Assembly: GCA_030295235.1 (NCBI GenBank)
Contig: AP026164.1
Coordinates: 806,001 to 870,000 of the forward strand
Direction: 5' to 3'
DNA length: 64,000 nt
Source of the DNA: Fistulifera solaris
Lineage: Eukaryota
Shown: one piece after another, positions 1 to 64,000 of the stretch
Layout of the letters: the number at the start of each line of letters is the position of its first letter
Position numbering within the stretch: the stretch's first letter is position 1
Position numbers and translations under genes: made by a program
The notes under the pieces: generated by a model
Seen by the model: only the letters and a program-made list of their open reading frames with translations
The model's database searches: none
What the model was told of the DNA's origin: nothing

Positions 1-653
1 AGCTGCTGATTCCACAATCTCCTGCTGTTCCTCTGTTAATGAATCCTCCATTGGCATCTCAACATCAAGAACCATGTCAAGCGCATATTCGTAGTAAGGT
101 ACCATGGTGTTTAATCCGGTTAGATTAAAGTCATCCTGCGAAGGAATTCGAACGAAGTAAGAAAACGCGTTGCATCGTGTTCTTGAAAGCAAAATTCGAT
201 CTGCTATCCTACCTGAATGTATTCTTCATCGACTTCGCAAAAGAATTCGTTTCCCCGTAGACCACAAAACCAAGCGATCCATGAACCATCTTCATCAGAT
301 CCTGACATTTCAGAACTCTCCTCATCTTCTTCGTCATCTTCTTCCGGAAAATTGTCATCTTCAACTCGTGCTATTCCACTTGCCTCTGGGTAAGGCTTTG
401 ATTGGGGTCCTGCATTTTGCTGTGTCGCTTTATGACTGAGTTTCGACGCTTTCGTGGGATCGATCGCGTCACTTGCTGGACTCCGGCTGATAGCCCCGTA
501 CGTATTTGCACCAGCTACACCTGCCGGCGGTTCCAGCCGCCGAGGTGAATGAACGCCGTGCTTTTGTTCTCCGATATCTCCTTTATTGTTGTCTTTCAGT
601 GACATGCGCGCCATCATTTCCTCTGGTACAGGATCGACCCGCCGTGGAGACAT
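1..653 (-). CDS. CSNK2B: Casein kinase II regulatory (beta) subunit, 5' part (runs off the window start)
   Basis: [24 protein letters not shown], then GT-AG intron 136-212, then [24 protein letters not shown]...EIVESA. This is the diagnostic CK2-beta N-terminus. Confidence 0.93.
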
Positions 654-1277
654 TGGCCTATCGACTGTATCCGCACCTTCCGATTCTTGTCTGGTCGCGT
701 TGCGCTAACGCGTACTTCTTGCGTGGATTCTTTGCTCTCATGAGCCTGACTTGTCATTTTTAGACTCTGTAATGATGTCTTTGTTTTCTTAAACAATGGA
801 TACAATGGTCCGCTGCATCAAGACTCTTTTCGGATGGACACGGGGCAGCGTCTTAAACGACAAAACGCGATCCAACTTCGGACTTCGGACGACATTCATA
901 ATTCATAGTAGTAGTTCAAGCAATGACCAGTTCGCGGTACTGTTTTATTAAGTATGAAATATAGGATCAATATTTAATTCCGTATTAAAGCGTCGTAACG
1001 GTACGTACCTGTTCAGTCACGAGTCACAATTCGTCCTCCCGCCTCCGCCGCTCATTTCTCTTTTCTCTATCTCTTGTCGAGCATTTTTGCTGCTCTAGCC
1101 TTCGGTCGTTGTTATATTCATCATATTCATTTCAGAGCTCTTGTTTTCTGCCAAAGTGCACGGCTCTGTAGGAATATTGACGGCTAGCACTGTAAAAGGA
1201 GAGAAGATCCCAGCGACGACCCTGAATAAAGCATTCAGCACCCTCTTTCCTATTCCGCAGTCCTTTTCGAAAAAGGC

Positions 1278-1775
1278 ATGTCGAACTATACTTCGAGTAG
1301 TGAATCAAGCATTGACATCGACAAGCTAAGTCTGGAGGAATTAAATCAACTCAAAAATGCAGAAGAAAGCCGGTTACAGTCCTTGACGAGCCATTTGGCG
1401 CAACTTCGTCAGGCGTCGGTCAAGATACAAGCGAGTCACCGTGCTGTTTCGGAAATGGGTCCTGCTGTCGATGGAAAGTCAATCATGGTACCTCTTACCG
1501 AATCTGTATACGTTCCAGGGAGAATCAAAGATCCGAACAAGCTTCTCATTGAATTAGGTACCGGCTATTTCGCAGAAAAGACTTCCAAAGAAACCCTAGC
1601 ATATCTGGATCGTAAATCCAGACTCGTCAATGCGAACAGTGAAAATGTTTCAGCAGTCATTCAAGGAACGAGAAGAAACCTTGAGGCTATTGTGACTGCG
1701 ATGCAAGGTAAAATGCTGGAAATCCGTGCACGACAAGAGGGGAGAGTCCACCAAGCTGCGGCAAAAGCTGAATGA
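1278..1775 (+). CDS. PFDN5: Prefoldin subunit 5 (alpha type)
   Basis: Coiled coil plus MVPLTESVYVPG...LLIELGTGYFAEK beta-hairpin motif. Confidence 0.92.
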   Translation: MSNYTSSSESSIDIDKLSLEELNQLKNAEESRLQSLTSHLAQLRQASVKIQASHRAVSEMGPAVDGKSIMVPLTESVYVPGRIKDPNKLLIELGTGYFAEKTSKETLAYLDRKSRLVNANSENVSAVIQGTRRNLEAIVTAMQGKMLEIRARQEGRVHQAAAKAE

Positions 1776-1925
1776 ATAGGCGAAGTATACAAATTTCGAA
1801 CTCTGTAAAGCATGGATTAAAGAACTAAAGCTTTAACTTTCACGATACTTCTTTCACACAATACGACATCTCAAGTAGTATCATGACGCAAAATGGACTC
1901 CCCGTTGACCTGATACATAATTCGT

Positions 1926-2890
1926 TTAAACTCTCCGGATAAACTCAGCACGGCGATTCGGACCTCGATACAGGTAAAGTGTTCCGGTCAAAAGCTTAAT
2001 CTGTAAGCACTTTTCGTCGCCACTGGGTTTGGGACGTTTGTTTTTGAACGGCTTGTGCGGGGGCATCTTCCGCTTTTGCTTCCCTTCCTCCATAGGCTGC
2101 GGAACTCCAAACTCATCAATGATAGCCTGACGACGGCGACTGCGCTGCTCACGAGCCGAGGCCTTTTTCCTACGAGCTTCTGCAGTTTCTGGAACCGATG
2201 AATCAGAGGCAATGGGGGAGCTCTCCTGGGACTTTTTAGCATCTTTGGAATTGTCGTCCGACGGTTGCCCCGGTAGGGGTTCGGACAATTCAGCAACCTC
2301 GTCAACCGGAGAAGTTGTTAGTCTTCCTTTTCCCTTGTGGGTAGTATTTACTGTCGATCTATTAGTAGCACTATCCATGGAGATGCGGTTCAGTTCTCCT
2401 TCCCCGCTGGACGTGTCTGACGAGCGTCTGCCGTCGTCGACTTTCGTAAAGGAGTGTTCGTAGACCTCTTCGTCTTTATAAGGACCTTCAAACTTTATCA
2501 GCCATCGCGGATGGACAGAGCTATACGTTAAAGTGAAATCAGTAAGTTGTTCGTGTCTAATGATGTGTAGCGTGTTGCAAAAGATACAGCCCAACCTATG
2601 AATCATCATCGACAATCGCCGATAGCATCTTGTTGACTTACCTTCCTTCCGTTAGGAGTTGGGCGAGAACGGCTCTCAAGGAAACGTTGTTCCGATGAAT
2701 CTACATCAAGAAAGTGCGGAACGAAAAGATGGGTCAGACGAGAGTTATAGCAATTGCCCGATAGCGCACGGCCGTCAGCGTGTAGTCCCTGGTCAAGGCG
2801 AGCCACCCAACTTACCTCCACAACATCACCGACGTTGAACTCCGACGTTTGCTTCTTTGGAGCCCTTCGAGATCTTCTCAATGCCTCCAT
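1926..2890 (-). CDS. Uncharacterised protein with a Tudor/Agenet-like N-terminus and conserved C-terminal motif (paralogue A)
   Basis: ATG at 2890; GT-AG introns 2701-2815 and 2521-2641 restore the frame: FNVGDVVEIHRNNVSLRAVLAQLLTEGSSVHPRWLIKFEG...; ends IKLLTGTLYLYRGPNRRAEFIRRV. Confidence 0.75.
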
Positions 2891-3551
2891 GTTTTTATAG
2901 CAACCAACTTGTAATATGGACTTCAATGGTTTAGGTAGTCTAATGCCGTTGACGGTGTAATTCTTTTTGAGTTTTGAGAAACGGCAATAATACCACGGAA
3001 GAAGACTTTGGTCATGTTTTTTTGTCGTCTCCATTCTCCTGTTTGAAAGGTGAACAATCAATAGTGATTTTCACTTCAAGCAGTATACTATGCAAGTCTG
3101 TCGAATGGGTAGTAGTTGGAGAATGATCCCTTTGTTCTTTTCAGCTTATATTCCAGAACCGTTAATCAATATAGAAGTAGTCTTGCGACGTTGAAGGTCG
3201 GAGTGACCGGCGCGACGCGTCGTGCACATGATACATTACTGTACCGGAGGGCCGTGGCTATGGGTCTTTCAGTGCTGTAGGATTTACACTCGTTACAGTA
3301 CACTTTTCAGCAGATTTTTGTTAAGATCACCAATCACAATCACAAAGCGATCGCAAAATTTTCCGCCGTTTCTGTCTTCTGTCGGCTTGAACCTTCCGCC
3401 ATGTTCTTGTTCTGGTGGTGCTGAGCCGAACGTCAAATAATAATCATACAGAGGATTGTTCGGGTGAAGAATCCAGCTTGGTTGCCACCGCTCATACCCC
3501 CACCGAGCTCTCGTTGTAAACACTGCTTCACTATCAGGCGACTTTGCTAAC

Positions 3552-4312
3552 ATGTCCGAGTCCCTTCGTCGATCCTCGCGCCGATCGAAGAAGCGGACTT
3601 ACAGTGTTGGCAATCTTGTTGAGATTTTCTCAAAGGTCAGTGAGGTATCACTAGAAAATTTGCTCTCTATTTCAACTGTAACTTATCTCTGTCTTTTGCA
3701 GGACGATGGTGACACCGTAGTAGCGAAGGGTCGCCTGATCGCGAATATTTCCGATGACCCGGCAGCTGACCATCAATGGTTGGTTGAAATCGATGGCGGT
3801 CTTCCACCCAAGGAAGAGATGCACGAAAGTAGACTCGGAGAAATTCTCGGAAAGGTAGACGCATCCGTGGCAGCACTTGCTATTCAGCCACCTTCTCGTA
3901 GTCTCAAGAGCAGCACCTCCTCAGTGACATCCAGCAAGGAAGTAAAGAATAAACTCTCACCTAAGGAGACAACCGACAGCACACAGATATCTGAAACTGG
4001 TAACGCACGAGCTTCTTCCAGTATTGGGAAGGGGAAAGCATCCAAAGGCAAGAAGGTAGAGCTTCAAGATCCGCTTTCGAGTTCCGAAGGATCTTTGTCT
4101 CCTCTTGACCAAGATGCTTCTCCTGAATTGCCGGCAAACAATAACCGCAATGAGCGTCGATTGCATCATCCACTGAAGGATATTCCTAGGCCGCTCAAGA
4201 AACAGAAAATTGCGAAACAAAAGAAGAAGTTGTGCGCATTCCTATGAAAACGGGAATCCTTTTGCTTTACAGAGGGGTAAATCGACGAGCCGAATTTGTT
4301 CGCAAGGCCTAG
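3552..4312 (+). CDS. Uncharacterised protein with a Tudor/Agenet-like N-terminus (paralogue B), 1-nt frameshift near 4220
   Basis: YSVGNLVEI...QWLVEIDG; in-frame intron 3636-3701; the shifted frame ends VVRIPMKTGILLLYRGVNRRAEFVRKA* (TAG 4310-4312), matching paralogue A. Confidence 0.72.
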
Positions 4313-4494
4313 CACTCTGTTTGCCTTTCACTCACAAAGCTAGTAGGGACTCGAACACTATAGTTATCATCATCTTTAAAAGCGTCTACAAATCATTGCT
4401 CACGGGCACGACAATAAGAATGAACAAAGAGAACAGATTTTTCTTAGGCCTTAATAAAAGGGCTGCCTGTCCTAAAACAGAAACTCTGTGTATT

Positions 4495-4665
4495 GTTTAC
4501 GCTCCAGAAATTCTGGATACTGTGTTTACGTGAAAAAGTTATGCTGTGTATGGTCCAGAAATTCTGGATATGCTGTTTACGTGGGACAGTTATTCTGTGT
4601 ATGCTGTATGCTCCAGGAATTCTTGAGAAGATGTATTTTGCTGAACAGTAATTCTGGGGTTTGTG
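4495..4665. repeat. Degenerate tandem repeat with CCAGAAATTCTGG hairpin core (cluster 1)
   Basis: ccagaaattctggata...gtttacgtg occurs twice about 50 nt apart, plus decayed copies (ccaggaattcttg, cagtaattctggg). Confidence 0.7.
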
Positions 4666-5216
4666 TCCTAGTGGTTTCTCGTTCGGTACTCGTACCCCCT
4701 AACGGCCAACGGTCACAACCGTTTTTCGAGAAAGCCTCGACCATCGACCGTGCCGAACTGCCCAACTCCAATGAGCGACTGATGCACACACTTTGAAGCA
4801 GTCTCCGGTCGTCGGCACAGCAAGGGGCATATGTCAACGTAAAGCATTTCATAATCACATGCAGGACGGTGAAGGGAACGCGTTGATACAATCGGATGTT
4901 TTTGATGCCGCATCTTACTCATTTTTCGCCAAACAATTATTCTTCTTTTAAAGGATCCAACCCGAACCCCCTTTCGATATCTATTTTGAGAGCAGTGGAA
5001 AGCGCTAACACTGAAACGCTTGAAGCTGATATCATTGATCACTGATCACATATGCTTTCGAACGTGCCAACTTTGCCGCGTGAGTAGTCGATATTCGGTG
5101 TTGACTGTTTCTTGTGAACCGGGCAATGGTTGTTGATAACAACAGTAGATGGGTTGCATTCGAAGATCTTCGTACTCCCGTCGAAGTGAGATCTGTTGTT
5201 GTAGAGCGTAAATTCA

Positions 5217-7145
5217 ATGCTTCTCCACACAAAAAAATCACAGGGGCAATCGTGGAATAAGGCTAACGTGGAATCTTCGAGTATTTCGATATCCCGACAA
5301 GGATCGCGCCTCTCGAACGATGGTTTGCCACCAAGCAGCCGCTTCTCTGCTACTACTGATCGATCTACGAAAAAGTCTAGCTGTCGCGAACGCGATCAGA
5401 TGATTCTTTCTCGTCAAGAAAGCAACACGTCTAGGCGCAGTATAATGTCCGATGAGCGTGAAAAAGCAAGACCTGATGCCGTTCAATATCGAACAATAAT
5501 TTACCCCGCCGCAAATATAGATGGAGCTTCTTCTCAAATGTCCGCATTTTCTTCAGTGAGGGGACGAAAACACTATGAATATCCTAATAATATGCAGGAC
5601 GCGCCTGTGAGAGGACGTAGCAGAGGACACAGTGAGGAATTACGTCTGACGGATCCTTCGTTTCACCATCGTAGGCGTTCTTTGAGTCGTGCTCGATCTA
5701 CTGCTTCCGCTAGAGCCTCGACTGCGATTCACACGAACCAAAGCCGAGAAGGAGCTTCAAGTCGGTCGCGGCTTCCGCCTATCTCAACGAGTGCTAGTCA
5801 AAGAGCTTTTTCACGATCGCAAAGCTTAACACGTGTTACTAGTCCGTCGTCACTCGCAAGTCGAAATGATTCGATGTCAGTGGCAGGTCGAAGCAGTAGC
5901 AGACCGCCTTCCGCGAGTTCGTATCGTCAGAATAATACACCAATCACCATTTCAGATCTGAACATAGGAGGGGGCTCCAGTGCTGAGCGACCTGAATTGG
6001 CAATTGAAAGCAGCAAGCTATCTCAACGAACAAGATCCTTGGGAAAGTTTTTTGGTGTCCAGGGAAGAAAATCTAGCAATACAGATCTGGATTGTCGAAT
6101 CCGTCCACGGACACTTTTGGCAGCAACAGTCTATCACAATGCAGCAACCGGACTGTGGATCACTACTATTAATACCAACCAGCGTGGGGTAGCAAAGGAT
6201 CCAAATTTGGCCAATAAGTATCTGAAGGCTTTCTCCTTTCATACGGAGCATGAAGCTCGGGAGTCAGCTATTGCAAATGCCCCACCGAAAATGGTTCCAC
6301 TTAGCGAGTCTCCGTCTTGCTTCATGTGCGAAGGGACGTTCAACGTGTTTCGTCGTCCGCGTCACTGTCGAAATTGCGGTGTTTGCGTTTGTAAGGACTG
6401 CTCTACGAGCTGGTCGGCAAAACAAATTCCTGAGACCTACAATCTCAAAAACAAGACCTCCGTGAATATCTGCAAAGGCTGCGAAATTCTCAGTTCCAAA
6501 TTCAAGGAGGCTCTCCTTGTAGGAAATCTGGATGATGCGATTTCCGTCTATGGCTCTGGCAACGTCAATCTAAGAACACCATTTCCACAGCGCAACAAGA
6601 AAGGGGAACTCATTTATCCCGTCATGTGCGCCGTACAAGGTGGTAATCTCGACGTTGTGCGCTGGCTAGTAGAGGATCATTTTTGTCCCATCAAACAGGT
6701 TCAGCAGACTGGATTAAATAGAGCTTCAAAGCGGGGAGAAGGCGCCTTGATGACTACATCCAAAGGGAGAACGGTTCTCAGTATTGCCTTGGAAGGTCTA
6801 CAGATTGACATCTTGAGATACTTTGTCGTCGATTGTCGAATGTCCCTTCACGGAGTAGCAGACTTGAAAACAGTACTCAAGGCTCTGGAAGCTACCCTCC
6901 AATCTCTCCCTCCGCCCAGAAGTCGAAGTCGAGCACTTGCAGATGATGGCTTCCACTTTGTCAAATGGGATAAAGCAAGCGTTGATGGATTGTCAGAATC
7001 AAGCAGCTTGGGAACGGAGGACTACGCCGAGAATGACTCAATTGCCATGAAGTCGTATCGGGCTCGCGGAAATCGCAGTAATTCTGTACACATTCCCAAG
7101 AAAACATTCCCCACCGTCATTGATGTCCTTCGGCAACAAAACTAG
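5217..7145 (+). CDS. Atypical FYVE zinc finger plus ankyrin-like protein (paralogue 1; RING missing or decayed)
   Basis: Ser/Arg-rich N-terminus; CFMC...RRPRHCRNCGVCVCKDC...CKGC; GNVNLRTPF...YPVMCAVQGGNLDVVRWLV. Confidence 0.82.
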   Translation: MLLHTKKSQGQSWNKANVESSSISISRQGSRLSNDGLPPSSRFSATTDRSTKKSSCRERDQMILSRQESNTSRRSIMSDEREKARPDAVQYRTIIYPAANIDGASSQMSAFSSVRGRKHYEYPNNMQDAPVRGRSRGHSEELRLTDPSFHHRRRSLSRARSTASARASTAIHTNQSREGASSRSRLPPISTSASQRAFSRSQSLTRVTSPSSLASRNDSMSVAGRSSSRPPSASSYRQNNTPITISDLNIGGGSSAERPELAIESSKLSQRTRSLGKFFGVQGRKSSNTDLDCRIRPRTLLAATVYHNAATGLWITTINTNQRGVAKDPNLANKYLKAFSFHTEHEARESAIANAPPKMVPLSESPSCFMCEGTFNVFRRPRHCRNCGVCVCKDCSTSWSAKQIPETYNLKNKTSVNICKGCEILSSKFKEALLVGNLDDAISVYGSGNVNLRTPFPQRNKKGELIYPVMCAVQGGNLDVVRWLVEDHFCPIKQVQQTGLNRASKRGEGALMTTSKGRTVLSIALEGLQIDILRYFVVDCRMSLHGVADLKTVLKALEATLQSLPPPRSRSRALADDGFHFVKWDKASVDGLSESSSLGTEDYAENDSIAMKSYRARGNRSNSVHIPKKTFPTVIDVLRQQN

Positions 7146-7595
7146 ATTGTCTGGATGTTTCTTTGTGGTCATCAGATCTCAGCCGGCTGCCTGTTGGAAT
7201 GGCCAAGGAATTAATTTACCAGTTTTCGACCAAATCTCTGATTCCTTAGCCGTCAAAAAAACTGTCGATGCTTTGCAGTTTCTCACTGATACATCTCATA
7301 AAAATTTATATTGTATTCATAATTTTCATGACGTTTGAAAGTATCAATTTTAGCTAGAGTGAACTAAAAGGGAATTATTACGCAACTGGAAACGGTACTC
7401 AAGCACAGTTTAGCTTATATTCGAATACCGATGCGTTTTTGTATCTTAAGGTTTTTATTGCTTATTTAATACCAGAACACGATGGAGTGATGAATGTGGC
7501 ATGTGCAGGGGAAAATGGAGATCTAGTTATTCAGACTAGTCTATTAATCGAATGCATGAGCTAGTGATGAGGCGCAACTTACTTCTTTAGAAAGG

Positions 7596-10500
7596 ATGTC
7601 GTCGAGAGAAGAGGAGGACCAGGCTGAGGAGCACAGAGACGGTCAGAGGGACGGTAATAATCTCCTCGTAGCAGTTGGATTTCCCATTGACTCGGAACTC
7701 GATTCCAGTGCAAGTTCTCAAGGAGGTTCTACTTTCTTATCGGGTAGAGAAACCAACAACATGGATTCTTCGAACACAAGAAACCAGGGAACTCCTTTTG
7801 TACATCATAGTTTTGGACACGAGGAGATCTACGCTGTTACCACACTCGTTGAAGAAGAGAAGACAGAAATTGTAGCATTAGCCTCTACGCAAATAGGTAC
7901 TTTCGATCAATCCGCTGCGTCTGCTGCTGTAATTGATACTGGAGAAGAAGATCTTGATGAAGATGAGCTGTTAACAAGAGAGTTAAAACGAGCAGCATAT
8001 GGAGGCTACTATGTAAGAGATACGACAGACGATTATGAGTTTCACCCCACATCCTTTCCACCCCAGGCAACAATTGTAGCGATCGGTGATCATCAGGACG
8101 CAGATTTGACACTTGGGGCTGTTCACGCGACCTTCGTCGGACAAGATTACGCTCAGTTGAGCACCGACACGCTCATCAATGCTGGTTTAGACAGAGAATC
8201 TTCACGAAATGAATCCGACCGACACACCATTCCCGACAACGACACAGCAGAAGCTATGGTCATTGATAGTGCTCCATTCGATTGCCAAGACAATATACCA
8301 GATTGGAAAGTAAACGGAGAAGCGAGAGTAATGAGCGGTGAAAGTTCTCTGTCAGCTTACGCCGGAAACAAGCTATCAACAAACGAATCAGAAGGTTTCT
8401 CGTCTATCATTTCGGGTCGATTAATGGAAAAACCTTCTGCTGTATCAGGAATTGAATCGAGAACCAACAATCAACATGGGACTGCTAGCCAAGAAGCAGA
8501 AGTACTAGGATTTCGAGAAATCCACCCGAGTGAGTTTCCGCACGAGACAACACATGCGGAGCTCATCTCACAAGGTTCAATGGTTGCCGCCGCTGATGCT
8601 TTGGTGATCGATAGCAATGATAGGCATCCAAATAGAGCGTATGTTGGAGATAGTACAATATTATACGAGGGAGATACTCATGATGGTCAACAAGCTGAAG
8701 TTTTGGGAATCCAGGAAGATGTTCATCCAAACGAGTTCCCAAACGAGACACATGCGCATTTCGTTGGACAAGTAACAGCAGCGCACTCGGAATCGTTTGA
8801 GAGATTTAGTTCTGAAGTTGTGGATCCAGTTTATTTATACGGTGCGGCGAGAGAGCACACCATGAATGAAGCAGAACTTAACCAAACTGCGACACTTATC
8901 ACTGATGCGCGCTTCGAAACGCCTTTACGGGAGACTGCCGCGAGCGCGCCCATGGAAGCAGCAGAATCTACTTTTGTTTCGAATCACGTTTCGCCGAATA
9001 ATGCAACTGTATTGCCTTTCGCATCGATGCCCATTGAAGATTATAGAGACGAAGCAGTTGTTCTTTGTGTCTCAACCGGTGAGGAACGCGCTTCGGCCTG
9101 GCCTGAAAAAGTTCCCGTAAATCATTTCAATTACAATCTAGATGATGTCGTACAAGTAGAGGTATGCCAAACCCCTACAAGATCAATGAATCACAATAAC
9201 AATAGATCTGATGTTCCGGAATTCGGCTGTGGGGGCCATCCTCGTCGCAACGTGCCGCGATGCAACAGGCAAGTTAACCTGATTGACTTTTGAAAACGAT
9301 ACTTAATGGTGGCTCACCGACTCGGTCTTTGTTGCAGATCACGCATTCTTTAGCCAGGGGTACTGCGAATGTCATTGGGAATATTTTTGGGGATACAAAA
9401 CCTTCTTTTGGCGGAAGACGCAGGTCTGGGGAAACCGACAATGCAGACGCTGTTGTGCCCCGAACTCTCCTCCCGTGGTCGGTTATTCCAAATTCAGCTA
9501 CAAATACGGTAAGTCACGTACGGAGCTTATGACATGGCGTAAATAAGTTGAACATGCTCTAAAAGCCAGGTCGACACAGTGGACAGCCACAATACAGACG
9601 AATCAAAACGCACTTGAAAGAAGCGATCGTATGAGCATAGCGGAAGCTAATAAATCACTTCGAGCGTTCGTTCTGCCGACGGAAAAAGCAGCCGTGGCAT
9701 TTGCACGAGCATGGACTGTAAGTACCAATGGAAGCTTATTTTTAGAAAAATCGTCGTGCCTGACGTTGCCTCTTTAAATATAGCCACCCAGAATGAAAGA
9801 AAAAGGCCCACATTGTCACATTTGCAACTCTAAGTTTGCGTTGCTGCGTCGTCCTTGTCACTGTCGAAACTGTGGTGTGGTTGTCTGCAAGGAGTGTTCG
9901 GTAAACTGGCCTTCAAAAATGATTCCCGATACGTACAATATCAAGAAAGAAAGTTCAGTCAATGTCTGTGGTTCGTGTGATTGGTTGAGCAGTAACTTCC
10001 GCCTTGCTCTTTTGAAAGGAAATCAAGACAGAGCAGTCGCTCTTCACGCAACCGGCAATATAAATTTACATGCCCCATTCGGTAATGTGAAGGGAGAGCT
10101 CCTTTACCCCGTCCATTCTGCTGTTCTCGGTGGAAGTCTCCCTCTTTTGAAATGGTTAGTGGACGACAATAGTTGTCCTATCAAATCCCTCCGAGTGAGT
10201 GGAAGTCGAGAATATGGGGGTAGTTACATTCCCGTTGTCACTTCGAAAGGTCGTTCTCTGCTCGGTATTGCGTTAGAAAACCGAAACGTTGATATTGTCC
10301 GATACTTGGTTGTTGAAAAGGAGTCGCGCTCGCATCCGAAAAAGACGTAACATTTGAAATGCTGCTCAGGAATCTCGACCGCGTTTTGCATCTTCTTCCG
10401 GAAGATGTCGGCTCGAGTCAACCAGACGAGAGTGTGCTACTGGATCTTTCTGATAATACTTCACCAGATCCGGTTTCACGCCATGAATTCAACGAAATAC

Positions 10501-10805
10501 AATATCGAACGATGAGCGAAGAGGCTCGGGATCTCGGTGCCATTCCCCAGCCTTCAGAAATGCATGATGATTGTAAGTTTCTATTGTACGATTGTTCGAC
10601 ATACCGTGTTGTGATTGCCTCGATTACCTCTCCTCACCAAAGAAACCCTTTTCACCTCGAAGGCATAATCTGTTGTGATAGCAAAATTGATTGCGTGGCG
10701 ACTCCGTGTGGACATCAAGTTTGCTGTTTGAAGTGCTCGCAGCAAATCACGCGGTGTCCTGTTTGTTCCTCCGACTGCACATTCATGCGTGTGTTCAAAC
10801 CCTAA
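7596..10805 (+). CDS. Atypical FYVE-ankyrin-like-RING protein (paralogue 2), multi-exon
   Basis: Introns 9269-9337 (GC-AG), 9509-9579, 9718-9783 and ~10573-10662; frameshifts near 9232 and 10318; CHIC...CHCRNCG; C-terminal CIIC...CVATPCGHQVCCLKC...CPVC. Confidence 0.8.
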
Positions 10806-10962
10806 ATCTCGCTTGCTTTGGCAATTAATGTTCTGTTAATAAAATAAATATCAAAAATGTTATTGTGTATTAGTATTATTCTATGGGAGTGTCTTGAGAT
10901 TCGATTGTCGAATGGGTGTTGCAAACACATCGCCTCGTAAAATTTGGCTGACGGGAGACCGG

Positions 10963-12225
10963 TTACTGACGAAACACCTTGAGTGCGGAACATTCTGTTT
11001 TGCAAAGAGGACATTGTTTAAGCTGTTGGCCACACGTGATGCAACACATTTGATGGCCGCACGGAGTAAGGACGCAATCCATGGACTGTTCACAACAAAG
11101 ACAGCACAAGTCTTCGATGCACGTAGACGTTTCTTCGACACTTCCGTCCACCGGAATATCTACAGCTTTCGTAGGAAGAGCGCTGTCGAGAGGGTAGCCT
11201 GCTTTCAATATAGCTTCCAGTGTTTTCGGGACGAGCGCGGGGTTCTTGACATCGGTTAAAGTCAATCCTTTGCGAATGAGAAAAACGAGGATATCCAATT
11301 TGGGTCGCAATCCTGTCATGGCCAAATCGAGAAGTGTTCGGCCCGCCGAAGTCTGCACACTGAGCATACTTCCGGTCTTTGGATCGGTCCGTACCGAGAT
11401 GGGACACAGCTGTACGTCTACCAGCCACTGAACCAATTCGAAAGAACCTCCCATCACTGCCGTGTGAATCGGAAACATGGCTTCCTCCCGAATATCGGCA
11501 AACGAGGTGCGAAGGTTGACGTTGCCCTGCATATGGGAGAGGAAAGAAGAGAAAGCAATGCCGAAATGATCCGTCAGAACGCAATGTCGCGGGAGATTCA
11601 AAACTCCGGGTCCGTCGTAAATACGCACCGTTTGAAACAGTGTCTGGGCTTCCGCGAAACGGCCTTTCAAAAGAGACATACAAAACGCGTTACTCAACCA
11701 GTCACAGCTCTTACACACTCGTTGCGTCAAGGCTGCGCTGCTCGAGTACGTTTTCGGGACCATGCGAGCGCCCCACCGCACCGAGCATTTGTCACAGACA
11801 GAGGCGCCGCAATTTCGGCAGTGTCGAACGGTAGGATTCGGATGAGCTTCGCAGATTTCACAAACAATGCTCGAGCTCATTTTGGGAGGGGCGTATGATT
11901 TACAGAACGTGCGGGCTTCTTTCTCCGTTGCAAAAGGAAATTGAATGTGTCGAAGCTTTTCCGGGTTTTGTTGATCCAGACGACTAATCGTCGCGATCCA
12001 GTTCTGTGTCGTTTGACTTCGATGCACCGACCATTGCGCCAAAGTCCGTTTAATTATTTTATGGCGGTGCATCAATGACAAGTCAAAGTCTGACTGTGGC
12101 TCTGCTGCCGCTACTTGTGGGGAACGAACTTTCATAGTTACTTTGCAAAGATTGTTTATTTGTTGATGGTGTATTGCGGGTTTTTTGGAAGAAACAATAG
12201 ATGCGGAGATAGGTGGGAGAGGCAA
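10963..12225 (-). CDS. Atypical FYVE-ankyrin-like-RING protein (paralogue 3)
   Basis: CEIC...RHCRNCGASVCDKC...RVCKSC; in-frame intron ~11528-11629; GNVNLRTSF...FPIHTAVMGG; C-terminal CCLC...CVLTPCGHQMCCITC...CPLC. Confidence 0.85.
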   Translation of the reverse strand: MPLPPISASIVSSKKPAIHHQQINNLCKVTMKVRSPQVAAAEPQSDFDLSLMHRHKIIKRTLAQWSVHRSQTTQNWIATISRLDQQNPEKLRHIQFPFATEKEARTFCKSYAPPKMSSSIVCEICEAHPNPTVRHCRNCGASVCDKCSVRWGARMVPKTYSSSAALTQRVCKSCDWLSNAFCMSLLKGRFAEAQTLFQTVRIYDGPGVLNLPRHCVLTDHFGIAFSSFLSHMQGNVNLRTSFADIREEAMFPIHTAVMGGSFELVQWLVDVQLCPISVRTDPKTGSMLSVQTSAGRTLLDLAMTGLRPKLDILVFLIRKGLTLTDVKNPALVPKTLEAILKAGYPLDSALPTKAVDIPVDGSVEETSTCIEDLCCLCCEQSMDCVLTPCGHQMCCITCGQQLKQCPLCKTECSALKVFRQ

Positions 12226-12743
12226 GATGTATGTTGCGTTGCACCTTGCATGCCTGTTTTGTGTGCACCATCTCCTTTCACTCTAGCCTAAATAGTAGGA
12301 TTGCATTCTCATTTCGGATCCTCCGAATTTACTGTAAAGAAAATAGAAAATACTCCGTAGATGTGAATTGTGAATCCATAACCGTTTGCCTTTTGCTTCC
12401 GGCAGCGAAAACCAGCACACTTTGAACCTCCATTAGTTCCGGTACGACGCCGACTATAGGTGATAAAGTAACTGGAAGATAAACATGAATACAAAGTACC
12501 GGTACCTCTAGAGTACATGAAGAGTCAATCTTGACGTCACCGACGCCTACGACGTTAGGATCCGGGATTCACGGCTTTTTCATTCCGATCGCTTTTGCTC
12601 TTTCGCCTCTTTCGTCGTCGAGAAAAAAATGACATTGAAACGCAAAAGCCCCAATTATAAGATTGACAAAATCGATTCATTGTTCATATATACATTCCAA
12701 ACGCACGCAGAAGCCAAGCTAACCTCTTGACTAAACAATTGCC

Positions 12744-13903
12744 ATGTCAAGTAAGGTTTATCTTCCGAGCGACGGAGAGAAACTCCCACTACTCGCTCCT
12801 ACAGCTCAGCCGCAGGTACAATCAATGGGGACACCCAAAATGATCGTACCGCGCAAAGCCGTATCCGATACAATAAAGCCCGCTGCCCTTGATGCAAATC
12901 GCAACAAGTTCCAGAAACAGTCACAACCGCGTAAGGCCATTGCTCAATTTCGCAAAAAGACTCGACAGCAATTACCCACCTGGGCCGGACGCGTCACCGT
13001 TCATTTGCACGTGGACGAAATTGACATTGAAAAAGTCACGGAAGCGTTTCGACAAAAGATGGCTGGAATGCCATTGATCACTTTGAAGTATGCCGGATAT
13101 GGCAAACCGAACCGCCCTACATTGGGCACGAGACGTTAGGAACCATGTCCGACTGGCCCATGTCGGATGAGGAAGCTGTCGACAATGGTCAAATCGCCGT
13201 AGATATGACGACGGCAATGCCGGAACTGTATCTTTTTAGTTTCGGCGCCGTCGTCTTCTGGAATTTTCCGAGCGATGAGTACGAGAAAGCATGGATGACG
13301 AAGCATTTATTGGAAGACTTGTCCGACTATTGCGGTGATTCGTATTCGGATGCGGAAATTGAGAGCGCGCAAGACTCGATTTCCTTTCAGTACGGTGACA
13401 AGTATTCCATCAAGCGCGATGTTTGCGTTTTGTCCACACGTGATAGTGGGGAAAAATTGGCCGTATCGTTCGCCTTGGCCAAGAGCTCGCTGCTGAGTCT
13501 CTATGAGCTTCGCGTTCAGCAAGTCATTGAGCGCAATTCGCATATTCCAGAAGCCATGGTACAGAACGGACGTATTCATATGTCAACAAGGGAGATGTCC
13601 CGTGAAATTGGCAGGCTCTTTTTAGTGAAACACGGCATTAATTTGGATCAGAGTTTAATCGACACACCCGAAGAATTCTGGGAAGACGATCGTTTTGAAC
13701 CTTACTATGATGTCACACTCAAATACTTTGAAATTAGTAAGCGACTCTCTTTGGTCAATAACCGCCTCGATATGATTGGAGAACTGCACAATAAGATCAT
13801 GGAGGAGAATCACACGCATCACGCCGTCATTTTGGAATGGATCATCATCTTGCTGATCGTCGTTGAGGTTGTTTTGGACCTGTTGCACTTAGGGTTCTAC
13901 TAA
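12744..13903 (+). CDS. RMND1/Rmd1/Sif2 family (DUF155) protein, frameshift near 13055
   Basis: YLFSFGAVVFWN, DTPEEFWE, RLSLVNNRLD, LEWIIILLIVVEV. One extra A near 13055 joins the two ORFs via DGWNAIDHFEV. Confidence 0.87.
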
Positions 13904-14140
13904 AGTGTTCCTTATTACGAAGAGAAACGAAGAAGTATTGTGGTTTGAGCCAAAAGTGCGCAGCCCGGGTTTATAAGAATAATGTGTTACATAGCAATTA
14001 CTTTCTTTGGCTCTTGGCCAACGATACAACATCAATTATGCAAGTTAACTGTCGATTGGTACATAGAAGAGCAATGAACACACATTGAGAGTCGACGGGG
14101 CAGGTCATGCTCGCATCCATGAAGTAGACTTCCTCACAAG

Positions 14141-15982
14141 CTACACTATGGAGGCTGGTTTGTAGTGATATGCACTTTCCAGATCAGTTGCCTTCGTGTC
14201 TTCGTCAGGCTTTTCGTTTGAAGGGGGTGCTTTAAATGCAATTGTAGCATCACGGGAAACAAAGCCATAAATATAATGATTCTCTGCGATCATGAGTTGT
14301 TAGTGAAACAGCAAGAAGGGAACAATGTGACATATTTGGCAAGTATTCCAAAACCCTTACTTACCAAAGTAATGGAGAGTTCCTCTGAGCTCTTTCGTTT
14401 TATACCATTCCTCCATGTAATCGTCTTCGTTTACGTCCATAGTGACCTGCAGATACCAAAGTAGACTTTCGGTAGCACCACCCATGCCGATGATAGATCC
14501 TAGAACTATAATAACCGTTGCAGCAATAAACTCATCACGGTGTCCCAAGATATCCGGAAAGTCTCGAACACATGCGTACGCCACAGCACCTCTTAGCCCA
14601 ACAAACCATAAAACATGCATAATATTGCGGCTGATCTGTTTATCCTTTCTCCTCAAAGGGGTTTTGCGCTTTTTAGAATCTTGCCTTCTTTCGAGACTGG
14701 GAGACCCGGTTGAACTTGCGTACATGCCAGGCGACTCAGCTGCACGGTCAGAGGATGGGCTACGCTGAGCATTTGCGTCCGCATAAAGGCTATCTTCTAG
14801 ATGCACCACCTCTACTCGCTCTTTCAAGGTGAAATTATGGAGAAGAGCCAGCGGGTAAATTCCAATGGCTCGTCCAAGCAATGCCGCAGCGAACGCCCAA
14901 AAGATAAATTCCCATTGAATACTTGAGGCTAGACCGAAAACGCTTAATCCGAGCTCAAGAAAGATGACAGTTTCCGCCAAGTACGCACACACCTTGAAGA
15001 TTGATGCTGCGCTGTTCATTGTAGACTCGGATATATTTGGAGTGACATATCGTCGAGCCGATATACCGCAAAAGAAAATGGTCACGATGCCGCTCAAATG
15101 TAAACATTCAGCTGCAATGAACGGGACATAAAGCAGCAGAACGAGGTATAAAGGTAGTTCGAGATTCGGAAGTTCTCGGAAATCCAAGTGTTTAAAGATA
15201 AGGGCAGCAGCGAAGCCAAACAAGATACCGAGACTCGGTGATCCAATTCCTTGGATTACTACATCTCGTATGAACAAAGCTGCAACTTTTGCGTAAGTGA
15301 ATGACTCTCTTTTGTCCAAGTTTTCGATCAAACTAGCAAACGTTTTGAAAAGAACCAACGCCACGGCATCATTGAGGGCACTCTCTCCGAAGACCAAGTA
15401 AAACAGGTGAGGATCCACTCGTTTCTTCTGAAACACTGCAAGCACGCTGACAGTATCGGTGGCAGCAATCAAGCTGCCGAATGTAAGAAGCTCTAGAAGA
15501 GTTGGATTGAAGTCTCCCATCCAACCAAGTTTCAAGACACCGTAAAGAGAAAATCCGGCGGTGAGCGCCGAGAGTAGCGTCCCCAAACATGCGAACATGA
15601 CAATTGGTTTAATGTGCCGGTAGAAAAGTTCCCTTCGTAGTTGATAACCTGAGTTGAAGAGGATGGGTGGCAGAAGGGCCATGAAGAAGACATTGGGGCT
15701 GAAAGAGAGTAAACTTGTGGCAACACGATACATATCTTCACGCATTTCTTCGGCACCACCTGCCATGTCAGTCTGGTCATTTTCATATTGAACGAAATTG
15801 TGCGCGAAAAATCCAATGATCAAGCCGACTGTCAAAACAAGTGAAGCTTCCGAGAAAACAGAATTGAGAGCGGGAAAGCCGTGCAACAAACGACTGAGGA
15901 TGATAACCAAGGCTAGCAAAGCAGAGAATAGAACGAAGTAAAGCGAGACATCGTCTCTTCGGTCTTCTGTTTCATAGGACAT
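14141..15982 (-). CDS. Na+/H+ exchanger, CPA1 (NHE/NHX) family
   Basis: FFMALLPPILFNSG, IAATDTVSVL, LVFGESALNDAVALV, GLRGAVAYA. A terminal exon after an intron at ~14284-14363 ends at TAG 14141. Confidence 0.93.
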
Positions 15983-16445
15983 ATCTCCGGTTCTCGTTTG
16001 CTATTCAACGGCCATCTTCGTGATTGTTGATCGTACCAGGTAATTATTTGAAGAAAAGAAAAGCTCCAAACTTAAAACATTCATTCAGAAACGTGATACA
16101 CTCCCAACGACCACCAGCGATCACAAAATTTCTCCATCCACTAAATTTATTATGGACGGACACGCTTATGCGTCCTCATTGGGATCCGTTGCTATGAGTA
16201 TTTAGAGAGAACACGCTGCATGTACAGTAGAATGAAAATCAGAACGGAGCGCCTCTGTGACGTCACACGTCACTACAAAGTAAGCTCAATCGTTTCTTCG
16301 GCGCATTGCACAAACCTGTGTCGTACGTAGGCCAGACTTTGTGCTGTGAACCTATCGATGTGACGATGAAAGCCGTTCTTTTTTTCGCCTTCCAAAACAA
16401 CTTTCATTTTTATGACAAAGTGCAACAAAGTTGAATATTGTCACC

Positions 16446-18854
16446 ATGACGACGCTGCTGACCTACGCAAAGTCTTTTCAGTCTCGACTGCCCAGACTAA
16501 CTAGGCCGATTTGTGAATTTACTCATGCCACACGTTTCTTCAGCAACAATGAAGGGTCCGGCATCCGAAACATCGGTATTTCGGCACACATTGATAGTGG
16601 CAAGACGACGTTGACTGAAAGAATTTTGTTTTACACGGGCAAGATCAGTGCAATCCACGATGTTCGAGGAAAAGACGGAGTAGGAGCGAAAATGGACTCG
16701 ATGGATCTTGAACGTGAAAAAGGAATCACTATCCAGTCGGCGGCAACATTTTGTAAATGGAAGGATGCACACATCAACATCATTGGTAAGTTTTCGAAGA
16801 CCTCTATTTACTCAAGTACTCGAAATTTCGCCTCTGGCCGCACTTATTGTGAACGCTATTGCTGACACGCTACAACAGATACACCCGGGCACGTTGACTT
16901 TACTGTGGAGGTAGAACGAGCCTTGCGTGTGTTGGATGGTGGTATTTTGGTCTTATGCGGAGTGTCGGGAGTGCAGTCGCAGTCCCTAACTGTAGATCGT
17001 CAAATGAAACGTTACAATGTTCCTCGACTTGCGTTCATCAATAAGCTTGATCGTCAGGGATCGAATCCCGATAAGGTAATTGGACAGCTTCGAGATCAAC
17101 TCAAACTGAACGCCGCTGCCGTGCAGATTCCCGTTGGTCTTGAAAGTAGTCACAAAGGTGTCGTTGATCTGATAGAGCAAAAACAATACACGTTTAAGGG
17201 TGACCGCGGTGAAATTGTTGAGGAAGGCCCAATTGCGGAGGACTTGTTCGGTCTTGTCGAGCAGAAACGAATGGAATTGTTGGAACGTTTGGCCGATGCT
17301 GATGATGAAATCGCGGAAATTTTTCTCATGGAAGAGATACCAGATGTTGAGACGTTGAAGGCGGGTATCCGAAGGGCCGTTATCGCTTGCAAGGTATGGT
17401 TAGACGCATGTGTTGCCACGACGGAAATTGAGGCTGTCATGTCGGGTACGGGGGGCCTGTTTATATGCGCGTTCTCACCTTCTTGCTTCTAGTTTGTACC
17501 TGTATTTATGGGATCTGCGTTTAAAAACAAAGGGGTCCAGCCGCTGTTAGATGGAGTTATCGATTATCTTCCAAAGCCCCAGGAAAAGGCAAACTACGCT
17601 CTAGATCGCACCAAGAATGAGGAGCCCGTGCTCGTTTCAGGGAAAGACGAAGACCCTCTATTAGCTCTCGCTTTTAAACTTGATGAAACTCAATTTGGCC
17701 AGCTTACATATATGCGAGTTTATCAAGGTCGTCTCAAGAAAGGAAGTTACATTACCAATGTCGATACCGGAAAGAAGACAAAGCTTGCTCGAATTGTACG
17801 CATGCACTCCGATGAAATGGAGGATATTACTGAAGCTGGAGCCGGAGAAGTCGCGGCTATGTTCGGAATTGACTGTAAATCGATGGATACGTTTTCGGAT
17901 GGAAGCTTGGATTTGGCCATGAGTTCAATGTTCATTCCGGAGCCTGTCATGTCACTTTCGGTCAAACCGGCAAAATCTACGATGCAGAACAATTTTGCCA
18001 AGGCCCTTAATAAGTTTACAAAGGAAGATCCGACTCTTCGTGTCAAAGTAGACAATGATACAAAAGAAACAATTCTAAGTGGAATGGGAGAGCTTCACTT
18101 AGAAATTTACATCGAACGAATGAATCGCGAATATGGTGTCGAATGTATTACTGGACAACCCAATGTAAATTACAAGGAAACCATTGGTTCTCTTCAGAAA
18201 TTCGAATGGCTCCACAAGAAGCAAACTGGTGGTGCTGGTCAATATGCGAAGGTTATCGGATACATCGAGCCAATTAATGACGATGAAAAGAAAGAGCTTG
18301 GCAAAGTCAACTCATTTGAGAATGAATGCGTTGGAACTAACATTCCGCCTGAATATTATTCATCTTGTGAAAAAGGAACTTTTGATGCCATGAAAGAAGG
18401 GGCCCTTGTAGGTTGCGAGGTGGAAGGAGTACGAGTGGTGCTCCAAGATGGTGCTGCCCATGCTGTCGATTCCTCGGACATGGCGTTTCGAACATGCATG
18501 GCGAATGCCGTCCGCGACGCCATGCGAAAGGCCAACCCGTCTATTCTTGAACCCGTGATGGCTGTCGAAGTTAATGTTCCAAGCGAGTTCCAGGGAGCCG
18601 TCGTCGCAGCTCTCAATCGAAGAATGGGGTTGATTATGAGTAGCGATATGAATGAAGACGGAAGCGGCATCAAAGTTCTGGCCGACGTTCCTCTTTCCAA
18701 CATGTTTGGCTATTCGACAGAGCTACGAAGTCAAACACAAGGTAAAGGAGAATTCACGATGGAGTACAAGAAGCATGTTCAGGTAAATAGAAACATTCAA
18801 GAAGAACTCATGAAGAAGTACAGAGAAGAAAAAGAAGCAGATAATGCCGCCTAA
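16446..18854 (+). CDS. GFM1: Mitochondrial elongation factor G1
   Basis: [50 protein letters not shown]; introns 16786-16878 and 17394-17492; N-terminal transit-like peptide. Confidence 0.96.
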
Positions 18855-19025
18855 GATTGAGGATCGGGATTATTTAATAATGACATGAACCTTTGTAGCT
18901 GTTAAATAACTGCTACTCGTACTGATAATCACGAGCTTAGAGAATTAGACCCGTGCCATGGACTTTGTCGGGCCTTTCTTGTCGTTAATAGACAAGAAAG
19001 ACACCATTCCGGTTCCTTCTTACTT

Positions 19026-19610
19026 CTACTTTGACTCTTCCACTATGCTTGTTGGCGGAGGGAACGGTCCCGTGGGCAAAATGACTGCCAAGTATCCCGA
19101 GAAAAAGGGATCCTGAGTTAAGCTGGTGCAGCCATCGACCAAAGCTGAGTTAACTTCAACCAACGTCCCCCAAACAGCACACGGTATCTCAATAATCGAC
19201 TGATCTGACATTCGTATAGTACAGAGAATATCATCCGGTCGAACGATGCCTGATGCAGATGTTTCTTTTCCCCGCAGGAGTTTCGATTGTTGCTTCCGTT
19301 TGTTTCCGGCAGACGACGGAGGTGCTTCCTGGTGATGAAACTGAACGCTTTCAATGGGCTTGTCCCAAATTAAGTCACCAATGGTAACAACACACAGGTT
19401 GTTCGCATGCCGATGCACTCGCATATTTGAGGTGGTTTGAGGCAAATTGTCGTTTGTTGACCGAACTATAAAAGAAGATTCAAAATAGCGATGCGGCGAA
19501 CCAGGACAGCCATTCGATGACACCGACTGATAGCTGAAGCATTCGTAGGCCTTTCTGTAAGCATCATCCTTCTTGTCTTCGCGTTCTTCGCGGGTCCTCT
19601 TCTTCGTCAT
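19026..19610 (-). CDS. Abitram/FAM206A-like protein (glycine cleavage H-like fold)
   Basis: HRHANNLCVV, IPCAVWGTLVEVN, DPFFSGYLAVILP pattern. Confidence 0.75.
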   Translation of the reverse strand: MTKKRTREEREDKKDDAYRKAYECFSYQSVSSNGCPGSPHRYFESSFIVRSTNDNLPQTTSNMRVHRHANNLCVVTIGDLIWDKPIESVQFHHQEAPPSSAGNKRKQQSKLLRGKETSASGIVRPDDILCTIRMSDQSIIEIPCAVWGTLVEVNSALVDGCTSLTQDPFFSGYLAVILPTGPFPPPTSIVEESK

Positions 19611-19965
19611 AGTGTCTCGATCTCAACGTCTCAATTAAGTGACAGTGGACTTGACATGAGGAACAAAATTAGCTCATTACTGGTGCCTGGTACGAAGCAA
19701 AAAAGCAAACTGAACGAACGGCGCGGAGCAAGAAAAATTCATTCATGATTGCGGAATGCAGTCGTGGCAAAGGTCGCTTTCTTTTTGGTCGATAGTAAAT
19801 ATTTGGAAGAAACATTTCTATGGCATTTCGACAACCAAAATCAGCAATTGCATTGCTAAAGCTGCTGAAGAAAACCAACCATTGTAATAAAGGCAAATAA
19901 AGCTCATGCTACTGGTAGCAGCAAGAACCAAGATTAGGTAACAGCCAGGCTCGCAAGAGTTGTAA

Positions 19966-20035
19966 TTCATGACTGAAATGATGCAGTCGTGGTGAAAAAC
20001 GGCGTACATTTTGGGTCTACAGTGAGTGAAATCGG
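19966..20035 (+). repeat. Dispersed TCATGACTG-hairpin element copy
   Basis: ttcatgactgaaatgatgcagtcgtggtgaaaaacgg...gtctacagtga matches the copies at 57420, 57636 and 57908. Confidence 0.75.
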
Positions 20036-20568
20036 TTAAAGAAACAACTGTGCGAAACGCGTGCTGGGCACGGTTTTCTCGTCACCTTTTTCTCCGCATT
20101 TTCGCATCAACCCACAAAAATATAAACTGAAGTGTTATCCTGTCACAACGATCAAGATCCAGATTTGAAGTCGGAACGTCACGGCCACCGAAATCTTTTT
20201 TCGTGATCGCATTATTTCGACCTTGATTTACGTGGAAGATACAAGCCACAGTATGTCACAGAATTCGACGGATAGTCCCTCAATTTTAAGAGATTCATGT
20301 GGCTATCGCTGGCCTCCCATTCAAGCCATCCGTTCTTTATTGACATTGCCCCACGACGAGTCGGCCTCCGAAGACGATGTACAGAAAGTAACCTCGCCAA
20401 TGAGTTCTCTGTCGCGTTCGCATCAGGCGTTTCGCCCGGCTAGTAAGGGAGACGAACCGAGCTTTCTAACACCTCAAACCGAAATCGTTTAGATGGGGGT
20501 CGACGAACTCATTCCGCTATGATTTAAAGTTCTATACTTGAACATGCTAAATAAATGCTCATTCTTGT

Positions 20569-21285
20569 TTAAAAGAAATCATCTTCGTATTCCTCTGCGG
20601 CAGTAGCGTCAGCCGTAGCTTTGATGTCCCCCGTGTTAACCATGTTCTCGGCTACCATGAGGCGGTCGTACGATCGTTCTTGTTTCTCCCGCTCCCGCTC
20701 TAGCTTTACCATCTGCTTTTCTTTCGCCAAACGTTTGAATTCTTCTTTCTTTTGTCGTTGCACTGCATTAAGTCGATCCTGTTGCATTTGATACAAATCG
20801 GGAAAACGCTCTTCACGGGTCTTTTCAATAGCTCGGACAATCGGATTGTTCTTTTCTACGGATATCCGCCGCACATTCTCGGGTCGATGGAAACTAACTT
20901 GACCGTCTACCATATCATTTGTCTTTTTCAGATTCTTCCAACGTGTGTATACAACATAAACCGATGATTTCTGATTCCAACAATGATGTTAATGTTGAAC
21001 TAGTCGCAACTAACAGTACATTCGTCTCTTTTTGAGACATACCTTACAACCTTGGATACTATTGGCTTTCACCAGTGATGAACAGTCCAGCAATACATCA
21101 TCCGGTATATCTTCTAATGTCATTCCCGACTTCATTCGTAAGTAAACATGTGCAGAAGAAAGATCATCAACATGAAACCACACGTCTAAATCCAATCCGT
21201 AACGAATCAAATCCTCGTTTTCGTACTTGTCTCTGCCCATGTATATTGTAAACTGGCCACAGCGGCTCTTAAAGTAGAACACCAT
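20569..21285 (-). CDS. CCDC25: CCDC25/Jlp2 family protein (NFACT RNA-binding domain)
   Basis: MVFYF...[13 protein letters not shown]...[15 protein letters not shown]...KANSIQG; intron 20971-21042; ends EDDFF. Confidence 0.94.
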
Positions 21286-21784
21286 TTTGTATCTAACAGA
21301 AAGAGATATTGAAAAGCAAGTGTAGTATTTTTATAATGAGTTGATGGTGTGTGATGAGGAATGCCGTCAAACGAAAGAGACGAGGACGAAAGAAAACGAA
21401 AAACATAAAAGGTACGCGCTGAAATGCACGTCTGTCTGTTGTCCGTACGGATACAAGATGTTGTCCGTTGAACTTTTCCTGCGCGCCGGTCACTGCAATA
21501 ATTCTACACCTTGTTTCATATTGATTAATTTTGGAGGGAACTTTGGTGGGCCGAGCGCCGAGCCGGTCCCTGGTCTCTTGTCGCGCACACTTGAAACACA
21601 GCAAAACGACGATCCCCACAAAGCAACAACAACAACAACAACAACCTAGATCATCTGCAAGCTATCCCGCACGCAGATTCACTGCGGAGTATAGTAAAAA
21701 AGTGCCATCGCACAGTAAGAGATCTCTTAGCGTGTTCCTTTTGTGAAGCGTGATCCGATTGTGTAGTATTTTGAGCTTGTAACC

Positions 21785-23438
21785 ATGAGAGTCGAAACCC
21801 CGCAGCTCCTCTGGCACAGCGAAACAGACAAGAACGTCAACGCTGCTATCAATGGTGTATCCTTACTGCAAAGCGGTCTTCTAGATCCTACTAAAGAACT
21901 GTACGGAAATGTTCTCGCAACTGGCGGTAACTCGAACCTATTGCATTTGTGGAAGATCGCTTTTGCACCCGCAGTGTCGGGCAGCACTATTTTTCAGAAA
22001 CACAATGACAATCAGAACAAGATCGAACATCTCTGCAGCTTCACCCGTTCCGACAGCGCCGTGCATGCCGTATCGTTCAGTCCAGATGGTTTGCACTTAG
22101 GAGCGGGCCTTTCCACTGGGACGATCTTGATCTGGTCGGTCCCTCACAACAAACGCGGCAACGGAAATGGAAGACACTTTTGGTGCGGTGTCACCCGCGA
22201 ACAAGATCTCATGGTGCGTGTCGTTCAAGTGGCGACCGACAATATTTCAGATCTGTGCTGGAGCGCTGATTCGCAACGTCTGGTTGTGGGGTCGGTGGAT
22301 GGAGCGATGGCTGTGTGCGAGCTGCAGGAAGATACTTGGAGAGTCGTTTACAAAAATGCCAACGATCACTCGCATTACATTCAGGGCGTTTGCTATGATC
22401 CGACGGGTGTGTACATTGCATCCATGTCGAGTGACAGGTCAGTGCGTGTCTTCTCAAGGAAGATACCCAAGAAGAAAAAGAAGAAAGTTCCCGAAATTGT
22501 CACCAGCAATCTGGAATTGAATTACCGTTCGAAAGAGATACGTCGAAGCCGAAATGGCAATGGTGCCAACAAGAATTTCTTTTGCGATGAAGCCACGTTG
22601 AATTCTTTTGTTCGGCGCTTGGCGTGGACTCCGGACGGGGCGTTTCTTATTACTCCCGCTGCATTGCACGGTTCTTCGGGATATGCAACTCTCATGTTTG
22701 CGCGTCATCAGTACGACGAACCTTATCGTATCCTCGGCGGATTGGAAAAGGTCAGTTGAATCACCGAAGTGATAATGTCGCCCAAGCAGCGTTTCTTACA
22801 TTCTTTTCTTGCCGCAGCCGTCGCTTGTGGTACGACCCAACCCGAAATTGTTTGAGCTCCCCGCTATTGAAACGAATGAAAATGAATCTAAAGAGAATCA
22901 GTCTCCTGTGCCATCCAATACCTCATCCTTGCCATATCGGTCTATCTTTGCTGTTCTCACGTGGGATTCGGTCCTGATTTACGACACTCACCATCGGCAA
23001 CCACTTTCCGTCATTCGAGGCCTCCATTATGCGCACCTGATGGACGCCACTTGGTCCGCGGACGGCCATACGCTCATAGTATGCAGTAACGACGGCTATT
23101 TGTCCATTATCAATTTTGCGGAGGGTGAACTCGGGAAAGTTTACGAACGACCCGTGGAAAGCACTCCACCGGTCGCAGCGCCAGTTACCGCTGCTTTGCT
23201 CCCTCCGTGCGAACCAGGTCCTGTTGCTGTTCTGCAGACTCGTCCGGCAAAGAAAGCCAAATTTGCGGTTCCGGAGGTCGACGAGGAAATAGTAGAACCT
23301 GTGGATCCACCGAGTGTCGTTCCGAAACGTTCGGCTGACGAAGCCATGGCCGGTGTTGACAAGCTGACCTTGACGGACGAGGAGGCCAACAAGAAAAAGA
23401 AGAAACGTATTCAGCCGATTTTGCTGCAAGCTGCTTGA
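21785..23438 (+). CDS. CHAF1B: Chromatin assembly factor 1 subunit B (p60/Cac2), WD40 repeat
   Basis: MRVETPQLLWH, HSHYIQGVCYDP, FVRRLAWTPDGAFLITPA, LPYRSIFAV, LHYAHLMDATWS, C-terminal KKRIQP; intron 22751-22817. Confidence 0.9.
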
Positions 23439-23549
23439 GAGACTATCGTCATGGATGCGATACAGCGTTGTGATCGTTTCTAATGAAAGAGCGCAACAGA
23501 TATCGGGATTGAGTATAAGGATAGGATCTATTCCTGAATGTTACATTTC

Positions 23550-24300
23550 ATATAATTTGTGCACAGCTATTCGAAAGTCTTTGATAGCGTTCTCTAGATC
23601 ATCGTTGTAAACGATGGCATCGAAATACCCGCTTCGAGTCCGTACTCGATTTCATCCCGAGCATTGCTAATTCTGCGTTGCAAACTTTCTTCATTCTCGG
23701 TTGCTCGGCCACGAAGACGAGACTCGAGTATCTCAGGAGAAGGAGGCGCAATAAAGATATAACGCGGTCTCCATGACTCTCGCGACGGAATCGTTTTCAA
23801 TCGCTGTACTCCTTGCACATCAATGTCGAGTAAACACTTCTTACCCGCTTTCTGCACATCATACAGCGCCTGCCAACTGGTTCCATAGATATTGCCGTGG
23901 ACCTCGGCCGACTCTAAAAAATAATCTTGTCCCAAAAGAGACTCCATGAGTGGTTTGGAGGTGAAATGATAGTGTATGCCGTTGATTTCGCCCGGTCGAG
24001 GGTCCCTTGTTGTGTGACTCACACTGAAACCAAACGCGTTTGTTTCGGAAAGAAATCTCCCAATGATGGTACCCTTTCCTACACCCGAAGGACCACAAAC
24101 AACCAAAGGGTCAAGAGTCGTTGACACCGATACCTGATCGAGAAGATTGACCCCATCGTGAAGTGTAGCAATTGACAACGAAGGCTGAAATATCTGCGCA
24201 AATGACTTGCGAACCAGCGTGAGCGGTGAAAAAGCACGAGTCATTTCAAAACTGGATGATTGCAGTAAAAGTAAGGCCAAAAGCAACTTCATGGACATTT
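23550..24300 (-). CDS. Guanylate kinase, probably plastid-targeted; frameshift near the 3' end
   Basis: GPSGVGKGT P-loop, SVSHTTRDPRPGE, GNIYGTS, LDIDVQG; signal peptide plus RAF-SP motif. The shifted frame continues FDAIVYNDDLE. Ends are approximate. Confidence 0.9.
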
Positions 24301-24601
24301 TGCTACGTCTCAAGTAACTGTTAGCATTTATAGTATTTACTGTCATCGTTGTAACATCGCTTGCTGCTGATGATGATGTTTGTCATCGTCTGGTCGGAAC
24401 TTTTTTTCGTGGTTCGCCATTATTTATTTTTGCGCAGAATTTTGAGAACAACGCAGACTGACGGAAGGCTCATGACTGGAATTCAGTCGTGACGAAATGC
24501 TACTCGCAACGGTCGCAACATAACGCTGACTTCGCAACGATTTCTTTACAATCAAACTGAATACATTCTAAGCGTTTTAATGTCGATTTGGAAGCTTCCA
24601 T

Positions 24602-27600
24602 CTACTCGAAAATGATATTCCAGTTTGAAAGAGCAGAAAGTTGTGGTTTGCGCAAGACGAGAAGATTGGATTGCTCGGAAAATGAATACTCAACAACCCT
24701 GCCTTCAACGGTGATTTTTGCCGGCGGAACAGATACGCCCATGATGACGATGCGCTCGATCATGCGATCCATCAGCATGTCATCAGCTTTATTGGACCAA
24801 CCAGATCCAATCGTCACAGTATTGCTTAAAGTCTTTCCACCATCCAGATCCGCGGTAAATGTTGCAGTGGCGAATTCAAACCGCGTTCGATATCCAAAGC
24901 TTTCTTCGTCATCCATGTGAAGACCTCCTGTTGCCACGCCGTGGCTATCTAGAGCGACATAAAGCGTGTAGGGGTCATTCTTCATCAGCATCGACGAACG
25001 ACGCAATCTTAGCTTTCGCGGTACGATTGATCCACCTCGTTGAAAGACAGGGATAGTATCGAGATTTGCTGAGACCTCCTGAACTTGGACATGGCATTCC
25101 CCCAAAGTCGCAGATGCAACCAACGCCAATGTGTCGGCGTCATACCAACTGTCGCAGGAAGGGAAGATTACTGACGCTTTCGTTACACCTGGCGCCGTGA
25201 TTGGCTTCACCAGCAAGCTATTTCCCACGAAGTACTGGTCCTCTACGGAATAAAGTTCTTCTAATTGAGGATACTCCATCCACATCATTCGCAGTATTGG
25301 CATTCCGCTGTCTTCTGAAAATCGAAATAGGGTGTACCAGAAAGGAAGTAGAGCATAACGTGCCATAGCTGCTTTTCGGAGGCGATGAAGAACTTCATCT
25401 CCGAAAACCCAAGGTTCTCTTCTCTTTGAGTCGTGATGAGCATGTCCACGGAAGAAAGGCGTATACGCACCGGCTTGCATCCATCGAGTAAACAATTCAG
25501 GATCTGGGTCTCCGAAGAATCCCCCGACGTCGGCACCGACAAATGTTAGCGCTGCCACGTTCATACTCAAAAGCATAGGAGCCGCCACTTCTAAGTGTCC
25601 CCACTGCGCCGCGTTATCTCCCGTCCAAATAGCACCATACTTTTGGCTTCCCGCAAAAAAGGATCGACTCAAGACAAATGGTCGAATATCTTCGTTCGGT
25701 TGATTGCGACGAATCAGACCTTCCGAAGTGGCACGATGAAAAAGCATACCGTATAAGTTGTGCCACTCTCTGTGCTCCTCTCCTTTGAGATTTTTCAAGT
25801 CTTTGCTCATGGAAACTTCGGGACCATTAAAAACAGAAGGTTCATTCATGTCATTCCATGTGAACAAAGTGGGGGTTGAACCAAGATACCGGTTATAAGC
25901 GAACTGGTCAGCCCACCATGATCGGACGTGTTCCGCTGTAAAGTCCAGATACGAAGAGGAACCTGGCCAGCACCAACCATCGAAATCTTTCTGTCCATCT
26001 TTGTCTTTTATGTACAGCCCTTTCGATTCGGCTTCTTTATGTATGTAGTACTTCTTGTCGCGTTTTATGTGAGGGTCAATGATAGTGACCATCCGTCTAC
26101 CTTGGGAAGCCAACTTTTCTTGCATCTCTTCAGGGTGCGGGAAAAGACCCTTATCCCATGTAAAATAGCGCTTTCCATCCGTGTGCTCTATGTCCAGCCA
26201 CAATACATCGTACGGATAATCCAGTTCTTCGAACTTTTCATGAACGAAATAAACATCCTTTTCGTCCTTGTAGTTCCACCTGCATTGATGATATCCCAAT
26301 GAAAACATCGGCGGAAGTGGTGCCGTGCCGGTAAGTTTGGCATATTGTTGGTAGATACTGGATGGGTCAGGACCTGGCAACAAGAAAAGATCAATGACAC
26401 CACTCTCGCTAATCCAGTGAGCAGTACTGCTGGAGTCCGTAGAAGTAATATCCACAAACGTTTCGGAAGGATTGAACCAGAAAACTCCGACTGAGCCTCC
26501 AGTCTTACTCTGACTTAGCATGAAAGGAATAGCACCGTACAAAGCCATTGTCTCATCCAGTTCGTATTCAAAGACATCGAGATTATACAGTCGGTAAGGT
26601 TCTTTGTAATGCGATCCTTCACCACGAGTAGATTTCAAGACTGCCGATGATGCGTGTTCCGGAATTCCATAAAGATGCTTTGAACCTGGAAAGGAAATAT
26701 CCATTCCGACACTCATGGGTCCAAAGGGTTTGCTGTCTTTGTGTGACGAGAACGTTTCCTCCCACAAACCCTCGGGATCCAGTGTCTGTTCTTCCGTCAA
26801 CTGTCGATGGTCTTCCTCCTCCACTGTTTCTTCTTTGACTTCCTCGCGCTCTTCCCGGGTACCGTCCGCATAGATCGCCAATCCGTCTTCCCAATAACCC
26901 ACGACTTCCTTGTCTTGCGATTTTTCCTTGGGTTCTTCTTCGGGCAAGACCTCTTCTTGCGGTTGATTCTCTCCACGCTTGCGACGAACTTCAAAATGCA
27001 TTAAATCTTTTCCATTGAGCTGAACGATCGGCACTTCGTCTCGATACAGCGTGAGTTGAAATGGTTCCAGTTGCAACAAAAGCACCAGGGTATTTGATGG
27101 CGTCTTGTATTGTAGCGCCATGTAATTATCGACGGTATGATGTTCCTTCACACGTTGCAAAAACCCCAATAAAGCCTCATCACTGGGTCTCCACCATACC
27201 GCTTCATGTGCCACTTTCCATTCTTGTGGGTGGTGCAACACAAGATCGTCGTACGTGACCCTCGGTGTCATCAAAGCCGGGGACCCACCGTAGACTTCGG
27301 TGAATCGAATGCGTGCCGTGCCGTCGACCAGTGTCGTAATAGAAAATAGTAAAAACTCCGCGTCCGCTGCCTTATTTTGCAAAGTTCCGGTCAAAGTCGG
27401 CGGCGGGCCGGCAACATATTCGGAAACCGGCGGGGAGTCACCGAGCAATTTTCGCCGCATCAACGTCCACACACTGTCTGGTTCTTTAGCAGCATTATCG
27501 TGTTCTGGAATATGAAAATGAACTGATTCCGGTAATAATTTGTATTGATACAAAAGATGGCTGTTATGGGGAGTCCCATCCGCGTGTTGACGATTGCGGC

Positions 27601-27706
27601 GACAGAAGGAGGCTTGCTGACAAGTACGAAATTTGGTGCGATCGACCGCCATGACAACGACTGTCCAGAGAAGTAGCCCCATCAGAGGCCGGTTGCCGTG
27701 TATCAT
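24602..27706 (-). CDS. GANAB: ER glucosidase II alpha subunit (GH31)
   Basis: Signal peptide then AVDRTKFRTCQQASFCRR; WLDIEH, WNDMNEPSVF, WTGDN, FFRGHAH. The probable start is 27706, not 28078. Confidence 0.95.
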   Translation of the reverse strand: MIHGNRPLMGLLLWTVVVMAVDRTKFRTCQQASFCRRNRQHADGTPHNSHLLYQYKLLPESVHFHIPEHDNAAKEPDSVWTLMRRKLLGDSPPVSEYVAGPPPTLTGTLQNKAADAEFLLFSITTLVDGTARIRFTEVYGGSPALMTPRVTYDDLVLHHPQEWKVAHEAVWWRPSDEALLGFLQRVKEHHTVDNYMALQYKTPSNTLVLLLQLEPFQLTLYRDEVPIVQLNGKDLMHFEVRRKRGENQPQEEVLPEEEPKEKSQDKEVVGYWEDGLAIYADGTREEREEVKEETVEEEDHRQLTEEQTLDPEGLWEETFSSHKDSKPFGPMSVGMDISFPGSKHLYGIPEHASSAVLKSTRGEGSHYKEPYRLYNLDVFEYELDETMALYGAIPFMLSQSKTGGSVGVFWFNPSETFVDITSTDSSSTAHWISESGVIDLFLLPGPDPSSIYQQYAKLTGTAPLPPMFSLGYHQCRWNYKDEKDVYFVHEKFEELDYPYDVLWLDIEHTDGKRYFTWDKGLFPHPEEMQEKLASQGRRMVTIIDPHIKRDKKYYIHKEAESKGLYIKDKDGQKDFDGWCWPGSSSYLDFTAEHVRSWWADQFAYNRYLGSTPTLFTWNDMNEPSVFNGPEVSMSKDLKNLKGEEHREWHNLYGMLFHRATSEGLIRRNQPNEDIRPFVLSRSFFAGSQKYGAIWTGDNAAQWGHLEVAAPMLLSMNVAALTFVGADVGGFFGDPDPELFTRWMQAGAYTPFFRGHAHHDSKRREPWVFGDEVLHRLRKAAMARYALLPFWYTLFRFSEDSGMPILRMMWMEYPQLEELYSVEDQYFVGNSLLVKPITAPGVTKASVIFPSCDSWYDADTLALVASATLGECHVQVQEVSANLDTIPVFQRGGSIVPRKLRLRRSSMLMKNDPYTLYVALDSHGVATGGLHMDDEESFGYRTRFEFATATFTADLDGGKTLSNTVTIGSGWSNKADDMLMDRMIERIVIMGVSVPPAKITVEGRVVEYSFSEQSNLLVLRKPQLSALSNWNIIFE

Positions 27707-28149
27707 AGTAATGAATTGATAGCGACTGCTATTATCCTGCGAATTGGATTGATGAGGAGATGAGAATTGCCTTGTATGTCTCGTTTTACCAGGTACAAGT
27801 ATTGCCTCTGTCATGGTCGCTTTTTGGCGTAATTGACGTGCAAACGACATTCTGTCTGACAGGTTATCGATGGACACTCTAAACCATACTAATACCTGCC
27901 CCTGCGAGGTACACCAAAAATGATTGTCCAAAATAAGTCGCACGACTAGATCAGTCGTGTCATTGGGACGTATCTTTCCGCTGCACAGTGACGTCTGGGC
28001 AGACCACACAAGGAGATCACAGCACGTCCCCTGTTTTGTTGATTGTCTTAGATTAGTATTGCGTGTATCGTGAAGCAATACGTTTTAAAGATACGTTACT
28101 TATCTTTGAATCTGCTTGATCCGAGTACATCGTGCATTTGATTAGCATC

Positions 28150-30531
28150 ATGAAAGACCTTTACTTGATTCTTTACAATAGCGCTTGTTGTGTCGGTTGG
28201 GCGGGAGTTTTGGGCTTGTCTATCTGCTCACTCGTTACCTCCGACAAGGCTAGCCTTACCGACAAGTTGGCGGAGATCCACGGATTTCAAGAAGTCTCGT
28301 TGCTTCTCACTATCTCTCAATCGGCGGCTCTTCTCGAAATTGTTCATGCGGTCCTCGGATTGGTTCGATCGCCCGTCATGGTCACTTTTATGCAAGTGAT
28401 GAGTCGCATTGTGGCCCTTGTTGCCGTCGAGCAGTCGATTGACGCACAGAGTAAGTGAACGAACCAATCGGAAAAACCACATATTGTTTGTTGTATCCTT
28501 TTTTATCTTGACCTAACGAATCATCGTTTAGCGCAATGGGGTGCCGGTTTGATGATCCTTTCCTGGTCCATGGTGGAGGTCCCTCGCTACGCCTTTTATT
28601 TGGCCGCTATTGTCACCGGTGACGCTACCAAAAAGACTCCATATCCATTATTCTGGCTTCGATACTCCCTCTTTGCGATTCTCTATCCGACGGGGATCGT
28701 GGGAGAACTCACGGTCTTCTTTGCGGCCGCCAAAGATCCAGCCTTTGCCAGCCCCGCCATTGCTTTCTTTTATGGCAAGCTCTTGTTTGCCGTCTATGTA
28801 GTAGGCTCACCCTTTATGATCATGAACATGGTCGCGAATCGCAAGAGTGCTTTCAAGAAGCGATTCGCCAAACCGCCTCCGCCGCCCCGTGGTTTGTGCT
28901 GGCCCGTCGATAAGAAAGGCGAACGCTCCTCCACCGAAGTCAACCGGGCAATTGTGGCGGCCGCTCTTTCGGCAATGGATGAATCCTTGGGTCAGAAATG
29001 CCTCAAAGAGCGTGGTTGGCGATTCGGATATGTCAAGCACTTGCGGGCCATGGTGGAAGCGCAGTGTGCGTCGCCAGAGGCCGCGATCAAGTCCGCCCAG
29101 GCCGGAATTGATAAAGCATACGAGCTATTCGAGTTTGTGTATCCAGACGGAAAAGCGGTCTCGTTCAAGGAAGCCATGTCCGCCAAGAATTCGGAAAAGT
29201 ATTATACGGGATTTGTGCAAGGAGAAGGATCCTCGAAGAAAGACAAATTGGAAGTTCCTTACAATGGCAAACAGCTCTCAGGACAGGAACTCAAAGATCA
29301 GGTCAAGGCGTGGGTCGATTATGGAACAATCGAACCAAGTGCCGGAGAAGCCATTATCAAATGCGTCGACAATCCCAAGTGGTTCAGTGAAGAATTCAGC
29401 AAGCGATATTTTGTTTTGTTGGGCGCAGGTTCCGCTATGGGCCCTCTGAAAGTTCTCCTGGCGCTCGGCGCAAACGTGATTGCGGTGGATTTAGATCGTC
29501 CCGGAATTTGGAAGCACTTGATTGGTCTTGCCAAGGAATCCACGGGTACCATGACATTCCCACTGAAAGAAGATCCTGCCACATTCGATGTCAAAAACGA
29601 AGATGCTCTCTATGAACGCGCAGGCTGCAATCTGTTCACAAACACTCCCTTGATTCGCGATTGGCTGATGGACTTGTATCCCGGTAAATCGTTCACTGTG
29701 GGAAGTTATGCATACTTGGATGGAGCTCTTCACGTGCAGGTTTCGTTGGCAATGGACGCCATTACCCGAGATTTGACCGAGAAGCGCAAAAACACGAGCC
29801 TTGCCTATTTGTGCACTCCTACCGATCTACATCTTATCCCCAAGGAGGCTCATGACGCTGCAGCTGCTAACCTTAAGGAGTTTTCAAAGAAGCCATATTG
29901 TAAGTATTCTGGAGGAGTTTCAGTCGCTCATTGGGAACTTCTCATACTCAACTGTTTTGTTTTAGGTATGTTCTTGAGCTTGCTGGGAGGCGGAAAGTTC
30001 TTGCGCTCCAATGTCAAGAAACCGGTTCAAGGAAAGGGCGGAGATTATTATTTGGTGAATGGTATAAGTGTGGCTCAAGGACCCAACTACGCTTTGGCTA
30101 AGCGAATGCAGCACTGGCGAGCCATTATTGCACGTAGCAAGGGATGCATCGTCTCGTCCAACATTGCTCCTTCAACGTCTACTGTTTCGGTTGTCCACAA
30201 TAGAACCTTTGCTTGGGCCTATGAGGGCATGCCTTACTTCAAACCGTTCGAGATCGCCACTCCTGATTTGTCCAAGGCTGTCATGTTGGCTCTTTTAGCA
30301 TACGACTTGAACGACCCGAGTAGTGCCGCGAACCCTAAGACGCCACTCAGCAACCCGAACCAGCTCTTCTCATTTGGCTCATTCCACGGAGGACTTTGGC
30401 GTTGTGCCTATGAAGTTGATAGCATCGGAGAGGCTTCTGTTCTGCTTTATTTCTCTCGCGTCGCGAAACCATACGTCGTGGGGGTCGGTGCTCTTGCTGT
30501 TGCGGTAGCTGCTTATGCTTTCGGAAAGTAA
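28150..30531 (+). CDS. PTPLA/HACD 3-hydroxyacyl-CoA dehydratase fused to a Rossmann-like domain
   Basis: YLILYN, LEIVHAVLGLVRS, QVMSR, EVPRYAFY, WLRYSLFAILYPTG..GE; introns 28451-28531 and 29900-29965; C-terminal VLLGAGSAMGP...VIAVD. Confidence 0.88.
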
Positions 30532-30654
30532 ACTTCGGTGACATACAATGAAGTCGTGCTATTCTTTACATAAATTTCTATTATTCGTTTAAAAAACGAC
30601 ATCTCAAATAAACGTAGGTCAACTACAAAGACAACGCAAAATTGGGACAAGACA

Positions 30655-31959
30655 TTAAGAATCCTCGGCGGAAACAGCTGTCGCCTCCTCGAGGGCGTTT
30701 ATTATGACTCCGCTCGCCGCTCGAGTGAGCCGGTCTTTTACAGCCAACTCCAACGCATCACCAGAATCCGGTAATTCCGGAAACACAACGTATCCGGCGC
30801 TAGGAACTTGTTCTGCCCATCGTAGAGTATCAAAGACAGTCTGCGCCGCGGCACTGGATGCTCCATCCGTTGTCAAATCACGGTATGCCAAGCAGTGATC
30901 CTTCCAGTGAATCAGCTTTCCACCATAATCGATCACAACAGCTTGTGACAAAAACTCAACTCTCGGCTCGCTTTTCACGCAGGCTGGTGATAAAAGAAAG
31001 CTGGGGATATTGGGCGAATAGTGTCGTATTGTTTGACCTGGTGCAACGTTGGCTACGTCGTCTTTCGTCGCTCGTTTGAGTTTGGCTACCACCTCAACGG
31101 GGAGGCCGGTCAAAGAATCCTTCAAAGCGTGTACCGATACAGCGCCCTGCCGCAAGACAGTTAATAAATATTTCCCTTGATTCGTCTCCTCCAGTTTCGC
31201 CACAGTGCTTTCTACGCCTACGTCACAACATGGGCCTTCCTGGCCTTCGGTTTCCAAAATCCAAACATCTTCGTTGTGCAAGTCATCAAAGACATGATGC
31301 GCAGTAGTCGGAGACACGTGACCAAATTTATTGGCACTGGGTGCAGCTATGGGCACTTGCGCCGCTTCAAGGAGGGCACGCGCTGTCGGATGTGACGGTG
31401 AACGACACGCACAGTAACCGGTGCCCGCCATGATGGTACTCGGCACTTTGCTATTCGCTTCCGCCACCAAGGTCAGAGGTCCCGGCCAAAAATCGTGACA
31501 CAATTTACTCAGTATTGGGTTATCTTGTTTCCAAAGCGAGAATGCATCACGTGTTTCCAAAACGTGCACAATAAGTGGGTCCGTTAAGGGACGTTCTTTT
31601 GCCGCAAACACTTTGGCGACCGCATTAACGTCGAGCGCGTGACATCCCAAGCCGTAGACAGTTTCTGTCGGAAAAGCAACCAACTCGCCGAGTCGGAGAC
31701 GCTCCCCACAGGCAGGTATATCATTTAATATTCTTGCCTTCATTTGAGATTTTTGTTTTGATGTTTCGACACTGTTATCGACTGTAGTGTTGAAAGAAGT
31801 ATCACTGATGGAAGCTGCTGCGACCATGATGAAATTTCCTAAGCCCGGTGGTCTATTAAACGATCGTAATATAGGTGAAAATGGAAATGAACAAGACCCA
31901 ACGATCAACATAAGGCTCACGAACAAAGCCGAGATTACAGAAAGAATGTTCTGGGTCAT
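30655..31959 (-). CDS. SUA5: Threonylcarbamoyl-AMP synthase (Sua5/TsaC)
   Basis: VAFPTETVYGLG, AKERPLTDPLIVH, FWPGPLTLV, AAPSANKFG, GVESTV, APGQ..RHYSP; hydrophobic N-terminal presequence. Start uncertain. Confidence 0.92.
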   Translation of the reverse strand: MTQNILSVISALFVSLMLIVGSCSFPFSPILRSFNRPPGLGNFIMVAAASISDTSFNTTVDNSVETSKQKSQMKARILNDIPACGERLRLGELVAFPTETVYGLGCHALDVNAVAKVFAAKERPLTDPLIVHVLETRDAFSLWKQDNPILSKLCHDFWPGPLTLVAEANSKVPSTIMAGTGYCACRSPSHPTARALLEAAQVPIAAPSANKFGHVSPTTAHHVFDDLHNEDVWILETEGQEGPCCDVGVESTVAKLEETNQGKYLLTVLRQGAVSVHALKDSLTGLPVEVVAKLKRATKDDVANVAPGQTIRHYSPNIPSFLLSPACVKSEPRVEFLSQAVVIDYGGKLIHWKDHCLAYRDLTTDGASSAAAQTVFDTLRWAEQVPSAGYVVFPELPDSGDALELAVKDRLTRAASGVIINALEEATAVSAEDS

Positions 31960-32375
31960 GCGCGTGCCTACAAAAGCATGCCTTTCCAGCTCGCTACCCT
32001 CGTTTCGAATTGTCAAGAAAATAGCGATGCAGGACAAATGTATTTGGTCTAGCTGACGAGCGTGCCGGGCTAAAACGAATTGTTGGCACGCACATTCGTT
32101 AAAACAAAATTATGGAGTGAGGAGCGCCGCCGCTTTTCGTTTCGTGGTGGTAGTTTGAGTTTTGAGTGTTTCGAGGAGGGATCAGGAAACGTGTTCATGA
32201 CAGACGGACCTAGGATTTTGCTATGGCTCAAAAAGATGGCTAAAATCCCGGAAGAGAACGACCAACTCCTTTGATGTTTATTTCACCGAGGCATGACGTC
32301 TTAATAATTATTGTTTCATAGCAATAGATGCTAGCAAAGTTACCTTCTATCTTGCGATGTAGCAAAAACGTGATT

Positions 32376-33778
32376 CTAGAGAGTATTGAGAGCTAAAGAC
32401 CACCATTCTGGTAGTGGGGCTTCGATTGTCTCTCCTCCTGAGAATGGTATTTGAATGGAAGCAGCGTGTAGAAAAAAGCTGTTTGGTGTTCCCGAATGTT
32501 GAATCAGCTTGTTAGAAGAAGTCCCAACTCCGCCATACAACGGATCACCAACGATGGGAGACTTCAGGACCTCCGCCGCGTGGACTCGAACTTGATGCTT
32601 CCTGCCCGTAAGCGTTTCCATCTCAACCAACGATGCCTCGTCGAAGCTCTTCAGGACACGGTATTTCGATTGAGCTACATGACCCGATACGGGAGAATCA
32701 ATGAGGATTGGGGTTTCCTGTTCTGAATGCCACTGAACTGACGGACTAAGCAGACAAATGTACTTTTTTGATACTTGTCGTAGAAAAAATTCTGACACCA
32801 ACTGCGCGTGGGCCTCATCGCTCTTTGCGATAGCTAGGCATCCGGATGTGCCTCGATCAAGCCGATGAACAATGCCTCGAGCTTCAGAATTGATTGTTGA
32901 AAGGGGTAAATTAACGTGCAGCAAAGCCTCCTCGAGACTAACATCAGCATTTCCTTTCCCTTTCTTGACTTTCCCTGCTGTGGTGGAATGCTTATGAAAA
33001 CACGCAATGCCGCTTGGCTTGCTGATAATAAGCAAGTGGTCTGTTTCCTGTAAGATTCGAAAATCGGAACCCAAAATGTCTTGTAACTGACTTTCGACAC
33101 TAGCTGCTGATGTCGGTTCTGCCTTTCGACGCGCAGCGGCCATTGATTTTCTGCGTTTCGAACCACCTTGCTTTTTGCTGGTACGCACTGCTAAACCTAA
33201 AATGCTCTCTGCAACTGTTTGCATTTCACCATTCCCGTGCAATAAACAAGTATAGACGAGAGACATCGTTACAAGATCCGGTTGTATTCCGCTTTCGTCG
33301 GCCGAATGCTGCCATTCTTTCCACAGATCATGAGCATAAGAAGGAATTTTCTGAAGGCAGCACATGCCTAAACAAGCATTTAAAATGCTAGCGGCTTGTC
33401 CCCTTTACTCGCAAAGGTAGAGAATGTTTGTGACACCAACTCCGCTGGAGTGATAGGGCTCGTTTGTAAATCAATGTTCAGGTTCAGCACCGCATCCGTC
33501 TCTCCTCTATCGTAGGCACTGTGTATCATTGTCGTTAGATCACAGTTGTTATCTGTCAAAACCGGGGAATTGATATCATCTCTGAACGATGAAAAAATTC
33601 GGAATGTAGTTGATTGGTGTTTGAAGTGACGAAATGGTTTCGAGTGGAACCATCGCTGCTCTTTATTGATACGTCTACAGCAAGGAAAATAGAAACCCCA
33701 TACCATGCTCAATCGTAGCATCATCACAAGGTTCGCAACGACAAATGATTTTATCCTCCACGACAATGAAACCGACAT
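32376..33778 (-). CDS. RluA-family pseudouridine synthase with a PPR-like N-terminal segment; frameshift near 33400
   Basis: SKPSG, GIVHRLDRGTSG, TGRKHQVRVH, PIVGDPLYG, FLHA. The shifted frame GQAASILNACLGMCC joins the two ORFs. Confidence 0.88.
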
Positions 33779-34019
33779 TACAATGTCTTTTCGTGGTAGA
33801 ATGACGACAGGTAGTGGGCGGTCTCTGGACTTTTATCAGTCTCACTTTGCCTTGCGGCTTAGGTTTGTGATTGCGGGGTCTAATCAGATTCTTGGTCTTA
33901 TCAAAGAAAACGCTACCAGATCAGATTCCATTCCGAAAGCCATCAAATCCAAATAAAATCAAGCAACCTGGTAATTATTTTCCTGAGATAATTCTCTTGC
34001 ACAACCAAAGACACCACAG

Positions 34020-34310
34020 CATCCACAGATTTTCTGTGGAGGTGAATAACTACATACAGAGATTTTCTGAAAATTTGAAGAAGCCACAATCACAGATTTT
34101 TCTGAGTTTCTGGGCGTGAAGTTACCGCACTCCCAGATTTTCTGTGGACGGGAAGTAACCCACTCCCAGGAAGTGGCCGCATTCCCAGATTTTCTGTCAA
34201 CGTGAGAACACAAAATACCCAGATTTTCTGTGTAAAGAGCAGACGACATACCCAGATTTTCTATGGACGTCAAGAAACCACATCCTCAGATTCTCTGTGA
34301 ACGTAAAGAC
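34020..34310. repeat. Degenerate ~33-34-bp minisatellite with CAGATTTTCTG core (cluster 2)
   Basis: Eight cores at about 34026, 34059, 34093, 34134, 34186, 34220, 34253 and 34287. Confidence 0.85.
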
Positions 34311-34608
34311 AGAAGACATTATTATTCATCACAACAAAGTAGAACTCTCTTTTCCAGAACGTAGACTACCGGTAACATCAATTTCATACAAAAAACGATA
34401 AGGATCCTTATATTTTGGTTACGCTAACTATTCAACGGACAATTATACTCACTTTTCTGGCTATACATGAAATTTAATTAGCTGCTTCCCTATCACGTCA
34501 CACTTGACTTGTTCGCGGCCGCGACCATCTCCCACCATCACGCGGACTGCATGAGATTATAATTATTCCAAAGCGATCGCGATGCAGTTGCACATGATCA
34601 AGTGAAGA

Positions 34609-35277
34609 ATGAGAAGCGCCTATTTGTTATTTTGTATCAACGTTGGTCTCGTTAGCGGCTTCCAGTTGACATCATTATCAAGGTTGTCTGCTTTGCATTA
34701 TGTCGACTCGGATGATGAATCTGCGATGCCAACGAGACGGCAGTTTCTTGCCCTTATTACTGCTGTAGCACAATTTCCTATTCTTTCACAATCTGCTGAT
34801 GCTTCATCCGAAACTGTGTTTCGACGACAAACCGATCGATTTTCTTACGTCTTTGAGCCGCCGACGGATTGGGCTCCGCAAAACAAACCGTTAAAAACAC
34901 ATTTGGATGAAGTTAATTTCAAAAGTCCGTCGATCAGCAAGTACGAGTATGGAATTACTGTTGATCCCGTTCGCATCAAATCCTTGCACGAGTTTGGAAC
35001 ACCCGCCGAGGTCGCAGCAAAAGTGGTGCTTTCCGAACTCAATCGAGACGGTGTCTTTGATGTTACCTTGGCTGAAGATGCGTTTGCCGCAGACAATGAT
35101 GCTTATTACCAGCTCAATTATATCAGTAAGGGGAAACGAGGCGAGAAGCGGTTCATCACCAAGTTTTATGTACGAGACCAAATGTTATTTGCCCTTACTG
35201 CGCAGTGTCTTGACTCGGACTACAGAAAGCTACAAAGTGAAATTACGAAGACGGTCGACTCGTTTCGAATAGAATGA
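34609..35277 (+). CDS. PsbP-domain thylakoid lumen protein
   Basis: Signal peptide (VSG-FQL), twin-arginine TRRQFL plus hydrophobic stretch and ADA site; VDPVRIKSLHEFGTPAEVA, LFALTAQ, VDSFRI. Confidence 0.88.
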   Translation: MRSAYLLFCINVGLVSGFQLTSLSRLSALHYVDSDDESAMPTRRQFLALITAVAQFPILSQSADASSETVFRRQTDRFSYVFEPPTDWAPQNKPLKTHLDEVNFKSPSISKYEYGITVDPVRIKSLHEFGTPAEVAAKVVLSELNRDGVFDVTLAEDAFAADNDAYYQLNYISKGKRGEKRFITKFYVRDQMLFALTAQCLDSDYRKLQSEITKTVDSFRIE

Positions 35278-35719
35278 GTGGTAAATACTCGAACGAAATA
35301 GCTAGGGTGAGCATTGCCTTTTGCTGGCAATTGTCATCCGTGACACCTAAGACGGATGAATGGAAAGTAGCTTAGATCAGGCGGTACTTCTCATAAACTG
35401 AAGGCTTTCTTCTACAGTAACTAGACAACAGAAAACATGACATATATCGTTGTCATTGCTTTTTCATTTCATCGACTTCAATTTCTCGAGACGACTAATT
35501 TAGCTTTTTCGGATTCCGGATCCGGACACGCGACACGCCCAATCGAGGTGTGACGACTGTGCGCCGTACGTATCTCATCCCTCGTCGTCCGCTTGCCGAA
35601 ACAAATCGACGAAACAACAAAGCGACATGACAAGTGGTAGGCACAAAAATAAGCAATCAATTTGAGTGTTACTCTTCAATTTTCCGTTTTCTTCTTTGTT
35701 TTTATAAACTATACAAACA

Positions 35720-36246
35720 ATGAGCCGAAAGCGTCCTGCGTCTGACGGAAAAATTCAGCTCACCATTCTTACTTCTGCTGGAAGCAAAGAAGAGGTAACG
35801 AATTCTCTCGCGTGATTTTGCCGCTAATACTCGTCATTCCCACCGTTACTTCTTCGCAGATCGAAATTAATCCTTCTAAATCTTTAAAGGAATTAAAGGA
35901 GCAAGTCTCGTCCATAGCCTCTCTCGGTTCCATTCCGAGCACATATCAGCGCGTGTTTTACTTAGGCAAAGAATTGAAAAGCGGAGGGCGATCTCTTGAA
36001 GCCCTTGGGGTAGGTCGCCATGGAATCAACGTGATCCATGTGCACAACAACAAGCCAAGGGAAGGCTATTCACCTCCAGTGAACCATCGAAGAGCTGTAA
36101 CGGCCAGAAAAACCGTTTTAGCTCGAAATCATAATCGTCGACATCCTATAGAAGTTGTCGATCTCGCCACGGATGATGACGACGACGACGAAATCCTAGT
36201 ACAAGACGATAATGATGAAGTGTGTATCATAGACATAACCGAGTAA
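35720..36246 (+). CDS. Ubiquitin-like domain protein with acidic SIM-like tail
   Basis: ATG at 35720, intron 35795-35859; LKELKEQV...QRVFYLGKELK...LEALGV...VIHV; tail EVVDL-D-rich-VCIIDITE. Confidence 0.75.
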
Positions 36247-36468
36247 GCGAATTTCGAGAGTAAAAGCCGAAGGGCTCATAAGACCGAGAGGATAAGACAG
36301 GAGAAGGATTTTCGCTCGAAGGGTGTACAGCGTCAGACGGCATCTGAGGGATAAATCACGGAGGATAGAATCGTGAGATTTGCCGCGAACATCTGCTAAA
36401 AGAATATAGAGTTTCCCATAGTTGTACAGCGTAGTTTATGATACCTGATATTTTGCCTGAATAGAGAG

Positions 36469-37102
36469 CTACAAATCTTTTTCGGGTGCTTCGGTTCTCG
36501 CCGTGCCCGCTTTTTTTTTGTTCGCGACGCAATTTCATTTTCTCTTTCCATTCCCGTAAGTCAGCGCTTGTCATAGCTTGACCATTGATATTGATGGTTA
36601 GAGAATCGCTTTCCATGAGAAACTTGGCGGCTTTTTGTAACAAACTCCGTCCTATTTTCGTAATCGCCGCTTTGAATTGACGCTGTGTCCATGACAGTTC
36701 ACTATCTGAACCAAACAACTTATCAATAAATATGTCAACAGCCTGTCCTGTTTCCAAGTACTCTTCAAACATTTCAAAGAACATATCTTCCGCATGTTGC
36801 ATCTTTTCTTCAAATCCACTATCCCCACTGAATTGGAAGGATGGCTTGCCACTACTACCACCCTGCAGCACTTCGTACGCCTCCGCGACTCGAACAAACT
36901 GCTCATTGGAGCCTCCTTTGTCTGGATGAGTTTCCAAACTTCGTTTCCGATACGCATTTTTGATGTCCTTTTCTGAGTATTTCCGGTTGGATGGGAGGCC
37001 GAGTTCTTTCAAGGCCTCGGAGCGCGTCATTCTCGCCAGAGCGAGATGGCGAAGCGAGCAGAAGCATATTAATATAAAGAGAAGGCTCCGTCGGAACCAC
37101 AT
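36469..37102 (-). CDS. Secretory-pathway DnaJ (J-domain) protein; homopolymer frameshift near 36515
   Basis: Signal peptide MWFRRSLLFILICFC; IKNAYRKRSLETHPDKGG...EAYEVL. Correcting the A-run gives the C-terminus PEKDL*. Confidence 0.85.
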
Positions 37103-37695
37103 AATCGACTGGAGTAATACTAAGAGCTCTCTGATAGATAACTGAGGACTTCCAACGACTTTCAAAAAAATTACTCGTAAAACAATTGAAAACATTAAGG
37201 GGAAATGACTAAGGGTAGCGATACCACTGTCACCAAAGAAGTAGATTGTCACTGTCACCGACGTCAATCTTGCAATCGTTCGGTACACGGTACGACTCTA
37301 ATTCGTTTTGACATAGGATGATTGATACTGGAACGAAAAAGTCTATAATCAAAAAATAATAATGAAACAAAGACCAGTATCGACACAACGTCATCATCTT
37401 AACCAAATAAGCTTGTTACGTCAAGTAGCTTGATAACTCACATAATAACGCAGCGCTCCACATATCTCTCGCGCTACAAGGCACAAGAAACAAAAGACGA
37501 GTAAATTGTCAAGACGTCGAGGGTTAAGAACATCGACTGTGCCGACAACAAAAACCTGACGACGAGCGCGGTGTCCATGTGGGCATACCGAGTCCGTACT
37601 TTGACTGCTTTGTTGACAGTATCGGCTTCGACGATTCCTTCATACGTCCGATCCTTCGAAAAAATTGTAAAACCGAGGAGAATCTTGTTCAAAAA

Positions 37696-38655
37696 ATGTC
37701 GGCGCATGCGAGAGACATCTCATCCCCGCCGTTGATTGATGTAGATTGCAACCTCATCCACAGGGATCTTAAGCCGCTCTTTGACGAGGCTAGCAACCTT
37801 CCGCCTCCCTTTCAAATCCTGCAACAAGATGCGATCAAAGAGGCGAACATTGTGGCCGTTCTGTCACCGAGTAGTACGATTGACGAAGCCAAGGCCATTC
37901 TGGAGTTGTTGCCGGCCAGTTCCGAATTGCCATCGATACGCACAACTGTGGGAGTTCATCCGTATCACGTGATCGATGAAGGGCCTACTTTAGAAGAGCA
38001 GATGGAAACCTGTGTTGAGCTTCTGGAGAAGTATTCGTGTCACATAGCAGCAGTGGGGGAATGCGGACTTGACTCATCGGATGGCTTTCCTCCGATCGAA
38101 GAACAAATTCCATGGTTCCAGGCACAGATTGCTCTGGCTGAACAGTTTCGAAAGCCTGTTTTTGTTCATGAACGTTTCGCTCATCGAAAGACGATGGAAC
38201 TACTGGCTAATTGCACCGTCCCTGTCATCATTCATTGCTTTACCGGAAATCTCGAAGAATGTCAAGCCTACGTTGAACGTGGCTACTACATTTCTCTTTC
38301 GGGATTTATCTGCAAAGATACAGAAGAGGCAGTCGACACACTCAACTGCCTGCACATTTTGCCACTCGATCGTCTCATGCTTGAGACAGACGCTCCGTAT
38401 ATGGGATTTCGTGGTTGTAGAGATCTCTATCTCGAGAAGCATCCAGAATCACTCGCAGAGCTCAACTCCAAAAGTCGGAAGCGGCTGACAAACACCTTCT
38501 ATCCGAACGTTCCTTCCTCGTTGGCCTTGCTTCTGGACCGAGTAGTAGAAACTTTGCAGCAAAGAAGCCCTTCCATTTCTCGTGATGAGGTGGCTTGGCA
38601 GACGAGTAAGAATGCGAATCGATTCTTTCACTTCAACTTGGAAGATCTCGATTGA
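37696..38655 (+). CDS. TatD-family DNase
   Basis: LIDVDCNL, TVGVHP, AVGECGLD, VFVHER, IIHCFTG, LETDAPY. Confidence 0.93.
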   Translation: MSAHARDISSPPLIDVDCNLIHRDLKPLFDEASNLPPPFQILQQDAIKEANIVAVLSPSSTIDEAKAILELLPASSELPSIRTTVGVHPYHVIDEGPTLEEQMETCVELLEKYSCHIAAVGECGLDSSDGFPPIEEQIPWFQAQIALAEQFRKPVFVHERFAHRKTMELLANCTVPVIIHCFTGNLEECQAYVERGYYISLSGFICKDTEEAVDTLNCLHILPLDRLMLETDAPYMGFRGCRDLYLEKHPESLAELNSKSRKRLTNTFYPNVPSSLALLLDRVVETLQQRSPSISRDEVAWQTSKNANRFFHFNLEDLD

Positions 38656-39684
38656 AGTTACGGGCATTGTTGGTTCTGACCTTTTAAGTATAGTCTGTCG
38701 AAATCTCTTAATGAGGATATCAGAGATGCGAGTGTCCTCTCCATGGATATCTTGTCGGATCATTTTGTGAGGTTCAGTTCAAACCGAGGGTTTCAACGCG
38801 CGCTGTAGAAGCAAATCGCCTAACGAAGTGTTATCGACGAGTCGTCCTTGGCCTAAAGGAATGAGCTGCTGTAGAGACAGCGAAGACACCGTAATGATGT
38901 TGGATAATGTCAGCGGAACGGCATAGGTATTGGATAACGTCAGCGGTACGGTATTTGAATGACTGCTTGTCTGAAATTCCAGGAGATTCAACTGTCGGGG
39001 ATAAAATTGACCTTGGTTGAAGTCAACAACTAAGGGGAGGAATTGACGATTCTTCCCATGCATGACAATTTTGACATTTAACACTTCCCATTATCAGTTA
39101 AACGTACCAAGTTGCCACGTGTTGCGTGTAGCCCATCGACCATCGACTCAATCAATAGTTGAGTCGATGGACTAACTACAATCGCCTAAAGTTCCATATC
39201 AAGGCACAGCGTGACTACGCCTCCCCGTGTCATTACTTTGCATTCTGTCATGTGCAGCATGCTAACGAATCGTTTTGAAAGCGTGTCATCGTTTATCCTA
39301 TTGTTTATGGTCATGAAAGTCGTAAAGATGTGTTACCCCAGTACCAGGAATTGACGTCATCACTAAAACGCAAAAGTGCAAAATTCGGGCCAAGAATTTA
39401 GGGATGAGGCGAAAGGATAGCAGCCGACCATCATTGCAAAAGCCAAAAGGAGACGATGACTGTCGACAACAACGATGGAAGGAAATTGTCACCGTACGTG
39501 AAAGGTGATGCTCAACTTTTGATGGGTTGTTTTTTTTTGCTTTTCGTTTTTGAAATTCACCCAACGACATAGCATCAAATTCTGACGAGAGCTTGGATCT
39601 CTACTAGTTCTTCTTATTCTCTGACGAAGAAGAATTTCTTGTATCGTCGGATCGCAGCCTCATGCGTCAAACAACTTCTTTGAG

Positions 39685-40737
39685 ATGCCTTTTCTTCGGA
39701 ATCTTGTACTTCTGCTGCTTCTCTTTTCGCTGCACCAGAAAGGCTACGTTTCAAATCGATGCAGCCGTCGCTCGCATTCAGCTCGTCAAGCATCCGAGAC
39801 TTCCGATGATGGAAATTCATCGAAAATACGTTTGAACAAAGTGTTTAAGGCTACCCATTCGAGGAGAGAGGCCGATTCTCTTATTGCGAGTGGCCGTGTC
39901 ACTGTCAACAATATTCCGGTAACTTCAAAAGGAGGAATGCTTGTTCAACCCTATGAAGATGCTGTGCGTTTAGATGGAAAACTCATTGAGGGATGGGAAG
40001 TTTTGAATAGCATTGCACGCGTCGACCAGAAAGATCCGAGCTCTCAAACAAATACGGACAAAACTAAGAGAGCGCCGCCTCAATCTGTTTTCCAGTATAT
40101 CAAATACTGGAAGCCCGTCGGCGCAGTTTGTACGACGGATCAGAAAGTTCCTGGCAATATCATCGATCAACTCAAAATAGACGGATTTGAGCCAGACAAT
40201 CGCATTTACCCGGTTGGCAGACTTGACAAAGACACTACAGGACTGTTAGTCCTTACCAACGATGGCCGAGTTCCAAACTCGTTTCTTCGAAGCAAGCATC
40301 GCAAGTCGAAAATTTATGAAGTGGTGGTGAATCGCCCAATCGGAGACGACGATATTGAAAAACTGAAGGTTAGTAAATCGCCTTACCCGTTGCCCTATTC
40401 TCTTAATGCTTCTAACGCGGTCGGGACATGAAAGGTTGGTGTTGAAATATATACAGAGACAAAGCGAAACGGGATTGTCCGGTCTTTGACAGCCAAGACG
40501 TTACCTAGCATAGTGGATCGTCTGTCACGGCGAGCAATAAGGATAACAATTGTGGAGGGTCGCAATCGACAAGTTCGTAAGATGTTAGCTGCGTTGGGTT
40601 ACGAAGTAATAAAGCTGCATAGAGTATCCTTTGGCGGCATTGGTCTCTATCCACTCGAAGCCCCAGGTGACTGGATTGCGTTGAACGGTGATGAGATTCG
40701 CTTGATACAAAAATCCCTACAGTCTGATCGTGAGTGA
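39685..40737 (+). CDS. RsuA/RluB/RluF-type pseudouridine synthase with S4 domain
   Basis: SRREADSLIASGRVTVN (S4), YWKPVG, YPVGRLDKDTTGLLVLTNDG, EGRNRQVRKM; intron 40369-40434. Confidence 0.92.
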
Positions 40738-40917
40738 CAGGACTAACTGATCAGAAAGTTTGCTATAATTTCTGAGGACACTTGTTCGAATGTTAACAAC
40801 AATATTCGACTAACTTTGAAATGAATTACAAAGGGAGCACAGTATTAAAGGAGTCTCAGGGAAGTTATAGCTTAGCAACTTATCCATAGCTTTGCAACTT
40901 ATCCATCCTGAATTTCA

Positions 40918-41890
40918 TTACCTGTACAGTGCGATATTCTCAAAGCGGAGAAAAGGATTCGAATAATCTTTTTCATAGAATGAGTCAAGCTCAGCTTCTA
41001 ACTCTTGAGATATGTATTGCTTTAACTTGTTTCGCGCTCCAGTAGCATGAGCACGCCCTCCTCCCCCCTTCTTGGCTTTGAAATACGGAATCTTTACCGG
41101 TCGGGCCCCAACCCCATGCGCCGTAAGTCTCCCAGGCCCCAATTTGTCTCAACAATCGCTCTCCATCCTCGCTCAAGTGTTCCATGTATCCTACAAAATT
41201 GATAAAGGGCCAGTACTTTTCTTCCATTCGGGACGATTGTGGCATCCAATGCGGATTTTCACAGGTTTTGATGAGCTCGAGAAAATGTTTGGCAGATTTT
41301 CGGGCCTCCGCGGCACAGGTCATTTTGAAAGGACAGCAATTCCTGTCGACAAATGATTTATGAAAAGCTTTGTCTAAATATGCGGAAAGAAATCGTTCCT
41401 TGGGATCCCGAACAAATATGGCGCGAGTCCATTCCGGATTTGTCATCATCATGGATGCCGTCTCTCGGTCGTAGTCATACAAATATTTGAGTCCATTCAA
41501 TTCAGAGTTCCATGGTAATAGATCAGGCGTTTGCTCTGCTTTCCAATCCGGAATTCCCATCATGCGCCGAAAGAGCTGTTTCCAGACCGTGCAGCCAACT
41601 TTCGCCGAAGTAAAAAATACCAACTTGAAATCTTCGATTACTACCGGAGCGCCGTCCCATGATCCTTTCTTGTAGATGTAATCGCCGTAGTCCACGAGTA
41701 GATGATCCCGAGCATCATTCGTCTGCGAGGGTGCTTCTTTTCTGGCGACGATATTCCTGGTACTTCCGCACGGCGTCTGCAAATGATGGTTGCCCAATCG
41801 AGATAGACACGACATAAACAATAAACCCCACATGCCCAAGGAAAAACGTGCCGGGTATCTAAACAGACCACAACGTATCGAACGCGGCAT
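40918..41890 (-). CDS. Golgi-type carbohydrate sulfotransferase (Sulfotransfer_2-like); frameshift near 41065
   Basis: N-terminal membrane anchor; AKVGCTVWK (5'-PSB), FVRDPKERFLSAY (3'-PB), HWMPQ. The other frame ends FYEKDY. Confidence 0.87.
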
Positions 41891-42179
41891 CTTTAAAGTA
41901 ATTAAGTCTGTGAACAACCGAGTGATGAAGAGATTGGGTTAGCATCACAACCTCCGTTGCCGTTCAACAACCAAAAAAAACGAGGTCCGTTGGGTGCATT
42001 CGTTTGCACGAAAATCTGTGCCGCGAGCCTACAGCCTACTGTTCTCTTTACTCTAGGACAAATCATGATTTCTCACACCGCGCACCATTGAACTTTACTC
42101 CGGGCTCCGGGGGTATTTACTGTACAAAGCTTGAGTCTTACCGGCATCACGCACCTTGGTGTGGTTGTGGTGCTTTTGC

Positions 42180-42380
42180 GTCTCCAGAAAATCTGGGTGT
42201 GTGATGTGTGTGAAAACGGGTGTGACTATGTACAGTAAGTGTTCTGTTGTCACGTACCCAGAAAATCTGGGGGTGTGGTGTTTTCAAGTTCCCAGAAAAT
42301 CTGGGTATGTGGTTTCTTGACGTGCGAAGATAATACAGAAAAAATAGTTCCCCGCATTTCACACGGAACCAGAAAAAACA
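42180..42380. repeat. Minisatellite cluster 3 (reverse orientation of cluster 2)
   Basis: ccagaaaatctggg three times; the reverse complement shares cgtcaagaaaccacat exactly with 34268-34283. Confidence 0.8.
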
Positions 42381-42480
42381 TTATTTGCGATGTTTCCAGG
42401 GCAATGATAAATTGTATTACAATGATAACCTAACAACTTGCAGCCTGAATAATCCACTGTTATTGATACGGAACATAAAC

Positions 42481-44109
42481 ATGCTTTTTGCAAAGAAATT
42501 GCTATCACCGGACTTGCTGCTTCTCGTTCGCAATATTGCGTTCGCTCTTTTAGTGGTGTTCGCAGCACAATGGTTGATGAAGCGCAAACGATACATTGAG
42601 GCATGCGATCAACTTCCGGGTCCAACACTGAAGGGATTCAGTCCCTGGTTAGCACATGTCGAGGCCTATGCACGAACGGTTGGGACTGTACCGGGATATC
42701 CCGGCATTCCGCGGTCCGTACAAGTGATCGACGATTTTATCAAGAATTGGGGTGAACAGGGACTATTCCGATTGTGGTTCTTTCATCCGTACCGGCTACC
42801 TTTTGCTCGAGCCGCTGTCATCATTGTCGACCCGTATCTCGTCCGTCAATTTCTGACTCAAAAAGATATTACCGATCGCATTGTGAAAGAAAAGAGAACC
42901 TACAAGATTGCGGCTCCGATTTTGGGCGGGTCGTTTCTCGCGCTTCCAGATGGAGCGAGATGGAAACATCAGCGAAAGATGGTAGCACGAGGATTCAATC
43001 AAGACTTTTTGGAGCTTACGAATACGGTCCTGGTGGAGTTGCTCTACGAGCAAGCATTTCCGGAGATCGATCGTACACTCGAACAAGCTAGCACGTCTGC
43101 TTTGAATGTGTTAGAATGGAATACTCGAGTGACATCGGAGACATTGGGAAAAGTAGCCTTTTCGTATTCATTCGGATCTTTTTCGCAAACGGAATCGACA
43201 ACAACAAAGAATGCTCCTTCACTCTATGAAACGTATCATTTCATTCTTTACGTTCTCTCGAAACGAACTAGGTCTCCTCCGTTCGCTTCCATGCTACGAT
43301 TCAAGGAAAATCGCGAGTTTGACGAAAAGATCCGGTTTCTTGATTCGGTAGTCGACAAAGTGATGAAAAAGAGGGTTCAGGAACATCGACACGCAGCAAC
43401 ACCTTCCAACGGAAACAAACGACACCGCGATCTGTTGTCCTACATGATTTGTGATGAAGATGGTTTGTCCTATCAAGAACTGAGAGCCAATATGAAAATG
43501 TTCATGTTTGCTGGTCAAGACACTACTTCGAGCGCACTCTCTTTTGCGTTCGGTCAGCTGGCTTATGATTTGGGTCGCCAAGAAAAGTTGCGGCATGAAA
43601 TTGACGCCTTATTTGACGCACTTCCCGACAATCGTCAGCCGGAGTATAAAGACGTGATGTCATTGAAATACCTGGACGCTGTAGCTCGAGAAACTCTAAG
43701 ACTGTACTCAGCGGGAGTTGTGGGACGCACCACGGTGGAGGACTGCGTATTGAAGAACGAAGGAGGGAAAATATTTGTGATTCCAGCCAACGTGTCCGTC
43801 TATATTTTTCCTTTCATTAATTCCAAGTGGACCAATGGGGTATCGGAACGATTGCATGAATGGATTCCCGAGCGCTTCATGGAAGATTCGAAAATCCAGG
43901 AGGACTGGATGGCGTTTTCTGTCGGGCCAAGAAACTGCGTAGGGCAGCCACTGGCCATGGCCGAATTCAAGATAGTATTGTGTCACATGCTGCGAAGATA
44001 CACACTGAAACGAAGTTCTGAAATGGAAGAAGATCCTATTCCCATTATTTTGATGGTGCTGAAACCACATAAGATGACGATTGAAATAAGCAAGCGAATC
44101 ATCCAATGA
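42481..44109 (+). CDS. Cytochrome P450
   Basis: N-terminal anchor and Pro-rich hinge, WKHQRK, AGQDTT (I helix), ETLR, PERF, FSVGPRNCVG heme motif. Confidence 0.95.
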   Translation: MLFAKKLLSPDLLLLVRNIAFALLVVFAAQWLMKRKRYIEACDQLPGPTLKGFSPWLAHVEAYARTVGTVPGYPGIPRSVQVIDDFIKNWGEQGLFRLWFFHPYRLPFARAAVIIVDPYLVRQFLTQKDITDRIVKEKRTYKIAAPILGGSFLALPDGARWKHQRKMVARGFNQDFLELTNTVLVELLYEQAFPEIDRTLEQASTSALNVLEWNTRVTSETLGKVAFSYSFGSFSQTESTTTKNAPSLYETYHFILYVLSKRTRSPPFASMLRFKENREFDEKIRFLDSVVDKVMKKRVQEHRHAATPSNGNKRHRDLLSYMICDEDGLSYQELRANMKMFMFAGQDTTSSALSFAFGQLAYDLGRQEKLRHEIDALFDALPDNRQPEYKDVMSLKYLDAVARETLRLYSAGVVGRTTVEDCVLKNEGGKIFVIPANVSVYIFPFINSKWTNGVSERLHEWIPERFMEDSKIQEDWMAFSVGPRNCVGQPLAMAEFKIVLCHMLRRYTLKRSSEMEEDPIPIILMVLKPHKMTIEISKRIIQ

Positions 44110-44481
44110 GGTCTTTTCAATTAGAAATAGTCACAACGAAACTGGCAACCTCGATGTTGTGACGAACCTCGATGTTGTGACGTACATCTTTCCATAGATC
44201 ATCTATCTAGAGATCATTGTCTATAGTCAATCTACAGTTCAATATCTGTAGGTCAACTATAGTCTATAGTTCATTATCTCAGGGGTCGATAATGTCGCAC
44301 GTCGCACCACAACAAGAAAATGTCGCACCAGCTTTTCCTAGCCAAAACATTTACGGTCATTTTCGCTTTTCGAAAAAACACACACACGACAATGACCCAT
44401 TTTAACAAGCGTTGATGTTCGAGTAAAGAAAGGTGTAGTGTTCATTATTTTCCGTGGGTCGTTTCACACAAACTAGTTTCA

Positions 44482-45943
44482 ATGACACAGAGATCAATTG
44501 AAACGTTTGCCCGCAATCTGTGGAGCCACTGGAAGAGTCGCGATGACTTTCTCAAAGCGCAAAAACACGTAGCCGGAATTCTCGCATTGGCTTTTGTGGG
44601 TAACAACTGGCCGGCATCGTATCCCCGCGATGAAAACGAGAATGCTCCCATGTTTTGGGTTATGAATGTGGTGATCTTAGTCGCAGCGCTGGTCACGATG
44701 CAACATGATGCCAATGGATCGGCTAGGGGCATTCAACCTCTTTCCAGGGATCAAACAGAAGAATGGAAGGGATGGATGCAATGGGCGTTTATCATGGTGA
44801 GTACTGGCCTGCGTAGAACGCTGTCAGGGTATATTATCAACTTTCTTCTGACGTCTATAACTTTGCTGCAGTATCACTACTTCAGAGCTCGCTTCGTCTA
44901 CAACGAAATCCGCATTTTCGTTTCCTCCTACGTCTTTATGACGGGGTGGGGGAACTGGCAGTATTTTGAAAAGAAGAGAGATTTCTCGCTAGAACGTGCT
45001 ATCAGTATGTGGCTACGAATCAATTACTTTCCGCTCTTACTTTGTTTGGTCGTCGGTACCAAACTCGACGACTTTTACATTGTACCGCTTCATACCACGG
45101 GCTTTTTTCGTCACCATGGCGACAGCGTACGTCGCTCACGTCTTGGAACGATTCATCAAGCCTGCCGTACAACGTAACTTGGCCGCCATCGGTATTAGCT
45201 TATTGGTGCATATTCTGTTTTATGAAACGCGGGCTGTCAATTTCTTAAAGTTCTTTTCCGACGAGATTTTCTTCCGCTTTCAGGCGGACAAGTACTCCAC
45301 TTGGTTTGGGATACTCGCTGGTTTTGGCTGGTCGTATGTCAAGAAGGCCATCCAATTTTACAATACAGCCCCGCCAGCCACACTTCATCAGAATATCGTT
45401 TCGGTGACACAAGGTGCAGCTGGTCTAGCCTTGATTTTGTTCTGGTACTTTATGTTTGGATCCATTCAGGACAAGTTCACATACAACCCGATGCACCCTT
45501 ATATTTTCTGGATCCCTGTCTTTGGTTACCTCATGATGCGCAACGCGTCGAAATATCTGACAGAGGTTCATTCGCACGCCTTGGAATTCTTTGGGCGCAT
45601 CACCCTGGAGACGTACGTGCTCCAGTTCCATTTGTTCATGTGCCGAGACGTCAAACACATTCCTATTGTGATTCCGGGCAGTGGTCCTACTGGACACATT
45701 CTTGTGAAGATACTCAACATGCTCCTCACGGGCGCTGTCTTTGTCGCGGCTGCTTACTACGCACGTAAGAATACTGTCGTAACGCAAGATTCGGCGACGG
45801 ATCTCATGAATTTGGTGCGGCAATACTATAGGACCGGAACATGGCCATCGGCAGAAGAAAATGAGGAAGGGGATGTCGACGTACCGCTTGTTAGGAAACA
45901 AGAGTCGCCGAATACAAGCGAAGGGAAGAACGACGATGTCTGA
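44482..45943 (+). CDS. CAS1/RWA-type O-acetyltransferase (Cas1_AcylT domain)
   Basis: LSRDQTEEWKGWMQ...YHY, YNEIRIFVSSYVFMTG, FRFQADKY, GRITLETYVLQFH; intron 44797-44871; frameshift near 45105. Confidence 0.92.
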
Positions 45944-46139
45944 ATTATATCACTTTAATGCAGATCAATAGCTAGAAGCATGAACACCTCCGACTGACCT
46001 TTCCTAAAGTATTGTACTGGTAGCACGCATACCTGGAGTAAGGGGAGGATCACGGTTCATTTTGGCGTACCTACCTGGTAGTCTAAAGTTTCTCATTTTT
46101 TTCAGCTTATCTTATTCATCGACGGAACACAGTGATGCG

Positions 46140-46570
46140 AATAAATTCGCCCATGGTCTGGCACCGCATCGTCGTCGTTGGGGCACAATCGGCTGTCGGG
46201 TTGCATCCACCCACTTTGAATGAACCATGAAGCATCTGTCCGTTGCGTTTACTGTCCTTGAGGACCATCACGCTAGTCCGGATGGGTCAAATACCTGGTA
46301 CACAAAGTCCGGAATGTCCGCTGCCAACTCGGCTTTGAAGCTGTCAAAAGTGGATCGAGCGGAATCGTACATCTAGAGAGACCATGTGCGGTAGATGTTT
46401 AGCATGTTCATTTGTGATCATTGATCGTCATCATTGGGACAGAGGCGGCACTCCGGCTGGGTCAAACCGACAAACCCCGGAATGCGAGCAGTCGACTCGG
46501 CTTTGAAGCTATCAAAAGCGGAGCGAGCGGAACCGTTAGATCTATGTGCGGTAGATGTTAAGCGTGTTCA
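46140..46570 (-). repeat. Two imperfect ~120-130-bp direct repeats, apparently decayed coding fragments
   Basis: 46279-46411 aligns with 46453-46570; on the minus strand they read SARSTFDSFKAE and SARSAFDSFKAE. Confidence 0.7.
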
Positions 46571-46685
46571 CTACAAGAATACAGCACCATGCTAATCATG
46601 TTATCTCTGTGAGTACACAACAGTCAGGACGACCGATTCGACAAATCTTGGAAAGTAGGTGCCGAATTCTCATCCAAAATTTCGT

Positions 46686-49407
46686 TCAAAGACAGAGGCG
46701 GAGACTTGCGGCGCGTTTTAGACCAATTCTTTTGAATATTGTTGGTCTTCTTTTGAAGCCAGTCACCTTTCGGCTGAGTGGCTTTGGCACGCATAATTCC
46801 AAACCCTCGATGCTTGTATCTGGATTGCGATTCTCATCGGTTTCGAGCGCCAAACTTTCCTCTGCTTCTTCGCTGTCACTTTCCGTTCCACTATCAAACC
46901 CAATGTCGTACATAGCACGGTTCGCCTCCGCCAGCGTGATTCTTTCATGTAATATATCGTCCGCTAGCTTCTGTTGCTGCTCTTTCACAAAAACAACGTG
47001 GTCCTTTTTAAAACTGACAGCAACAGCTAAAGCGTCTGCTCGAGATTCTTCATCCTGGGGATCGAAGGGGAACGTCTTCCATTGCACTCGCGACATATAA
47101 GAGAGTTGGGCTAACCAAAAATTGTTTTCCTCAACCGACCGGACACCGGGTATTGTCCCATCTGTGCGCTTTTCTTTATGGATTTTCTTGTTGTAGCTTT
47201 GGCCCAGAGCAGTTGCCGCAACAAGATTATCTTTGCTGTTATCGTCGCGTTCATTGTTTACGTGATCGACTGTCAAACCCTTGCCGTCAAGAGAAATTTG
47301 GTTATGGATTTCATAGCACAAACAACCGAAAGTGTATTTTGTGCGCAAACCATGAGCATCATCGATGTCGACCGATCGTTCCATCCATCCATTCTCATAC
47401 CATTTCTCTGTGATGCTGAGCATTTTCTTCTTTTGATCATCCCAGCAATGAGTACCGCCAGGATCCACCCAAATATGTTCCAAGTGTCTTTCCGGATGGT
47501 GATTCCACATTCCATAATCAACTTTGACGTTAGGATCAATGCTCACTTTGGAACGAAACACTGGGTACTTGATGGATGATCTGAACCATGAAATAAGAGA
47601 ACGGTGAGAGCTAATGCCAACGAATGACAGACAAACGTCGTTGCAATACGTACAGAGGGTCCAAATTTTCTGCCCGATAATTGTCTTCCCATGGAATCCA
47701 TCGGAGCACGCGAATATCGTTGTTCCATCGATGACTGTCGTGCTGACAAATGTGACCCGCAGGTCGAGGTCCACCATAGGCTGTGAGGTTGAGGTGCGCG
47801 ATCGCATAACGGCAAGACCAACCAATTTGTTCACTTCGCAATGAGGCATATCGGTAGTAACCGCCTGAACCTCGCGCTGGTGTCGATTTGCATACTTTGA
47901 ATGTCCGAACTTTGTAAAGCTCTATGAAATCAGAATATTCTCGATCGGGGTATTTCATCACATATCGAATACCTACGATTTCCGTATCTCCGTCCAAAAG
48001 TTTTCGAATCGCAATGTCTTTGCTTAAATAGCGACAATGCACCGAAATCACGCAACCAATATCGCATATTAAGTAAACCACTGGAAATACGTAGTATTCA
48101 AATCCCTGACCATTGACTGAAATGGCATAATCAACTTCAAAGATGGCTTTCTCATCCACAACAATGAACTTTTCCAAGTTGAACACTAGCTTTCGAATGT
48201 CACCGAAGTTTATAGAGTCGTCATCATGCAGTTCACGAAATTCCATGTTTTGTGCCACACGATGAAGTTCGGCTCGTTCCTTGGCATGATCTTTGTAGAA
48301 GTTGTATTGGTTCAATAACTCAAATTGGACCTCACGGCTAATGATTTTCGCACGTTCGCCCACTTTGGCCGTGCCGTTTTCGGTTCGATTGAGCAGCCGA
48401 CGCACAACAGACGCCAAGACGAACGGAGGAAAGGGCCTCCCTTCTTCGTTGCACACTTCCATCTCGGATCGCCAATCCTCAAACACTTCATCCGACGCCT
48501 CTTCAAATTCTCGCTCGAATTTGATGCCCTTCTCTTTCCAACTCTTGACATTCCTTCTCCGTAATCAACTTTCCCGAAATAGTAATCGAAAACGCTTTTC
48601 GGTTGATCCTTCATAGTTGGCTGGAACTTTTTAATGCCAACAATTATGACAGGGTCTTCGGGATTTTTGGTATGCGCAGCAACGTGCATGCCGAGATCAC
48701 CCGAACCAGTATTGACGCGAGCATTCAGGTAGTCCCCATCTCCATTCTTGTCGAAGCAGAGCTTGCAGTACCATCCAGCAAATGGATGCCACAGGATGAT
48801 CTCGCTGACATGGACCTTTACCTTTCCCAGCTTACGCGTGTCGTTCTCCTTTTCGGATCGAACAAAATCTGCTGATCCGATGATCATATGCTCAAATTCT
48901 GAAGCGTGCCGCTCCAGTCCCTTTCTTGTGAACAGGACTTCGGCTTGCTTGAAGTCACGAACGCCTTGCTGATTTCGGTAACAGATAAGGCAGAAATAGA
49001 ACTTGTCCAGCGGATGTCGGAGATATGCTTTGTGTGCTTCCAGAGGACCGCCATTCGTTTTTTTTACCCCAGCGACCGCTTTCTGGCTTCTTATTTTTGA
49101 TGATGCGGTCGTCTTCCATCAAGACTTCCACGTGTCTACGAAATGCCTCTTCGTCAAAGGGAATGTCGCTGACTTCTTGGCAGAAAGAGTGACTCGGACA
49201 GCAGTCATGACTTGTGTGGTCCCCGCCGTGACTGCAACAGCTAGCAGTAACAGTGGTGTTGTTACTCGCTTGGTTGGCGACTTTGTCAACGTTCTCTAAG
49301 GGTTGTTCGTCGGGATCCCGTGATTCGGCGGGTTTTGAATTCGATTGGTGATTCGTGCTCGTTCGACGAACACTCCGTGGCGGAGCTTTAGCATCGTTCG
49401 ATGACAT
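46686..49407 (-). CDS. Zinc finger x2 - HNH - HNH - AP2-like endonuclease-type protein (~880 aa reconstructed)
   Basis: Four overlapping ORFs joined by two 1-nt shifts (near 49060 and 48553) and a GT-AG intron at 47581-47653; HNH motifs HICQHDSHRWNNDIRVLRW and TVDHVNNERDDNSKDNL; IPGVR...WLAQL...KTF...ALAVA. Confidence 0.75.
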
Positions 49408-50793
49408 GATGAAACACTAGCGTGTGGATTGACTGAAAGGAAGAGAGAACGATTGTAGTTATCTTGTTGTTTATGTATCGAAGCATTGACATGAGGCGCG
49501 CGATTCCCTTGCCGCACAGGATACTTTTAACTCGCTTTCGCGATCACTTTGCCCCCTTCTGTAGTCAGTCTGTAGTCCTCGTTTAAAGGGTAAAGATGAA
49601 ACGGAATCGGATAAGCTTCTAATTCAATGAAATGTTGATTCGCGTTGCTTGTCAATGAGGAACAATGCATTGCTCGCTCGCTCGTCTCGTCGCTCGTTGA
49701 TTATTGCGTCGATCAATTGCGTTCACGCCGGAGTGCTTCCTTGATGATAGTGACGACTAATTACTTGTGAAAGTCCAAATTCAAGAACAACGACATTTTA
49801 TAATGCAACAAAAAATTGTAGTGTTTAAACTAGGTAAAGCGTCATCTCTTACTGCAAAGTGTGAATCGAATTTCCGCACAGAGAAATATTATAAGTTCAA
49901 AATGTTCTTTGCGCTTATGTGGAATCACGAATTCGTTGTCGAAAGGTCACAGATCGGCGCGGCGCGCGATGCACGCGGTTTCTTTTGTCGCAGCGAAAAT
50001 GTGACACTATCATATGTAGTACCCCATCTTCACTGTAAATCAAACTGTAGTAGAGCTCTTTGATTCATGACACAAATGAATTTCAGTCCCGAACGTTGGG
50101 ATGCTGATGCTTCTGTTCGCGCTAGGCACCAAAAACACCAAAGGGAATCGGACGTACTACAAGTACCTGGTACTGGTACCTACTATTGACTTGAGTTTAT
50201 TTGAATCGAAGCGGTTCTGTCGCTCGTGCGAAGTTGACGATCCGACGCAAGGAGAAAGAAAATTTCGAAGCGAAAATCGATTAGTAAGAATGAGACGATA
50301 AAGAAGCCTTTTCTTGTGGGAACGTCTGAAGCGAAGCATGATGCTTTTGACATTGTCATAGAATGGTGTCAGTATGTTTCTCGGCTTTCGGAGAGCTTTT
50401 GTCGGCGATGTTTTCTCTGAATTTTCGATCGTGGGCAAGACCTAAAAGCCGATAAATCGGCACTCTAACCCTCAAGGATCGCCAAGAAACTGCTCATGTG
50501 TAAGCCTTGTATTCATACGAAAGAGTATTGACCTGAAAAAGAGCAAAAGTAATGCGAAATTCGATTGAAAGCGCTACTTTGATGTCGATGGCGACGAAAG
50601 AAATTTATTGAGGACAAGGTTTTGTGCGAACGACGAAACGCGAAAATTTATAAAGACGCCTTTCGGCGTCTGCCCATGCTCGCTTCGCTCGCGAGCAAGC
50701 CCCAAAAGAGGAGGAGGTCGTCTAACCGGGCCTTTAACTTAACCTTATCAAAGACCTGCGCTCGACTTTAACCCGAACCCTAATCTAAAAATC

Positions 50794-50865
50794 AACTCAT
50801 CTAGGATTCGAACCTAGGTTGACGGAATCAGAACCCGTAGTGATAACCAACTACACTAATGAGTC
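50794..50865 (-). tRNA. tRNA-Gln (anticodon CTG)
   Basis: Cloverleaf: acceptor GACTCAT/ATGAGTT, D stem GTG/CAC, anticodon stem ACGGG/TCCGT with loop TTCTGAT, T arm CTAGG-TTCGAAT-CCTAG; followed by a T5 Pol III terminator. Confidence 0.95.
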
Positions 50866-51107
50866 GCGGCAGAAGAAGGGAAACGGTTGCTACAACAATT
50901 GTCTAGTTTGTCCAAGAACTGACCGGTTTTTCGTATACTTACTACAAGTACTAGTCTATGGCTTCGAGTATTGATCTAGATTCTCTGGGGAGACGCATTT
51001 CAGAATATCTGAAACTGAAACCACCAACATCAATCTCACATTCTAGTTGAAACTACTTTACGTATATTACGGTTCAACTTATTTTAAACTTCATAAACAA
51101 ACACGCT

Positions 51108-52027
51108 TTATAAAGCTCGTTGACTGGCAGTCAAGTGTATTGCATTTTGAGGCAAGATCATGTCTGCCAAGGAAATGTTCAATTCGATACTCTTTTGAAC
51201 ACTTCTTCCACCGATTCTGGTATCACTAAAGTATGCGTCAACCTTAGACACTCGATTGAATTTCGTAATCTGGCTAGTGACTTGCGTTCCTCGGGAGAGT
51301 AGGGAAGGCTCGCATGCTCGTCTCTCCGTCTTTCTTGTAATTCCGCCAAATCTTGGTTGCTATCGACCGGATTGGTTGTTGTATCTGTGGTCTGTAGCTT
51401 GCGTTGCATCCATATCATTCCATTGCATCCAAAAAGTACCTCAAACCGATCTAGGAACGAATCGAAATAGTGGTTTTTCCTGCGTGGTACTAGAGATGGC
51501 GACACCGTAATCACACACCCATTTTCAAGTTTGCCGTAGCGAAAGCTTCTAGTGTGCAAAAATACTGTCCCATCGGCCTGAACTTTGTGAACTTCGGCGG
51601 AAACAATGTCACCTTCTTCTAAGTATTGTCTCATTTCGCGGGCGTCTTGAGCTGTCCGGATACGTTGAACGCCCCCTGGTAAATGTACACCCGATAATGG
51701 CAAAGAAGCCATTTTCGCGTGGCCGATGAGCGTCACACTCCATCGAGCTCCTCCTACCGCGGCGATCCGTCCGACCACAAGGTCCCCCGTATGAGCGTCA
51801 TAAATCGAACTGCAAACACTTTCTACGGTGATCAGTTTATTGACGCGTTGAACAATACCTGTCACAGAGGCAATCAGCCTTTGTTCGGTGCGAGTCTTCT
51901 CAATGTATGTTCCATGTCCTCTCAGAAACGAATCGTCCGACTCTTCTGCACCTTCGCTTACGGAAGCGACAGCAATAACTTGCCCAGGTACAACCAACTG
52001 GTGCTTTAACCAGTCTACCTCGTTCAT
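51108..52027 (-). CDS. RRP4: Exosome complex component RRP4; frameshift near 51193
   Basis: VVPGQVI, FLRGHGTY, RVNKLITV, GDLVVGRI, LHTRSFRYGKLENG, GCNGMIW, ARLRNSI. The shifted frame ends ADMILPQNAIHLTASQRAL*. Confidence 0.93.
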
Positions 52028-52555
52028 TCTGCTGATACTGTGAATTTAATATGGATTTTTAAAGAATTATATTACAAGTACCTGGTACAATGGTCAAACA
52101 TTTTTCACAATCAAAAAATAATAATACGTAGTAATTGAAGGGGGTCGAGAAAAAGCAAAAAAAATAGGTATGGCATAACGGCTGACGGGCGGACAAGTGT
52201 CGCGGCGTTGTTCGTCGTCGTCGTCGTCGTCAACAATGGGTCATGAGTCATGAGTCATGAGTTTTTGACTGCAATACCAAAAAAACTTTCACCACCTTAG
52301 CCCATGCCGTGAAAAGGGGGAGAGTTGCACTGCTTCGAATATCTACGCCAATTTCACTTAGCCCTCGCAGGCGAATGGTCTGTTTGTCACGAATGCCGAG
52401 TGCCATCATCCATTCGAAGCACAATCGTTGGAAGAAGGATGCTGCGACGCTTTGATTGCCTACGCGTGATTCATGTAGCCGACTTCAGCTGAGTCTTACG
52501 AAACGGGAACTCCGTTTACAGCTTACAACAAGATAGATTATTGTGACTATAACTG

Positions 52556-55500
52556 TCAAATCGAAGTCCACGTATTGGGAACCGTCATGAAATACCTCTC
52601 CATCGCATTGGTAAAGCGCGCCTTGTACAAAGGTGGCTGAATGATCGTCGGTGCTTCGCTGCCCACTACCATCGGCAAGGACTTGCCCACCCTTTCCATC
52701 TGCTTCAAAATGTCGTATTGTCTCATGAAATCAATGATACCCACAACTAGTTCGTTGCTGTCTTCGTCAACTCCGACGAGAATAGAATAGTCCAGCACGT
52801 TAATGATGGATAAGAATAGTGTATCGTTCAAAATACTCATTTGGAAAAGAGCTTTCGCACGATCCGTTAAAGGAAGAGGTCGACCGCGTGTAAATTCTAG
52901 AAAATCTCCATCCAGCAAGGTTACTGGACCATCTCGCTTAACGGCAGATATATGGGTCGGCTCGTTGCCATCCAAAATAGAGTTGTTGTCGGAGTCCGTG
53001 ACATTGGCGCTCTTTGCTTTCGCGTTGATGTCCTCTTGTGATTCATCTTTGCGCTGCGCAGCGAAACGACCTCGCAAGCTACCTTTCAGATCGAAAATTT
53101 TATTGATATTCTTGTTGTAGAATATATTTTGCATTACTGCGACTTGTTCCATCGTTCGTTTGCCAGTTACACGGTTGTGGATGCCAATTTGGTAAACTCC
53201 GACAATTTTGCATAGCACAGTAGGACTGTCAAAAAAGAAAAAGGTAAGATGCGTGTAGCACTTCTAATTCTTCTTTGCAAGCAACTTACAGTCCGTGAAA
53301 GAAAGCCTTGCTCAAGTACTCCAAAATAAGCACTTGAACATTCCAGGAACATTTGCAGTTCTGTGCGACTGATGTTTTTCATAACAAACCTGTCATCGTT
53401 CGTCCTTGCAAACGATGCTCCACTCTTTCCTCCAGAAGCAGCCCAGGAATATGCGGAGGACAAACTTTCCATGTAAGACCGCTCTATATCTTCTTTATCT
53501 CCATCATCCCCGTTTCTAGAGAGGAACACCTCTCGAACGGCATGAAACTGCGTTGCCCAATATGATGTACAAACAAATTTGCAAGTTACTCGACCCTTTT
53601 CATCGTAGTCGCGGAACGTGATCTTAATGTGAGATTTTTTACGATTCAACATTTTTCGCTCAATCGTACGAGTTGATTCATTCAGTATCGATGATCGGGT
53701 GGTAGACGGAAGAGTTCCTTCTAATGATGGAGCTCCGGATTGGTCATTTTGTTGCTGTTTATGCGCTTGTGATGCGTGCATATCGTCCGCGTCTCCTTCG
53801 AACTTTGAAAAGTGCTTGAACTGTTTCGCGTATTCGGAAGACAAGAGTGAGTAGGCAATTATCGTACTAAGCTGTTCGTCGATGACCGGAACAATTATTC
53901 CGTTCACACCCGGCGCTAATCTGGGTCTGCCTTCGCTAAAGATGCCAAGATCGACTCGATATGATTCATATTCCCGTCCCCCACGATTAAAAAAAGCGCG
54001 TTATCGCTGATTTCACGGCACCACCGGGAGTTGATTTGGGTGGTATATTCGTTTCCAAAGAGTTAGCAAAATCGTCGCCTTGTCGTCGAGTCCCCAATGT
54101 TTTTTTCGGTGCTGGTTTACTGTTGCTGCGACCGCCCTCAATCGTACTTTGAACTGACCCTTTTGCTGTTTTCTGCAGTCGACGACGTGACGCCAAGACA
54201 TCAGCGTCGACGCCAACCGTAAAGTCGATAGAAGTGTCAGGCTGATCGTCAAATTCATCGTCGTCATCAAAAACGTTGGGATTGGGAATATTCGGAAGTA
54301 TCTGATTCATGTCGATGACGTCGTAGCGGGCGTATTGCTCATTAAGTTCCTTTAACCGTCTCATACCCTCTAAAAGTTCCTCCTGTAAGGGATCGCCAGG
54401 ATTGGTTCCGACTACTCCAGCTAGTTTTTTCATCGCTGATATTGCTTGGCCTGTGGCTGTCAGCTTTTCGTTCCATGCAGACATAACCATGAATAGATAT
54501 CGTTTGGCAAGACCAGGAAATCTTAGAACGGTCTGCAGTTCATCGCTTTGGCGACAGCTATCAGATACCGATGCAATCTTCTCTTGCAATGTTTTTGCCG
54601 CTAAATCCACTTCAGATCCAATCCGATTCAGCTCGGACAAAACAGTCTGTAAATGTTCCGGGCGGTTGTTGGCCGAATGGAAAAGTGACCTTGCTTCCCG
54701 CGATACTTTTTTCGATGTGCTTGTCGAATTTGACGAACAATTCCGACGACGCCATGGAGATAACGTCCAAACGGCGCATCGCCTCTTGGCGGTGCCATTC
54801 CAAAACAATAGGCAAAGTTTTGCGTACAAATACTCCGTAAGGCTTCACCGGTTCATAGGTGAAACGAGCAGCCAACGAATCGCAACCATAGTATAATACG
54901 GAAGACTGCAAAGGACACCCGCACTCCCGTAGTACACCGTCTCGATTATAGAAAAAGACTTCAAGAAACTTTCCGAATGACCATTTCCAAGTTTGCTCAC
55001 TAATGAAGACAGGGGCTGTGGCATTCTTTCGACAGTTCTTACAATAAGTCCAAGTTACAATTGGTTTGTCCGCTTCATCGTCAACTTCGTCAACAGTCAC
55101 ATCCTCCCTGTCGTCGCGATCGATTTCCCCTGGAAACGGAGTATCCAGTTCTTCCACCTATTTTGAAACTCAAGTAAGATTACTACTCAATTGTATCATG
55201 GGAACGAATTCGTCCTTACCGTTATGTTTATCAATCCATCATGGTGGACAAATGCCAGTGAGTGGTCAAGAACACTCTTCTTGCAACTGGGGTTCTGACA
55301 TTTTAATGACAAATTGAAACAAGAATCCCGCAAAAATTGACCCAGTGCAACATCCTGCAAAGAGTAATAGCATATACCTTTTACTTCAGCGGGGCAACAT
55401 TGTGACTTTTCAGCCATCCACACTGACGTTATTAGAATGGACTGATGATCCATGGCTGTGATTTCGCCTTGCTCAGTTTGATTAACATTATTATCGCCAT

Positions 55501-57286
55501 TCCAGGGCCGTACTTTTCGTCCAGATGGGGGCAAACCAAAATCGACAGCTAGCGATGATGATTTTACATGGGCATTGCTGACTGAGAAAGTCGGTTTCAG
55601 TAAAGCACCTCTTTCTTTGAGAAAAGCAGTTTCGAGTCGTAAATTGTATGCCACATGCACCACGAACCGCAAAACAGTTTTCACTTCCGCCAAAAAGTCC
55701 TTGGTTCCTCCTCTCAAAACGATGGTACACCCTAGATTTTTTGGACACCCTTCCAGCATCACGAAAGTGTTCGCTACACCACGTTTCGCTAAACCAGTTT
55801 TTACTGCCAAAGCACCATCCCAAACCTTTTCACCGAGTTGTTGCGCGCAGAGTGCGGCTTCACGTTCCATTGAGTTGCGCGGTTCTGTGTTAGGAACGTA
55901 TACTTCGTTGTCGCGAAAGGTGACCAGTCGAAAGCGTTCGCAGTAACCCAAGACTGCCGTACCAGAATGATTTAATACTTGCTCTGTGCTGGAGATTATG
56001 GCGGCACCTGTTTGGCGTGCAATGCGACTCAATAGCGATGCTTTGACGTGCTGGATAAGGATGATTTCTGCTCGTAATAGCATTTCCTGCGCCTTTCTGC
56101 TAGCAGATTTCCCAAGGATGACAATGTCTGGTTTGAGTTTGGTAATTTTGTTGATCAGAATTTCCAAGTATTTTGTCTCCTGTTCAAAGAGAGTATCCAA
56201 AGAAGCGAAATGGCCTTCGGCACGACCATGAAATTCCAGACTTCCGGCTACAAGTAATATTTTTGGTTTTATCACGAATTTGGCCATTCGTTTGTGTGTC
56301 ACTGTTTTGCGAAACACGATACCCGAAAGATATGCGCAATCCGAATAAGAACCACCAGCAATACGTTTGATTTTAACATACGGTCGAATGTCTAGCAAAT
56401 CACCTCGTCTCACGTTGGGCTCGACGGTCGCGCAGCATCGTGTGGCCAGTGTCAGCAACTGATGAATCCATCGTTTCCTGTTTGATTCCGGTAAATTCCA
56501 TATTCCAGCGGCATGTACACGTATGATTTCGGTTGCCATGGATTCTAGATGTTGCGCCGCTGCCTGTCCCACCGATCTGTTCGCGGACAAGGATTGCAGA
56601 GGCGGCGGTTCCGCCACTGGGGTCGTTTCTGCGACGTCATTGTTTCCTTTGATCTTGGTATCGTTCTCCTTCTCGCCGTCTTGAACCGACTGGTCTCGAC
56701 ACAGTTGACAGACTCGTTGTGTTGAATTCTTATGAGGAACAAAGTACGCGCTGCATGTGTTGCAGAACACTTGGCTGCACCGGGGACAAAGGTGTCTCCT
56801 TCGAAAAACAGTGAACGGCGTATCACAAGCAAAACAATTCTGCGACAGTTGTTCTGGTATCCAGTGTTTTTGATCTGTGTTCATTTTACCCGGACTCTCT
56901 GAGCTATTGAGTTGTTGTGGTTGCTCGGAAGTGTCTGGAGATTGTAGTATCGTCTCTGTATGCCAAAGAAATTCTTCCCATTCCTCCGTTTTCCTTTTTT
57001 CGGGTTGCTGTTTTCTCGGGTGAGTTGTCGCGACATTTTCGCTGTTACTTTCATCCTCCTCCTCTTCTTCACCAAGTCCAACGCCTAATTGAAGCCATTC
57101 TTGCGCTGTCGGTACTCGATTCTCGGGAAATTTGGTAACATTGACACCACTACCGTAAACGGGGAACTGCGTCAACTCATCTTCGGCCTCACCGTCGCGT
57201 GAATTCACGTCAATAAGAGCATGCTCATCCTTCTTATGGGCACTCGAGGTAGTCGTCCACGAAGGCGTCCACCAAAGACTATTCAT
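52556..57286 (-). CDS. FAB1: 1-phosphatidylinositol-3-phosphate 5-kinase FAB1/PIKfyve
   Basis: FYVE (WIPEQ..CFAC..FRRRHLC), CCT-like (DIRPYVKIKRI, GCTIVLRG), SFGKFLE, kinase GGKSGASF, FDLKGS, LDYSILVG, GIIDFMRQY; introns ~55160-55218 and ~53228-53289; several 1-nt shifts. Confidence 0.94.
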
Positions 57287-57419
57287 GGTCAATTTGAAGT
57301 CAAATGAATATTTGCATTCCTTGTTGTTGGAAACAAAATGCTTGTTATAGCTTTCTTTTATTTTACCCACAGCACTACCTATTTTTTTGTCCTCGGCGAC
57401 ACTCCCACTCGCAAGGAGG

Positions 57420-57851
57420 TTCATGACTGAAATGCAGTCGTGTTGAAACGTCGCAGACACTTGAGTCTATAGTGATTTGGAACAACGAAATTCCACAAGT
57501 ATTTTCTTCGCAAATACCTAGACCTGCATTACAACTGCTGCTGATGTTTATCGCATCGTGATCAGGACAAGTACTGCTAATCAATCTTGTAAAGGAACGA
57601 AGATTGAATAGATATCGGGCTCGGAAACATCATGATTCATGACTGAAATGCAGTCGTGTTGAAACGTCGCAGACACTTGAGTCTATAGTGATTTGGAACC
57701 ACGAAATTCCACAAGTATTTTCTTCGTAAATACCTAGACCTGCATTACAACTGCTGCTGATATTTATCGCATCGTGATCAGGACAAGTACTGCTAATCAA
57801 TCTTGTAAAGGAACGAAGATTGAATAGATATCGGGCTCGGAAACATCATGA
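57420..57851 (+). repeat. Tandem duplication of a 216-bp unit
   Basis: 57420-57635 versus 57636-57851, with three substitutions seen; the unit begins and ends in TCATGA. Confidence 0.92.
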
Positions 57852-57907
57852 TGAGTAGTCGCGAGATAATAAACTGACCCGCGATGCGACACTGAATGGG
57901 TCTCAGT

Positions 57908-58317
57908 TCATGACTGACACGCAGTCGTGGTGAAAAACGGTCAACACTTTGGATCTATATTAAATACGGAAGACAAGAAATCCCAAAGCTTTTCGACGTC
58001 TCTGGCGGTGATATTCCCCATGTCTATAAGCAGGGCGTGATTTACAAAAGTAATGATCAACGGAGGGCAAGAATGGCAATTGAGTTGACGGAACACACTT
58101 CAATCAACAGGTCCTCCTTTGTCATTGGACCGTCAAAGGAAACTAATTTAGAAAATACTCATGCGAAATCTCTGCCAGCATAGCCATTGGAGTTACCTGT
58201 TCGCGTTCGACGAAAGGGACTTAAAAAGTGCATGCTTCGTTATTTTTGCAGGCTTTTTGATAAGTCGTCCAAAAAAATGTTGATCAAATTTTGGTCATGA
58301 CTCGATTTCAGTCATGA
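57908..58317. mobile_element. Putative ~410-bp MITE-like element with imperfect terminal inverted repeats
   Basis: Left end tcatgactgacacgcagtcgtggtgaaaaacggtcaacacttt versus reverse complement of the right end tcatgactgaaatcgagtcatgaccaaaatttgatcaacatttt; non-coding interior. Confidence 0.55.
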
Positions 58318-58879
58318 GGCGCAATCGGTTTATTGCTCTTGTTGTAACTTGTAACCACAAGAGTTCGATTGTCGTGTAAGCGCCGATGAGGCGACTAATA
58401 CTACAACAAGCAACTACAAGTGAAGACTTAACACCCAAGTAAATCTAAACAATCCAGAAAGAATGATCGGATGGCACCGATTCTTTTCCGTTTGGTTCTT
58501 ACGATATCGTTTTTCCAGAAGCGACTCTTCAGTCACGACTGGCTCATTCCACGTGACTCGTTTCTCTCTGTCTTTAATGCGCTCCGAACTGTTCTTCCCA
58601 ACCCCTGCCCCTACGCCTACCGGTACGCTGAGTTCCAACAGCTCTCCGCTGGCTCATCGCATTCCTTTTATTTCTTTTTCGGAACGGAATCTGACGATGC
58701 GAGAACGCAAGCGTAGCAAGGTGTACAGTGCATGGGGCAATCGAACTACTCGTAAGGTGTAAATGATTCACTGCGCTTGGCTGTAACAACAGAGTGTTCC
58801 GGCCGATTTCAAACCGCACCTTTAAGACTGAAAAAGTCGGTCACTCGGCTTTTTTCTTGAATACACATATCTGTGTCTC

Positions 58880-59563
58880 ATGTTTCGGCATTACTTCTAT
58901 CGTTCAATTGTGGCGTTGATGACCACCACCGCAATGATACTACGAAGTGTCTCTTCGTTTGGCGCGTCTGCTCCTCGCTACAACTATTTTGCGATTGGCT
59001 CGAATATGCTGCCGGAAACGATGGAAGCGCTTCGGCAAATTGATCTGAGTTATAGCAACAGTACAGCCGCCGTGTTGACTGATTATCGACTTGCCTTCGA
59101 CATATCAATGGGTCAGTCGGCCGCTGCATCTGTACGGTATGAGCCCGGAAGTGTTGTTCACGGAGTTTTGCATTCACTGACTTCGGATCAGTTTGCTTCA
59201 CTCAGTCTATCCGAGGGAGTGCCTTTGGCTTATCTATGGGAAAGGTGTTCGGTGGTTCCTTACGAAGGTGACAATGACAGAGCGGGTGAACTAGCTTTGG
59301 CGCGAAATGACGTAGAACTCATTCCGGCATTCGTTTTAACGAGTCGATGGGGACGAGAGTCGGTCTACAAAGAAAGTCGTATCCACAAAGATCGACCTAC
59401 TGGACGAGCCTATCTCAACATTCTGCAACGAGGAGCTGCGTATTGGAAACTGGATCGATCCTATCAAATTAGTTTAACAAAAGTACGGACAACTGCTAGT
59501 TTCGATGGATCCGAGCTACTATTGAAGCAGGCGCAATTTTTCAACAAGTTCAAAGGAACGTAA
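58880..59563 (+). CDS. Gamma-glutamylcyclotransferase-like protein
   Basis: YFAIGSNM, LTDYRLAF, VHGVLHSL...LSLSEG, P..AYLNILQRGA. Confidence 0.8.
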   Translation: MFRHYFYRSIVALMTTTAMILRSVSSFGASAPRYNYFAIGSNMLPETMEALRQIDLSYSNSTAAVLTDYRLAFDISMGQSAAASVRYEPGSVVHGVLHSLTSDQFASLSLSEGVPLAYLWERCSVVPYEGDNDRAGELALARNDVELIPAFVLTSRWGRESVYKESRIHKDRPTGRAYLNILQRGAAYWKLDRSYQISLTKVRTTASFDGSELLLKQAQFFNKFKGT

Positions 59564-59631
59564 ACTGAAGTTCAAAGGAAAGGAACGTAAACTGAATATG
59601 ACGTGGTTGCTACTAAAGAATGCTTGATCGA

Positions 59632-60336
59632 TTACCACCACCACCACCAAGCTGATTGAATTGTTTTGCGGAACTCGGGTTGTTTGGAACGTCTGTTGAC
59701 CCAGCCGCCTAGTTTCGGGCAATTTAATCCGGTGGCGAGTCCAAATTCTTGATCCAAGCGCCATAAAAAAGGAAAAGCATGACAGTCAGCGATAGTGACA
59801 GCATTTCCAACCAAATAGTCGGTATCCTGACTCGAAAGTTTGCTTTCCATCTTCTCTTGTAGCATTTTTGCCAGCACAGAAGTGTTTCCGCTTCCCAAAA
59901 CAGCTTTCTTGCCGGTAGGCAGCATTTCGTTGATTCGTTTTCTCCATTCGTCGACAGCTTTCCGTTGACTTTCTGTCACTTGAAGCACGTTACTGTCGCA
60001 TATTACGTCTCCCGCTCCGATGGCTTGTAAAATCAAATCCGAATTCGGCCAAACTTTTGTATCGGAAGCCACCTCTTGTACTAGTACGGGGACAGTCCCA
60101 GCCGCATTGAGTTTCCAAAACCAATCCGGCTTTCCTCCCGCACCATACAAGGATATTTCTTCCATTTTGTACGTAATTTGGGAGCATTCCAAGGCCAGCC
60201 AAGCCTTTTGGGCGAACGGGCACATTTTGTTGGTAATAAGACGAACTGGGCTTGATTCCGGCATGTGTAGACCACAAGCGAAAGACAACAAAAGGGACAA
60301 GAAAGTAATGAAGCAGGAGATTTTAAACGTGATCAT
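59632..60336 (-). CDS. Cys-type glutathione S-transferase (omega/lambda/DHAR-like) with signal peptide
   Basis: CPFAQKAWLAL, KPDWF...GTVPVL, YLVG...TIADCHAFPFLWRL, PKLGGW. Confidence 0.88.
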   Translation of the reverse strand: MITFKISCFITFLSLLLSFACGLHMPESSPVRLITNKMCPFAQKAWLALECSQITYKMEEISLYGAGGKPDWFWKLNAAGTVPVLVQEVASDTKVWPNSDLILQAIGAGDVICDSNVLQVTESQRKAVDEWRKRINEMLPTGKKAVLGSGNTSVLAKMLQEKMESKLSSQDTDYLVGNAVTIADCHAFPFLWRLDQEFGLATGLNCPKLGGWVNRRSKQPEFRKTIQSAWWWWW

Positions 60337-60679
60337 AATATTATTCGTTTGTGGGGAACTCCATTGGCATGACTTTCGACATGGTCGTTTTCATCTGTTG
60401 TGTTTGTTTTTTTCGTCAATTTTTTTCGAAAGTCGAGTACCGGTGCGGGTCGAGAGAAAGTGGATAAATGGCGTGTACAGTGTACCGGTACACTATCGTT
60501 CAGTCTTTTGTACGGAGTATTTCGTAGTGCGTCGCGCCGTCGCATCAACATGACGCCGCAACGCAACGAGCTGCGTTCATGCCCATTTCCATGCTATAAC
60601 TAACGCAAATAGTCAGAACAAACTCTAGAAAGGTAAACTGTAACGCGGTGTAGTAAAAAATATAGCAGAGGTTCTTAGC

Positions 60680-61140
60680 ATGGCAAGTTTGCAGTTGGCG
60701 CTCAAAGCGCGAAGTCTCACTCTCCAGAACAAACCGGCTCGTTTGTACCGGAGCATCATCAGGTACGATTGTCAAATGGGAGCCTGCTTTAAGTTGCAAT
60801 TCCGCTTTCTTTCCTTTGTTATATACACTCACGATTGAAAATTTACAGGGAAGTCCCCCGTGTCATGACAATTTATGATATTGTGCACGTCGGAGAAAAG
60901 GAAGTCAAGCAAGCTATACGTCAGCACTTTTACCGAAACGCCCATGTCAAAGATGAGCGCATTATTGACATGCTGCTTGAGCGAGGATACATGGATCTAG
61001 AGGATACATTGCTACAGCACAAGCAGAAGAACCATCTTATGCTCCTCATTGAAGGTTACACCGGCGGAACCGATTTCAATTCCAAACGTCTCACCCCCGA
61101 CTCTTCGGAAGCAGAGCAATTTGCCCGTTGGATTGGGTAA
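60680..61140 (+). CDS. NDUFA6: Complex I accessory subunit B14/NDUFA6 (LYR family)
   Basis: ATG at 60680, RLYRSIIR, intron 60763-60848, EVPRVMTIYD...FYRNAHVKDERIIDMLL..G..DLE......KQKNHLM. Confidence 0.85.
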
Positions 61141-61337
61141 AATATCGCTCGATTGCATATGCTTTAACGAAGTTACAATTCTTACTTAATTCAGAAAATC
61201 GAATTGATTTCAATTTCCCTTAACTACGAAGGATTCAAGAACCCCTTTTAGAATGCGTTATGTTGTATAAACCTTAATAAAATGATAATAACATTCGTAG
61301 AGTTCAACATTTCAATAACGATATTGATTTCTTACAA

Positions 61338-63448
61338 TTAGTGTTTGTTTCCGTCTTGCGCGTTCAATAAACCAGACAAATCCCCGAGCTTTCTCTTATT
61401 TCCGGCGGCTGCCACCAAGCCATTCGAACTGGAGTCCAGCAGTAGACAGATTTCCTAATGAGCGCGATGCAAGTGCATTTGCAAGTGCAGGGTTGCTTTG
61501 CATCAGCTGCTGGTGAGCCAGCAATCGAGCCGCGCTATCTTGACCGTGTTGTTGCTGCATGAGAGGAATATCGAGTAGCGAAGGATCTTGGTGGGGAATG
61601 TCCCCAGCGGCCATCAAGCTCAAGAAATCATCAACGGATGAGTTCCGTTGAGAATTTAACCCGTCTTGTACTCTCAAAGCCGTTAATCCTGTAGATGAGT
61701 CCTGACGGAGTAAGTTCGCCAGACTGGCCGCGCTCTGTGCATTGCTTGCCCATAGATTACCTGAACTTGCGTTGCCGCCGCCATTACCGAGGCCCGCACC
61801 CAATTGGTTCAAATTCCCCATACTTTGCAAGAGAGAACTCAAATTGGAGTTGCTATTCCCTGACGCGTTGTTGTGGCCCATATTGCTATTGGAGAAATTT
61901 CGCAGGAATGATTCCATACGCCCCGCTGAGCCGAGATGCCTGTCGGCCATTAAATCGCCCGACGAACCCATAGTTCGTGAGGCCACAAACTCGGCATTAC
62001 GAAGGCCCGATTCCGGTACATGATTCATTCCCCCATTCTGAATGAGATTCGCTAAGTTGTCAATCGACTGTAACGACTGAAAATCGAGTGACATCAGCGC
62101 GTCAAAGCTATTTTGCCTCTGACCTTGAAGCATGCTTGACAAAGAACCAGACGAGAGGCCGCCTCGATCACGGGCGAGCTGTGATAGCTGATCTCGTGAA
62201 AGCCCGGTCTTCAACATGAGATCGCTAACGGATGGGTTGCTGGAAAGACGAGCGGCTGTTGATCGATGAACACAAAATGAGAATCCATATTTCTCAAAAA
62301 CGAAGATCATTCGCGATTTGGCCCCCTTACCTGAAGCACTGTGAGCAAGCTGTGCCATTGACAACCCGCTTCCACCTCCTGCGGAAAGACCACCACTATT
62401 GCCCGATCGAACTGCAGCGGCGAGGAAGTTGCTTGCCGAGGATTGATTCTGTTGTTGTAAGCTCTGCAGCACCGATTGCTGCGAAGCTCTGCGTTGAAGC
62501 GCGGCTAGGAGATCTCTGCTGTCTTTATTTGACTGAAGCGGCTGCTTATCGTTGTTACGTTGAAAAAGGCTTCCTCCTAATAATGCACGTCCGGCGGCAG
62601 CTGCACGGCTACTGGATCCTGATAGGTTGGAGGCTGCAAGAAGAGCTCCGTTGCCGTGCTTGAATCCAAGGGGCGGTTGCAACCACGGTGGACTAGGAGG
62701 CTCGTGATGTCCCTGACGCGAAGCTCCTCCCATGTTGTTTTGATTCATTCGTTGAAGATCATGACTCCCGCCCAAGCTGTTTCCTCCGCCGCCAACTGTC
62801 ATGGGCACATTCGAATTGTTCGGACCCCCCGTGCCCGCTCCTGCACCTACCCCAGAAGATTTGACCCGATTCGTCTGAGCCACACGCTCCAGAAAACGGC
62901 GTTCCAATCTTTAAAAGTGAACAAAAGGAATGCAATGAGGAACTACAGAACAGGCGAACGAATCAAACCACTCTAGCAACCAGGGACTTACTCGGACAAC
63001 TCGGCGCGTGATTTCTGTATTTGTTCCGGTGTTAATCGATTCAAATCAGCCGTGCGTCTACGAAACACCTGCTTTCCGATGCAATTGCCTCCAACAAACT
63101 TCTTGGATATTCTCATAGGGTCACAATTGAGCAATTTACTAAGAAAGGTACGCAAGGTAGTACCATCGGTTAAAGGCAGCAATCCTGCTTTGAATTCCTG
63201 AATCAGACGATTGGCATAAGCTTCCTCTTCGGGGGTCCATTTTCCGCGACGAAGAGGAGGTCCCTTCTTTTCCCGCCGTTACCAACGCCGCTGTTGTTGT
63301 GTTGTTGCTGGGCTTGCTGTATCTGCTGCTGTTGCATTTGCAGTGCTCGGGCCATGACTTGTTGTTGCTGAGCTCGGTCATTGCTAGCGGCGATTAGACC
63401 ATCCGCTTGGGCAGCACTCTGTGCTGCCTGAAGGATGAGAGAGGACAT
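61338..63448 (-). CDS. Putative transcription regulator with RRGKWTPEEEAY...CDPMRISKK domain and Q/N/S-rich low-complexity tail
   Basis: After a frameshift near 63268: LRRGKWTPEEEAYANRLIQEFKAGLLPLTDGTTLRTFLSKLLNCDPMRISKKF; introns ~62909-62991 and ~62261-62330; 3' shift near 61433. An upstream exon is possible. Confidence 0.78.
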
Positions 63449-64000
63449 GCTGCACCAACATGGTAGAAGGGGAGGTTAGGTATTCTTTGAATTGCGGCGC
63501 AGGAGGAGATCACACACACGTTGCTGCAGTCTTTCATTTTGTTTGTTGCAGCCCTATGATTTGTTTCTCGAAGAGCGAAGAGCGAATAATATAAACAAGG
63601 ACTTACCCTCCATCGTTGAACGAGTCGGACATGATGTTGAACTAACAAGCAAGACTTCTTGCTTTCTTCAATCAAGTAACTTGAGCTTCAAGGTGTTTGT
63701 GTAAAACAATCAGCCTGTTTATGTTGAACGTTGAACCTGCACCGACAGCAGTGGTCGCTGGACGCTGGACGGTGAGAGCGGTGAGCGGCGATCCGCTGTA
63801 TTCTCCGCCGCTCTTATGGAGCCGCTCGGAGTGGAATAAAAGGCATGACGCCACGTTGTCTACCAGTTTGACGTGGTCTCACGGGTTCACCCAACGCACG
63901 TGAACTACAATCTAAACTATACCTGGTACCTGGTGCTCTAAAATCCTGACATCTGCTTCAATTTGAACAGCCACAAAAATGACATGTTTCTGGTTTATGG

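Follow-up and report, generated by a model that had tools for sequence, protein, structure and literature searches.

A candidate domesticated HNH-AP2 endonuclease derivative encoded by a two-exon nuclear gene of the diatom Fistulifera solaris

We describe a minus-strand gene in a 64,000-nucleotide stretch of the Fistulifera solaris genome (hereafter the window) and favour, with slightly better than even confidence, the reading that it is a two-exon nuclear gene for a domesticated HNH-AP2 endonuclease derivative, with frame breaks that are assembly errors. The whole coding sequence spans 46624..49407 on the minus strand (ATG at 49407, stop codon at 46626-46624) and matches P0002, that is FisN_5Lh380, an annotated 903-residue hypothetical protein of Fistulifera solaris that is 99% identical to the minus-strand gene. 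From N- to C-terminus, the product would have a Cys/His-rich, lineage-specific first region, followed by a conserved helical piece, two I-HmuI-type units, an AP2-like domain and a tail that is acidic and then basic. Each of the two units, which are non-identical, would combine a beta-sheet DNA-binding element with an HNH_3 beta-beta-alpha-metal motif. No description of an HNH plus AP2 architecture in diatoms was found among the literature matches listed, and the locus tag FisN_5Lh380 was found neither in the literature nor in a supplement of PMC5935921.

The initial annotation had fused four minus-strand open reading frames into a product of about 880 residues. The four long frames are indeed present (48955-49416, 48312-49118, 47611-48564 and 46686-47921), without stop codons inside the frames of the gene, and all of the motifs quoted at that time were found in the sequence; the product, however, has 903 residues and its coding sequence reaches 46624. 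A tblastn search of the window with P0002 returned five collinear pieces (residues 1-116, 103-326, 291-589, 586-863 and 860-903) of 95-100% identity, except for a long frame-2 piece that overruns a frame break. The break between the first and second frames coincides with an A8 homopolymer (49058..49065, minus strand) that must be A7 for the P0002 frame, in which the site reads GKK followed by TNGG. The sole covering contig of the public reads (run X1) is two bases shorter here, A6, and only A7 gives the P0002 frame; since A6 at 49058 would truncate the protein, the intact N-terminal fusion is backed by the annotated record alone. Between the second and third frames, an A3 run (48535..48537, minus strand) is A4 in the reads: one base is added behind 48534 in X1, the single run covering the site (1/1, depth 16.9), giving VGKEKG in the P0002 frame. 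The third break, near the C-terminus, falls in an A4 run (46751..46754, minus strand) that is A5 in the reads, one base being added behind 46750 in 4/4 public runs to give GFKKKTNN, again in the P0002 frame. Because of this break the coding sequence ends at 46624, in the frame of the ORF 46624-46833, and not at 46686.

Most of the reading-frame breaks are probably sequencing errors, all lying in homopolymer runs, and the view of a multi-exon gene with four exons has to be given up, since the three breaks are 1-nt homopolymer indels that are absent from, or different in, the public reads. All three would represent assembly errors of homopolymer length, neither introns nor decay. Run-length errors, a common failing of pyrosequencing and nanopore, had here mimicked a multi-exon gene, which is why the gene models of this assembly should be checked against reads. 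A preprint (bioRxiv 10.1101/2021.11.10.468027) indicates that pyrosequencing and nanopore-only assemblies of Fistulifera solaris both exist.

The sole intron, predicted from the sequence, is 73 nt long and of phase 2 (47581..47653, minus strand; GTACGT...TTCAG), and splits the codon of Leu585. Its junction, ENLDPL followed by SSIKYP, is identical to that of the annotated P0002, and an alignment of the spliced product with the relative P0009 runs collinearly through the junction without a gap; the earlier proposal that a canonical intron at this position joins modules 1 and 2 is supported by both comparisons as a prediction. The four public runs are of a kind (DNA or RNA) that we guessed: the X1 contig, which is DNA-like, continues unspliced through 47581-47653, and X2-X4 leave 47644-47851 and the intron uncovered and contain no joints. 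Among the eukaryote-type matches, 9/12 are predicted proteins that end at the codon split by the intron of the window, with Q, K or E as their final residue, which is the outcome to be expected of an intron of phase 2 whose first bases are GTAA or GTGA. Judging from these predicted proteins, the exon boundary appears to be common to this gene and its relatives of about 30% identity, and a shared boundary would point to a gene long resident in eukaryotic genomes more than to one acquired recently. The match to P0002, the junction and the ordinary host neighbours described below agree with the original view of a diatom-nuclear gene carrying one canonical intron of spliceosomal type.

Module 1, in which an I-HmuI-like beta-sheet is joined to an HNH core (47656..48126, minus strand; residues 147-303 of an AlphaFold model of the third-frame piece), was modelled with a pLDDT of 68.5 overall and of 82-90 across most of the core. 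It superposes on 1u3e_M with Z 12.3 and an rmsd of 2.3 Å over 103 aligned residues, against Z 3.3 for the runner-up, and 1u3e was also the top Foldseek match (probability 1.00). An hmmsearch against PDB recovered 1u3e at E 0.026 with a eukaryote-only profile and at 7e-6 after two bacterial rows had been added. The HNH motif of this module (47680..47757, minus strand; residues 551-576) contains His556 and Asn576, invariant in 20/20 alignment rows at about 30% overall identity, and its His and terminal Asn align with the I-HmuI motif and with the Pfam HNH_3 layout; the central position is Asn-Asn, and the residue preceding the His is Gln, not Asp. Pfam HNH_3 (PF13392) gave no match on the window's own module 1 (E<=1 for the window piece, E<=10 for P0002), and over the module 1 region the HNH_3 cut-off of 24.8 is exceeded in two relatives, P0004 (26.4 bits) and P0012 (26.8 bits).

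Module 2 is a second NUMOD4/HNH_3-like unit (47175..47519, minus strand; residues about 606-720). Residues 606-788 of its Atlas model align to viral HNH_3/NUMOD4 cluster models with a TM of 0.63-0.67 depending on the row; a separately predicted exon-2 model is poor over the module (pLDDT 47), and the exon-2 profile retrieved nothing meaningful from PDB sequences. Around the HNH motif (47181..47282, minus strand; residues 685-718, with Asp690-His691, Asn699 and Gln712), Pfam HNH_3 matches residues 685-710 of P0002 with 25.6 bits (E 9.5e-6), over the same cut-off of 24.8, and the exon-2 piece of the window alone with 21.1 bits, under it; the PHROG matches are phrog_99 (E 9.8e-8) and phrog_4578 (E 2.9e-6). 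The suggestion of two HNH_3/I-HmuI-type modules is supported, by fold for module 1 and by Pfam score for module 2. Module 2 keeps the Asp-His pair and the central Asn, and the position of the terminal Asn is Gln in 5/5 alignment rows, so that it misses the full catalytic set of His base, central Asn and terminal Asn/His ligand, the roles that these residues have in I-HmuI and other HNH nucleases. Since module 1 has Gln in front of its His, where Asp is expected, and module 2 has Gln in the position of the last Asn, either HNH site may be inactive. A profile comparison of the two modules aligned 21 columns at E 0.2, which argues that they are not recent duplicates. Pfam NUMOD4 (PF07463) gave no match upstream of the HNH motifs in the window protein, P0002 or the relatives; in the predicted model, the part of module 1 ahead of its HNH motif overlays the sheet at the N-terminus of I-HmuI.

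The AP2-like domain (47004..47153, minus strand; residues 728-777) was modelled as three strands and a helix with a pLDDT of 65-82. Its best structural neighbours, all at low scores, are T. gondii mitoribosome chains (Z 5.8 and 5.4), which may not be the AP2 proteins of that particle, and the PfSIP2 AP2 repeat 6sy0_A (Z 4.7). Two papers place AP2 domains on four mitoribosomal proteins of T. gondii (PMC11742926, PMC11652630). Pfam AP2 (PF00847) did not match P0002 at E<=10, and the aligned region of P0009 scored 28.2 bits (E 2.4e-6), under the cut-off of 33.3; the AP2-like profile drew nothing but chance serpin matches from PDB sequences, and an NCBIfam search gave no match. The AP2 domain of the initial annotation is supported as an AP2-like tail whose predicted topology fits the AP2 fold, with a sub-threshold match in P0009, and does not hold as a Pfam AP2 match on this protein.

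Upstream of the nuclease modules, the N-terminus includes a Cys/His-rich stretch seen in the sequence (49180..49239, minus strand; P0002 residues 57-76), itself free of profile matches, and two patterns that resemble zinc fingers in spacing only: CxxC, 24 residues and H-x5-H (48888..48992, minus strand; residues 139-173), and CxxC, 23 residues and H-x3-H (48672..48767, minus strand; residues 214-245). Neither pattern matched Pfam at E<=10, and tandem zinc fingers, as had been claimed, find no backing beyond this CxxC...H...H spacing. Atlas searches with residues 110-300 gave weak matches, the best (0.91) to unnamed archaeal clusters without a common Pfam family and the nearest family-bearing clusters, zinc-finger families among them, at 0.83-0.84. 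The N-terminal 290 residues of P0002 are carried by 0/12 relatives.

The gene has about a dozen relatives, all unnamed. P0009 carries module 1, module 2 and AP2 in the same order and is collinear at 29% identity (E 2e-32), and the P0001 cluster, a 76% identical copy, retains all motif residues of module 2 and of the AP2-like part. Among the 5.8 billion protein clusters searched, only two above 70% identity were found. Metagenome scans for DNA of relatives gave no confirmed match, IMG/VR searched with P0009 and P0002 held no relative, and tblastn against 50,697 phage records at E<=1e-3 found no match. Outside the family, the proteins that resemble it by profile, fold or feature are solely HNH, NUMOD4 and AP2 endonucleases of phages and viruses, and because only such families resemble the protein, descent from phage/virus-type HNH-AP2 endonucleases is plausible. 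The viral or homing-endonuclease origin that had been proposed is to that extent plausible, though no close viral relative was found.

The genomic setting of the gene is that of an ordinary host locus. Its neighbours encode DnaJ, TatD, a pseudouridine synthase, a sulfotransferase, a P450, a Cas1-type acyltransferase, tRNA-Gln, RRP4, a Fab1-like kinase and a GST. Its GC3 is 0.46-0.52 (0.44-0.58 in the neighbours), its GC content is ordinary for the host and its codon usage correlates with that of the neighbours at r = 0.82, the neighbours' own range being 0.50-0.83. The gene is not located inside another gene. We found no second copy within the 64-kb window, no inverted repeats flanking the gene and no viral or mobile-element genes near it in the window. 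The host-like composition, neighbours and codon usage led us to reject the idea that the gene sits in a viral island.

I-HmuI (1U3E), the HNH homing nickase of Bacillus phage SPO1, is encoded inside a group I intron. Module 1 superposes on its residues 1-104, which comprise the N-terminal beta-sheet DNA-binding part and the HNH motif, at 19% identity and with Gln where I-HmuI has Asp immediately before the His; the C-terminal helices and helix-turn-helix of I-HmuI are unmatched. Unlike I-HmuI, the diatom gene is nuclear, has an intron of predicted spliceosomal type and encodes two I-HmuI-type units per chain. The HNH_3-then-AP2 order is shared with the HNH_3-AP2 and NUMOD4-HNH_3-AP2 endonucleases of phages and viruses (phrog_99, phrog_4578, phrog_959); the phrog_99 match covers P0002 residues 685-755, a stretch that takes in the HNH motif and reaches the beginning of the AP2-like part, and the nearest Atlas clusters are of the phage/virus HNH_3/NUMOD4 kind. 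Yet those proteins have about 160-380 residues and one HNH, whereas the diatom protein has 903 residues, two divergent HNH units, extra N-terminal Cys/His motifs and a host-like context. AP2/ERF and ApiAP2 domains have a three-stranded sheet packed on a helix, a topology also predicted for residues 144-200 of the exon-2 model; the AP2-like domain described here, unlike plant or apicomplexan factors, is joined to nuclease modules. Tetrahymena, too, reportedly has HNH-AP2 genes, limited to the germline and lying in mobile, eliminated elements. These are likewise HNH-AP2 endonuclease-type genes in a eukaryotic nuclear genome; the diatom gene differs in lying among housekeeping genes and in its tandem HNH units.

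On the favoured reading of a domesticated derivative, the gene would belong to a small eukaryotic family that descended from phage/virus-type NUMOD4-HNH_3-AP2 homing endonucleases and is now a resident host gene. The AP2-like domain and the beta-sheet elements would bind a specific DNA site, and module 1, with its catalytic His and both Asn positions kept in every relative, would nick one strand in the manner of I-HmuI. Module 2, with Gln at the last metal-ligand position, would act as a weakened second nickase or as a DNA-binding scaffold only. The protein is possibly still a nickase. A bolder version, in which an old intron-bearing eukaryotic family combines two I-HmuI-type nickases with AP2 as a site-specific double-strand endonuclease used by the host, strikes us as rather improbable.

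The protein could also be a catalytically dead DNA-binding regulator, akin to an AP2-type transcription factor, that keeps its HNH folds as scaffolds; such an outcome would fit the Gln at the last metal-ligand position of module 2 (5/5 rows), the Gln where module 1 of I-HmuI type should have Asp before the His, the host-like context and composition, and a layout of AP2-like domain, Cys/His motifs and acidic tail that recalls transcription factors. Yet the invariance of the module 1 His and Asn (20/20) at about 30% identity would be unexpected if catalysis had been lost, and P0015, a bona fide bacterial HNH_3 protein (78.5 bits), also has Gln-His in one motif, so we regard this explanation as unlikely. 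We consider it more doubtful still that the gene is selfish and active, as a homing endonuclease or a mobile element spreading through cuts at empty sites, with its two nickases jointly making a double-strand break. All detectable kin outside the family are HNH, NUMOD4 or AP2 endonucleases of phages and viruses, one study records NUMOD4-HNH_3-AP2 genes in a Symbiodinium polinton-like virus (PMC12220804), and two HNH units per chain could in principle cut both strands. Against the mobility envisaged earlier stand the single copy in 64 kb, the lack of surrounding inverted repeats or of viral or element genes nearby, the housekeeping neighbours and the host-like composition and codon usage, as well as the mere two clusters above 70% identity, the absence of relatives from IMG/VR and the phage records, and the predicted spliceosomal-type intron, apparently common to distant relatives.

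Two further explanations concern the gene model. Three frameshifts within 2.8 kb, together with a read contig that likewise departs from the annotated frame at 49058, might indicate a decaying pseudogene in this genome with real frameshifts. Against this, all three breaks lie within homopolymer runs in a species for which both error-prone kinds of assembly exist, two of them are contradicted by the reads (4/4 runs and 1/1 covering run), the frames contain no internal stop codons and the motifs are conserved in the 76%-identical copy; we judge decay to be very unlikely. Least probable of all would be a 903-residue model that fuses two genes, with the core protein starting at a Met near P0002 residue 286, just ahead of the second break. 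The relatives would suit such a start, 0/12 having the N-terminal 290 residues and their predicted starts lying about 25-30 residues before the conserved block, as would the A-run length at 49058, which differs between the read contig and the annotated frame. Nevertheless, the read-corrected sequence is one open frame without stop from 49407 to the intron, and zinc-finger-like pattern 1 is encoded 5' of the first Met codon in its own frame, so that it can be translated only as a continuation of the first open reading frame.

HNH-AP2 endonucleases have reportedly been proposed as the origin of the DNA-binding AP2 domain found in plants and apicomplexans. A host-resident diatom gene with two nuclease units beside an AP2-like domain would provide a concrete case of part-way domestication, a case strengthened by the exon boundary apparently common to 30%-identical relatives. 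If the double-strand endonuclease reading were true, the host enzyme could act against viral DNA, whether integrated or infecting, or initiate recombination at defined loci. It would then represent, within the stramenopile-alveolate lineages, a living intermediate that links homing endonucleases of HNH-AP2 type to AP2 transcription factors. The protein is also a candidate natural sequence-specific nickase.

This diatom nuclear gene carries an intron and joins two divergent I-HmuI-type HNH units to an AP2-like domain, an architecture for which we found no description in the literature searched. The gene is real, and its product already has a database entry as a hypothetical protein. The translation of exon 2, which holds the second HNH unit (module 2) and the AP2-like tail, matched two clusters in a word-based search of 5.8 billion protein clusters: P0002, the 903-aa 'hypothetical protein FisN_5Lh380 [Fistulifera solaris]' (99% identity to the window gene), and a cluster of unnamed proteins of 306-311 aa (P0001, P0017, P0018; 74-76% identity). 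By tblastn, P0002 matched the window in five collinear pieces from 49407 to 46627, and the gene therefore occupies 49407..46624, stop included; of the range proposed in the initial annotation (46686..49407) the start holds, but the gene extends slightly further at its end. All motifs quoted there were found in the window sequence. Its fusion of four minus-strand stop-to-stop frames (48955-49416, 48312-49118, 47611-48564 and 46686-47921, ORF1 to ORF4, spanning 49416 to 46686) is correct as to a single gene, but just the ORF3/ORF4 junction is an intron, the others being single-base run differences.

This intron (47653..47581, minus strand; 73 nt, GTACGT...CTCAC...TTCAG, phase 2) had been proposed as canonical, and P0002 has the same junction: intron removal joins ENLDPL to SSIKYP, identically in both. 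The spliced protein also aligns from residue 366 to 744, gap-free at the junction, with P0009, a relative with module 1, module 2 and AP2 in the same order (29% identity, E 2e-32). The splice junction is predicted from the annotated gene model, its canonical splice sites and this collinearity. One contig from X1, one of four public read runs, retains the intron (47255-47672), reading straight through as DNA would; the other three runs have no coverage there, and in none of the four did a splice joint appear.

Searching the ORF3 piece, which holds module 1 (the first HNH unit), against 1.84 billion representatives (phmmer) gave 14 matches, two of bacterial or phage type with strong NUMOD4 and HNH_3 scores (P0015, P0016) and 12 unnamed and eukaryote-like (P0003-P0014; 29-55% identity). 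Nine of the 12 (P0003-P0008, P0011, P0013, P0014) end exactly one residue past a conserved ...DP, at the codon split by the window's intron, their final residue being Q, K or E in every case. A phase-2 intron starting GTAA or GTGA would give exactly this with an intron-blind gene caller, which would read an NAG codon and then a stop. We therefore infer from these sequences an exon boundary common to relatives at about 30% protein identity, which would imply long residence in eukaryotic genomes; alternatively, the nine relatives might truly end at that codon. Two metagenome scans for DNA of relatives gave no confirmed match. P0012 and P0010 continue for 16 and 84 unrelated-looking residues, respectively; of the 12, the P0009 cluster alone extends into module 2 and AP2. 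The read-through tail of P0012, after a conserved ...TP, starts G-K-C, encodable by GGTAAGTGT; this would place a consensus GTAAGT donor one base ahead, in phase, of the donor in the window, which may be a hint of intron sliding.

The two HNH modules claimed initially are borne out, module 1 by its fold and module 2 by Pfam. Pfam gave no match on the window's own module 1, and the aligned regions of P0004 (26.4 bits) and P0012 (26.8 bits) passed HNH_3 (cut-off 24.8). An AlphaFold model of module 1 from a 20-row eukaryote-only alignment (mean pLDDT 68.5, pTM 0.72, most of the core 82-90) superimposed on I-HmuI 1u3e_M over 103 residues (VIA-align; Z 12.3, rmsd 2.3 A, chain residues 1-104), the runner-up reaching Z 3.3; Foldseek also placed I-HmuI first (probability 1.00, E 0.012). 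In PDB sequences 1u3e was the sole meaningful match to the eukaryote-only profile (E 0.026), improving to 7e-6 once the two bacterial rows joined. The phage HNH endonuclease family phrog_959 matched module 1 weakly in P0002 (E 0.0054) and at 5.7e-11 in P0009. Upstream of module 1, a confidently predicted helical piece (48387-48504, minus strand; ORF3-piece residues 21-60, pLDDT 84-91) aligns with a block conserved among relatives (...PPIFR... motif); no known family or fold matched it.

For module 2, Pfam HNH_3 matched P0002 residues 685-710 at 25.6 bits (cut-off 24.8) and the window exon-2 piece alone at 21.1 bits; two phage HNH endonuclease families also matched, phrog_99 (P0002 residues 685-755, E 9.8e-8) and phrog_4578 (E 2.9e-6). 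Profile-profile comparison aligned the two modules over the 21-column motif only (E 0.2), so they are not recent copies of one another.

The exon-2 model is poor overall (pLDDT 47), and its residues 146-226 form three strands and a long helix (pLDDT 65-82). The best structural neighbours of this region, all at low Z, were Toxoplasma mitoribosome chains (5.8 and 5.4), followed by 6sy0_A, the PfSIP2 AP2 repeat (4.7). Four AP2-domain proteins, one small-subunit and three large-subunit, have been reported in that mitoribosome (PMC11742926, PMC11652630); the matched chains show the same subunit split, and the likeness is by that split. The aligned region of P0009 scored E 2.4e-6 and 28.2 bits against Pfam AP2, under the 33.3 cut-off. 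Every one of the nearest ESM Atlas clusters belonged to an HNH_3, NUMOD4 or AP2 family of viruses or bacteria (TM 0.63-0.67 by row for the Atlas's own model of residues 606-788; leads only). On these grounds the AP2 domain claimed initially is kept as AP2-like and not as a Pfam AP2 member. N-terminally, the sequence shows a stretch rich in Cys and His (residues 57-76) and two CxxC...H...H patterns (139-173 and 214-245); Pfam profiles gave no match to these putative zinc fingers, no relative found covers this part, and an Atlas search over it returned nothing usable.

Three frame breaks against P0002 remain, all on the minus strand and each a single-base difference in a homopolymer run: at 49065-49058 (ORF1/ORF2; window A8, A7 needed), 48537-48535 (ORF2/ORF3; A3, A4 needed) and 46754-46751 (near the C-terminus; A4, A5 needed). 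Contigs from the four runs, all of one study, were placed on the gene region. The extra base at 46750 was present in all four, as were substitutions at 46792 (window Cys, P0002 Tyr) and 46794 (silent); that at 48534 was present in the one run covering it. At 49058 the sole covering contig has A6, two bases fewer, agreeing with neither the window nor P0002; A7 is probably real there, since only A7 joins both long frames and the first zinc-finger pattern lies upstream of the first Met in its own frame. Pyrosequencing and nanopore chemistries are both prone to run-length errors, and the three breaks are therefore very probably assembly errors rather than decay. Published assemblies of F. solaris include one from pyrosequencing and one from nanopore reads only, polished with nanopolish (bioRxiv 10.1101/2021.11.10.468027).

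We lean towards a domesticated endonuclease derivative, with module 1 perhaps still able to nick DNA. The motif His556 and terminal Asn576 of module 1 are the same in all 20 rows and align with the corresponding residues of I-HmuI, and the central Asn-Asn is present; the Asp preceding His in I-HmuI is replaced by Gln in this family, although Gln-His also occurs in P0015, a bona fide bacterial match. Read in the Pfam register, module 2 has an intact Asp-His and central Asn, but Gln takes the terminal Asn position in 5/5 rows, distant P0009 among them. That both units are nuclease-dead and the protein a DNA-binding factor seems a good deal less probable. With the frame breaks read as assembly errors, a true pseudogene is quite unlikely. 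A fused gene model is very improbable.

An active selfish element, which the initial annotation had entertained, appears unlikely. The 64-kb window holds one copy, no inverted repeats were found within 43-53 kb, and GC content is flat along the window. GC3 of the HNH gene (0.46-0.52) compares with 0.44-0.58 in ten neighbouring ORFs, and its codon usage correlates with theirs at 0.82 (their own range 0.50-0.83). No relatives were found in IMG/VR or in 50,697 phage records, and no viral genes surround the gene. A polinton-like virus of Symbiodinium is reported to carry NUMOD4-HNH_3-AP2 genes (PMC12220804), so a viral source of the ancestor is plausible. Overall, that annotation was partly confirmed as observation and partly supported as interpretation.

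The window is eukaryotic nuclear DNA. On one side lie genes for a DnaJ protein, TatD, a pseudouridine synthase, a sulfotransferase, a P450 and a Cas1-type acyltransferase; on the other, tRNA-Gln (anticodon CTG; 50792-50866, minus strand, ~1.4 kb upstream of the HNH gene start), RRP4, a Fab1-like kinase and GST. The kinase (FYVE, Cpn60_TCP1, PIP5K; 52556-57466, minus strand) is spread over five ORFs, four overlapping neighbours and the fifth separated by a 38-nt gap, and the acyltransferase (44416-45943, plus strand) over two ORFs that overlap. Such breaks may be introns or more homopolymer indels like those of the HNH gene. Opposite exon 2, plus-strand open frames at 46555-47100 (181 aa) and 47115-47579 (154 aa) are probably by-products of the coding strand's composition. 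Just 3' of the stop, a direct repeat (46302-46570) has two copies whose starts lie 160-168 bp apart (67 nt at 82% identity; 27 nt at 93%). An X1 contig has a loose end at 46544 whose opening bases agree with the last ones of the other copy, which suggests that repeat number differs between the reads and the window.
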